Assembly: GCA_950097015.1 (NCBI GenBank) | Contig: CATNEN010000025.1 | Location: 5,518,001 to 5,582,000 of the forward strand | Direction of reading: 5' to 3' | Length of the DNA stretch: 64,000 bases | From: Macrostomum hystrix | Taxonomy: Eukaryota; Animalia; Platyhelminthes | Shown: positions 1 to 64,000 of the stretch, one piece after another | Layout: every line of letters begins with the position of its first letter | How positions within the stretch are numbered: position 1 is the first letter of the stretch | Notes under the pieces: model-generated | Seen by the model: the letters and a program-made list of their open reading frames with translations, nothing else | Told to the model about the DNA's origin: nothing | Databases searched by the model: none | Position numbers and translations under genes: made by a program

Positions 1-3000
1 CCCCAAATCCTTCAGGGTGTGTGTTATCTACCCCAAATCCTACAGGGTGTGTGTTATCTACCCCCAAATCCTACAGGGTGTGTGTTATCTACCCCCAAAT
101 CCTACAGTGGTGTGTGTTATCTACCCCCAAATCCTACAGCGGTGTGTGTTATCTACCCCCAAATCCTACAGGGTGTGTGTTATCTACCCCCAAATCCTAC
201 AGCGGTGTGTGTTATCTACCCCCAAATTCTACAGCGGTGTGTGTTATCTACCCCCAAATCCTACAGCGGTGTGTGTTATCTACCCCAATCCTACATGGTG
301 TGTGTTATATCCTACCCAAATCCTACAGGGTGTGTGTTATATCCTTCCCAAATCCTACAGTGGTGTGTCATCTACCCCCAAATCCTACAGGGTGTGTGTT
401 ATATCCTACCCAAATCCTACAGTGGTGTGTCATCTACCCCCAAATCCTACAGGGTGTGTGTTATATCCTACCCAAATCCTACAGTGGTGTGTCATCTACC
501 CCCAAATCCTACAGGGTGTGTGTTATCTACCCCCAAATCCTACAGGGTGTGTGTTATCTCCCCCCAAATCCTACAGGGTGTGTGTTATCTACCCCCAAAT
601 CCTACAGGGTGTGTGTTATCTACCCCCAAATCCTACAGGGTGTGTGTTATCTACCCCCAAATCCTACAGGGTGTGTGTTATCTCCCCCCAAATCCTACAG
701 GGTGTGTGTTATCTACCCCCAAATCCTACAGGGTGTGTGTTATCTACCCCCAAATCCTACAGGGTGTGTGTTATCTCCCCCCAAATCCTACAGGGTGTGT
801 GTTATCTACCCCCAAATCCTACAGGGTGTGTGTAATCTCCCCCAAATCCTACAGGGTGTGTGTTATCTACCCCCAAATCCTACAGGGTGTGTGTTATGTA
901 CCCCCAAATCCTACAGGGTGTGTGTTATCTACCCCCAAATCCTACAGTGGTGTGTGTTATCTACCCCCAAATCCTACAGCGGTGTGTGTTATCTACCCCC
1001 AAATCCTACAGGGTGTGTGTTATCTACCCCCAAATCCTACAGGGTGTGTGTTATCTACCCCCAAATCCTACAGTGGTGTGTGTTATCTACCCCCAAATCC
1101 TACTGGGTGTGTGTTATCTACCCCCAAATCCTACTGGGTGTGTGTTATCTACCCCCAAATCCTACTGGGTGTGTGTTATCTACCCCCAAATCCTACAGGG
1201 TGTGTGTTATCTACCCCCAAATCCTACAGGGTGTGTGTTATATCCTACCCAAATCCTACAGGGTGTGTGTTATCTACCCCCAAATCCTACAGGGTGTGTG
1301 TTATCTACCCCCAAATCCTACTGGGTGTGTGTTATCTACCCCCAAATCCTACAGGGTGTGTGTTATCTACCCCCAAATCCTACTGGGTGTGTGTTATCTA
1401 CCCCCAAATCCTACAGGGTGTGTGTTATCTACCCCCAAATCCTACAGGGTGTGTGTTATCTACCCCCAAATCCTACAGGGTGTGTGTTATCTCCCCCCAA
1501 ATCCTACAGGGTGTGTGTTATCTACCCCCAAATCCTACAGGGTGTGTGTTATCTCCCCCAAATCCTACAGGGTGTGTGTTATCTACCCCCAAATCCTACA
1601 GGGTGTGTGTTATCTACCCCCAAATCCTACAGTGGTGTGTGTTTTCTACCCCCAAATCCTACAGCGGTGTGTGTTATCTACCCCCAAATCCTACAGGGTG
1701 TGTGTTATCTACCCCCAAATCCTACAGGGTGTGTGTTATCTACCCCCAAATCCTACAGTGGTGTGTGTTATCTACCCTCAAATCCTACTGGGTGTGTGTT
1801 ATCTACCCCCAAATCCTACTGGGTGTGTGTTATCTACCCCCAAATCCTACTGGGTGTGTGTTATCTACCCCCAAATCCTACTGGGTGTGTGTCATCTACC
1901 CCCAAATCCTACTGGGTGTGTGTTATCTACCCCCAAATCCTACTGGGTGTGTGTTATCTACCCCCAAATCCTACTGGGTGTGTGTTATCTACCCCCAAAT
2001 CCTACTGGGTGTGTGTCATCTACCCCCAAATCCTACTGGGTGTGTGTTATCTACCCCCAAATCCTACAGGGTGTGTGTTATCTACCCCCAAATCCTACTG
2101 GGTGTGTGTTATCTATCCCCAAATCCTACAGGGTGTGTGTTATCTACCCCCAAATCCTACAGGGTGTGTGTTATATCCTACCCAAATCCTACAGGGTGTG
2201 TGTTATCTACCCCCAAATCCTACAGGGTGTGTGTTATCTACCCCCAAATCCTACTGGGTGTGTGTTATCTACCCCCAAATCCTACAGGGTGTGTGTTATC
2301 TACCCCCAAATCCTACTGGGTGTGTGTTATCTACCCCCAAATCCTACAGGGTGTGTGTTATCTACCCCCAAATCCTACAGGGTGTGTGTTATATCCTACC
2401 CAAATCCTACAGGGTGTGTGTTATCTACCCCCAAATCCTACAGGGTGTGTGTTATCTACCCCCAAATCCTACTGGTGTGTGTTATCTACCCCCAAATCCT
2501 ACAGGGTGTGTGTTATCTACCCCCAAATCCTACAGGGTGTGTGTTATATCCTACCCAAATCCTACAGGGTGTGTGTTATCTACCCCCAAATCCTACAGGG
2601 TGTGTGTTATCTCCCCCCAAATCCTACTGGGTGTGTGTTATCTACCCCCAAATCCTACAGGGTGTGTGTTATCTACCCCCAAATCCTACTGGGTGTGTGT
2701 TATCTACCCCCAAATCCTACAGTGGTGTGTTATCTACCCCCAAATCCTACAGGGTGTGTGTTATCTACCCCCAAATCCTACAGGGTGTGTGTTATCTACC
2801 CCCAAATCCTACAGGGTGTGTGTTATCTACCCCCAAATCCTACAGTGGTGTGTGTTATCTACCCCCAAATCCTACAGCGGTGTGTGTTATCTACCCCCAA
2901 ATCCTACAGGGTGTGTGTTATCTACCCCCAAATCCTACAGGGTGTGTGTTATCTACCCCCAAATCCTACAGTGGTGTGTGTTATCTACCCCCAAATCCTA

Positions 3001-6000
3001 CTGGGTGTGTGTTATCTACCCCCAAATCCTACTTGGTGTGTGTTATCTACCCCCAAATCCTACTGGGTGTGTGTTATCTACCCCCAAATCCTACTGGGTG
3101 TGTGTCATCTACCCCCAAATCCTACTGGGTGTGTGTTATCTACCCCCAAATCCTACTGGGTGTGTGTTATCTACCCCAAATCCTACTGGGTGTGTGTTAT
3201 CTACCCCCAAATCCTACTGGGTGTGTGTCATCTACCCCCAAATCCTACTGGGTGTGTGTTATCTACCCCCAAATCCTACAGGGTGTGTGTTATCTACCCC
3301 CAAATCCTACTGGGTGTGTGTTATCTACCCCCAAATCCTACAGGGTGTGTGTTATCTACCCCCAAATCCTACAGGGTGTGTGTTATATCCTACCCAAATC
3401 CTACAGGGTGTGTGTTATCTACCCCCAAATCCTACAGGGTGTGTGTTATCTACCCCCAAATCCTACTGGGTGTGTGTTATCTACCCCCAAATCCTACAGG
3501 GTGTGTGTTATCTACCCCCAAATCCTACTGGGTGTGTGTTATCTACCCCCAAATCCTACAGGGTGTGTGTTATCTACCCCCAAATCCTACAGGGTGTGTG
3601 TTATATCCTACCCAAATCCTACAGGGTGTGTGTTATCTACCCCCAAATCCTACAGGGTGTGTGTTATCTACCCCCAAATCCTACTGGGTGTGTGTTATCT
3701 ACCCCCAAATCCTACAGGGTGTGTGTTATCTACCCCCAAATCCTACAGGGTGTGTGTTATATCCTACCCAAATCCTACAGGGTGTGTGTTATCTACCCCC
3801 AAATCCTACAGGGTGTGTGTTATCTACCCCCAAATCCTACTGGGTGTGTGTTATCTACCCCCAAATCCTACAGCGGTGTGTGTTATCTACCCCCAAATTC
3901 TACAGCGGTGTGTGTTATCTACCCCCAAATCCTACAGCGGTGTGTGTTATCTACCCCAATCCTACATGGTGTGTGTTATATCCTACCCAAATCCTACAGG
4001 GTGTGTGTTATATCCTTCCCAAATCCTACAGTGGTGTGTCATCTACCCCCAAATCCTACAGGGTGTGTGTTATATCCTACCCAAATCCTACAGTGGTGTG
4101 TCATCTACCCCCAAATCCTACAGGGTGTGTGTTATATCCTACCCAAATCCTACAGTGGTGTGTCATCTACCCCCAAATCCTACAGGGTGTGTGTTATCTA
4201 CCCCCAAATCCTACAGGGTGTGTGTTATCTCCCCCCAAATCCTACAGGGTGTGTGTTATCTACCCCCAAATCCTACAGGGTGTGTGTTATCTACCCCCAA
4301 ATCCTACAGGGTGTGTGTTATCTACCCCCAAATCCTACAGGGTGTGTGTTATCTCCCCCCAAATCCTACAGGGTGTGTGTTATCTACCCCCAAATCCTAC
4401 AGGGTGTGTGTTATCTACCCCCAAATCCTACAGGGTGTGTGTTATCTCCCCCCAAATCCTACAGGGTGTGTGTTATCTACCCCCAAATCCTACAGGGTGT
4501 GTGTAATCTCCCCCAAATCCTACAGGGTGTGTGTTATCTACCCCCAAATCCTACAGGGTGTGTGTTATCTACCCCCAAATCCTACAGGGTGTGTGTTATC
4601 TACCCCCAAATCCTACAGTGGTGTGTGTTATCTACCCCCAAATCCTACAGCGGTGTGTGTTATCTACCCCCAAATCCTACAGGGTGTGTGTTATCTACCC
4701 CCAAATCCTACAGGGTGTGTGTTATCTACCCCCAAATCCTACAGTGGTGTGTGTTATCTACCCCCAAATCCTACTGGGTGTGTGTTATCTACCCCCAAAT
4801 CCTACTGGGTGTGTGTTATCTACCCCCAAATCCTACTGGGTGTGTGTTATCTACCCCCAAATCCTACAGGGTGTGTGTTATCTACCCCCAAATCCTACAG
4901 GGTGTGTGTTATATCCTACCCAAATCCTACAGGGTGTGTGTTATCTACCCCCAAATCCTACAGGGTGTGTGTTATCTACCCCCAAATCCTACTGGGTGTG
5001 TGTTATCTACCCCCAAATCCTACAGGGTGTGTGTTATCTACCCCCAAATCCTACTGGGTGTGTGTTATCTACCCCCAAATCCTACAGGGTGTGTGTTATC
5101 TACCCCCAAATCCTACAGGGTGTGTGTTATCTACCCCCAAATCCTACAGGGTGTGTGTTATCTCCCCCCAAATCCTACAGGGTGTGTGTTATCTACCCCC
5201 AAATCCTACAGGGTGTGTGTTATCTCCCCCAAATCCTACAGGGTGTGTGTTATCTACCCCCAAATCCTACAGGGTGTGTGTTATCTACCCCCAAATCCTA
5301 CAGTGGTGTGTGTTATCTACCCCCAAATCCTACAGCGGTGTGTGTTATCTACCCCCAAATCCTACAGGGTGTGTGTTATCTACCCCCAAATCCTACAGGG
5401 TGTGTGTTATCTACCCCCAAATCCTACAGTGGTGTGTGTTATCTACCCTCAAATCCTACTGGGTGTGTGTTATCTACCCCCAAATTCTACTGGGTGTGTG
5501 TTATCTACCCCCAAATCCTACTGGGTGTGTGTTATCTACCCCCAAATCCTACTGGGTGTGTGTCATCTACCCCCAAATCCTACTGGGTGTGTGTTATCTA
5601 CCCCCAAATCCTACTGGGTGTGTGTTATCTACCCCCAAATCCTACTGGGTGTGTGTTATCTACCCCCAAATCCTACTGGGTGTGTGTCATCTACCCCCAA
5701 ATCCTACTGGGTGTGTGTTATCTACCCCCAAATCCTACAGGGTGTGTGTTATCTACCCCCAAATCCTACTGGGTGTGTGTTATCTATCCCCAAATCCTAC
5801 AGGGTGTGTGTTATCTACCCCCAAATCCTACAGGGTGTGTGTTATATCCTACCCAAATCCTACAGGGTGTGTGTTATCTACCCCCAAATCCTACAGGGTG
5901 TGTGTTATCTACCCCCAAATCCTACTGGGTGTGTGTTATCTACCCCCAAATCCTACAGGGTGTGTGTTATCTACCCCCAAATCCTACTGGGTGTGTGTTA

Positions 6001-7727
6001 TCTACCCCCAAATCCTACAGGGTGTGTGTTATCTACCCCCAAATCCTACAGGGTGTGTGTTATATCCTACCCAAATCCTACAGGGTGTGTGTTATCTACC
6101 CCCAAATCCTACAGGGTGTGTGTTATCTACCCCCAAATCCTACTGGTGTGTGTTATCTACCCCCAAATCCTACAGGGTGTGTGTTATCTACCCCCAAATC
6201 CTACAGGGTGTGTGTTATATCCTACCCAAATCCTACAGGGTGTGTGTTATCTACCCCCAAATCCTACAGGGTGTGTGTTATCTCCCCCCAAATCCTACTG
6301 GGTGTGTGTTATCTACCCCCAAATCCTACAGGGTGTGTGTTATCTACCCCCAAATCCTACTGGGTGTGTGTTATCTACCCCCAAATCCTACAGTGGTGTG
6401 TTATCTACCCCCAAATCCTACAGGGTGTGTGTTATCTACCCCCAAATCCTACAGGGTGTGTGTTATCTACCCCCAAATCCTACAGGGTGTGTGTTATCTA
6501 CCCCCAAATCCTACAGTGGTGTGTGTTATCTACCCCCAAATCCTACAGCGGTGTGTGTTATCTACCCCCAAATCCTACAGGGTGTGTGTTATCTACCCCC
6601 AAATCCTACAGGGTGTGTGTTATCTACCCCCAAATCCTACAGTGGTGTGTGTTATCTACCCCCAAATCCTACTGGGTGTGTGTTATCTACCCCCAAATCC
6701 TACTTGGTGTGTGTTATCTACCCCCAAATCCTACTGGGTGTGTGTTATCTACCCCCAAATCCTACTGGGTGTGTGTCATCTACCCCCAAATCCTACTGGG
6801 TGTGTGTTATCTACCCCCAAATCCTACTGGGTGTGTGTTATCTACCCCAAATCCTACTGGGTGTGTGTTATCTACCCCCAAATCCTACTGGGTGTGTGTC
6901 ATCTACCCCCAAATCCTACTGGGTGTGTGTTATCTACCCCCAAATCCTACAGGGTGTGTGTTATCTACCCCCAAATCCTACTGGGTGTGTGTTATCTACC
7001 CCCAAATCCTACAGGGTGTGTGTTATCTACCCCCAAATCCTACAGGGTGTGTGTTATATCCTACCCAAATCCTACAGGGTGTGTGTTATCTACCCCCAAA
7101 TCCTACAGGGTGTGTGTTATCTACCCCCAAATCCTACTGGGTGTGTGTTATCTACCCCCAAATCCTACAGGGTGTGTGTTATCTACCCCCAAATCCTACT
7201 GGGTGTGTGTTATCTACCCCCAAATCCTACAGGGTGTGTGTTATCTACCCCCAAATCCTACAGGGTGTGTGTTATATCCTACCCAAATCCTACAGGGTGT
7301 GTGTTATCTACCCCCAAATCCTACAGGGTGTGTGTTATCTACCCCCAAATCCTACTGGGTGTGTGTTATCTACCCCCAAATCCTACAGGGTGTGTGTTAT
7401 CTACCCCCAAATCCTACAGGGTGTGTGTTATATCCTACCCAAATCCTACAGTGGTGTGTCATCTACCCCCAAATCCTACAGGGTGTGTGTTATATCCTAC
7501 CCAAATCCTACTGGGTGTGTGTTATCTACCCCCAAATCCTACAGGGTGTGTGTTATCTACCCCCAAATCCTACTGGGTGTGTGTTATCTACCCCCAAATC
7601 CTACAGTGGTGTGTTATATACCCCCAAATCCTACAGGGTGTGTGTTATCTACCCCCAAATCCTACAGGGTGTGTGTTATCTACCCCCAAATCCTACTGGG
7701 TGTGTGTTATCTACCCCCAAATCCTAG
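1..7727. repeat. 31-bp satellite (ACCCCCAAATCCTACAGGGTGTGTGTTATCT)n with a 3,671-bp higher-order repeat; truncated at window start
   Basis: 31-bp period read directly (CCCCC at 61 and 92). Rare variants recur at +3671 (AAATTC 224/3895, TGTAATCTC 831/4502, ACTTGG 3031/6702). Confidence 0.98.
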
Positions 7728-8160
7728 CATCTAAAAAAGAATCGTTTTTGTGGACACTACTTTTCACAGACACTACTTTTAGTAGCAAGTTGAAGGCTTG
7801 GAAGTGCTTAACAAACAAACCATTGCCTCATTATTAGATTGTGTGCAACAATTGACACTGAAAAGATTGCAGTCAGATTTTTTCCGTAACCTAACCTCAA
7901 AGAAAGGAAAAAAATCGACAATCATGGACGTGTGGGATTAAGGAAGAGGATTTAGGTAACTCTGCGATCACCCGCTGTGCCGGACACGGCCCTAGCCAGA
8001 ATTATTTCTAAAATGAATACCTGTCTGCAGCCCCACTGCTTGCAAGTCTATGTTAGTGTGCTTAATCCAGACTGTTAATTACACATTACTTAACTGCTTA
8101 ATTTGAACCTTTAATTAAACTAAAATTGTATATTGCATTATTATTAATACCAATTTTTTT

Positions 8161-8385
8161 ACACCTGCCCAGATTGGGCAGCCGACAGCACAGCCGCAGC
8201 TATTGCGGCTGTTCAGTCCATGGACTGGGGGGACGCCACACCCAACCTCAATTACCCCAGCTAATGCTGGTACCAATTTAACAGTTGGGTAAAGCGTCTT
8301 GCTAAAAGGCACAAATTGTTCCAGAGGAGTCGGGAATCGAACCCCCGACCTTCAAGTTGTGAGTCCAACGCTCCTATCAAAAGGC
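8161..8385 (-). mobile_element. tRNA-derived SINE, family A (CORE-like body)
   Basis: Minus strand reads GGAGCGTTGGACTCACAACTTGAAGGTCGGGGGTTCGATTCCCG (B box), then TGTGCCTTTTAGCAAGACGCTTTACC...TGGTACCAGC, resembling the CORE-SINE domain. Homologous copies at 26648, 43096, 48150 and 58850. Confidence 0.75.
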
Positions 8386-9060
8386 CTTAACTCCTATTAA
8401 AACAATAAAATTTGAAGTATATATAATTATCTTGCAAACCAAACCTTGTCCTATCACATGTCTTCAATCTAACCTTTAACAGTAGACCATGTTGTGTATT
8501 TTAAGTATTATATACCATGTATTATATACCATCCTAAGAGAAAAGGCGGATTCACACTTTCCTCTAGAAGCAAGAATGAAAAGAAAACCAACGCCCATTG
8601 GGGCGATTATGAAGAGGCTCCAGCAGAGCAGAAAAAACTGATTTCTGCTTCAAGACTGCGAGTGTAATAGGGGTGTAACCGTAGAAAATAATAGAAACCT
8701 ATACTGACTGTGTGTCCGGGTAAGAAAGAGCGCGCTGAACCCAAGACTTGGGGGCGGCGTTGGTGATGATGCCTTAAACTAACCTGACTGGCTAACGGCT
8801 AACCTACATCTGACCAGCACAGCAGATAAACTATTATTCTAAGACCTAGACACAATTATTCACTAGAGCCGTGTAAGTGTTAGAGACACGCACACCTGTG
8901 CCCGCATCGTTAGCCCATCGGAATAGCATTGCTGTTTCGTTAGGTTTGCTATTTCTTAGAAGGCCTTATAACCTAACAAAAGCTAAGAAAATGGTGTGGT
9001 TAGCTAGATATATTTGGGAACGTGCGTCAACTTCAGAACCAGGCCAGAACTGAATCTAGG

Positions 9061-12000
9061 CTCCCACAATCTCTCATTCTCCCACCATCTCTCATTCTCC
9101 CACCATCTCTCATTCTCCCACCATCTCTCATTCTCCCACCATTTCTCATTCTCCCACCATCTCTCATTCTCTCACAATCTCTCATTCTCCCACAATCTCT
9201 CATTCTCCCACAATCTCTCATTCTCCCACAATCTCTCATTTTTCCACCATCTCTCATTCTCCCACAATCTCTCATTTTTCCACCATCTCTCATTCTCCCA
9301 CAATCTCTCATTTTTCCACCATCTCTCATTCTCCCACAATGTATCCTTCTCCCACAATGTATCCTTCTCCCACAAGCTCTCATTTTCCCACAATCTCTCA
9401 TTCTCCCACCATCTCTCATTCTCCCACGATCTCTCATTTTCCCACAATCTCTCATTCTCCCACAATCTCTCATTCTCCCACCATCTCTCATTCTCCCACA
9501 ATGTATCCTTCTCCCACAATGTATCCTTCTCCCACAATCTCTCATTCTCCCACCATCTCTCATTCTCCCACCATCTCTCATTCTCCCACAATCTCTCATT
9601 CTCCCATAATCTCTCATTCTCCCACCATCTCTCATTCTCCCACAATCTCTCATTCTCCCACAATCTCTCATTCTCCCACAATCTCTCATTCTCCCACCAT
9701 CTCTCATTCTCCCACCATCTCTCATTCTCCCACCATCTCTCATTCTCCCACCATCTCTCATTCTCCCACAATCTCTCATTCTCCCACCATCTCTCATTCT
9801 CCCACAATCTCTCATTCTCCCACCATCTCTCATTCTCCCACCATCTCTCATTCTCCCACCATCTCTCATTCTCCCACAATCTCTCATTCTCCCACCATCT
9901 CTCATTCTCCCACCATCTCTCATTCTCCCACCATCTCTCATTCTCCCACCATCTCTCATTCTCCCATAATCTCTCATTCTCCCACCATCTCTCATTCTCC
10001 CACAATCTCTCATTCTCCCACCATCTCTCATTCTCCCACAATCTCTCATTTTTCCACCATCTCTCATTCTCCCACAATGTATCCTTCTCCCACAATGTAT
10101 CCTTCTCCCACAAGCTCTTATTTTCCCACAATATCTCATTCTCCCACCATCTCTCATTCTCCCACGATCTCTCATTTTCCCACAATCTCTCATTCTCCCA
10201 CAATCTCTCATTCTCCCACCAACTCTCATTCTCCCACAATGTATCCTTCTCCCACAATCTCTCATTCTCCCACAATCTCTCATTCTCCCACAATCTCTCA
10301 TTCTCCCACCATCTCTCATTCTCCCACAATCTCTCATTCTCCCACAATGTATCCTTCTCCCACCATCTCTCATTCTCCCAAAATCTCTCATTCTCCCACC
10401 AACTCTCATTCTCCCACAATCTCTCATTCTCCCACAATCTCTCATTCTCCCACAATCTCTCATTCTCCCACAATCTCTCATTCTCCCACAATCTCTCATT
10501 CTCCCACCATCTCTCATTCTCCCACAATCTCTCATTCTCCCACCATCTCTCATTCTCCCACCATCTCTCATTCTCCCACAATCTCTCATTCTCCCACCAT
10601 CTCTCATTCTCCCACCATCTCTCATTCTCCCACCATCTCTCATTCTCCCACCATCTCTCATTCTCCCACCATCTCTCATTCTCCCAAAATCTCTCATTCT
10701 CTCACAATCTCTCATTCTCCCACAATCTCTCATTCTCCCACAATCTCTCATTCTCCCACCATCTCTCATTCTCCCACCATCTCTCATTCTCCCACCATCT
10801 CTCATTCTCTCACAATCTCTCATTCTCCCACAATCTCTCATTCTCCCACAATCTCTCATTCTCCCACAATCTCTCATTCTCCCACAATCTCTCATTCTCC
10901 CACAATGTATCCTTCTCCCACCACCTCTCATTCTCCCAAAATCTCTCATTCTCCCACCAACTCTCATTCTCCCACAATCTCTCATTCTCCCACAATCTCT
11001 CATTCTCCCACAATCTCTCATTCTCCCACAGTCTCTCATTTTCCCACCATTTCTCATTCTCCCACAATCTCTCATTCTCCCACAATCTCTCATTCTCCCA
11101 CAATCTTTCATTCTCCCACCATCTCTCATTCTCCCACAATCTCTCATTCTCCCAAAATCTCTCATTCTCCCACAATCTCTCATTCTCCCACAATCTCTCA
11201 TTCTCCCACAATCTCTCATTCTCCCACAATCTCTCATTCTCCCACAATCTCTCATTCTCCCACCATCTCTCATTCTCCCACCATCTCTCATTCTCCCACC
11301 ATCTCTCATTCTCTCACAATCTCTCATTCTCCCACAATCTCTCATTCTCCCACAATCTCTCATTCTCCCACAATGTATCCTTCTCCCACCATCTCTCATT
11401 CTCCCAAAATCTCTCATTCTCCCACCATCTCTCATTCTCCCACAATCTCTCATTCTCCCACAATCTCTCATTCTCCCACCATCTCTCATTCTCCCACCAT
11501 CTCTCATTCTCCCACAATCTCTCATTCTCCCACCAACTCTCATTCTCCCACAATGTATCCTTCTCCCACAATCTCTCATTCTCCCACAATCTCTCATTCT
11601 CCCACAATCTCTCATTCTTCCACCATCTCTCATTCTCCCACAATCTCTCATTCTCCCACAATGTATCCTTCTCCCACCATCTCTCATTCTCCCAAAATCT
11701 CTCATTCTCCCACCAACTCTCATTCTCCCACAATCTCTCATTCTCCCACAATCTCTCATTCTCCCACAATCTCTCATTCTCCCACAATCTCTCATTCTCC
11801 CACAATCTCTCATTCTCCCACCATCTCTCATTCTCCCACAATCTCTCATTCTCCCACCATCTCTCATTCTCCCACCATCTCTCATTCTCCCACAATCTCT
11901 CATTCTCCCACCATCTCTCATTCTCCCACCATCTCTCATTCTCCCACCATCTCTCATTCTCCCACCATCTCTCATTCTCCCACCATCTCTCATTCTCCCA

Positions 12001-15000
12001 AAATCTCTCATTCTCTCACAATCTCTCATTCTCCCACAATCTCTCATTCTCCCACAATCTCTCATTCTCCCACCATCTCTCATTCTCCCACCATCTCTCA
12101 TTCTCCCACCATCTCTCATTCTCTCACAATCTCTCATTCTCCCACAATCTCTCATTCTCCCACAATCTCTCATTCTCCCACAATCTCTCATTCTCCCACA
12201 ATCTCTCATTCTCCCACAATGTATCCTTCTCCCACCACCTCTCATTCTCCCAAAATCTCTCATTCTCCCACCAACTCTCATTCTCCCACAATCTCTCATT
12301 CTCCCACAATCTCTCATTCTCCCACAATCTCTCATTCTCCCACCATCTCTCATTCTCCCACCATCTCTCATTCTCCCACCATCTCTCATTCTCCCACAAT
12401 CTCTCATTCTCCCACCATCTCTCATTCTCCCACAATCTCTCATTCTCCCACCATCTCTCATTCTCCCACCATCTCTCATTCTCCCACCATCTCTCATTCT
12501 CCCACAATCTCTCATTCTCCCACCATCTCTCATTCTCCCACCATCTCTCATTCTCCCACCATCTCTCATTCTCCCACCATCTCTCATTCTCCCATAATCT
12601 CTCATTCTCCCACCATCTCTCATTCTCCCACAATCTCTCATTCTCCCACCATCTCTCATTCTCCCACAATCTCTCATTTTTCCACCATCTCTCATTCTCC
12701 CACAATGTATCCTTCTCCCACAATGTATCCTTCTCCCACAAGCTCTTATTTTCCCACAATATCTCATTCTCCCACCATCTCTCATTCTCCCACGATCTCT
12801 CATTTTCCCACAATCTCTCATTCTCCCACAATCTCTCATTCTCCCACCATCTCTCATTCTCCCACAATGTATCCTTCTCCCACAATGTATCCTTCTCCCA
12901 CAATCTCTCATTCTCCCACAATCTCTCATTCTCCCACCATCTCTCATTCTCCCACAATCTCTCATTCTCCCACAATCTCTCATTCTCCCACAGTCTCTCA
13001 TTTTCCCACCATTTCTCATTCTCCCACAATCTCTCATTCTCCCACAATCTCTCATTCTCCCACAATCTTTCATTCTCCCACCATCTCTCATTCTCCCACA
13101 ATCTCTCATTCTCCCAAAATCTCTCATTCTCCCACAATCTCTCATTCTCCCACAATCTCTCATTCTCCCACAATCTCTCATTCTCCCACAATCTCTCATT
13201 CTCCCACAATCTCTCATTCTCCCACCATCTCTCATTCTCCCACCATCTCTCATTCTCCCACCATCTCTCATTCTCTCACAATCTCTCATTCTTCCACAAT
13301 CTCTCATTCTCCCACAATCTCTCATTCTCCCACAATGTATCCTTCTCCCACCATCTCTCATTCTCCCAAAATCTCACATTCTCCCACCATCTCTCATTCT
13401 CCCACAATCTCTCATTCTCCCACAATCTCTCATTCTCCCACCATCTCTCATTCTCCCACCATCTCTCATTCTCCCACAATCTCTCATTCTCCCACCAACT
13501 CTCATTCTCCCACAATGTATCCTTCTCCCACAATCTCTCATTCTCCCACAATCTCTCATTCTCCCACAATCTCTCATTCTCCCACCATCTCTCATTCTCC
13601 CACAATCTCTCATTCTCCCACAATGTATCCTTCTCCCACCATCTCTCATTCTCCCAAAATCTCTCATTCTCCCACCAACTCTCATTCTCCCACAATCTCT
13701 CATTCTCCCACAATCTCTCATTCTCCCACAATCTCTCATTCTCCCACAATCTCTCATTCTCCCACAATCTCTCATTCTCCCACCATCTCTCATTCTCCCA
13801 CAATCTCTCATTCTCCCACCATCTCTCATTCTCCCACCATCTCTCATTCACCCACAATCTCTCATTCTCCCACAATCTCTCATTCTCCCACAATCTCTCA
13901 TTCTCCCACCATCTCTCATTCTCCCACAATCTCTCATTCTCCCACCATCTCTCATTCTCCCACCATCTCTCATTCTCCCACCATCTCTCATTCTCCCACC
14001 ATCTCTCATTCTCCCACCATCTCTCATTCTCCCAAAATCTCTCATTCTCTCACAATCTCTCATTCTCCCACAATCTCTCATTCTCCCACAATCTCTCATT
14101 CTCCCACCATCTCTCATTCTCCCACCATCTCTCATTCTCCCACCATCTCTCATTCTCTCACAATCTCTCATTCTCCCACAATCTCTCATTCTCCCACAAT
14201 CTCTCATTCTCCCACAATCTCTCATTCTCCCACAATCTCTCATTCTCCCACAATGTATCCTTCTCCCACCACCTCTCATTCTCCCAAAATCTCTCATTCT
14301 CCCACCAACTCTCATTCTCCCACAATCTCTCATTCTCCCACAATCTCTCATTCTCCCACAATCTCTCATTCTCCCACCATCTCTCATTCTCCCACAATCT
14401 CTCATTCTCCCACCAACTCTCATTCTCCCACAATGTATCCTTCTCCCACCAACTCTCATTCTCCCACAATGTATCCTTCTCCCACAATCTCTCATTCTCC
14501 CACAATCTCTCATTCTCCCACAATCTCTCATTCTCCCACAATCTCTCATTCTCCCACAATCTCTCATTCTCCCACAATCTCTCATTCTCCCACAATCTCT
14601 CATTCTCCCACCATCTCTCATTCTCCCACCATCTCTCATTCACCCACAATCTCTCATTCTCCCACAATCTCTCATTCTCCCACAATCTCTCATTCTCCCA
14701 CCATCTCTCATTCTCCCACAATCTCTCATTCTCCCACCATCTCTCATTCTCCCACCATCTCTCATTCTCCCACCATCTCTCATTCTCCCACCATCTCTCA
14801 TTCTCCCACCATCTCTCTTTCTCCCAAAATCTCTCATTCTCTCACAATCTCTCATTCTCCCACAATCTCTCATTCTCCCACAATCTCTCATTCTCCCACC
14901 ATCTCTCATTCTCCCACCATCTCTCATTCTCCCACCATCTCTCATTCTCTCACAATCTCTCATTCTCCCACAATCTCTCATTCTCCCACAATCTCTCATT

Positions 15001-18000
15001 CTCCCACAATCTCTCATTCTCCCACAATCTCTCATTCTCCCACAATGTATCCTTCTCCCACCATCTCTCATTCTCCCACAATCTCTCATTCTCCCACCAT
15101 CTCTCATTCTCCCACCATCTCTCATTCACCCACAATCTCTCATTCTCCCACAATCTCTCATTCTCCCACAATCTCTCATTCTCCCACCATCTCTCATTCT
15201 CCCACTATCTCTCATTCTCCCACCATCTCTCATTCTCCCACCATCTCTCATTCTCCCACCATCTCTCATTCTCCCACCATCTCTCATTCTCCCACCATCT
15301 CTCATTCTCCCAAAATCTCTCATTCTCTCACAATCTCTCATTCTCCCACAATCTCTCATTCTCCCACAATCTCTCATTCTCCCACCATCTCTCATTCTCC
15401 CACCATCTCTCATTCTCCCACCATCTCTCATTCTCTCACAATCTCTCATTCTCCCACAATCTCTCATTCTCCCACAATCTCTCATTCTCCCACAATCTCT
15501 CATTCTCCCACAATCTCTCATTCTCCCACAATGTATCCTTCTCCCACCATCTCTCATTCTCCCAAAATCTCTCATTCTCCCACCAACTCTCATTCTCCCA
15601 CAATCTCTCATTCTCCCACAATCTCTCATTCTCCCACAATCTCTCATTCTCCCACCATCTCTCATTCTCCCACAATCTCTCATTCTCCCACCAACTCTCA
15701 TTCTCCCACAATGTATCCTTCTCCCACAATCTCTCATTCTCCCACAATCTCTCATTCTCCCACAATCTCTCATTCTCCCACAATCTCTCATTCTCCCACA
15801 ATGTATCCTTCTCCCACCATCTCTCATTCTCCCAAAATCTCTCATTCTCCCACCAACTCTCATTCTCCCACAATCTCTCATTCTCCCACAATCTCTCATT
15901 CTCCCACAATCTCTCATTCTCCCACAATCTCTCATTCTCCCACAATCTCTCATTCTCCCACCATCTCTCATTCTCCCACAATCTCTCATTCTCCCACCAT
16001 CTCTCATTCTCCCACCATCTCTCATTCTCCCACAATCTCTCATTCTCCCACAATCTCTCATTCTCCCACAATCTCTCATTCTCCCACCATCTCTCATTCT
16101 CCCACCATCTCTCATTCTCCCACAATCTCTCATTCTCCCACAATCTCTCATTCTCCCACAATCTCTCATTCTCCCACAATCTCTCATTCTCCCACAATCT
16201 CTCATTCTCCCACAATCTCTCATTCTCCCACAATCTCTCATTCTCCCACAATCTCTCATTCTCCCAAAATCTCTCATTCTCCCACCAACTCTCATTCTCC
16301 CACAATCTCTCATTCTCCCACAATCTCTCATTCTCCCACAATCTCTCATTCTCCCACAATCTCTCATTCTCCCAAAATCTCTCATTCTCCCACCAACTCT
16401 CATTCTCCCACAATCTCTCATTCTCCCACAATCTCTCATTCTCCCACAATCTCTCATTCTCCCACAATCTCTCATTCTCCCACCATCTCTCATTCTCCCA
16501 CAATCTCTCATTCTCCCACCATCTCTCATTCTCCCACAATCTCTCATTCTCCCACCATCTCTCATTTTCCCACCAGCTCTCATTCTCCCACAATGTATCC
16601 TTCTCCCACAATCTCTCATTCTCCCACAATGTATCCTTCTCCCACAATCTCTCATTCTCCCACAATGTATCCTTCTCCCACAATCTCTCATTCTCCCACA
16701 ATCTCTCATTCTCCCACAATCTCTCATTCTCCCACAATCTCTCATTCTCCCACCATCTCTCATTCTCCCACAATCTCTCATTCTCCCACCATCTCTCATT
16801 TTCCCACCAGCTCTCATTCTCCCACAATGTATCCTTCTCCCACAATCTCTGATTCTCCCACAATGTATCCTTCTCCCACAATCTCTCATTCTCCCACAAT
16901 GTATCCTTCTCCCACAATCTCTCATTCTCCCACAATCTCTCATTCTCCCACAATCTCTCATTCTCCCACCATCTCTCATTGTCCCACCATCTCTCATTCT
17001 CCCACAATCTCTCATTCTCCCACCATCTCTCATTCTCCCACCATCTCTCATTCTCCCACCATCTCTCATTCTCCCACAATGTATCCTTCTCCCACCATCT
17101 CTCATTGTCCCACCATCTCTCATTCTCCCACAATCTCTCATTCTCCCACCATCTCTCATTCTCCCACCATCTCTCATTCTCCCACCATCTCTCATTCTCC
17201 CACCATCTCTCATTCTCCCACCATCTCTCATTCTCACACAATGTATCCTTCTCCCACAATCTCTCATTCTCCCACAATCTCTCATTCTCCCACCATCTCT
17301 CATTCTCCCACCATCTCTCATTCTCCCACCATCTCTCATTCTCCCACCATCTCTCATTCTCCCACCATCTCTCATTCTCCCACCATCTCTCATTCTCACA
17401 CAATGTATCCTTCTCCCACCATCTCTCATTCTCCCACAATCTCTCATTCTCCCACAATCTCTCATTCTCCCACAATCTCTCATTCTCCCACAATCTCTCA
17501 TTCTCCCACAATCTCTCATTCTCCCACCATCTCTCATTCTCCCACAATCTCTCATTCTCCCACCATCTCTCATTCTCCCACAATCTCTCATTCTCCCACA
17601 ATGTATCCTTCTCCCACCATCTCTCATTCTCCCACCATCTCTCATTTTCCCACAATCTCTCATTCTCCCACAATGTATCCTTCTCCCACAATCTCTCATT
17701 CTCCCACAATGTATCCTTCTCCCACCATCTCTCATTCTCCCACCATCTCTCATTTTCCCACCAGCTCTCATTCTCCCACAATGTATCCTTCTCCCACAAT
17801 CTCTCATTCTCCCACAATCTCTCATTCTCCCATAATCTCTCATTCTCCCACAATCTCTCATTCTCCCACAATCTCTCATTCTCCCACAATCTCTCATTCT
17901 CCCACAATCTCTCATTCTCCCACAATCTCTCATTCTCCCACCATCTCTCATTCTCCCACAATCTCTCATTCTCCCACAATCTCTCATTCTCCCACAATCT

Positions 18001-21000
18001 CTCATTCTCCCACAATCTCTCATTCTCCCACAATCTCTCATTCTCCCACAATCTCTCATTCTCCCACCATCTCTCATTCTCCCACAATCTCTCATTCTCC
18101 CACAATCTCTCATTCTCCCACAATCTCTCATTCTCCCACAATCTCTCATTCTCCCACAATCTCTCATTCTCCCACAATCTCTCATTCTCCCACAATCTCT
18201 CATTCTCCCACCATCTCTCATTCTCCCACAATGTATCCTTCTCCCACAATCTCTCATTCTCCCACCATCTCTCATTCTCTCACAATCTCTCATTCTCCCA
18301 CCAACTCTCATTCTCCCACAATCTCTCATTCTCCCACAATCTCTCATTCTCCCACAATCTCTCATTCTCCCACAATCTCTCATTCTCCCACCATCTCTCA
18401 TTCTCCCACAATCTCTCATTCTCCCACAATCTCTCATTCTCCCACAATCTCTCATTCTCCCACAATCTCTCATTCTCCCACAATCTCTCATTCTCCCACA
18501 ATCTCTCATTCTCCCACAATCTCTCATTCTCCCACAATCTCTCATTCTCCCACAATCTCTCATTCTCCCACAATCTCTCATTCTCCCACAATCTCTCATT
18601 CTCCCACAATCTCTCATTCTCCCACAATCTCTCATTCTCCCACAATCTCTCATTCTCCCACAATCTCTCATTCTCCCACCATCTCTCATTCTCCCACAAT
18701 GTATCCTTCTCCCACAATCTCTCATTCTCCCACCATCTCTCATTCTCTCACAATCTCTCATTCTCCCACCAACTCTCATTCTCCCACAATCTCTCATTCT
18801 CCCACAATCTCTCATTCTCCCACCATCTCTCATTCTCCCACAATGTATCCTTCTCCCACAATCTCTCATTCTCCCACCATCTCTCATTCTCCCACAATGT
18901 ATCCTTCTCCCACCATCTCTCATTCTCCCACAATCTCTCATTCTCCCACAATCTCTCATTCTCCCACAATCTCTCATTCTCCCACAATCTCTCATTCTCC
19001 CACCATCTCTCATTCTCCCACAATGTATCCTTCTCCCACAATCTCTCATTCTCCCACAATCTCTCATTCTCCCACAATCTCTCATTCTCCCACAATCTCT
19101 CATTCTCCCACAATCTCTCATTCTCCCACAATCTCTCATTCTCCCACAATCTCTCATTCTCCCACAATCTCTCATTCTCCCACAATCTCTCATTCTCCCA
19201 CCATCTCTCATTCTCCCACAATGTATCCTTCTCCCACCATCTCTCATTCTCCCACAATCTCTCATTCTCCCACCATCTCTCATTCTCCCACAATCTCTCA
19301 TTCTCCCACAATCTCTCATTCTCCCACCATCTCTCATTCTCCCACAATCTCTCATTCTCCCACAATCTCTCATTCTCCCACAATCTCTCATTCTCCCACA
19401 ATCTCTCATTCTCCCACCATCTCTCATTCTCCCACAATCTCTCATTCTCGCACCATCTCTCATTCTCCCAAAATCTCTCATTCTCCCACCATCTCTCATT
19501 CTCTCACAATCTCTCATTCTCCCACCATCTCTCATTCTCCCACAATCTCTCATTCTCCCACAATCTCTCATTCTCCCACAATCTCTCATTCTACCACAAT
19601 CTCTCATTCTCCCACCATCTCTCATTCTCCCACAATGTATCCTTCTCCCACAATCTCTCATTCTCCCACAATCTCTCATTCTCCCACAATCTCTCATTCT
19701 CCCACAATCTCTCATTCTCCCACAATCTCTCATTCTCCCACCATCTCTCATTCTCCCACAATCTCTCATTCTCCCACAATCTCTCATTCTCCCACAATGT
19801 ATCCTTCTCCCACCATCTCTCATTCTCCCACAATGTATCCTTCTCCCACAATCTCTCATTCTCCCACAATCTCTCATTCTCCCACAATCTCTCATTCTCC
19901 CACCATCTCTCATTCTCCCACAATGTATCCTTCTCCCACAATCTCTCATTCTCCCACCATCTCTCATTCTCTCACAATCTCTCATTCTCCCACCAACTCT
20001 CATTCTCCCACAATCTCTCATTCTCCCACAATCTCTCATTCTCCCACCATCTCTCATTCTCCCACAATGTATCCTTCTCCCACAATCTCTCATTCTCCCA
20101 CCATCTCTCATTCTCCCACAATGTATCCTTCTCCCACCATCTCTCATTCTCCCACAATCTCTCATTCTCCCACAATCTCTCATTCTCCCACAATCTCTCA
20201 TTCTCCCACAATCTCTCATTCTCCCACCATCTCTCATTCTCCCACAATGTATCCTTCTCCCACAATCTCTCATTCTCCCACAATCTCTCATTCTCCCACA
20301 ATCTCTCATTCTCCCACAATCTCTCATTCTCCCACAATCTCTCATTCTCCCACAATCTCTCATTCTCCCACAATCTCTCATTCTCCCACAATCTCTCATT
20401 CTCCCACAATCTCTCATTCTCCCACCATCTCTCATTCTCCCACAATGTATCCTTCTCCCACCATCTCTCATTCTCCCACAATCTCTCATTCTCCCACCAT
20501 CTCTCATTCTCCCACAATCTCTCATTCTCCCACAATCTCTCATTCTCCCACCATCTCTCATTCTCCCACAATCTCTCATTCTCCCACAATCTCTCATTCT
20601 CCCACAATCTCTCATTCTCCCACAATCTCTCATTCTCCCACCATCTCTCATTCTCCCACAATCTCTCATTCTCGCACCATCTCTCATTCTCCCAAAATCT
20701 CTCATTCTCCCACCATCTCTCATTCTCTCACAATCTCTCATTCTCCCACCATCTCTCATTCTCCCACAATCTCTCATTCTCCCACAATCTCTCATTCTCC
20801 CACAATCTCTCATTCTCCCACAATCTCTCATTCTCCCACCATCTCTCATTCTCCCACAATGTATCCTTCTCCCACAATCTCTCATTCTCCCACAATCTCT
20901 CATTCTCCCACAATCTCTCATTCTCCCACAATCTCTCATTCTCCCACAATCTCTCATTCTCCCACCATCTCTCATTCTCCCACAATCTCTCATTCTCCCA

Positions 21001-21180
21001 CAATCTCTCATTCTCCCACAATGTATCCTTCTCCCACCATCTCTCATTCTCCCACAATGTATCCTTCTCCAACAATCTCTCATTCTCCCACCATCTCTCA
21101 TTCTCCCACAATCTCTCATTCTCCCACAATCTCTCATTTTCCCACCATTTCTCATTCTCCCACAATCTCTCATTCTCATT
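9061..21180. repeat. 18-bp satellite (CTCCCACAATCTCTCATT)n, about 670 monomers, with internal block duplications
   Basis: 18-bp period throughout. Variant monomers CTCCCACCAT... and CTCCCACAATGTATCCTT. Rare variants recur at +2628 (10113/12741) and +1224 (19447/20671). Confidence 0.98.
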
Positions 21181-21610
21181 CTTCTTTGGCTATAATCATT
21201 AGCCGCAGATGTTTCCTTTAGTTACTGTAGGATTTCCTCGCCAAGCATCAAATGGAATTTTAACTACAAACGAAAACAGGATAAGGAATGGCGACTCCTG
21301 TGCTCTGCGTTTAAGCCAAGGCAGCAGCAGCTACGGGGGGCAGATAAGAGATCACAGCGATGTTTCAGCTTGTGTTGACGTCATTCAAAGTGGACAAGAA
21401 TTCTTGGTCGCTACGGTTACGCCTAATTATATTTATTTTTCTTTTATACCTCATAGTGAGGCAGTTGTTCCGGCTTTCCTAGCGATCCTAACTTGAACCG
21501 CGGTGGCAAAAAGGTAGCCTAAAATATCAGAAACTTCTGTCTTTCTTTCGTAAAGAAAACAAGGCTTCAAAATTATTTCTGCATTTCGCTAGAAATAGTA
21601 GCTAGACTGT

Positions 21611-22960
21611 CGGTGTTGGAACTTCGGAGCTATTGTTTCGGTGTTTTTATTTCGGAGCTATTGTTTCGGTGTTTTTATTTCGGAGCTAGAGTTTCGGTGT
21701 TTTTATTTCGGAGCTATTGTTTCGGTGTTTTTTTTCGGAGCTATTGTTTCGGTGTTTTTATTTCGGAGCTAGAGTTTCGGTGTTTTTATTTCGGAGCTAT
21801 TGTTTCGGTGTTTTTATTTCGGAGCTAGAGTTTCGGTGTTTTTATTTCGGAGCTATTGTTTCGGTGTTTTTATTTCGGAGCTAGAGTTTCGGTGTTTTTC
21901 TTTCGGAGCTATTGTTTCGGTGGTTTTATTTCGGAGCTATTATTTCGGTGTTTTTATTTCGGGGCTAGAGTTTCTGTGTTTTTATTTCGGAGCTATTGTT
22001 TCGGTGTTTTTTTTCGGAGCTAAAGTTTCGGTGTTTTTATTTCGGAGCTATTGTTTCGGTGTTTTTTTTCGGAGCTATTGTTTCGGTGGTTTTATTTCGG
22101 AGCTAGAGTTTCGGTGTTTTTATTTCGGGGCTAGAGTTTCTGTGTTTTTATTTCGGAGCTATTGTTTCGATGTTTTTATTTCGGAGCTATTATTTCGGTG
22201 TTTTTATTTCGGGGCTAGAGTTTCTGTGTTTTTATTTCGGAGCTATTGTTTCGGTGTTTTTTTCGGGGATAGAGTTTCGGTGTTATATTTTCGGAGCTAT
22301 TGTTTCGGTGTTGGAATTTTGGTGCTAGAGTTTCGGTGTTATATTTTCGGAGCTATTGTTTCGGTGTTTTTTTTCGGGGATAGAGTTTCGGTGTTATATT
22401 TTCGGAGCTAGAGTTTGGGTGTTTTTATTTCGGAGCTATTGTTTCGGTGTTTTTTTTCGGGGATAGAGTTTCGGTGTTATATTTTCGGAGCTATTGTTTC
22501 GGTGTTGGAATTTTGGTGCTAGAGTTTCGGTGTTATATTTTCGGAGCTATTGTTTCGGTGTTTTTTTTCGGGGATAGAGTTTCGGTGTTATATTTTCGGA
22601 GCTATTGTTTCGGTGTTGGAATTTTGGTGCTAGAGTTTCGGTGTTATATTTTCGGAGCTATTGTTTCGGTGTTTTTTTTCGGGGATAGAGTTTCGGTGTT
22701 ATATTTTCGGAGCTAGAGTTTGGGTGTTTTTATTTCGGAGCTATTGTTTCTGTGTTTTTATTTCGGAGCTGGAGTTTCGGTGTTGGAATTTTGGTGCTAG
22801 AGTTTCGGTGTTATATTTTCGGAGCTAGAGCTTCAGTGTTTTTATTTCGGTGCTTGAGTTTCGGTGTTGGAATTTCGGAGCTAGAGTTTTGGAGTTCCAA
22901 ATTTCAGAACTATATTTTTGGAGCTCGAATTTCGGAGCTAGAGTTCCGGAGTTCGGAAAA
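21611..22960. repeat. 28-bp minisatellite (TTTCGGAGCTATTGTTTCGGTGTTTTTA)n, a dimer of TTTCGG-headed 14-mers
   Basis: CGGAGC at 21625 and 21653; degenerates toward the 3' end. Confidence 0.95.
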
Positions 22961-23236
22961 CTTTCGAGCTTGGCTATTCAAAACGTTTTTACCCGACTTT
23001 TAGAAATCAGTGAATCATAAGAAAGAATTAATGAGAGCCACCTTTATCGACGGAAAAACAATACAATTTCATAGCCCATTCTGTTGCAGTCTAATCTTTA
23101 AGTAGCCAATTTGGTCTTGAAGGTGCGCAGAATAAGCTGCGGCAAAATGTTTTTTTTAATTCCGTGAGTTTTACACGGAGAAATTGTTGTTATTCTGCGC
23201 TGCTAAATGTGCAAGTTCGTGATATTTTTTTGTTAG

Positions 23237-23387
23237 GCGTGCCAAAGCTAAATTTGCGTATGGAAGGAAGTTTTTCCTAGAAATGACAGCTTTCGGCAAG
23301 GATCAGTACTACGTACAATTCGTAAATGTTTTACGAGTAATCTGTCCGAAAAGTATATTTCATCGTCGAAAAAGATGGTTAGCATGG
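23237..23387 (+). CDS. candidate isolated exon of an unidentified plus-strand gene (RAKAKFAYGRKFFLEMTAFGKDQYYVQFVNVLRVICPKSIFHRRKRWLAW)
   Basis: Polypyrimidine acceptor TTTTTTTGTTAG at 23225-23236, an open frame, and donor TGG|GTATGC, in a unique island between satellites. No homology recognised. Confidence 0.3.
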
Positions 23388-23605
23388 GTATGCCCTTTTC
23401 GCATTATTTTATTACTTCATACTACACTTTATTTAATTGCTTCCTTGCTTTGTACCAATTTTAAGCGTCCCTGTCCTTTCGTACTCTACGCTAGTATTAT
23501 TAACTTTTCTGTTAGTACTTAATTTGTCTTTTAATAGCCTCTTAATCTACATCCTAGTCTCTCCCTTTATTTTTTCATTTAACCTTCCTCTATACTTTCT
23601 TTCCT

Positions 23606-24290
23606 CTCTCCCACTCTCCACTCTCCCACTCTCTCACTCTCTCACTCTCTCATTCTCCCATTCTCTCACTCTCCTGATATCTCACTCTCTCACTCTCCCA
23701 CTCTCCCATTCTCCCACTCTCTCACTCTCCTGATATCTCACTCTCTCACTCTCCCACTCTCCCATTCTCCCACTCTCCCACTCTCCTGATATCTCACTCT
23801 CCCACTCTCCCACTCTCCCATTCTCCCACTCTCCCACTCTCCCACTCTCCCACTCTCCCACTCTCCTGATATCCCACTCTCCCACTCTCCCACTCTCCCA
23901 CTCTCCCACTCTCCCACTCTCCCACTCTCCATTCTCCCATTCTCCCATTCTCGCATTCTCCCATTCTCGCATTCTCGCATTCTCCTGTTCTCCCATTCTC
24001 CCACTCTCGCATTCTCCCACTCTCCATTCTCCCATTCTCCCATTCTCCCACTCTCCCACTCTCCATTCTCCCATTCTCCCACTCTCCCACTCTCCCACTC
24101 TCCATTCTCCCACTCTCCATTCTCCCATTCTCCCATTCTCCCACTCTCCCACTCTCCATTCTCCCATTCTCCCACTCTCCCACTCTCCCACTCTCCATTC
24201 TCCCACTCTCCATTCTCCCACTCTCCCATTCTCCTGTTCTCCCGATATCTCACTCTCCCACTCCCGCATTATATCACTCTCTCACTCTTC
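23606..24290. repeat. (CTCCCACT/CTCCCATT)n 8-bp pyrimidine-rich array
   Basis: Direct reading; gives GEWES/GRVG repeat ORFs on the minus strand. Confidence 0.95.
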
Positions 24291-25347
24291 AACACTTCCA
24301 TTCTCGAACTTTCCCACTATATTTAACAATAAATGAATTAAAATATTATTGCCTTTTATCTAGTTGCTAATTTTACTCATGTGAGCTCATTGTGACAAAT
24401 AGCCATCAAACGCCATTTGTTATGTCTTTATTTACAATCGCTATTAGGGAATTCTGCAATGGCAACACATAAGATTGAAGTAAATGATGTGCGCCCGATA
24501 AAACATTGTCAGGTTGTGTGGCTTATGCTAGAAGGTCAAAGGATTTCCATTAAATCATTGCCCGCATCGCTTCCTATAACGGATTTGTGAAGACATCTCG
24601 CGTTTCTGTCCCATCGTCTGAGCTGGCCTATAGTTAATCTCCTACAAAACAGGCAGAAGTGTCAGCGATTGCGTAATCACTGGCTAGAGCTCTGTCATGC
24701 ATTGCTCATTGCGCAAGTGAAATGTGGGAATTTGATCCCAAACACAAGCCGTCATCATATTGGAAAATGGTGCCCTATACAGGTAGGTGCCAGGGTCGAA
24801 ATGGACAGCCCAATTGGGAATAGAAGGGACTGCTGCCAGCGTTCGGTCAAACAGAAAAGAGGAACAAAATACACTGGAGCAGAAGTAGAAAATGAGGATT
24901 TTTGTAGCTTACTAAATTTATCCCTCTGTTTCAGTGCAGCTGCGATGTGTTAATTGTTGCAGAAAATTTAAATAGATTAGCACTCTATTTAGCAAGACTT
25001 CTGCTTCTTTGAATTTTGACTTTGAACTGGGAAATTTGTTCTACATTATAATTTATAGCTTTGCGCCTCCTAAGTAACAGTAAAATGTATGATTATCAAC
25101 GTGCGCTGTTTAGAGTTAGGCCTAACAAAATAATGACGGGCGTTCAAAAGGGGTGTCGCTGACGATTTGAGCTGTGGAAGGCCCCAATAGTTTCCTATTG
25201 GGAACAATTTAGTTTGCTAACAAAAAGCAGACATCTTCTTTGAAGAGCAATCGAAAACTGACCGCACAAGTACTAACAATTATTTCTAGCTGCTTCATAC
25301 GAATAAGAACTAATTACTCTAGTCTCGCTTCAGATTTATAACCCACC

Positions 25348-26170
25348 CTCTCACTCTCCCACTTTCCCACTCTCCCACTCTCCCACTCTCGCACTCTCCC
25401 ACTCTCCCACTCTCCCACTCTCCCACTCTCCATTCTCCCACTCTCCATTCTCCCATTCTCCCATTCTCGCATTCTCGCATTCTCCTGTTCTCCCATTCTC
25501 CCATTCTCCTGTTCTCCCATTCTCCCACTCTCGCATTCTCCCACTCTCCATTCTCCCACTCTCCATTCTCCCACTCTCTCACTCTCCCACTCTCCCACTC
25601 TCCCACTCTCCCATTATTCCACTCTCTCACTCTCCCATTCTCCCACTCTCCCACTCTCCCACTCTCCCACTCTCCCATTCTCCCACTCTCCCACTCTCCC
25701 ACTCTCCCATTCTCCCACTCTCCCACTCTCCCATTCTCCCATTCTCCCATTCTCCCTCTCTCCCATTCTCCCACTCTCGCACTCTCCCACTCTCCCACTC
25801 TCCCACTCTCGCACTCTCCCACTCTCCCATTCTCCCACTCTCCCATTCTCCCACTCTCGCACTCTCCCACTCTCCCACTCTCCCATTCTCCCACTCTCCC
25901 ACTCTCCCACTCTCCCACTCTCCCACTCTCCCACTCTCCCACTCTCCCACTCTCCCACTCTCCCACTCTCCCACTCTCCCACTCTCCCACTCTCCCATTC
26001 TCCCACTCTCCCACTCTCCCACTCTCCTACTCTCCCACTCTCCCACTCTCCCACTCTCCCACTCTCCCACTCTCCCACTCTCCCACTCTCCCATTCTCCC
26101 ATTCTCCCACTCTCCCACTCTCCCACTCTCCCACTCTCCCATTCTCCCATTCTCCCACTCTCGCACTCTC
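25348..26170. repeat. (CTCCCACT/CTCCCATT)n 8-bp array
   Basis: Same family as 23606-24290. Confidence 0.95.
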
Positions 26171-26647
26171 ATGACATTTAGCATTAGTCATGAGTTCTGC
26201 TGTGTGAGTACATTGGCCACCTCGGTGTGAGTTTGTGTGAAATATCCTTAATACTCATCCCGAGGCAATGCTCGTATTTTTTACAGGTAGAAAAAAAGCT
26301 ATTAGGGCAAGCAAAACTCCAGCCAGGGAATTATTCCCCAGTTTGGGAATAATTATCAGGCCTTATTGATTTGTGTGAGCGTTCAATTTCGTCCGGATTC
26401 CTAAACAGCCAGGCATTAGTCCCCTAGGTGATGTGACAGTTACCAGCGAAAATTATTCACAATTCACAGTATTTCTCCGGCAATTACTTGATCGGTTATC
26501 ATTTTGAAAGCAGGCGATAGAATGCACTTAAACAAATTCAATAAATAATTTTCGTTTATAGAAATTATCTAATAGATAACGATCTGTGATAGAATAAGCC
26601 GAAAATAAAGCTCAGAATCCACTATTTTTATCGGGAATCGCTAAGCC

Positions 26648-26730
26648 TCCCCAGTCCATGGACTGTACAGCCGTACGCAGCCTTCAGATGCGCCGCGCAA
26701 TAGCTGCGGCTGTGCTGTGGACTGCACACC
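26648..26730 (+). mobile_element. 3' fragment of SINE family A
   Basis: CCCCAGTCCATGGACTG...GCAATAGCTGCGGCTGTGCTGT matches the reverse complement of 8165-8232. Confidence 0.65.
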
Positions 26731-26799
26731 TGACCCGATATGATTGTTATTAGAGATTTAGGATTTATCATTTGATGACTTGGGATTTAAGATTAGAAC

Positions 26800-27608
26800 G
26801 TGGTGAGATTAGGGATTTTAAGATTTAAAAATTCTGGAAATTTTTAATTGGGGATTAGAAGACGATAAGGATTCGGGATTAAGAATTAGATGATGATGGC
26901 GTTTGGAATTTAGGATTAGAAGATAATGGAATTCGGGATTTAGGATTAGAAAGCGATGGAATAGGGGATTTAGGATTAGAAGATGATGTAGTACGGAATT
27001 TAGGATCGGAAGATGGAGAAATTCGAGATTTAGGATTAGAAAGCGATGGAACACGGGATTTAGGATTAAAAATAGATTAAATACGGGATTTAGGGCTAGA
27101 AGATGATGGAATACTAGAAGATTAGGGTTAGGAGATAGTGGAATTTGGGATTTAGGATTAGAGATCAATGAAATACGGGATTTAGGATTAAAAATCGATG
27201 AAATACGGGATTTAGGGCTAGAAGATGGTGTAATACGGGATTTAGAATCAGAAGATGGTAGAATTTGGGATTTAGGATTAGAAGGCGATGGAACACGGGA
27301 TTTAGGATTAAAAATCGATGAAATACGGGATTTAGGGCTAGAAGATGGTGTAATACGGGATTTAAGATTAGAAGATGGTGGAATTTGGGATTTAGGATTA
27401 GAAATCAATGAAATACGGGATTTAGGATTAGAAATCAATGAAATACGGGATTTAGGATTAGAAATCAATGAAATACGGGATTTAGGATTAGAAATCAATG
27501 AAATACGGGATTTAGGATTAGAAATCAATGAAATACGGGATTTAGGATTAGAAATCAATGAAATACGGGATTTAGGATTAGAAATCAATGGAATACGGGA
27601 TTTAGGAT
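26800..27608. repeat. 30-bp minisatellite (GGGATTTAGGATTAGAAATCAATGAAATAC)n
   Basis: Perfect 30-bp copies at about 27390-27600, increasingly divergent toward the 5' side. Confidence 0.93.
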
Positions 27609-28265
27609 AAGTATCTCTGAGGGATAATGTGTGAGGATGTTTTAGGTGAAGGTATAAATGTTGAACGTTTGCTAGAAACAGAGTTTTATCGACACAGATA
27701 GCAATGTAATTTAAATTAATGCAATGTGTGACATCAGACACGAGTTAGGGCTGAGAGATCAATACTGACAAATGATTTCATAGTTAATTAAATTTCGCGT
27801 CACGTGTCAGTATCTCTAGAGACAACAATTTATTTGATTTTCAAGCTTCATTTTTAGTTTCGAAATTTAGGCAACGGTGGAAGGTCGGAATAATAATAAA
27901 TGATTTAATTTGGCGTTTTCGATTCTTCGAGCCAGCTTTCATGAACAGAAACTCTCAAGGGAACCTTTTTATTCTGTAAATTCAGTTTTGCCTGACCTCT
28001 GTGTGTCTCTCTCTGACTCTCTCTGACTACATAGCTTTGCATTGAGTTGAGCACATATTGTACCAATTAAGGATAATAGCCAATCAGAAATAGATATTCC
28101 TTTATGTCTTTATTAATTTATACAACCGCTGAAACCAGTTGTTGCTATATAAAAAACTTACTGTTGATAAACCGTTTTTATGCGTTAATTTAGTCATTTG
28201 TTTAGAAGCTAAATGAGATAATCACAGGGTGAAAACTAGTGAATTACGAGTGAATTTTCGGCGGT

Positions 28266-28765
28266 TAACTAGAGATTGACGAGTTACTCGTAGGAGATTA
28301 ACTAGAGATTGACGAGTTACTCGTAGGAGATTAACTAGAGAATGACGAGTTACTCGTAGGAGATTAACTAGAGATTGACGAGTTACTCGTAGGAGATTAA
28401 CTACAGATTGACGAGCGACTCGTAGGATATTAACTAGAGATTGATGAGTTACTCGTAGGAGATTAACTAGAGATTGACGAGTTACTCGTAGGAGATTAAC
28501 TAGAGATTGACGAGTTACTCGTAGGAGATTAACTAGAGATTGACGAGTTACTCGTAGGAGATTAACTAGATAATGACGAGCGACTCGTAGGAGATTAACT
28601 AGAGATTGACAAGCGACTCGTAGGAGATTAACTAGAGATTGACGAGCGACTCGTAGGAGATTAACTAGAGATTGACGAGTTACTCGTAGGAGATTAACTA
28701 GAGATTGACGAGCGACTCGTAGGAGATTAACTAGAGAATGACGAGCGACTCGTAGGAGATTAACT
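28266..28765. repeat. 33-bp minisatellite with internal hairpin (GAGATTAACTAGAGATTGACGAGTTACTCGTAG)n, about 15 copies
   Basis: 33-bp period; ACGAG-TTA/CGA-CTCGT inverted repeat in each monomer; no spacers. Confidence 0.95.
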
Positions 28766-29356
28766 CGGAATAAGCATTCGCAATATTTTTCGCCAAAAGC
28801 ATATAACTTCCTGCCGAGAATGATAAAATTCAAAGATAAAAAACCACGAATGGTCTCACCCAGGTGAAAGCCAGTGTGGCGACCGTCTGTGTTGGATCCG
28901 AATGCAACAGACACTGCGGTTCCTTCATCTCCTAGTAGCAGTGGGACAAAAGCGAATAGAATTTCAATTATCTTCATCCGGTTTAGAATACCTTGTACTT
29001 TGTCTATTTTGTCGATAAGTTCTGATAAGTTTGAAATCGCATGGACAGTTTGAATAAAATTTATATTTGATTTCTCATCGGCTGAATAGCTGTGGTGAAT
29101 TTGTTCATGATCTGTCAAAAGTTTTGCTCACTGTCTAAACAAATAAAATACAAACTTGGATTGCCAAAACGGTATGATGTTCCAAGAAAGGCAATTATTG
29201 ATAGCTTTTTATATTCAGGCCTCATTTTTCAATCATTTCTAGCCTGCAAGATTTCTGTCCGATTGTCAGTGCCAGGCCATCAGTTGGCCAATCAGAAATC
29301 GGCTAAATTCTCATTGGCTGGAACGGATTGGACTGTTGGAAAGCAGCTGTATTGGC

Positions 29357-30128
29357 TTCTCCCATTCTCCCATTCTCCCACTCTCCTGATATCTCACTCT
29401 CCCACTCTCTCACTCTCCCACTATCCCATTCTCCCACCCATACTCCCATTCTCTCATTCTCACTCCCACTCGTCCATTCTCCCACTCTCCCATTCTCCCA
29501 TTCTCACTCCCACTCTCCCACTCTCCCACTCTCCCACTCTCCCACTCTCCCACTCTCCCACTCTCCCACTCTCCCACTCTCCCACTCTCGCACTCTCCCA
29601 TTATCCCATTCTCCCGATCTCTCACTTTCCTACTATCCCACTATCCCATTCTCCCATTCTCACTCCCACTCTCCCATTATCCCACTCTCCCACTCTCACA
29701 CTCTTCCACTTTCGCACTCTCGCACTCTCCCACTCTCCCACTCTCGCACTCTCCCACTCTCCCACTCTCCCACTCTCCCACTCTCCATTCTCCCATTCTC
29801 ACTCCCACTCTCCCATTCTCCCACTCTCCCACTCTCCCACTCTCCCATTCTCCCATTCTCCCGATCTCTCACTTTCCTACTATCCCATTCTCCCATTCTC
29901 ACTCCCACTCTCCCATTCTCCCATTCTCACTCCCACTCTCCCATTCTCCCACTCTCCCATTCTCCCATTCTCCCACTCTCCCATTCTCCCACTATCCCAT
30001 TCTCCCATTCTCACTCCCACTCTCCCATTCTCCCATTCTCGCACTCTCCCATTCTCCCACTCTCCCATTCTCCCACTCTCCCACTCTCACACTCTTCCAC
30101 TCTCGCACTCTCCATTATCCCACTCTCA
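29357..30128. repeat. (CTCCCACT/CTCCCATT)n 8-bp array, more diverged
   Basis: Same core as the 23.6 and 25.3 kb arrays. Confidence 0.93.
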
Positions 30129-30621
30129 TTGCATTTTGTTAGTCAAGTTTCTAAGCCCAGGCATCCCAAACATTAGCGGCGTGGCTTGACCTTCTTGTTG
30201 CATCGTCCAAAGGGGGATTACGGGATCGCATCCATCCCTTGCGCGGGCAGCTTATCTGATGCTCGAATCGGCAGAAATTCTTGGTTGAAGGCGATGCAAA
30301 ATATTGCACATGGCAAGCAACACTATATCTGGTTGAGGCAACCGTTTTTTCTTATTTTTCCCTAAACCCAGTAGAATCGGCGGCCCAGGTACCTCATGTA
30401 GCTTTACAGTCACAGACTGTGACGCATAAAATAATATTTACAGCTTTTACACACGCCGCAACAAATTAGGCAAGTGTCCGCTATGGCTGAACCACTTTTT
30501 CCTCTGTCTTGGCCTGAACTAACATGCTCCATAACTTGCACTGAATAATCGAATTGCCTTCAAGTGTAACACGAGTGCGACAATTTAGACAGCTGCATTT
30601 TTCTACACCAAACTGACTCCA

Positions 30622-31162
30622 TCACTCACCTCCTTTTTCCATCACTCACCTCCTCTTCTCCCTCACTCGCCTCCTCATCTCCCTCACTCACCTCCTCATC
30701 TCCACCACTCACCTCCTCATCTCCCTCACTCACCTCCTCATCTCCCTCACTCACCTCCTCATCTCCACCACTCACCTCCTCATCTCCCTCACTCGCCTCC
30801 TCATCTCCACCACTCACCTCCTCATCTCCCTCACTCGCCTCCTCATCTCCCTCACTCACCTCCTCATCTCCACCACTCACCTCCTCATCTCCCTCACTCG
30901 CCTCCTCATCTCCACCACTCGCCTCCTCATCTCCCTCACTCACCTCCTCATCTCCCTCACTCACCTCCTCATCTCCATCACTCACCTCCTCATCTCCCTC
31001 ACTCGCCTCCTCATCTCCACCACTCACCTCCTCATCTCCCTCACTCGCCACCTCATCTCCCTCACTCGCCTCCTCATCTCCCTCACTCGCCACCTCATCT
31101 CTACCACTCGCCTCCTCATCTCCCTCACTCGCCACCTCATCTCTACCACTCGCCTCCTCATC
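30622..31162. repeat. 21-bp minisatellite (CACTCACCTCCTCATCTCCCT)n
   Basis: 21-bp period; gives the EEVSEGD repeat ORF on the minus strand. Confidence 0.93.
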
Positions 31163-31180
31163 TCTAGATTAATAGCCACA

Positions 31181-31222
31181 TAGATGGATAGATAGATAGA
31201 CAGATGATTGATAGATAGATAA

Positions 31223-31264
<42 letters not shown>

Positions 31265-31290
31265 GGATAGATAGATAGATAGATAGGTAC
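31181..31290. repeat. (GATA)n microsatellite
   Basis: Direct reading. Confidence 0.97.
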
Positions 31291-31965
31291 ATAGAAAGAT
31301 ACTGTTAAGCCAGTAGTTATGTAGTTGTGTAAAAAAAGAAGCACAAAGATAAAGCAAAATATTTTCTTCTTTGACGAAAGCTACACAAAAACACAGTGAG
31401 AAAGAGACACAGGAAAAAGATGAAAACGCAGCAGAGAAAGAGAGGGTCACACTGCTGTAATGCGTGTGGAGGACAGGCAGTTAATGATGGCTGTCTTCCG
31501 TCTAACCCAAATTCTTCCCCACTCAACCCTCGCGCCGTCTGTGCTGCCTTTAATGAGGCTCATTTTGATCTCAACTCGGAGTGGCTGGCTGCAGATGAGG
31601 AGCAAACAGGTTGTCCCCGAACTGATTTGCCCCTATCCTCAAGTCAAGTGGACGTTATCCCCGCCTCAAGCCTTCCAGCTTCCCAATAGTTGCCCCTCTC
31701 GTGGGTCGTTTGAGTCGGTTCGACCCCCCAAAACTGCCCTGCCACCCCTCTCCCGTCCCTAAACCATTATTTTCCCAATTTACTCTTTCAAATGGAAATC
31801 ATTTTGGTTTTTAAGAAGGCTAGGGTTGTATGGATTTTAACTCTGGTAATTTTGGTCGAAACATAGAAAGTGGAAGACATTTCTGACAGTGAGGTCGAAG
31901 GTTCGCATCTCAACCCAAGGGAGACTATCGATATTTTATGAAGCCATTAATTAATGTCATTAAGT

Positions 31966-31972
31966 GAGTAGC

Positions 31973-32009
<37 letters not shown>

Positions 32010-32122
32010 TAAGTAGCATTAGTAGTAGTAGTAGTAGTAGTATCAGTAGTAGTAATAGTAGCAGTAGTAGTAGTAGTAGTAGTATTTGTAGTAGTAGTAG
32101 TATTAGCAGTATTAGTAGTAGT
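31966..32122. repeat. (AGT)n microsatellite
   Basis: Direct reading. Confidence 0.97.
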
Positions 32123-32732
32123 AAGTCGAGACAAACAAATCTAAAGCTTTTTATTGAATAGTTCATTCTTACGAATTCGTTACGAAACTTAACTTAACAC
32201 ACTGATCTGTAGTTATATTTGGGCATGCAAAGTGTCATGGAAACGGAACAAGACACAGTAAAGTTGTCGTTCAGATAATTAAAAGATGAGGGCATAGCAC
32301 TGGCCAATCCTAGTCCAGTGTTTTTGTGCGTATTGGTCAAGAAAAAATATTATTTTCTTAGGCTCTGTGCGTTAAAACTGCCTTTTCGCTTTGTCATGAT
32401 TTAGAAAGGCGGGATTGGCATTAGCCATGTGATTTTTGTTTGAAATGAACAAAATATTGGTTAATAACTTAAAAAATTGCATAGTTTCTCATTTTAACTT
32501 TCTGATGTCTCTAAAACGAAAAAGGAAGAAAGCATTTTTGGATCTGAGCGCAGCTTAGCAGAAAAAAATAAAACCCGACATGCAGAGAGTTAATTAAGTA
32601 ACGATTTTCGACAGAAAGATAATTAACATAGGTTTCTCGAATTCTTTAATAACTCAGTTTCTTTGGTTGTTTTTAGTCAAGAACAATTGAAATCTACTAA
32701 TGCAGCACTCCAATCTGGTAAAACTTTTTTTT

Positions 32733-32975
32733 CTAAAAATAGAAACAAGGACTTCACCCTTCTCAGCCAATCAAAAATTGTAGTTCGTACAGAAAAAATA
32801 AATCGACCGATAAAGTTAATTGGCTAACCAAGGAAGTCAAGTGTCGGTCTCTAAAAATAGAAACGAAGACTTCGCCATTCGCAGCCAATCAAAACTTTTT
32901 GTGCGTACAGAGGAAAGAAATCGGCCGATGAATTTAATTGGCTACCGGAGAAAGTCGATTTCTAAAAATAGAAAC
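32733..32975. repeat. diverged ~115-bp tandem duplication (about 2 copies) with opposed CCAAT motifs
   Basis: CTAAAAATAGAAAC at 32733, 32851 and 32962; each unit has CAGCCAATCAAAA and TTAATTGGCTA. Confidence 0.75.
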
Positions 32976-33037
32976 AACTCTATTCTCCTCGAAACCCTAA
33001 CTGCTTCTATTGTTAAATCTTCGTCCGCGGCATTCAC

Positions 33038-33166
33038 TCAAGCCCGAATCACGTAGGAGTTTGTCGCAGTCTGTGGCGCAGACTCTTTCGCTAGCAGCTT
33101 GATGGGATTACCCAGCGTCGCATTGTGCGTCGATCGAAGCACCGAACTCTCCACGGCGGGCGATAT
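33038..33166 (-). CDS. STPG2: STPG2 exon 7 (terminal)
   Basis: ISPAVESSVLRSTHNATLGNP...IRA-stop; acceptor TTTTTCAACGCCAG; phase 0. Confidence 0.8.
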   Translation of the reverse strand: MSPAVESSVLRSTHNATLGNPIKLLAKESAPQTATNSYVIRA

Positions 33167-36100
33167 CTGGCGTTGAAAAATAAATGTCCGAGTTTGAAAT
33201 GGAAACGAAAAAAGGAAGCAGACGACAAGCCAGAGAGAGAGATGGGTAGTGGATTCCGCAATGCGAAAGGGCGTATCCAAGTCCCGACTCCCATCTGTCA
33301 GTTTGCATTAGCGCTCAGTAGCAGATGAAATCATGAACGTAGCATTCTTTTCGCACTCAGTCAGATGGGGTTGGGGCCAGCATAAGAAAAGATGAAGCGC
33401 CCGCCGTTAGAAGATCTGCATCTGATAGGTGAAGTACACACACAAACACACACGCACACACACACACGCCCAGGTAACATCTATTTACTATACAGGCTGC
33501 TGAAGTGCTCGACTATGGCTTCAAGCGAAGAGATAATTAGCAAATTTTGCTTTCATCCGTTTGCTATTCTGCTTCTTTGTTATTCTACACCTCCTACCCC
33601 CCCCGCCAGCAGGGAATGGAATTCTATGTAGACCTAAGCGGCAAGCTGGTGTAAAAGCAACCAATTGCTGCTTGCATGGCTGCAACTCACGTGATAATGA
33701 TTCGGCGCCGGGGCGTCGTCCTTCCGGTCGCGGAAGCGGCTGTCTTTCAGCGGCGCAGCTCCGCGCTGATCCATGCCTGCTGTCACATTGTAACTGGCTG
33801 GGCCTGCGGGTTGAAGAAGTGTGGCAAGCAAATTACTACCCAATAAAAATAATAATTGCAGAAGGGCTGCTGGCAATGGCGAATCATTTGGTGACACTAG
33901 ACCTGCAGACAGCGAGGATGTGCCCATTTCGCTGACTCCTGAGCACACACGCACACGGACACCGTACTCAGGCACACGCTCACACAGGTTTGTACATCTG
34001 TTCTGGCTTTCTCATCGCCAGGAAGTTACAACCCAAAGTTACTATTATGGCGAACGTTAAAATAATTCCGGTTTTCAAGAACTTTTCATTCTTTGTTATA
34101 ATGAATAGACGTTCAGTATGCTCATTCCCGAAACTTCCTCAGGCTTTCCATGTATAGCGCACAGGAGAACATTCTAGAAACATATTCTCCCCGCGTGGGT
34201 CTATAAATAGAAACAACCGTCGCTGACGTAACCAACACTTTTCGGTGGCTATATCACACTACTATACAAATACGCGATACTTGTAGTTGACGATAGTTGA
34301 CCATTAATCTGTTACGCCGAGCACTTCCTGAAGGCACATACTACTACTTCCTTACAAAACTATTGGAGTCTCTTAGTGTCTTTTATTCCAAAGATACAAC
34401 AGTTACTATCCAAATCTAGATGCCAATGTTGAAATGCTGACTAAAGTTCGTTAAAGTCAATCAAATTTCATTCGGAAATATCCATAATTACGATGTAACA
34501 ATGCAAAACAAATGAACTTGCAACGCCCAAAGCTCTAACCTGTCGATCATGTGAATCACACCGCATTCTAGCACTTCATATAAGCATTCGAAAATGATCG
34601 ACTCAACTCTGCCCCATATGATTCAGTCGACTTTGACTTGTGTTTTTTCGCCCAAAGTGATTGACACCCTGGTGGCCATTTAGATATTTGTTGAGCTGCC
34701 CCTGTCAGTCATTAATCGATCTGCTCCAGTCACTCGAGTGCAGCCTAAGCCACTCTCAGATTCCTCAAAAGATCGAAAAAGTGCATTTTGAGATACCAAA
34801 TTAGTATATATGAACTAGCAATTCTAGCCCCCCTTTTGCTAGAGAACAGGAACAAATCGGTGATAAAAAAGGCCCCCAAATTAAAAGAGATTGTTAACTG
34901 TCACGGCAATGTACACGACATGCGTTAACCATAACATGCACGAGTATGCAGTTATTTTTACATTAGAGTACCCACAGCCCTCTGACAATTTACTAGCCTC
35001 ATTTACATTTCTCCGCCCCCAAAACGCACCTGGAGCGCTGGGGTCTCCAGCGAAGCCGCCGACCGGCTTGCCACCGAAACGGTCGCTAGAAGTGAAGAAG
35101 CTCTGTCGCTTCTTGGCGGCGTCGTTGCGCGGCCCATAGCCCTGCTGACGGTCGTGCAGCTTGTGGAAGGCTCGGTCCACATCGTACATGGCTGGGTGCG
35201 GCAGCTCCGACTGAATTTAAAAGTTCGTTAGATTTGACAAATAAATTAAATTATATAAGTACTTTATTTACATAACCTTCTCTATTATTTTTCTTTCTCA
35301 GTTGACGCCCACCTCACTCCAGCCGGGGAAAGCGACAGCCAATGGCGAGTGATAAGGAAGAAGATGGAAGGAAGCGGAGTGAGGTGGGTGTCAGAGGGCC
35401 GATCGGGACGTAATCAGGAAATCGTAAAACGATAAAAGGCTTGGTATGCCATCGGGTTTTTAAGCTCACCCACGATTATTAAAAAGTGGTGGACATTTTC
35501 AAAATCAGCTGTATAATCTGGATTGTTGAAACAAAAGAATGTTGCAACTCTAGCAAACATGCCATTCAAATAGCTGATGAACTTGTTGCTTGTATAATAC
35601 ATAAGAGGGTTGCAAAAGTATACTTTAGGTACTTCATGGAAACAGTTAAGCACTATAATCTCGCCACTTTGTGTCGCAAGGCTCTCTAGAACGTCAGGGA
35701 AGCCATTCTGCTGCTCAAATAATTGACTTTTGCTTTTATCCTTCTCTGTCTCGGCGCATTGTAGAAGCAATCTAAGATGGCAAAGAATTATAGAAAACAA
35801 CGCGCAGCAGGAAAATGTCAATTAAATCCGTCGATTTTTCGATTGCTCGAGAGATCAGAGAAAGAGAAAGAAAAACATTGCAGTTAGTGGGGTGGTGTGG
35901 GATAGAAGTCAATCAATTGATAGGGATCTCCGCTTTCATTTCCGCTCACGAGGAAGACGCGCCGACACCCTCCCCAGCACAGGATGCGGACCCTAGAACG
36001 ATGGAAATAAGCCGCTAGTAACTAGTTGTCTTGCAGCTCCCCTTTAGCTGTGCAATTTTTTTCGGCTCAGTGATTCTGGCCTGAAATCGCTTCATCGGAA

Positions 36101-39100
36101 AGTCGGCCTCCAGTTACTATGAAAACCGTCTCGTTTTGCTTTTCGATTTCCCTAATTTATTTTCAGAAAGTCACTAAAAATCTAGTTTTAATATTTCTTC
36201 AGTTAGAGTAAAATAAGTCTTCTATTTCATCGGAGCCACATTTATTTGGCTTTAGGGGGCCATGCAGTAAGGGGTGGCTTCACAAGGGGTAGCTTCATAA
36301 GAACGAAACTTGTGAAGGGGTCTGCATTTTTACTTTTCGGCGTTGTGAAATTTCGGTCTTGTGAAAGCCACCCGCCAGTAAGAGTGCCAACTCTGCCAAA
36401 ACTAAGATTTGAAACGGGCAGAATTGCCTTTTACTGGCTGCGGGTAGACTGTTGCCAAATGATGTGCCAGTGTCCACTCCCAAACAGCAAATATTATCAA
36501 TATGCTTTCATTTCTACTTAGAGTAGCTTGTAAAGGATCTTTGAATTCATAAAATCACCAACCTTCTCAGCTAGACCGGGATCAAAATCCCTATTAGTCA
36601 GGCTGGCAAACATGCTGGATCTCGGCTGCGTGTACTTCGACTGAAAGCTGGGCTTGTCTCGCACCTCGTAGCTGGCCGGACCGGGTCTTTCAGCCTCGGA
36701 TTTCTTCGCGAACGGCTGCATCCGGACCGCCGTACTACCGAAAGCGCCCTTCTGGGCGGCACTGAGGAACACCTTCTTCATGGACTCGGCGGCCAGCATG
36801 CCGGAGTTGACATTGTAGGCCCCGGGCCCAGGCATCAGGCGCGCGCCTGAGTCGTCCTGAAATCTGATGGCCGTATTACCGAACGGACTCTTCTTCAGGT
36901 GCACCCCGCCGCCACGCTTCAGAGCGGTCAGAGCAGTCCTGGGGTCTGAGTAGGCTCCCGGGCCAGGGGTGGCCTCCTTGGCTGAGCCGAACCGGCGCGA
37001 CTGCACCCCGAACGGGGGTCGCTCGGCCGCGTCGCCGTTGGTTGCCGCGGTAACTGCTGCCGTACCGACCTGCGTATAGGAATGCGAAAGCTTAATGGAA
37101 TGGACAAGCTTTTTTTCGAGTGGGCCGGTGGCAGAGCGGCTATCGCGTTTGCCTCTCGCACCAAGGTCCTTAAGTTCGATTCCACGGCGACGCCGCATTC
37201 ATTTGGGGCGCAGCCGCGGACAGAAGGCTTGGGGGCTTTTCGTGAAATTTACGCCCTTGAGGGCCAACCTCCAAGGCACAGTGAAATGTACACTGCCTGA
37301 CGATGAGAAAGTCAGGGCAGACGTACACTCCTGTGTGAGCGTGTGCCTGCGTACGGTATCTGTGTGTCTAGTGTCTGCGGGTCGTCACCAAATAATGTGC
37401 CATTGCCCGCAGCCCTCCTGCAATTATTATTTATTATTAACTTCCTTCCGACCAAACCCAAATCCCATCTTACTCCCACCCTTTCCAAAAGCCATCCTTC
37501 GAACCAGCCTGAATCAGAACTTCCATCAAGCCAAATCCTAATTTCCGTCTCACCAGCCGAAATCCCAGCTTCGGCTTCATCTCTACTCCCACTCAAGGGA
37601 CGAACCTCGTCAAAGTAGCCGCGCACTCCGTAGGCGCCAGGGCCAGGCACGGGATTCCTGAGCGCCTGGCGCTCCAGAATCTCATTGTAGCGCGGCACCC
37701 GCAGCTCAGCCGGCGGCTTGCCTTCGCGCACATTCATATGCACCACCTGCGCCCTCTGCGTCTCCCCGGCAATGTCATAGTCGCCCGGGCCTGGCGCCGT
37801 GGCAGCCCCGCCGGCGGTGAAATCGGCCCGCCTAGTTCGCGACTTGGACCTTTTGAGGATAGATTTTTTTGTTTCAGCTAATTAAAACATAGATTAGTCG
37901 AATTGAAATCGTCGAATTATTCATTTGTCTGATAATAAAATTATTTTTAAATAAAAATACAGTTTTTTGTTATAACGTTTTGCTTAGCACGAATTTAAAC
38001 AAAAAGTGGCTTGTCTTCACAAGAGCATTACATTTGGTTTCGCAATTACGAGAGTAGTTTTACTATTTTTCAAACAAGAATAATTAATTCTGATAAAATA
38101 GTTTTGTTGATTTAATAATGAGTTTTCTTAGTTATGAGCTTACCTAGACTTTTGTTAAAGCTATAGTTAAAAAGGAGAGGCTGTTTTAATAAAAAAGAGC
38201 AAACAAAACACGAAAAAATGTTTTGTAATAAAGAAAACATTCACGGTTCGAATCTTCATCTGCTTATAGCTGCTATACTGAGATTTGCGATTTTTGGTTA
38301 GCTGGAGAAATGGATTCAGCCGATCGAGAATAACTTCGAAAAATTCTAAATTCGACAATACGGATTATTTCTGATTTAAAACGGGACAATTTGTGGATTT
38401 TACATGCGATGTATTTAAGGCCTTTTTAGTCGACTAGACATAAGAGAATTTTGGGATTTGGCATGGGAGAATGTAGGAATTTGGAATGGGAGAATGTTGG
38501 GATTTGGCATGGGAGAATGTTGGGAGTAGTCATGGGAGAATGTTGGGAGTAGGCATGGGAGAATGTTGGGAGTAGGCATGGGAGAATGTTGGTTGGCATG
38601 GAATAATTTCGGGATTTCACAGAGAAATACAGTTAGGATTTGGCGATGAAGAATGATGGGTCTATATAGTAGGGGATCGAGTTGGGATTTTGCAAAGGAG
38701 GCTTATGTAGGGATTTTAGTTAGTCAAGCAAACGTAACTAGCAGGAATAATTAGAAAATTGTCATTAAAAAATGCCAGCTCACCAGTGGCAGCCTTTGTA
38801 ACCGTCGCCGCCACCGCCAGCGACCCTGTAGAAGGCCGGGCCCAGACTTGTGTCCCGATCCGGTGCCGGCTGTTTGACCAGCAGCCCCTGCTCATTTTCC
38901 TCGAAGCCGTAGGCTTGGCCAGGAAAGGGAATACTGGGTGCGTCGTCCACCCGTTTAAATCGAATCCGATTGCTGCGCTGCTGCTGCTGCTGAACTGCCG
39001 TCGATTCGGGAGCCACTTTGATTGCGGCCACCTGCACAGTATAGTCGGCCGGTCCCGGAGCAGTTTCCCTGCAAATTTTAGCGTGTAGAATGTGTTAAAC

Positions 39101-39490
39101 ATACAATTTCAATACCAGTCTTATTATGCTACTTACAGTAGGCGTGTTTGAATGTGACTTAATGAAAATCATCGCGAAAGATAATAATGAACTTTCTCAC
39201 CTCCGTTCAGGAAACCGAACGCTTCGATTGGCCAACGAGCTGCCTCCAATCACGGCTGACAGGCCGGAAGCGCTGAGCACATTGTACTGCCCTGGACCTG
39301 GCGCAGCGACCGTGGCATCGCTAGGCGTAAGAAAATTATCCCTGGTGCTCAGCGAGTTGAATGGCGCGTAGCCGTCTGTGCGAATCTTTGCACGCACCGG
39401 CTTGTCGGTGTCGTAGGCACCGGGACCAACGTGAATATCGGTGGCCGCGTGGCCCTGGAAGCTGAAATCGCGGCGCGCCCGATCGTACAT
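33038..39490 (-). CDS. STPG2: sperm-tail PG-rich repeat-containing protein 2 ortholog (SHIPPO/PGP repeat family), 7 exons, 582 aa
   Basis: complement(join(39490-39201,39068-38784,37849-37606,37069-36563,35210-35030,33803-33691,33166-33038)) = 1749 nt, all GT-AG and phase-consistent. MYDRA start, VGPGAY, PSIP..G.AYG.EE...G.L, multiple PGPG.Y repeats and the C-terminal S.VL.ST.NATL.NP match the STPG2 family as I recall it. Confidence 0.9.
33691..33803 (-). CDS. STPG2: STPG2 exon 6
   Basis: GPASYN...SRFRDRKDDAPAPNHYH; donor CAC|GTGAGT. Confidence 0.88.
33845..34030 (-). mobile_element. 3' part of SINE family B
   Basis: Reverse complement matches 37290-37435 (GATGAGAAA hairpin, GTGTGAGCGTGTGCCTG, GTCACCAAAT, GCAGCCC..CTGCAATTATT tail). 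Confidence 0.75.
35030..35210 (-). CDS. STPG2: STPG2 exon 5
   Basis: SELPHPAMYDVDRAF...PRNDAAKKRQSFFTSSDRF; acceptor AAATTCAG, donor G|GTGCGT. Confidence 0.88.
36563..37069 (-). CDS. STPG2: STPG2 exon 4
   Basis: ERPPFGVQSRRF..TPGPGAYSDPRTAL..PFGNTAIRF..MPGPGAYN..AFGSTAVR..PGPASY. Confidence 0.92.
37121..37440 (+). mobile_element. tRNA-derived SINE, family B, near full length
   Basis: A box TGGCAGAGCGG (37129), B box AGTTCGATTCC (37173), body shared with the 33845, 42428 and 52085 copies, (TTA)n-like tail. Confidence 0.8.
37606..37849 (-). CDS. STPG2: STPG2 exon 3
   Basis: SKSRTRR...APGPGDY...VPGPGAY..RGYFDE. Donor GAG|GTTCGT chosen because it preserves frame with exon 4. Confidence 0.8.
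38443..38600. repeat. 23-bp minisatellite (GGCATGGGAGAATGTTGGGAGTA)n in STPG2 intron 2
   Basis: CATGGG at 38531 and 38554; carries the reverse complement of the ATTCTCCCA core. Confidence 0.9.
38784..39068 (-). CDS. STPG2: STPG2 exon 2
   Basis: ETAPGPADY...APSIPFPGQAYGFEENEQGLL...LGPAFY; acceptor TTTGCAG, donor TG|GTGAGC. Confidence 0.9.
39201..39490 (-). CDS. STPG2: STPG2 exon 1
   Basis: MYDRARRDFSFQGHAATDIHVGPGAY...FPER; donor AG|GTGAGA. Confidence 0.9.
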
Positions 39491-42427
39491 TCCCCAAGCG
39501 GATTGAGAAGTTCTTAAGGACCTTGTAATAACTTTGGCCTTTTGGTTGCGCAGCCTTAATATTCACTGAAATAAGTGTAAAGTATCGTTTCGTTTATTTA
39601 AATCGATTTAAACTACGGAATTAGATATTTACAAATAAGCACATATTCATAGCACAAGGGTCCTGAGAGTGTCACTAGGAAAAAGGCAATAGCTGCTGTT
39701 TTTGCTAACCCTGTACAAATATATTGAGCAGAAGTCATCCATTACGATATTATTTAATACTAACAGTTAGCTAAAGCAAAAGCTCACCCAAAACTGTCCA
39801 TAACATTTAAACCATATTATGTAATAAATGTAGACATGTAATTTAGAAATATAGAGCTGGCAAACATCAACACTTTACTCTAGAATTAGTGATTAAAATT
39901 GAATTGTTATAATATAGAAATTGGGGAGTAAAAAGGTTTGAAAAAGCTGCAAAATGAATAAAATTATCGAATGTACTTTAGAACACTACTTCACACTCGA
40001 TTTCTCCATATTACTTTACTCGGCATGTTAAAATATCCAAAATGTATACCAAAAGAAAATATCCAGCTATAAAGCATGGTACGTAGTTTATTTAGTTCAA
40101 TGATTATTAAAGTAATAAATTATGATGAATAAATTAGGAATTAGTTCCCTTATTTTAGACACTTTCTGGGTATTATAATATAGAAAAATACTGCTTGACA
40201 TAGGAAGTTTTCTCAAGCATCCAACGAAAAAGATATTTTACTTTTTTGTCTAGTACTATTTTTCATTCACTACTACATATTCAAGATTTTTAGTCACAAT
40301 CGGCTAATTAAATCTAAATACATATTTAAAATGAAAAAATCACCAACTGCACTTGTACGACTTCAATCTAAAACGAAATGACAATGCCAAAAAAAGAAAT
40401 CAAGCAGATTACTGTAGGCCTATGAGCGCTGGTATAAATGAATTAATGCAAGACAATTAACTTTCGAGCAAAAAGCTCTGAAAAATCATGGACTAAAATG
40501 ATTATCGCGGCAGCTAGCAACAGAGTAGCGTCTAATAATAAAATAAAAATATTAAACAATAAAACGTTTTAAAATAGCAAAAGGTAAATAATATAGCAAA
40601 AAACCTTTTCTTAGGGTTTTACGTGCCTGACTTTGTTTGTATGTGCCAAAAGCCGGCTACGTCTATAGACAACTTATAACGTAAAAGAGTTAAAACTAGA
40701 CATTAGGATCTCGTATACGTGCAGGTGTTCTGACAGTTTCATATTGCACACCTAAAATTTGCAAGAAAAAGTAAAAAAATCGGAAAAAACGATCACAAAA
40801 AATTTCGTGGTAAAGTTTTTTAGCACTAGTCCGACATCAAATATTTTGACATTTGTGCATTTAAAAAATAAGCAAATGTCAACTGAAACACTATTTTAGC
40901 GAACGTATATCTATTGATCTAAAAAATATTTTCAGTAACTTTTTTATATTGACATTATATACCATTACTATATTACTATTACTATTATATACCACACAAA
41001 TGCAAGCGACACGATGCCCAGACTTAATAATGACTTGGATGTGTAAAACAAAAGCTTTTACTGACATATTGCTTTTCCAAATTTGAAATCCATTTCGTGT
41101 TGTATATCATTGATATGTAATTTTTGGCCTTGGAATAGACGTAACAGTTGGCCATTGTTGGTTTGTTAACAGTTTTTACCGGCACGATTATTTGGAAATG
41201 CATTGCGATTTGTAAATTATGTCAGTTCTTGGAAAGCCAATCGAACTTCTTCCACAGTCCAAAAAAGATTTTTATGGAGTTTGCCATGTTATGCTTTAAA
41301 AGCATGGCTAATGCTTTAGTGTTTTGTGTTTTTATATCTTCTATTCAGTTGCTGTCGACTGTCTAGATTACTAGGCCCTACTGTTGCAAGCACTACAGCA
41401 TTTGAAATTTAGTGTTCAAATATTGTAACCTGAATGGCTTGGAAGAAATGTTGCAAAATAATTACTGCCTATAATTGCAGCTTTGGATGGAGTATTATTT
41501 GGCTTCAGAAAATCTGTTTATTCTCTTTTTAGTGTGGGATGCCTCTTCTCTATTTCGAATTCATTTTATTTTATCACCTTATTTGACTTTATAATATTAA
41601 AAACACATTTGCATATAATCACTGGTAAAGCACCTTATATTTTGTATGGTAGCCTTTTTATTTTGTCCAAGCAGCAAGACACCTTTATTTACTTTTTAAA
41701 CCATGTATTTGATTATATTTATTAATCATTACACAGATTTAAGTTCACCAAACTGGTTTTTTAGCCTTTTAGGGCTATAGTAGTGTATCAGAGTTGCTTA
41801 GAAAAACACTTTACTTTATTTTAGAACACATTTATTTATGTTATTTCAGCACTTTATATTTGTAATTGTTTTCAACATAATTTTATTATTTAGTCAAGAT
41901 ATCATATATTCCAGGGAAATTTAGAGCACTCAGTTATTTATAAAAAACACTATTAAAAAACTATTATTATTTTGTCAAAAAAATATTCACTTTTATCACA
42001 AATGGATTACTGAACAAGTTTCCATGACTTTGTCCCAAGTGCAAATTGGTTTTCTTAGCAAGAAAATATGTATAGTATCTATATAAATGGTGGAAGGGCA
42101 TGTGCAGTAAACCAAAATATCATATGTTGGTATCATACATAAATATGTAGGGGCCTATGATAAATATGTTGGTAAATATCATACCCAGAAAAAGAGTTTG
42201 TTTTTGTGGCCATTTAAGTTTGAAATATGCAGTAACATCTAATTCTATTTGAAATTGTATATTAAAAAGTTTTCAACTTAATTGAATGAAGTAAAATACA
42301 ATATTGTATCTTTGTATATAGTGTCTATATTCAATAGATTTGCTTATTGCTACTGTTTTATAGTAAAGAGACAATTCATTTTTTTCAAACAAAATTTAAA
42401 ATAAGGCAATATTAATAATTTTTATAA

Positions 42428-42810
42428 GTGGCAGAGGTTGATGAGTTTGCTTCTTGTACTTGCACCAAGATCCTTGGCCTAAGCTTGATTTTGTAACAAG
42501 TCCATATTCATTCATGGTATAGCCATGGAGACTAGAGAGAATGCTTAAGGGCTTGTCATGCAATTTGTGGCATTAAGGGCCAACCTTTGAGGCACTGTGA
42601 AAGTTTATATTGCCTGGTGATGAGATAGTAAGGGCAGATGTATAGGCTCTATGTGAGTATATGCCTGCATGCCTAAATATCTGAGTACCTATGTGCTTAA
42701 GAGCCAATGGAATGGCAAAAATTGCCTCTCTTCAGGCTGTAGGTCTAGTGAAACTAAATGATATGCCATTACCTGTAGCCTCATCATCATCCACAAAAAT
42801 GCATTGAGTT
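42428..42810 (+). mobile_element. diverged SINE family B copy
   Basis: GTGGCAGAGG...GCACCAAGATCCTT...AGGGCCAACCTTTGAGGCACTGTGAAA...TGCCTGGTGATGAGATAG..AGGGCAGATG aligns with 37128-37430. Confidence 0.7.
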
Positions 42811-43095
42811 TTGTGGGTCATAGTAGGGTTAGGCCTATCCCAGTACTAGAATGCTTCTATTTATGTATCATAAATATATGAATATAATGCTACATACCAA
42901 ACAAACTACAAATTTTAGGTTTGGTTTCTAGCAGATAAATACTTAAACTTTTTTGTGTCTGAATGCTAATATATCCATAGTTATAAATTGTATTAGCATA
43001 ATTCTATATGTAAATATATGCTTGACTGTATTCACATTCAGCTTCATATTTAATAACTCATCCTGATTCTGAATTTAAGTGCATTTTTTGTCCTT

Positions 43096-43258
43096 TTAGA
43101 GCATTGGACTCACAAATTGAAGGTCAGGGGTTTGATTCCTGGTTTCACTAACTTGTGTCCTTTAGTAAGATGCTTTATTCAGTTCAGCTAGCTGTTAAAT
43201 TTGTACCAGCATTCGATGGGGTAATTCAGGTTGTGTATTGCACTCCTGTCCATAGACC
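43096..43258 (+). mobile_element. SINE family A copy
   Basis: TAGAGCATTGGACTCACAAATTGAAGGTCAGGGGTTTGATTCC...TGTGTCCTTTAGTAAGATGCTTTA...TGTACCAGCATT matches the 8161-8385 copy. Confidence 0.75.
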
Positions 43259-43366
43259 ATAGTAATTAATTATTGTTTTTCAATAGCAATCATCGTTACT
43301 ATGATAATCTGATCTGATTTTTATTCCAGAAAAGTTGAAAAACTATCAACAGCATCACCTGCGGTC

Positions 43367-43461
43367 ATGTCAGGGCCGCTAGATAAGTCCTGGGATAAGC
43401 TGTTAAAAGCGTTTGAAAGTCTCCACATACACCTAGATGATGCTTCGTTTCTGCCAGCTGG
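43367..43461 (+). CDS. HTT: HTT exon 1 (N17-like)
   Basis: MSGPLDKSWDKLLKAFESLHIHLDDASFLPAG; donor GG|GTAAGT. Confidence 0.88.
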
Positions 43462-46400
43462 GTAAGTTATGTATAATGCATCATGTTTTGACTTATTAAT
43501 ATTCTAATGAATGACTGACCTACTCTACATAAAACGAATATTTGCGTTACCCGGTAAGGCTTCGCAAAAAAGACGGCGCCCCAACCGTTGAAGAGAAGAA
43601 GCAGGCTTGCCATCTGCTGGCCGAGAGTATCCTTGGCGAGGATCTAACTGGCTCGCAAGACTACGGAGCCGTACTCAGGCCTGTGATTGAGACACTGTGC
43701 AATCTGTGCGACGATGCTAACGATTCTGTGCGCAATCTAGCCAATGAAACACTCAATGCCGTTATGAAAGACATCAGCCTGCACCTGTACCGGCACCTGA
43801 CTGTTGCGTTTGCCAAGGTGAGAGAAAAAAACATCATTTTATTTGTTGCTCAACTACGAATTAAAATGTTTTTGTCTGAGCTAAACTCTATGAATTGTCG
43901 AAAGTATTTAACTAAGCGATAGTTTTAGACAGGGCGAGAGTATTAGATTAGGCGAGAATAGTAGATAGAGCGAGAGTTGTAGATAGGGCGAGAGTAGTAG
44001 ATTGGGCGAGAGTTGTAGATAGGGCGGGAGTAGTAGATTGGGCGAGAGTAGTAGATAGGGCGAGAGTATTAGATTGGGCGAGAGTTGTAGATAGGGCGAG
44101 AGTAGTAGATATGGCGAGAGTAGTAGATAGGGCGAGAGTAGTAGATAGGGCGAGAGTAGTAGATAGGGCGAGAGTAGTAGATTGGGCGAGAGTAGTAGAT
44201 TGGGCGAGAGTAGTAGATAGGGCGAGAGTAGTAGATAGGGCGAGAGTAGTAGATTAGGCAAGAGTAGTAAGTAGATTAGGCGAGAGTAGTAGATAGTGCG
44301 AGAGTATTAGATTAGGCGAGAGTAGTAGATAAAGCGACAGTATTAGATTAGGCGAGAATAGTATGTAGGGCGAGAGTATTAGATTAGGTGAGAATAGTAT
44401 GTAGGGCGAGAGTAGTAGATAGGGCGAGACTATTAGATTAGGCGAGAATAGTAGATAGGGCGAGAGTTGTAGATAGGGCGAGAGTAGTAGATTGGGCGAG
44501 AGTTGTAGATAGGGCGAGAGTAGTAGATTGGGCGAGAGTAGTAGATAGGGCGAGAGTATTAGATTAGGCGAGAATAGTAGATAGGGCGAGAGTAGTAGAT
44601 AGGGCGAGAGTAGTAGATCGGGCGAGAGTAGTAGATAGGGCGAGAGTAGTAGATAGGCGAGAGTATTAGATTAGGCGAGAGTAGTAGATAGGGCGAGACT
44701 ATTAGATTAGGCGAGAATAGTATGTAGGGCGAGACTATTAGATTAGGCGAGAATAGTATGTAGGGCGAGAGTATTAGATTAGGCGATAATAGTATGTAGG
44801 GCGAGAGTATTATATTAGGCGATAATAGTATGTACGGCGAGAGTATTATATTAGGCGATAATAGTATGTAGGGCGAGAGTATTAGATTAGGCGAGAATAG
44901 TATGTAGGGCGAGAGTAGTAGATTAGGCGAGAGTAGTAGATAGGCCGAGAGTAGTAGATAGGCCAAGAGTAGTAGATTAGGCAAGAGTAGTAAGTAGATT
45001 AGGCGAGAGTAGTAGATAGGGCGAGAGTATTAGATTAGGCGAGAATAGTATGTAGGGCGAGAGTATTAGATTAGGCGAGAATAGTATGTAGGGCGAGAGT
45101 AGTAGATAGGGCGAGATTATAATATTAGGCGAGAGTAAAAAAAAAATGGCGACATTACTTAAGACATTCTCGTAGAAGCGTGTGTGTAGCATTACAAACT
45201 TGACTTCGAATTCCCCCCCTTGAAACTCCGCTAACCCCAAAAGGTGATGCAACGCGACGGAATCCAGCCGCGCGTAGTGAAAGCCGCCCTGTGCCGATTC
45301 GCCAGTCTAGTCAGTTACATTCTGCCATCCAAGGCGCCCGACTATGCCAGATTTGTCTTCCCCATCATTGTCCGCCTATTGCAAGCCGGGGAAGCTGTTC
45401 AGGCTGAATTAGTTCGCCAATTGCCGCCAATTTGTCGGGCATTGGTGCCTGCGGATAGGGAGATTAATCTGCGCACCTACCTGACTGACTGCCTAGCCGC
45501 GCTAGATAATCCTTCGCCGTTTGTTCGCCGTACGGCTGCCACCTTTGTAGCCGAGATCTGTACCAATGCGCAGACGCCGCGATTGCTGGCTTGGACTCTG
45601 GAACAGCTCAGCTGTCGCCGGCCCGGCCATCTGCTGGCACTGCGCCTTCTGGCTCCGCTGCTAACAGCGGGTGTCGATTCTACAAGCGCAGACGAAGATC
45701 TCGCCTGTCGCCTATTGGCCGGTACCGCGGTTGCCGTGGCAACCGTTGACCGGGTGACAGCCAGTCCGGCTCTGGAGGCCATGCGAGCCCTGCTGGACTG
45801 CGCTCCGGCCGGCCTTGTTGCTAGGCGCCTTATGCGACCCGGTGGTTTAAACGTCGCTGCAACCGTTGTCATGGCAACGCCAACGCCGGTTTTTTCCGAA
45901 GCTCCGATTTCTTTGGCATCGCGCGAACAATCGACGCAGCCCTCAATCGAGTCTGTCGCCGGCGTGGTCGACGAACTGGCCATCGCCGTCAGCGTCGATA
46001 AGCCGCCGACTCCGACATCGACACCAATGTTGACGCCGGCGCCTTTATCGGCGGTGTCGCTAACGACTGCTGCGTCAGACGCCGGCACCGAGGAATCGTC
46101 TAGCGAAGCCGACGTCTCCGGCTCTGGCCCTGGAGGCGTCGATGACGATGTCGACGATGAAGATGCTACCGGCGGTGAAAGTAGCGACGACGCTTTGGCC
46201 ACCGACGAAGCGGAAGCCGACGCAGACGAAGCTGCCGCGGCATCGGCAGCTGCAGCCGACTCAGTTACCCTGCTAGCTGAAGCTGAAACTTCCGCCTCCG
46301 CTGCCGATCAACTGCCAACCCTGCAGCCGGATCTAGTCTCCTCCTTGGCCGCCGACGCCAATCTTCGACCCGTTGATTATCTATTTCGCGTACTTGCAAA

Positions 46401-49400
46401 CCGTTATCTGTTGCCTGGCAACGCTGCCGGCGTAGCTCACGACGAGCGCTGCGTAAAAGTACATTTGAAAATGGACGCCATTGGCTGCCTGAGCCGTCTA
46501 GTGTCCTGGGATCCATCCCTGCTTCGCCGACCGGTGCTGCCGAATTCACCTCAGCGGGCCGATGATATTCTGTCCCTGTTGGCTCACTCGGACGCCCAGT
46601 TAGTTGGCCGCACAGCTCAGTTGCTATGCTCTTACCTGTCCGCCTCCGTTGCTGACGGTAAAATTCCACGAGATGAAGCCGATGTCGAAATTGGCCGATT
46701 GCTGGCGCTCATTGAGTCTGGGACACCACTGGTTGCTAAGGAGGTGAGTTCTTCGCAACAGTATCAGAATCCCAATCGATCAGAATCCCAATCGATCAGA
46801 ATCCCAATCGAACAGAATCCCAATTGATCAGAATCCCAATTAATCAGAATCCCAATCAATCAGAATCCCAATCGATCAGAATCCCAATTAATCAGAATCC
46901 CAATTAATCAGAATCCCAATCGAACGGAATCCCAATCGATCAGAATCAACTAGAATCCTCAAATTAAAACTCGCCTTTTTCAGGTGGTTGGCGCCCTGTC
47001 CATCTGCCTGCCCCAGTTGGGGATTCGCTTTCCGGCCCTGCTTGATCGCGTCTCTCGCGCCCTACCATTGGCTTTGAAGTCCAGCTACGCTCTGCTAACA
47101 GCCGAACTGTGCTCCCTATTATCTGGCGTGCCGTTTCACCTGCTGCCAGACGATCTGAGGCCCTGGTGCCTGGAGACGGCCGTTGGCCTCCTTGGCCATT
47201 CAGATCGTCAGGTGCAATCAGCAGCCTGTCATCTATTGGTGCGAGCGGTAGCCAATGTACACGACTCAACTAAACCGGCCTCCCTAATTGGTTGTCAACT
47301 GCAGCAACAACAGCAGCCGCAGCCGCAGCAATATTTATTTAGCTTTCATCAGCAACAGCAGCATCAGAAGCAGAGTCGAGCAGTTCAAACCGCCACCGCG
47401 GCTGGTCTGTCTAGCGTTCTCGGCTGTCTAATGACCAAATTTTACTCGTGCACAGATCAGGCATTCATGTCTGGCGCAGCGGCCGTATTGCATCGCCTAA
47501 CAGTGGCCTATCCGCCCGTGTCCCATCCGGCCGAATGGCGAGTTGGCCCGCTAGTGCCAGTCGGCGCCGAGCGTTGGCAATCGTTTTCAAAAGTTTGGCC
47601 AACCGGCCCGGGTCCGCAGCAGCCTCCGGAGTTGTTGCACTATTGCGTTCAACTGCTGTCGCTTCCTCTGCCATTGCAGGTAAAAATAATTAAAATTTTA
47701 GAAAACGGCCCTTTTTAGGTCGTTTTTTCTGGAATAGTCACATGTTAGAAAAATATAGGGAATTGTTTTATATATTCTTTGATAGCCACAAGTGTAAGGA
47801 CTTTATTTCATTACTCGATTAAGTTTTGTATATATTAGAAGTGATATTGAATCATGAAACATTACTAGCAGTTAACATATTCAAGGCGAAGACAAATGAT
47901 ATCGTTTGAGAAGAGAAAGTTTGTATATATGTTTATTGTCCTACTGTCAGTAGAATAAAAAACCTAGCAATCAAAATAGGTTAAGTAAAAACGGCCCCTT
48001 TAAGGCTGTTTGCGATATTGTGAATCCTGTTCAATTTGTAGTATTTATTTCATCCTTTTCTAATGCCAGTGGAATAAAACAAGCAGTAACTGAATCAAAA
48101 ATTTTTAAAGCGGCACTTTTGACACACAACTTCGTTGGACCAGATGTACAGCCAGTAGCGCTTCCAAATTCTGTGTACAACTTTCCGGTCCATGGACTGG
48201 GGTTGCCGCCACACCTACGTATTAATTATTTTCCAGCTAATGCTGTCAGTCGTTTCACAGCTGGGTAAACTGGAGCGTTAGAAAATTAAAGGGAAATTAT
48301 GACTCGAACTTGCGACGTCTCGGCTAAAAATCTTAAGCTTATACCACTGGGCTACGACCTTCATTACCGGATGATACATAATACTTAGCAGATCCGCATT
48401 TAAATCAAACTAACGCATTGCAGACCCACTCAGACCTGCTGGCTGCCATAGCTAATCTAGTTCGAGGCGCAATTTATCACGGCCTCCGTCCAGTGCTTGA
48501 CGATCATCCCAAAGAGCCCTGGCCAGCCCTGGCTAATCGAGCCATGCCGGACCTGTGCTCCGCTCTGTTGCATCATCTGCTGCGCCTATTGGGCGCATTT
48601 CAATTATCTATAGCCACCGCTCAGACGCACAATGCGTCTTCTAGTAGCAGCAGCAGTCCGGCTAAGCAGCAACGTCTGGCAGGTCGACCCGGCGTCGGTG
48701 GCGGCGTTGGCGGAGCCAGCGGACTTACTAGCATTGTGGATGCAACTTCAACTTCTAAGCAGCATCAGCAGCATGACACAGGCGGTATAGTGGGAATCTC
48801 TCTAGGCTTAGCCGAAGATCGGCATCAACAGCAGCACCAGCAGCAGTATCAGCAGCAGCATCAGCAGCAGCTGTATGCTCGCATGCAGGAATCTGTTAGG
48901 AAAGCCTATAGAAGTTATCGCACTTCCTCCGAGTCCACTAGCGGAGCTGGCGGCGACGCTCGGGTGTGCCAATTGGCCCGATCCGCTCTAGACTGTTTGG
49001 CTGCGCTGTTAAATGGAGCTCACAGGTTTGTTGATAAGTTTTTTTAAAGATTTTTTAGATACCTAGTTAAATATCTTTCCAATTTTCTACGAAAATGTTT
49101 TCCAGGTTTATTCATTATTTTTTCCGGGTTTTGTCGTTATTTTTCCGGGTTTAATGGTTTTTTCCGGTTTTAAGCATTTTTTCTTGAGAATTTCGTCGCT
49201 GTTATTCAGATTTTTCGTTGCTAATAATATGTTTTGTCGGATGCTATAAAATTTATCTTCCACCAAACGCAGAATTTATATGCAACGGCTGTTTAGTGTC
49301 TTATGAGGTCACCTAACTATCCACTTCTCGCTGTTTCCCTGCAACTTTTAGATCGGATCTGCCACTGGACCTGACCAAATCTCTTCTGGCTCAGCTGCGC

Positions 49401-52400
49401 GAATTGCTCCGCCTTCGGCCGACCACATCGAAGTGCATCGGCCTAGTCAACGCACTGATGCGAGCCATCTTCGGCTTGAATTTGGCTGCGTTTCATTCTG
49501 CTCCGACTTCGTCGGCGGCCGGCACACCGTCTGGCTCAATGCCGACGCCGACAACATTGTCTGCGATGTCAACAGCTCAGATGCAGCAGCAGACCTCAGC
49601 AAAGGTATTTTTCATGCTTCAGGCCTTTTGAGTACAGTTGCTGGAAGTCGAAACATCTCATTGTTCAATGAATCTTCAATGTCCGATTCCTTCTCACCTT
49701 GGAATGACCGATTCCTTCTCACCTTGGAATGACTGATTCCTTCTCACCTTGGAATGACCGATTCCTTCTCACCTTGGAATGACCGATTCCTTCTCACCTT
49801 GGAATGACCGATTCCTTCTCACCTTGGAATGACCGATTCCTTCTCATCCTACAATGACCGATTCCTTCTCATCCTACAATGACCGATTCCTTCTCATCCT
49901 TCAATTACCGATTACTTCTCATCCTTCAATGACCGAATCCTTCTCATCCTACAATGACCGATTCCTTCTTATTCTTCAATGACCGATTCTTTCTCATCCT
50001 TCAATGACCGATTCCTTCTCATCCTACAATGACCGATTCCTTCTCATTCTTCAATGACCGATTCCTTCTTATTCTTCAATGACCGATTCCTTCTTATTCT
50101 TCAATGACCGATTCCTTCTCATTCTTCAATGACCGATTCCTTCTTATTCTTCAATGACCGATTCTTTCTCATCCTTCAATGACCGATTCCTTCTCATCCT
50201 ACAATGACCGAATCCTTCTCATTCTTCAATGACCGATTCATTCTCATCCTTCAATGACCGATTCCTTCTCATCCTACAATGACCGATTACTTCTCATTCT
50301 TCAATGACCGATTCCTTCTCATTCTTCAATGACCGATTCCTTCTCATCCTACAATGACCGAATCCTTCTCATTCTTCAATGACCGATTCATTCTCATCCT
50401 TCAATGACCGATTCCTTCTCATCCTACAATGACCGATTACTTCTCATCCTTCAATGACCGATTCCTTCTTATCCTTCAATTACCGATTACTTCTCATCCT
50501 ACGATGGCCGATTCCTTCTCATCCTTCAATGACCGATTCCTTCTCATTCTTCAATGACCGATTCTTTCTCATTCTTCAATGACCGATTCCTTCTCATCCT
50601 ACAATGACCGATTACTTCTCATCCTTCAATGACCGATTCCTTCTTATCCTTCAATTACCGATTACTTCTCATCCTACGATGGCCGATTCCTTCTCATCCT
50701 TCAATGACCGATTCCTTCTCATTCTTCAATGACCGATTCTTTCTCATTCTTCAATGACCGATTCCTTCTCATCCTACAATGACCGATTCATTCTCATCCT
50801 TCAATGACCGATTCCTTCTCATCCTACAATGACCGATTACTTCTCATCCTTCAATGACCGATTCCTTCTTATCCTTCAATTACCGATTACTTCTCATCCT
50901 ACGATGGCCGATTCCTTCTCATCCTTCAATGACCGATTCCTTCTCATTCTTCAATGACCGATTCCTTCTCATCCTACAATGACCGATTCATTCTCATCCT
51001 TCAATGACCGATTCCTTCTCATTCTTCAATGACCGATTCATTCTCATCCTTCAATGACCGATTCCTTCTTATCCTACAATGACCGATTCATTCTCATCCT
51101 TCAATGACCGATTCCTTCTCATCCTACAATGACCGATTCCTTCTCATCCTACAATGACCGATTCATTCTCATCCTTCAATGACCGATTCCTTCTCACCTT
51201 GGAATGACCGATTCATTCTCATCATTCAATGACCGATTCCTTCTCACCTTGGAATGACCGATTCATTCTCATCATTCAATGACCGATTCCTTCTCATCTT
51301 ACAATGACCGATTCATTCTCATCCTTCAATGACCGACGCTTTCGCATTGTGCAGCCGCAGTCGGCAGCTTCCACGCCAACGCCGCCTGGAGCTGCAGCAA
51401 CAACGCCCACAACATCAGCTTCGATTCGTTCGCCTTCGCCCTCGCCGTCGACCAGTTCGCTGACATCTATCGGCGGTCGAGGTCGCTATCCCAGCCTGAC
51501 CCAGTCGCTGGTGCTGGAGCCTCTATTAGCCGCATCAGCCGCGTCTCTGTCTTCTGCCATTGAAGCTTCGTGTTCGTCGTCATCGTCTATGTTGACTTCG
51601 CCGTTGTTATTGCGTCGACCAGCAGCCAAGCAGTTGCTGCAGGACAGATTTCCCAGTCTGGCAGCCAGCTATATTAAACCATTCCAATCTGTTGTGGTGG
51701 CCGCAATGCGAATGTACATGGCTCCGTGCGATCAGGCTAGCCAGGCGGCTGTACTGGACCTATTCTGCACCCTAATGCTATTGGGCACCAACTATTCTAG
51801 TCTGGATAGGCAGTCCACTTTTCTAACTTATCTTTTGCGTCAATTGGAGACCGCGGCCGGTTCTTCTCCGGTTGGTCCGCTAGGCCGGGCGCCGTTGAGG
51901 CCTCTTTTCGCGTTCCTGTGCTCATTGAGCCAGCACGATCCGGGCCTGCTGCCGTCTGCTAAGCTGCTGCAGCTGGCCGACTCACTGCTGGCCGCCGGAT
52001 GGCAGTGTCAGGCGAGTCGTGCTCTCGTTTAGGATATAATGGGATTTTTTGGGGATGTATATAAAAATAGGCAATTCTGCCCCTCTGCAATTCCGCTAAA
52101 TCCTGAGCACACACACGGGTGTGTAAATCTGCCCTGACTTTCTCATCGTCAGGCAGTGTACACTCTCACTGTGCCTTTGAGGTTGGCCCTCAAGTGCGTA
52201 AATTGCACGACAAGCCCCCAAGTCTGTCTGTTCTGTAAGAGGATTTAGGGAAATCTGTCTGTTCTGTATGAGGATTTGGGGAAATCTGTCTATTCTGTAA
52301 GAGGATTTAGGGAAATCTGTCTGTTCTGTAAGAGGATTTAGGGAAATCTGTCTGTTCTGTAAGGGGATTTAGGGAAATCTGTCTGTTCTGTAAGAGGATT

Positions 52401-54302
52401 TAGGAAAGTCTGTCTGTTCTGTAAGAGGATTTAGGGAAATCTGTCTGTTCTGTAAGAGGATTTAGGGAAGTCTGTCTGTTCTGTAAGAGGATTTGGGGAA
52501 ATCTGTCTGTTCTGTATGAGGATTTAGGGAAATCTGTCTGTTCTGTAAGAGGATTTAGGGAAATCTGTCTGTTCTGTAAGAGGATTTAGGGAAATCTGTC
52601 TGTTCTGTAAGAGGATTTAGGGAAATCTGTCTGTTCTGTAAGGGGATTTAGGGAACTCTGTCTGTTCTGTAAGAGGATTTGGGGAAGTCTAGCTGTTCTG
52701 TATTTGGATTTGGGGAAGTCTAGCTGTTCTGTATTTGGATTTGGGGAAATCTAGCTGTTCTGTATTTGGATTTAGGGAAGTCTAGCTGTTCTGTATGGGG
52801 ATTTAGGGAAGTCTAGCTGTTCTGTATTTGGATTTGGGGAAGTCTAGCTGTTCTGTATGGGGATTTAGGGAAGTCTAGCTGTTCTGTATGGGGATTTAGG
52901 GAAGTCTAGCTGTTCTGTATTTGGATTTGGGGAAGTCTAGCTGTTCTGTATTTGGATTTGGGAAAGTCTAGCTGTTCTGTATTTGGATTTGGGGAAGTCT
53001 AGCTGTTCTGTATTTGGATTTGGGGAAGTCTAGCTGTTCTGTGTGGGGATTTAGGGAAGTCTAGCTGTTCTGTATGGGGATTTAGGGAAGTCTAGCTGTT
53101 CTGTATGAGGATTGGGATTTGGGGATATTTGGCTATGGTGTGCATGGGAAATTTCGAGAAGGAAATCGACCGATCAGAGGAATGATTTTGGAAGAAGTTA
53201 GCTTGTTTCCTAGAGGAGTTTCACGAATACCAAAGTCTTAATAAAGTTGCGTAGTGATTCTTCTTCAGCAGCATTTGATTAAAGCCGACCCACCCTCCCT
53301 CAGGACGCTCTCAGTCCAATCGTTGACGACTTATTCGGCGGTCGTCCATCCACTGCGGCTGCAACGCCCGAAGCTCACCAGCTGCTCGAGTCACAGCGCG
53401 ATTTTGCCGCCAACCTGTTGCTACGCCAGCCGGCGAATTGTTTAGCCCTGCTGCCGGCTCCGCTGCATCTGAGTAGGCGACAGTCGGACGAGCGCTGGCT
53501 CCGATTGTCCCGCAGCGTTGCCGACGCTCTGCTTCAAGCTTTGAGCACTGGCTCGTTGCCTGTTGATCGATTAGATCAGCTGCGCTCTCTCGACACTGTC
53601 CTAGCCGCTTGCTCCCCAGCAGCTTTGCGGCCTACAGATGTACCTTTGGGCCTGCTATTCTTGCCAATGTTGGACAACGCGTCTGGCTCCGTGATTATGT
53701 TTGGCCGCTGGCTAGCCGCTGTGCTGGCTGGTGTTAGACTGCTGCTGGCTCAGCCAGAGGAGGCTGTACTGCCCCGCCTGGCTGCGCTAGAGGTGCCGCC
53801 GCCTCCTGTGCCGATTGTGCCAGCTAGTGCGCCGGCTACATCGTCGGCTAGCTCGCCAGCTGCGGCGTCTCCGGATGAGCAGACTTTGGGCATCCAGCTC
53901 GTGTCTGTGCTAGCTGCAGCTCTAGAGGAACTACTGACATCGTCGGCTTCGGCATCTTCGTCAACGTCAGTCGTCGCTCAGTCGTCCGGACCTCTGGCTG
54001 ATTCGGACGCGGATGTGTCGACATCCCCGACGGTCGCCGACAGCTTTCTAGCCGACGGTGCCACCCTGCTGTTGCTGTACCTGTGCCAGCTCACTTCAGC
54101 ATATAGACGGCTGGGCGCTTTCTTCTGCCGCCGACCGGACATTGTGGCCGCATTGAATAGCCGGGTTGCCCAGTTGGTCACTACACAGCCGCGTCTGGTT
54201 ATCGTTTATTGCTACCTGCTAACACGGTGAGACTGAGAACAATAGGAGTGATAGATTGTCTCTCTATTCACTCCCGCATCCTCACAGTCTCTCACCCTCT
54301 CA

Positions 54303-54333
<31 letters not shown>

Positions 54334-57300
54334 TCTAACCCTGTCTCACCCTCTCACCCTCTCACCCTCTTACTCTCTCACCCTCTAACCCTGTCTCACC
54401 CTCTCACTCTCTCACCCTGAAATTCAATGGGCAGTGGCCTTTCTCCTCTCTCCCGCTCTCTCTCCCTCTCTCTCAGGCCAGCACCGGCGTCTCGTACGAC
54501 CGAGTCAGTGCCACGGAGTTGAGTGAGTGTGGATTGAGTTGCGGGGCGCTGCCGAATCGATTACGATATGTTGAGATTGGAAGCTGGATTTGAACAAGCG
54601 CCTATAGCCTAATGGCTAGAGCGCTAGGCTAGACTCTACTGATGAGCTCCAAAAAGAGCGAAACGCGTCTGGAGTTGCCTTGGTTCGAATCCTGATTTCA
54701 ATTTTTTCGATACATATCGGAATCGATTCCAACATTAGAATTTTGAAATTCAATGGGCAGTGTCCTCTCTCCTCTCTCCCGCTCTCTCTCTCCCTCTCTC
54801 CCTCTCTCACTCTCTCACTCTCTCACCCTCTCACTCTCTCACTCTCTCACCCTCTCACTCTCTCACTCTCTCACCCTCTCACTCTCACACTCTCTCACTC
54901 TCTCACCCTCTCACTCTCTCACTCTCTCACCCTCTAACCCTGTCTCACCCTGTCTCACCCTCTTACTCTCTCACCCTCTAACCCTGTCTCACCCTCTCAC
55001 TCTCTCCCCCTGTCTCACCCTGTCTCACCCTGTCTCACCCTGTCTCACCCTGTCTCACCCTCTCATTTCTCTCACTTCTCTCTCAACCTCACCCTCTCGC
55101 CCTAGTAATATTCCAATCTAACACGTGTGCTCGGAATGTTGGCTAGCTGTGCCTAGAACCGCGTGCATTGGCCCAACCAATTATCTACCTGCGATATGTA
55201 CATCGATATGCCAATCGATAGTTGCACCACCCCCCGGTTTGCTCAAATAATTTTAGCAATTTTAGCACCACCCCCGGTTTGCACCCCCTCTCTCACCTGT
55301 CTCACCGTCTCACCTCTCTTATCCTCTCACATTCTCTCACACTCACGCATTCTAACACTATCAGCCTCTCACACCCCTCTTGCTCTCTTCCCTGACGAAA
55401 AACTTAACAAATATGCGAAGTCTCGGTAAATTTATATAAATCGTCTCTTTCTTGTTTGTTGCAAGTGCCGTTGGAGGCGCTTTCCTCTCTCTCCCTCTCT
55501 CTCACCCTCCCTCACTCTCTCACCCTGTCTCACACTGTCATCCTCATTTATAATCTTCTTCACCCTCAATATACCTCTTATTATTTTTTCAACACATATA
55601 GGCGGCTAGTGTTGTTGATTTCGCCCTGTTTACTGCAGCCAATTATATATTATTTTCAATGCCATCCATCAGATGGGGCTACTTCGAAGAGGACTGGTGG
55701 CTGCGCATGCTTCGGCCGTCAGATCCGGCCCACGATTACAATGCCCAGCTGTGCAAACGCGGCGCCCTCTGCGTCCTGGCCGACTGGACCGCGTCTGATA
55801 ACGACGGCGAGAAATTCTCCTGGCTAATACCGAATTTCCTGTCGGACATTGTTGTGAACAGTCGACGCTACGAAGAGCTGCACCGGCTGGTGTCCGCCGT
55901 GCACAGAAACCGATTGGCCTCGGAAATGCTGGTCAACTCGGCCAGCTTAAACTGGGACGCTTTCCGCGGCCAGCCTGTGGCGCAGAAGCTGCTGCTGGCC
56001 TGCTGCGAAGGCCTTCACCTGGACGCCTCCGGCCTGCTTGTGCGATTTCTGTTCGAAAGGTGAGAAATTCATTTGCTTACTGCTTGATTCCTGAATTGCC
56101 TTCTGTCTGTAAATTTCCTGAGTTGTGTCTGTAATTCGCTGAGTTTCGGGTCTGTAATATACCCTGAGTTACATGTCTGTAATTCCCTGAGTTTCGGGTC
56201 TGTAATTCCCTGAGTTTCGGGTCTGTAATTCCCTGAGTTACATGTCTGTAATTCCCTGAGTTTCGGGTCTGTAATTCCCTGAGTTTCATGTCTCTAATTC
56301 CCTGAGTTACATGTCTGTAATTCCCTGAGTTACAGGTCTGTAATTCCCTGAGTTACATGTCTGTAATTCCCTGAGTTACATGTCTGTAATTCCCTGAGTT
56401 ACAGGTCTGTAATTCTCTGAGCTTCGGGTCTGTAATTTAGGAATGATTGATTCCTTAAATGAAATGGAATTGAAGCCCCGCTACCCCCATCCCAACAATG
56501 GCCAGGTTCATCTTCAGCTCCCCAAGCGGTGCCCTGCTGGCTGTTCGCCGACGCGCCGAATCTGTCGCGATCAGCCGGCTCAACATGCTCGAAGGTGCCG
56601 GCGGAGCCGCAACCGCCGCCTTCTCATTCGACGACGCCACCGACGCTTTGCGTCGTGCGCAGCAACGTCGACTCCCGGCACTGACAGCTGCTCTCAAGCG
56701 TTACCTTGGCAACCGGGGAGGCGGCGGTTCTCGTTCCTCCGCCTCCGCCGCCGCCGCCGCTGCCGCCGCTTCTCAACCAGTGGCCGTAGCTCGCAATGCC
56801 GACCCGCTAAGTTCGGGTCGGGACGCCGACGAAGACGACACCGATGCGGCTGCTGAAGCTCGCGCAGAAGCTGACTCCAGGGCCTGGTTCGCCAGCTGGA
56901 CAGCCGACTGGTGCCTCGGCAGCGAATCGGCCGGATCCATCGGCGGCGCCACTGGCGTTGCTGGCGCCCGGCTTCTGTGGCACCTGGACTCAGCCGCTTT
57001 GGCTAAAGTAAGACACTACTCACGACTTAATCTGGGATCAAGGATCTGGGATCAAGGATCTGGGATCAAGGATCTGGGATCAAGGATCTGGGATCAAGGA
57101 TCTGGGATCAAGGATCTGGGATCAAGGATCTGGGATCAAGGATCTGGGATCAAGGATCTGGGATCAAGGATCTGGGATCAAGGATCTGGGATCAAGGATC
57201 TGGGATCAAGGATCTGGGATCAAGGATCTGGGATCAAGGATCTGGGATCAAGGATCTGGGATCAAGGATCTGGGATCAAGGATCTGGGATCAAGGATCTG

Positions 57301-60300
57301 GGATCAAGGATCTGGGATCAAGGATCTGGGATCAAGGATCTGGGATCAAGGATCTGGGATCAAGGATCTGGGATCAAGGATCTGGGATCAAGGATCTGGG
57401 ATCAAGGATCTGGGATCAAGGATCGTAATTCGCAACTATCCTTTTGCACCAACCCAGGTTATGTCCGACCCGAAATTCAGTCTGCACCATTTGGAGTCCT
57501 GTATTCGTCTAGCTTCATCTTCGTCTGCCGCGTCCTCGTTATCGACTGGTCGTCAGCGAAGGCCTGCGTCGGCGACGTCGGCATCTGGGGGCATCCAGGG
57601 CCAAGGCCAGCTGATGGCCGCTTGCCAAGCTGCACTTTTAAAGCGTCTGTTAAAATCGTACGGTTCAGAGTCTGGCGATTCGGCCGCGTCCGCAGCCGCC
57701 ACCGGTGCTGCCGCCGCCGCTGCCGGCTCAGACGTTGAAGTTGACATTCCCGACGCCGAGACTTCTTCGGCTGTGCGCTGGAGTCTGGGCGCCTGCTGGC
57801 TGGCGCTGCTGTCGGCGCGTCCGGTGCCAACCGACCTTCCAGACGCTGACATCGCCAGGCCTCTTTGGCGCCTAGTAGTTCGCCTGCTAGCCGACAGCGC
57901 CACTCCGGGCGCCAGGTCGCGAACTCGGGACAGCGTTCGCCTTGCCCTGGCCTGCTTCCGACGGCCCGGCCTGGCCGCTTGCCTGTCCGAGGACGCTCGC
58001 CTGGCCGGTCGTCTAGTCGCCGCCGTTGCCGACCTGGCCGATTCCACCCGATGCACCGATCCGTGCTTGGCCGCCGCAGACGCTGTTGCCGCGGCGGCGG
58101 CCAGCGTTGCCGACGCAGGTTCGCCCGAGCGTCGACTTCGCCGGTTAATCGCCTTGGCAGCCGGCGACAGTGGGCCGCACGGCCTGGACGAGGATCTCCT
58201 GCTGCTGTGCGTGGCTCTGGCCAGGCTGCCGCACTTTAACGACTCCCTGAGGGTGCCGGAAGAGGCGGCTGTTCAGGATGGAGTTCACGTTGAATTGGGC
58301 GCCCTAAAGGATCCGCGCGTGCTGCAGGAGGTTGGGACAATGCGCTGAAATCACAGGGATTTCGATTACACTGCTCAAATATATCCCACAGCTCATACAG
58401 TACAGACACTGCTCAAATATATCCCACAGCTGATACAGTACAGACACTGCTCAAATATATCCCACAGCTCAGACAGAACAAACAGACACTGCTCAAATTA
58501 TCCCGCAAGTAAATTGTCCTCTTATCACGCTTATCCCGCAGGTGGTGACCCGAGGCGCCCTCCTAGGCTGGACCTCTCGCCAGCAGTTCGAAGAGACCTG
58601 GGTCTCCCTAATCAGCGTCCTGAATCCGGCCGTCGGCTTCGACGAGCCTCAGCGACTCGATCCCGAGGACGAAGTTGAAAGTACCCAGTGCAAACTACTG
58701 GCTGTGCGAGCTATCAGTCGGTTGCTATTGGATACGCTCACAGATTGGCCAGGCGATCCAGTGAGAAGGCAGCTCTATCATTGGCCAAGGCCGTTAGCCG
58801 CTCCTAGATTGAATTGTCCGCCAGATCCGTGAGTAGCAGCCACTGGAACTGGCATATATATAAGATTTAGATGCAAATGTTTTGCATCTAAGCAGTCGGG
58901 AGTTCGAATCTCAACTCAAGGAAAACTTGTAATTTCTATCATTTAGCAAGAGCATAAATTCCAGCATTAGAATTTGGTCGGTTAGAAATTTGCTCGCATG
59001 TTGCAGCCTCCCAACAATTAGAAGCATCGCGCAAAATCTGCGGCACTGCCACTGGCTGTCAATTTGTTATATTTATGAAAATTCAAGTAAATTTAAGTAA
59101 TTTCCAATTTCTTAAATATTAATTAGTATAACTTAACAGGTGATTTTGGTGTTTGATTTTTTCTGCGTGTAACTATTTAAATTCTTTGTTTATGTTTTGT
59201 ATATTTATAATTCGATTTTCTTTACACAAATTCGACTAAATATAATCCAATAGTAAGCGTTTAACTAACACCAGTGAATAGTATCTACCAACTATATTAT
59301 TATATTAAAAAAAATAAAAAACAATAACTTTCAGGTTTGCCGATGTGCGTTGCTGCGTTCTACAGCCAATCATGAATAAGCTCATGAGGTAGCTTTGTTA
59401 AAGTGGCGTTTTTAGACAACATTTTTGTTGCTAAGTTATCTATTTAAAGTAGAGAGTGATTTTCTTAGATTTAGTAGAAAATACTAGAATCTCAACATTT
59501 TTTCTTGCATATGAGAAGCTCTGATTATTTTAATTGAATGGCCTGTCCATACAAGACTGTCCATTTGAATATTAATTCATTTAGAATCTCACTTTTGTTT
59601 AATATTAGCGTTACTGTTCTGATTAAGTTACATTATTTCTTGTTCCATTTAGTTTTGCGTCTATTCAAATGACGAAAGTGTTAAAATTATCATTATTATT
59701 TTCATAAATTTTGATCTTTCACTAATTACCTGCAAATTTCATAATTTTCTCTTCTTAAATAAGCATTGAAAAATGACGAAATCTAAACTACATTCGTTTC
59801 TATAATAAAACAAAAACCCGTAAAGAAAAGAGAATTAGAAAAATGAGTTTGTCTTGTTATAACAAAATAGAATTTGCTATTCATAGGACTACGGGCTATC
59901 TTCCCGCTAAAAAATAGGGATGTTTCTTTGGGTGATTCCAGTTGGAATCTGCGGTGTTTCCAGAAAAAGAAACAGCCGAACGCTGGAAACATACCAATCG
60001 GATGATTCCATGCTTTGTAGTAGAAAAGCATGGAATTCTATCTATCCAACTGGGCGTTTTCTCGGTGCTTCTTGGTGGCGAAATGGAATCACCCAAAGAA
60101 TCCTCCAGTTCGGAAGATTCAATGCTCAGAAACCGCCGGGAATCGCCCGTAAATAAGTCTGGTTGTCCCATGGGCCACTGGTTCGGGTGATTCTTCGGTG
60201 GTTTCAGCACAATTTACGGTTCCATCGGCTGCTTCCTGGGTGGTTTCTTTAACTCTTGCGAGATAGGGGGGATTTTGGTAGATTCCACTCCTATTTTGCA

Positions 60301-63300
60301 CAAAAAACCCGCCGAAGAAGCAGCCGACTTTTTTACAGGGTTAGTTTGACTGCCCCTCAAAAATTTTATAATCTGATAACTACTGATAACTTTTAGTGTT
60401 TCAAGTGTTTGCTTTTTTCTTTTCTTTACTGTCAAGTCTGCATACTGTTTGTTTCCTGTGTCCTAGCACATATCTGTCGTTGTGTGAAACATTTTAGACA
60501 CATTTATTATTTTAAACTATTGTTTTTTGTTCTTCTAAAGAAAAATTAAGGTAGAAATTTCGATCACCTTAATAGATGGACTGTGCTTCTGCAAGAAAAA
60601 CAAATCATAACTTGCATGTCTGCTCGTACGCCATGTACACTAAATCCCGAAAAATCCACGGCCACCCCGTCCAGCCCATATCCTAACGTACGCTCGTACA
60701 CTCACTCCCGGAAAACCCACGGCAACCCCAACAAGCCCATACCCCAATGTACACTCACTCCCGGAAAACCCACGGCAACCCCAACAAGCCCATACCCCAA
60801 TGTACACTCACTCCCGGAAAAACCATGGCAACCCCAACAAGCCCATACCCCAATGTACACTCACTCCCGGAAAAACCATGGCAACCCCAACAAGCCCATA
60901 CCCCAATGTACACTCACTCCCGGAAAAACCACGGCAACCCCAGCAACCCCATACCCCAATGTACACTCACTCCCGGAAAAACCACGGCAACCCCAACCAG
61001 CCCATACCCCAATGTACACTCACTCCCGGAACAACTACGGCAACCCCAACCAGCCCATACCCCAATGTACACTCACTCGCGCAAAATCCGCCGAAACCCA
61101 TCCAGCCCTGATCTGAATGTATACTCCAGATAAAGGAGAGTAAAGCGAGCATGTGCTAGAAGTGACAATAATTTACTATTCTTTACAACCGATTGCACGC
61201 GCTTTTAAATTGACCCGATACTTCAAAAGATGAACATGAAGGTTAATGTAAAAAAACACAAAAACATTTTAGAAACGATCTCTCGCATGGCGACAGCATC
61301 AATCTGGAGCGCGTAGGAGACGTTTTAGCCTACAATTTGAATCAGATTGCCGTTAAGAAATTACGCGACAATGCCAGTAATAACCCTGGCGGCATTGGCG
61401 GCGCCAGCCAGTTGGACACTCGCAGCTGCCTGCAGTTCCTAATGGATCTGTTCCATTCTTGGCTTCGTTCGCCATGTTTAGCCAATCAGCTGCTAGCGGA
61501 AACTGTCAAATGCTGCGTCCTGGTGTCTGACCTGCTTTCTGACCTGGGTCAGCTGGACTGGCTGTCCAACCACCTCACTGAGTTGGCCGCGCAGCATCCG
61601 CACGAGGATTCGCAAACCTGGTTCTACATCTGGGCCGGATTGGGCAAAGCTCAGGTGGGATTCTACAAATTTAACCGTAGTTGTCCCTGCCGGACTATCA
61701 CAGAAGTTTAGTGACTATTCCCATGTTTTGATCAAAAGTCAGTCAGACTGATCCCATGTCATTCTGATCCCATGTCATTCTGATCCCATGTCATTCTGAT
61801 CCCCATATCAGTCTGATCCCATGTCAATTAGATCCCATGTTAGTCTGATCCCATGTCAGTCTGTTGATCCCATATTAGTCTGATCCCATGTCAGTCTGAT
61901 CCCATGTCAGTCTGATCCCATATCAGTCTGATCCCATGATAGTCTGATGATCCCATATCAGTCTGATCCCATGTCAGTCTGATCCCATATCAGTCTGATC
62001 CCATGATAGTCTGATGATCCCATATCATTCTGGTCCATATCAGTCTGATGATCCCATATCAGTCTGATCCCATGTCAGCCTGATCCCCATATCAGTCTGA
62101 TCCCATATCAGTCTGATCCCATATCAGTCTGATCCCATGTTAGTCTGATCCCATGTCAGTCTGATCCCATATCAGTCTGATCCCATATCAGTCTGATCCC
62201 ATGATAGTCTGATGATCCCATATCAGTCTGATTCCATGTCAGTCTGATCCCATATCAGTCTGATCCCATGATAGTCTGATGATCCCATATCAGTCTGATC
62301 CCATATCATTCTGGTCCATATCAGTCTGATGATCCCATATCAGTCTGATCCCATGTCAGCCTGATCCCCATATCAGTCTGATCCCATTTCAGTCTGATCC
62401 CATATCAGTCTGATCCCATGTTAGTCTGATCCCATGTCAGTCTGATCCCATATCAGTCTGATCCCATATCAGTCTGATGATCCCATATTAGTCTGATCCC
62501 ATATCATTCTGGTCCCATATCAGTCTGATGATCCCATATCAGTCTGATCCCATGTCAGCCTGATCCCCATATCAGTTTGATCCCATGTTAGACTGATCCC
62601 ATGTCAGTCTGATCCCAAGTCAGCCTGATCCCTTCCCTTTCAGGCGCTGCTGCTTTCAAATCAGCTCGCCGCTATCCAATCGGGTACGTCTTCGTCAGCC
62701 GCATCCGGCTCTGTTGGCGAATCGCCGGCAGGTGGCGAACAGGCCACCGCCCTAGTTAGCCAGTCCTGGTCGCGACTGGATCCGGCTCTGCGGCAGCTGA
62801 GTCCGACCGACTGTCCCCTGGTTCAGATGGGCTCGCTGCACGCCGCGCTTTACCTGCTGCAGTGCCGACCGCCGCCAAGCCAGGAGGCTCTGGCTCCGCT
62901 AGTCAGCTTCCTCGAGGCCGAGGTGGGCAATTTGGCGCTGACAAACCGAAGATCGGAGCGGCTGGCGTTGCTGGCTCTGTCGGCTGCTTTTCAGGTGTGT
63001 TTGAGTTTGCAATTCTGAAGTTGGGAATCACCTTTGATCTCAAGCTGGGAATCCCCTTTGATCTCAAGCTGGGAATCCCCTTCTGATCTCAAGTTGGGAA
63101 TCCCCTTCTGATCTCGAGTTGGGAATCCCCTTTGATCTCAAGCTGGGAATCCCCTTCTGATCTCAAGTTGGTAATCCCTTCTGATCTCAAGTTGGGAATC
63201 CCCTTTGATCTCAAGCTGGGAATCCCCTTCTGATCTCAAGTTGGGAATCCCCTTCTGATCTCAAGTTGGGAATTCCCTTCTGATCTCAAGTTGGGAATCC

Positions 63301-64000
63301 CCTTCTGATCTCGAGTTGGGAATCCCCTTTGATCTCAAGCTGGGAATCCCCTTCTGATCTCAAGTTGGTAATCCCTTCTGATCTCAAGTTGGGAATTCCC
63401 TTTGATCTCAAGCTGGGAATCCCCTTCTGATCTCAAGTTGGGAATCCCCTTCTGATCTCGAGTTGGGAATCCCCTTCTGATCTCAAGTTGGGAATTCCCT
63501 TCTGATCCCAAGTTGGGAATCCTTTTCAGATCTTAATGTATATGTTTATTACTTATATTTCGAGCCTATCTTGGGAACTAAAAAATATTATCTTAATCTT
63601 CTTTCTTCCTCTTAGGTTGCTCCTCTCTACGATGACGTCACATCTGCTCTGGTTAGCGCCACAGCCAAGCTGTGCGCCAGTCCGCGCTTGAACTATTTTG
63701 TCCAGTCCTGTTGTTCGCATGGCTGGCAGCGTCTAGTTGAACAGGCGGCCGTGCCTCAGGCGGCGCTGCAGACTCTGATAGCCAAGGTGGCGCTGAGTCC
63801 TCGCGGACCCGGCCTGTGCCACCTGACGCCTAGCCTGGCCCTGCTCGTAGCCTCCCTGGCCAAGTGTCCGGAATCGGCGGCTCTGGAACGCGTCGACTCG
63901 GCCTGCAAACTGTTGGCCAAAGCCGCCGATCCGTCCGAGGGCCTGCTCTGGTCGCGCGCTCTGCCGCCACTCATGCTGAGACTGTTTGGCCGGCAGGCCG
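43367..64000 (+). CDS. HTT: huntingtin ortholog (HEAT-repeat scaffold), 16 exons in window, about 2740 aa, 3' end beyond window
   Basis: join(43367-43461,43559-43817,45244-46743,46984-47679,48424-49025,49352-49604,51355-52026,53304-54226,55673-56059,56506-57007,57458-58330,58542-58828,59335-59388,61273-61654,62644-62994,63616->64000), phase-consistent. Diagnostic HTT motifs in order: DKLLKAFESL (N17), CDDANDSVRNLANETLN, RRTAA, IFGLNLA, VLDLFCTLMLLGTNYSSLD, CKRGAL, VSAVHRN, LGWTSRQQFEETW, SCLQFLMDLF..W, LVSDL, HPHED, GSLHAALYLL. Confidence 0.96.
43559..43817 (+). CDS. HTT: HTT exon 2
   Basis: LRKKDG..KKQACHLLAESI..LCDDANDSVRNLANETLNAVMK; donor AAG|GTGAGA. Confidence 0.92.
43926..45135. repeat. 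18-bp minisatellite (GGGCGAGAGTAGTAGATA)n in HTT intron 2
   Basis: 18-bp period; LLSPYL repeat ORFs on the minus strand. Confidence 0.95.
45244..46743 (+). CDS. HTT: HTT exon 3 (N-HEAT and acidic disordered region)
   Basis: VMQRDGIQPRVVKAALCRFA..RRTAATFVAEIC..acidic stretch..VKVHLKMDAIGCL; donor GAG|GTGAGT. Confidence 0.92.
46763..46948. repeat. 16-bp minisatellite (CAGAATCCCAATCGAT)n in HTT intron 3
   Basis: About 11 copies read directly. Confidence 0.92.
46984..47679 (+). CDS. HTT: HTT exon 4
   Basis: LKSSYALLTAELCSLLSGVPF..LLGHSDRQVQSAACHLLVR; Q-rich insert; donor CAG|GTAAAA. Confidence 0.92.
48150..48360 (-). mobile_element. SINE family A copy in HTT intron 4
   Basis: Minus strand: A box TAGCCCAGTGGT, B box AGTTCGAGTC, body TTTACCCAGCTGTGAAA..CAGCATTAGCTGG..CCCCAGTCCATGGAC. 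Confidence 0.7.
48424..49025 (+). CDS. HTT: HTT exon 5
   Basis: THSDLLAAIANLV..LLHHLLRLLGAFQ..LYARMQESVRKAYRSYR; donor AG|GTTTGT. Confidence 0.9.
49352..49604 (+). CDS. HTT: HTT exon 6
   Basis: LLRLRPTTSKCIGLVNALMRAIFGLNLAAF; phase 2 in, phase 0 out. Confidence 0.88.
49672..51335. repeat. 25-bp minisatellite (CAATGACCGATTCCTTCTCATCCTT)n filling HTT intron 6
   Basis: GACCG at 49981, 50006 and 50031; about 66 copies. Confidence 0.97.
51355..52026 (+). CDS. HTT: HTT exon 7 (boundaries ambiguous)
   Basis: YIKPFQSVVVAAMRMY..VLDLFCTLMLLGTNYSSLD..KLLQLADSLLAAG. Acceptor 51354 or 51360; donor after 52026 (GT) or 52011 (GC). Confidence 0.85.
52085..52230 (-). mobile_element. internal fragment of SINE family B in HTT intron 7
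   Basis: Reverse complement matches 37222-37340 closely. Confidence 0.78.
52222..53110. repeat. 31-bp minisatellite (TCTGTCTGTTCTGTAAGAGGATTTAGGGAAA grading to TCTAGCTGTTCTGTATTTGGATTTGGGGAAG)n
   Basis: 31-bp period (52321/52352); variant switch near 52680. Confidence 0.95.
53304..54226 (+). CDS. HTT: HTT exon 8
   Basis: DALSPIVDDLF..LESQRDFAANLLLR..WLRLSRSVADALL..TTQPRLVIVYCYLL; donor CG|GTGAGA. Confidence 0.9.
54285..54417. repeat. CT-rich (CTCTCACT/CTCTCACC)-type array
   Basis: Direct reading. Confidence 0.85.
54598..54707 (+). promoter_or_regulatory. tRNA-type (type 2) Pol III internal promoter with terminator, enclosing the hammerhead
   Basis: A box TAGCCTAATGG 54605-54615, B box GGTTCGAATCC 54682-54692, TTTTTT 54702-54707. 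Confidence 0.75.
54633..54675 (+). ncRNA. type I hammerhead ribozyme (minimal stem III)
   Basis: Stem I ACTCTA(54633-38)/TGGAGT(54670-75), core CTGATGA(54639-45), stem II GCTC-CAAAAA-GAGC(54646-59), GAAA(54660-63), stem III AC-GC-GT, cleavage triplet GTC (cut after 54669). All canonical core nucleotides are present in the correct order. Confidence 0.9.
54760..55095. repeat. CT-rich (CTCTCACT/CTGTCTCACC)n array
   Basis: Direct reading. Confidence 0.9.
55673..56059 (+). CDS. HTT: HTT exon 9
   Basis: WGYFEEDWW..YNAQLCKRGALCVLADW..LVSAVHRNRLASEML; donor AG|GTGAGA. Confidence 0.92.
56100..56436. repeat. 23-bp minisatellite (TCTGTAATTCCCTGAGTTACATG / ...TTTCGGG)n in HTT intron 9
   Basis: 23-bp period, about 14 copies. 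Confidence 0.93.
56506..57007 (+). CDS. HTT: HTT exon 10
   Basis: FIFSSPSGALLAVRRRAESVAISRLNML; donor AAA|GTAAGA. Confidence 0.88.
57031..57424. repeat. perfect 14-bp minisatellite (TCTGGGATCAAGGA)x28 in HTT intron 10
   Basis: No variant monomers seen. Confidence 0.98.
57458..58330 (+). CDS. HTT: HTT exon 11
   Basis: VMSDPKFSLHHLESCIRL..VALARLPHFNDSLRVP..LKDPRVLQE. Confidence 0.88.
58368..58500. repeat. 38-bp minisatellite (ACACTGCTCAAATATATCCCACAGCTCATACAGTACAG) x~3.5 in HTT intron 11
   Basis: ACACTG at 58368, 58406, 58444 and 58486. Confidence 0.9.
58542..58828 (+). CDS. HTT: HTT exon 12
   Basis: LLGWTSRQQFEETWVSLISVLNP; donor CC|GTGAGT. Confidence 0.94.
58850..58975 (+). mobile_element. 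degenerate SINE family A relic
   Basis: B box GGGAGTTCGAATCTC (58898-58912) followed by TTTAGCAAGA and CCAGCATTAG as in family A. Confidence 0.45.
59335..59388 (+). CDS. HTT: HTT exon 13 (54-nt small exon)
   Basis: Acceptor ACTTTCAG, FADVRCCVLQPIMNKLM, donor AG|GTAGCT; phase 2 on both sides, compatible with its neighbours. Confidence 0.7.
59924..60327 (+). other. multi-hairpin structured element in HTT intron 13 (foldback/MITE-like or structured RNA)
   Basis: 17-bp perfect IR 59924-40/60084-100, 12-bp stem 60005-16/60025-36, ~21-bp G.U-containing stem 60129-49/60184-205, 11-bp IR 60225-35/60317-27. Confidence 0.55.
60690..61095. repeat. 53-bp minisatellite (…GGCAACCCCAACAAGCCCATACCCCAATGTACACTCACTCCCGGAAAA…) x~8 in HTT intron 13
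   Basis: GGCAACC at 60721, 60774 and 60827. Confidence 0.93.
61273..61654 (+). CDS. HTT: HTT exon 14
   Basis: SINLERVGDVLAYNLNQI..DTRSCLQFLMDLFHSW..LVSDL..HPHED; donor CAG|GTGGGA. Confidence 0.9.
61745..62632. repeat. 16-bp palindromic minisatellite (CTGATCCCATATCAGT)n in HTT intron 14
   Basis: CTGAT-CCCAT-ATCAG hairpin in the monomer; runs into the 3' splice site. Confidence 0.95.
62644..62994 (+). CDS. HTT: HTT exon 15
   Basis: VQMGSLHAALYLLQ..LALSAAFQ; acceptor CCCTTTCAG. Confidence 0.88.
63018..63525. repeat. 25-bp minisatellite (GGGAATCCCCTTCTGATCTCAAGTT)n in HTT intron 15
   Basis: GGGAAT at 63071, 63096 and 63121. Confidence 0.95.
63616..64000 (+). CDS. HTT: HTT exon 16 (partial, C-HEAT)
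   Basis: SCCSHGWQRLV..SLALLVASL..ALERVDSAC..WSRALPPLMLRLF; open to the window end. Confidence 0.85.

Follow-up and report, generated by a model that had tools for sequence, protein, structure and literature searches.

The locus raises the question of whether a hammerhead ribozyme set between two tRNA-type promoter boxes is a small RNA gene in its own right or a fragment of a larger element. An initial annotation of the window, i.e., the whole stretch of 64,000 nucleotides from Macrostomum hystrix analyzed here, proposed the former: a Pol III transcript of about 110 nt that cuts itself between its own A and B boxes. Our analyses indicate that the locus is not such a gene but one copy of a mobile repeat whose general kind is already known. 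It is probably a solitary copy, about 1.17 units long, of a non-autonomous ribozyme-bearing retroelement of the Sm-alpha or animal "non-LTR retrozyme" kind, inserted in sense orientation into a huntingtin intron.

The hammerhead and its tRNA-like boxes

All elements initially listed at 54598–54707 of the forward strand were confirmed in the sequence, namely the A box, a D-arm-like segment, a complete type I hammerhead, the B box and a T6 run. The hammerhead (54626–54680, forward strand), traced by hand pairing and in predicted folds, is far above chance. In its stem I, an outer part of 4 bp (AGGC 54626–54629 with GCCT 54677–54680) is separated by a bulge of 2 nt (T54630, A54631) from an inner part of 7 bp that includes two G-U pairs (54632–54638 with 54670–54676). 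The CUGAUGA core segment (CTGATGA, 54639–54645) leads into a 4-bp stem II, GCTC/GAGC with the loop CAAAAA (54646–54649 with 54656–54659), and is followed by GAAA (54660–54663), the helix III palindrome ACGCGT (54663–54668) and the GUC triplet (GTC, 54667–54669), all on the forward strand; the predicted cut lies 3' of C54669. According to the sequence and the Rfam alignment, none of the 15 core positions is altered, and both the G10.1-C11.1 pair and the GUC triplet are present. Between 54639 and 54669 the motif thus reads C3-U-G-A-N-G-A9, G12-A-A14, an A15.1-U16.1 pair and H17.

The Rfam search suggested in the initial annotation returned Hammerhead_HH9 (RF02275) with 40.1 bits over 54621–54692. 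The E-value was 5.4e-9 on 351 nt and 9.8e-7 when the whole 64-kb window was compared with all 4227 Rfam families, at a score that stays below the curated gathering cut-off of 52. Because of this, a default Rfam scan of the window was blank, and the match appears in E-value mode only. The Rfam clan for the type I hammerhead is CL00010.

Upstream of the ribozyme, a tRNA-derived 5' head (54598–54625, forward strand) contains the A box TAGCCTAATGG (54605–54615), an exact fit to the pattern TRGCNNARTGG, and then a D-arm-like TAGAGCGC; a hairpin of 4 + 5 bp is predicted for this head. A perfect B box, GGTTCGAATCC (54682–54692, forward strand), begins 12 nt 3' of the predicted cleavage site, and 66 nt separate the two boxes. 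The T6 run (54702–54707, forward strand), by its motif a possible Pol III terminator, was correctly noted, at a distance of 9 nt past the B box rather than the 10 nt given initially. In the whole window, 1.75 matches to the A box pattern and 0.32 to the B box pattern are expected on both strands. Here, both boxes lie at most 45 nt from the ribozyme in the correct order and on the correct strand, and hence their arrangement is not due to chance.

As previously proposed, the ribozyme sits in the place of the anticodon arm; in addition, it takes up that of the variable loop and of the 5' strand of the T stem. ARAGORN at default settings detected no tRNA at the cassette, and Rfam gave no tRNA match at E-values up to 10. 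Likewise, ARAGORN at default settings restored no tRNA in 400 constructs from which the ribozyme had been deleted in silico, and a search with introns and lowered thresholds gave junk calls only, which in part lay on the other strand or began in the flank. The acceptor strands are unpaired, and three of the five T-stem positions can pair (two G-C, one G-U). A functional tRNA gene, which the initial annotation had already discounted for its unpaired acceptor stem, was accordingly rejected, as no cloverleaf is formed. The boxes belong to a decayed tRNA.

From the motifs we infer that the cassette may be transcribed by Pol III. However, the T6 run 9 nt past the B box would stop the polymerase about 110 nt from the start, and the boxes alone therefore cannot yield unit-length or multimeric RNA. 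Both boxes fall into predicted base-paired regions; their preservation could thus reflect RNA structure instead of promoter use.

A 326-bp unit in a huntingtin intron

The cassette proved not to be a self-contained Pol III unit of about 110 nt, as had been assumed, but the center of a 326-bp repeat with a 57-nt terminal redundancy and an enclosing duplex (54554–54597 with 54682–54731). The whole insertion (54418–54800, forward strand) comprises about 1.17 units and was recognized as a direct repeat (family D7) with a start-to-start spacing of 326. Its left boundary is sharp, with alignment homology beginning exactly at T54418/T54744, whereas the right end is approximate and merges into a CT-rich microsatellite. 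The left copy of the redundancy (54418–54474, forward strand) consists of a unique motif of 22 nt, beginning TGAAATTCAATGG, and a CT-rich segment; the right copy (54744–54800, forward strand) is defined by the direct repeat and the alignment. Both copies are 93% identical and are distinguished by two substitutions and one CT slippage. Outside the microsatellite, 2 of about 45 positions differ, so that the copies either are old or did not arise from a single template.

Between the redundancy copies lies a unique core of 269 nt (54475–54743, forward strand), for which blastn found no second copy in the 64-kb window. The A box–hammerhead–B box cassette forms the middle of the 326-bp unit and is intact, and the insertion ends within the CT-rich segment instead of at the cleavage site. 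This would fit copying from a circle or a multimer better than from a linear monomer left by cleavage. Alternatively, the 57-nt repeat could be an unusually long target-site duplication flanking a 269-bp element. No further family member turned up when a spurious 64-aa ORF that spans the element was translated and used as a query, or in viral and prokaryotic genome collections scanned for exact 26-mers. A metagenome pattern search yielded 41 loci, mostly chance matches and many within tRNA-like sequence, none of which had the A box–hammerhead–B box layout.

The insertion lies on the sense strand of a huntingtin intron (54228–55700, forward strand, 3' end approximate). An exon ORF stops at the GT donor at 54228, upstream ORFs carry Pfam Htt_N-HEAT domains, and Htt_bridge lies in the ORF at 55659–56063. 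A CT-rich microsatellite of the (CTCTCACC)n type flanks the insertion on both sides, in agreement with the insertion bias of Penelope-like elements toward microsatellites (PMC8557442). The ORFs tested from about 45 to 61 kb yielded no reverse transcriptase or endonuclease domain, which is consistent with a non-autonomous element. In the search for an orthologous or allelic locus, exact look-ups of four host ORFs gave no record and a word-based search with an Htt exon no match, while the best match of the N-terminal Htt exon in a full HMMER search had 35% identity. The four HMMER matches looked up were from two beetles, krill and paddlefish. A SHIPPO-repeat ORF had one match, at 41%.

Unit fold and dimer dependence

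The predicted fold of the unit is dominated by a long, imperfect closing duplex of about 45 bp. Its left arm (54554–54597, forward strand) holds the complement of the B box, and its right arm (54682–54731, forward strand) contains the B box itself. The duplex encloses the tRNA-like hairpin and the hammerhead and takes in the B box and the T6 run; at its core, an inverted repeat of 18 nt (54554–54571 with 54712–54729) is 94% complementary. Modeled as a circle, a virtual 326-nt monomer reaches −124.3 kcal/mol with 72% of its bases paired (z = −5.1; none of 100 shuffles as good), and the 269-nt core as a linear RNA reaches −102.9 kcal/mol (z = −5.64; none of 200 shuffles as good). The unit RNA is hence predicted to have a very stable, highly paired fold, in line with the more than 70% pairing described for retrozyme RNAs (PMC4918200). 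In the fold of the 110-nt stretch (z = −1.16), the 5' hairpin is accompanied by stems I and II of the hammerhead.

Of the three helices of a type I hammerhead, in which stem I is open and stems II and III are closed, the first two are well formed here (stem I with 7 bp, a bulge and 4 bp; stem II with 4 bp). The third, helix III, consists of 2 bp (A-U, C-G) with a loop of 2 nt, and because of this loop it is unable to close in the monomer. Between two copies, ACGCGU can pair as a 6-bp intermolecular helix III. When scored explicitly, such a double-hammerhead dimer has −38.1 kcal/mol, compared with 2 × −15.0 kcal/mol for the monomers, and is thus near the dimer minimum of −38.6 kcal/mol. In the plain minimum-energy cofold, two copies are predicted to pair via the B-box palindrome instead of helix III.

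The canonical metazoan hammerhead combines a helix I of 6–7 bp, a helix II of 4 bp and a helix III of 2 bp with a palindromic loop of 2 nt, and is dimer-dependent (PMC4209133). In its architecture, the hammerhead described here matches this usual animal type, and it would need a second copy for efficient cutting. The self-cutting transcript of about 110 nt in the initial annotation does not hold in this form, since efficient monomer cleavage is not expected of a lone transcript whose helix III has 2 bp and a loop of 2 nt (PMC4209133). A single ribozyme with such a crippled helix III is probably inert on huntingtin pre-mRNA.

Relation to known elements, rival readings and life cycle

Ribozyme-bearing repeats with tRNA-type promoters have reportedly been known from blood flukes since 1998. 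The unit described here resembles the SINE-like elements Sm-alpha and Sj-alpha of Schistosoma (Ferbeyre et al. 1998; Laha et al. 2000) in several respects: it is non-coding and about 330 bp long, its type I hammerhead has a helix II of 4 bp and an A-rich loop of 6 nt, a tRNA-derived Pol III A/B-box module is found within the unit, and the host is a flatworm. In joining both boxes to a type I hammerhead within a single non-coding unit of this length, it has the composition of an Sm-alpha-type repeat. The arrangement differs. According to three secondary sources, Sm-alpha carries a full tRNA-Gln-TTG, which tRNAscan-SE recognizes in over 1000 copies (PMC2770079) and which is described as "a full tRNA" (PMC4918200), and its ribozyme is placed after the promoter (PMC6765202, Fig. 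6G legend; PMC4918200), just as the initial annotation had stated. In contrast to this complete tRNA-Gln head with a downstream ribozyme, neither ARAGORN nor Rfam detects a tRNA in the present unit; the ribozyme is located between the boxes, where it replaces the anticodon arm, the variable loop and half of the T stem, and its predicted cleavage separates the A box from the B box. The T6 run 3' of the B box is a further difference from Sm-alpha as described. Measured against these accounts (PMC2770079, PMC4918200, PMC6765202), the nested ribozyme is an arrangement distinct from Sm-alpha. A full-text literature search found no description of a ribozyme between A and B boxes.

[quoted passage not shown] The present element resembles them (PMC7229834) in its small non-coding unit (170–400 bp) with one type I hammerhead, in its highly self-paired unit RNA, here a prediction, in a dimer-dependent helix III as in amphibian retrozymes, and in a genomic copy longer than one unit. 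Unlike the tandem arrays of retrozymes, the locus comprises 1.17 units and one ribozyme; among retrozymes, tRNA-type boxes are described in schistosomes only (PMC4918200).

A Pol III small-RNA gene of its own would start near 54595, recruit TFIIIC to the A and B boxes and stop at the T6 run; self-cutting of the RNA of about 110 nt after C54669 would then release functional pieces of about 72 nt (5') and 38 nt (3'). The A box fits its consensus and the B box is perfect, 66 nt apart and with T6 9 nt on, and the 110-nt fold does contain a 5' hairpin with hammerhead stems I and II. We nevertheless regard such a gene as unlikely: the cassette forms part of a longer repeat, the arms of the duplex around it reach beyond the proposed transcript, the z-score of the 110-nt fold is ordinary for its composition, and two transcripts would have to meet, as the 2-nt loop leaves no helix III in the monomer (PMC4209133). 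A solo pseudo-LTR fragment of a Penelope-like element, with tRNA-like boxes that are incidental, is a little less probable still. Hammerheads of these pseudo-LTRs likewise have a short, palindromic minimal helix III with expected dimeric action (PMC4209133), and their tie to microsatellite insertion sites (PMC8557442) matches the CT-rich surroundings of the locus. Yet their minimal ribozymes feature a helix II of 7–8 bp, a helix I of 4–5 bp and no loop-loop elements (PMC4209133), as opposed to the canonical 4-bp helix II and the loop-bulge elements seen here; no RT-EN ORF is nearby, with no RT or GIY-YIG ORF among those tested from about 45 to 61 kb, and the 326-bp unit with its head-to-tail redundancy better suits a retrozyme-type repeat.

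HH9 and HH10 are conserved intronic hammerheads of amniotes, and a similarly domesticated ribozyme might regulate the processing of huntingtin pre-mRNA. The element is in the sense strand of the intron, like HH9, and this intronic family is its best Rfam match, with a catalytic core, stem II and loop II identical over CUGAUGAGCUCCAAAAAGAGCGAAAC. Compared with HH9, however, helix III lacks 5 nt, stem I differs in sequence, the score is 40.1 against a cut-off of 52, and the ribozyme is part of a repeat as opposed to a conserved single-copy element. Poor cutting is to be expected of one isolated ribozyme whose helix III is crippled, and the locus bears the hallmarks of a recent to middle-aged insertion of a repeat family. 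We hence consider domestication very improbable.

For the ribozyme-bearing retroelement that we favor, the following life cycle may be proposed. Transcripts longer than one unit would originate from tandem copies, from read-through or possibly from Pol III via the boxes. Such transcripts would bring two ribozyme copies together, whose ACGCGU palindromes would pair to a double hammerhead that cuts after GUC, and the RNA of unit length released in this way, bearing a 5'-OH and a 2',3'-cyclic phosphate, could be circularized by a tRNA ligase. A reverse transcriptase provided in trans, for which a Penelope-like element is the likeliest source, would then copy the circle from a microsatellite nick, and more than one round of copying would leave the observed terminal redundancy.

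On its own, this single locus is of modest interest. If the nested layout was kept across a family, though, cleavage would part the promoter halves and ligation would rejoin them, linking circularization, Pol III transcription and mobility; flatworms would then offer a second, independent system for comparison with Sm-alpha. A bolder reading, to which we give little credence, is that the nesting is itself functional: a hammerhead at the tRNA-intron position would halve a tRNA-like scaffold and couple circularization to propagation. The cut ends (2',3'-cyclic phosphate, 5'-OH) would be those made by the tRNA-splicing endonuclease, and with the halves kept together by the closing duplex, RtcB would see a mimic of a spliced-tRNA intermediate. 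The cut unit RNA would have the B box at its 5' end and the A box at its 3' end, and ligation alone would restore the Pol III promoter. From this it would follow that only circle-derived or longer-than-unit cDNAs give rise to transcription-competent daughters.

Nested hammerhead and Pol III boxes

On the plus strand of the window, sequence reading found all elements of the type I hammerhead that the initial annotation had placed inside a tRNA-like Pol III unit. The tRNA-like 5′ part (54598-54625) contains the A box TAGCCTAATGG (54605-54615), which fits the pattern TRGCNNARTGG; after it comes TAGAGCGC, as is typical for a D arm on its 3′ side. The hammerhead pairs in an outer stem I part, AGGC/GCCT (54626-54629 with 54677-54680), and, beyond a 2-nt bulge (54630-54631), in an inner part of 7 bp with two G-U pairs (54632-54638 with 54670-54676). 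It continues with the core CTGATGA (54639-54645), stem II GCTC/GAGC with the loop CAAAAA between core and GAAA (54660-54663), and GTC (54667-54669). A perfect match to the B-box pattern, GGTTCGAATCC (54682-54692), and a T6 run (54702-54707) follow. By chance, 1.75 matches to the A-box pattern and 0.32 to the B-box pattern are expected in the whole window on both strands. Both boxes lie at most 45 nt from the ribozyme, with the correct strand and order, and this hence cannot be coincidence.

An Rfam scan of the window at default settings was blank because the match lies under the curated cut-off. In E-value mode, the Rfam check proposed for the hammerhead bore it out: Hammerhead_HH9 (RF02275) matches 54621-54692 end to end with 40.1 bits (E = 5.4e-9 on 351 nt; E = 9.8e-7 for the whole window against all 4227 Rfam families), and this is the single hammerhead in the window. 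CUGAUGAGCUCCAAAAAGAGCGAAAC agrees with the HH9 consensus at every position, and score is lost in stem I and in helix III, the latter being 5 nt shorter than that of HH9. Helix III consists of A15.1-U16.1 and C15.2-G16.2 within the palindrome ACGCGT (54663-54668), and its 2-nt hairpin loop cannot close. This is exactly the canonical metazoan type I form, which has a helix I of about 6 bp, a helix II of 4 bp, a helix III of 1-2 bp and a palindromic loop of 2-4 nt, and which cuts poorly alone and is active as a two-copy dimer (Cervera and de la Pena, PMC4209133). Scored explicitly, the double-hammerhead dimer of 54626-54680 has -38.1 kcal/mol, compared with 2 x -15.0 kcal/mol for two monomers with stems I and II only, and nearly reaches the minimum for a dimer folded without constraint (-38.6 kcal/mol); the isolated palindrome duplex has -8.9 kcal/mol. 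Plain cofolding of two transcripts gave a dimer via the B boxes and not via helix III, since 54682-54691 is a near-palindrome in which GGUUCGAAUC self-pairs using G-U pairs. In these models, B-box pairing may be an artefact of the folding, or the B box may serve as a second site for dimerisation.

There is no pairing between the acceptor strands, and ARAGORN found no tRNA in the cassette, in agreement with the initial view that it is no functional tRNA. Three of five T-stem positions are pairable (two G-C, one G-U), and the cassette region had no Rfam tRNA match at E up to 10. The ribozyme takes the place of the anticodon arm and variable loop and, in the T stem, of the 5′ strand. A simple ribozyme insertion into an otherwise intact tRNA is ruled out, because in silico deletion of the ribozyme in 400 end-point combinations restored no tRNA at default settings.

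Repeat unit, fold and host intron

The cassette is not free-standing; it lies in a 269-nt core between two direct-repeat copies of 57 nt (54418-54474 and 54744-54800, 93% identical), whose starts are 326 nt apart. Two substitutions and one CT slippage distinguish the copies. In the alignment, homology starts sharply at T54418/T54744 (TGAAATTCAATGG...) and continues into a CT-rich segment. The proposal of a self-cutting Pol III unit of about 110 nt was thus supported in part: the hammerhead is nested between the boxes, but it belongs to a 326-spaced repeat rather than a free-standing unit, and its helix III loop is unable to close.

A near-perfect inverted repeat of 18 nt pairs 54554-54571 with 54712-54729 (94% complementary). 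It is the core of an imperfect duplex that extends further, over 54554-54597 and 54682-54731, and is predicted to close off the tRNA-like hairpin together with the hammerhead; the right arm of the duplex contains the B box and T6 run, its left arm the B-box complement. We modelled the unit RNA as two cuts would release it, with 54670-54743 joined to 54418-54669 (326 nt). As a circle it folds with -124.3 kcal/mol and pairs 72% of its bases (z = -5.1), a fold that none of 100 dinucleotide shuffles equalled; retrozyme RNAs are reported to be >70% paired (PMC4918200). The core alone (54475-54743), folded linearly, reached z = -5.64 (0 of 200 shuffles equal), and the 110-nt stretch originally flagged was unremarkable when folded alone (z = -1.16).

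The element lies in sense orientation within a huntingtin intron. This follows from plus-strand ORFs with domain matches to huntingtin N-HEAT (45244-46827, 46984-47718, 48418-49047 and 51304-52032) and bridge (55659-56063) domains, and from a GT donor at 54228 that, from ORF reading, ends the exon ORF upstream of the element. A (CTCTCACC)n-type microsatellite occupies both flanks (54268-54417 and 54765-55085). No reverse transcriptase or endonuclease domains were found in the ORFs tested, which lie between about 45 and 61 kb of the window.

Comparison with Sm-alpha and proposed mechanism

In S. mansoni, >2300 tRNA-Gln-TTG genes and pseudogenes called by tRNAscan-SE are Sm-alpha SINEs (PMC2770079). 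Schistosome repeats carry "a full tRNA" (Cervera et al., PMC4918200), and cleavage is noted to leave the promoter 3′-terminal in the unit RNA (PMC6765202). From these secondary sources it follows that the Sm-alpha ribozyme is located outside an intact tRNA and, as the initial annotation had it, not between the boxes. In contrast, the ribozyme described here is nested between them. After cleavage, the unit RNA would have its B box 12 nt in from the 5′ end, with the A box lying about 55 nt short of the 3′ end. We found no description of such nesting in the literature searched.

Motif anatomy, unit length, terminal redundancy, a strong predicted fold and the intronic sense position are established here. 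As the most likely mechanism, we propose that longer-than-unit transcripts could bring two ribozymes together, which would cut as a double hammerhead. A tRNA ligase might then circularise the unit RNA, which has been shown to happen in other animal retrozymes (PMC7229834). A reverse transcriptase acting in trans would copy the circle about 1.17 times around from a nick in a CT/GA microsatellite. Copying from a circle fits an insertion that ends in the CT-rich segment, not at the cleavage site, and the intact cassette in mid-insertion. Penelope-like elements prefer microsatellite targets (PMC8557442), and animal retrozymes have been argued to be their non-autonomous derivatives (2026 preprint, 10.64898/2026.07.22.740005).

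This mechanism is weakest on what the boxes do. Judging from the sequence, Pol III starting from them would stop at T6 after about 110 nt and hence would yield no unit-length RNA, unless termination is leaky. Since both boxes lie in paired regions of the predicted fold, RNA structure alone could explain their preservation.

Other sequences noticed

Minisatellites crowd the huntingtin region (50000-51336, 52220-53113, 56105-56437 and 57030-57424), with arrays of 25 bp x 53, 31 bp x 29, 23 bp x 14 and 14 bp x 28. The last is perfectly uniform and lies within a 616-aa ORF (56498-58348) that had no Pfam match. Between 9000 and 21200, the GC skew is near -0.98 over about 12 kb, with almost no G on the plus strand; this is evidently a very long strand-asymmetric tandem array, and the skew yields artefactual ORFs as long as 3960 aa. 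On the minus strand, 8260-8400 resembles a tRNA 3′ half: it has a stretch like an anticodon arm and a T arm that pairs well and holds the B box GGTTCGATTCC. The non-tRNA tail that follows points to a probable SINE of tRNA origin, whose sequence is unrelated to that of the hammerhead element.

A pattern scan also hit by chance on a hammerhead-like motif on the minus strand of metagenome contig Ga0265297_10015416 (L027; locus coordinates 3842-3911; on the reverse complement of the locus, the match begins some 4767 bases in). It has CTGATGA, a 5-bp stem II and GAAAC, and its helix III strands (TCCCTT ... AAGGGA, then GTC) surround a tRNA T-arm-like hairpin with GGTTCGAATCC.
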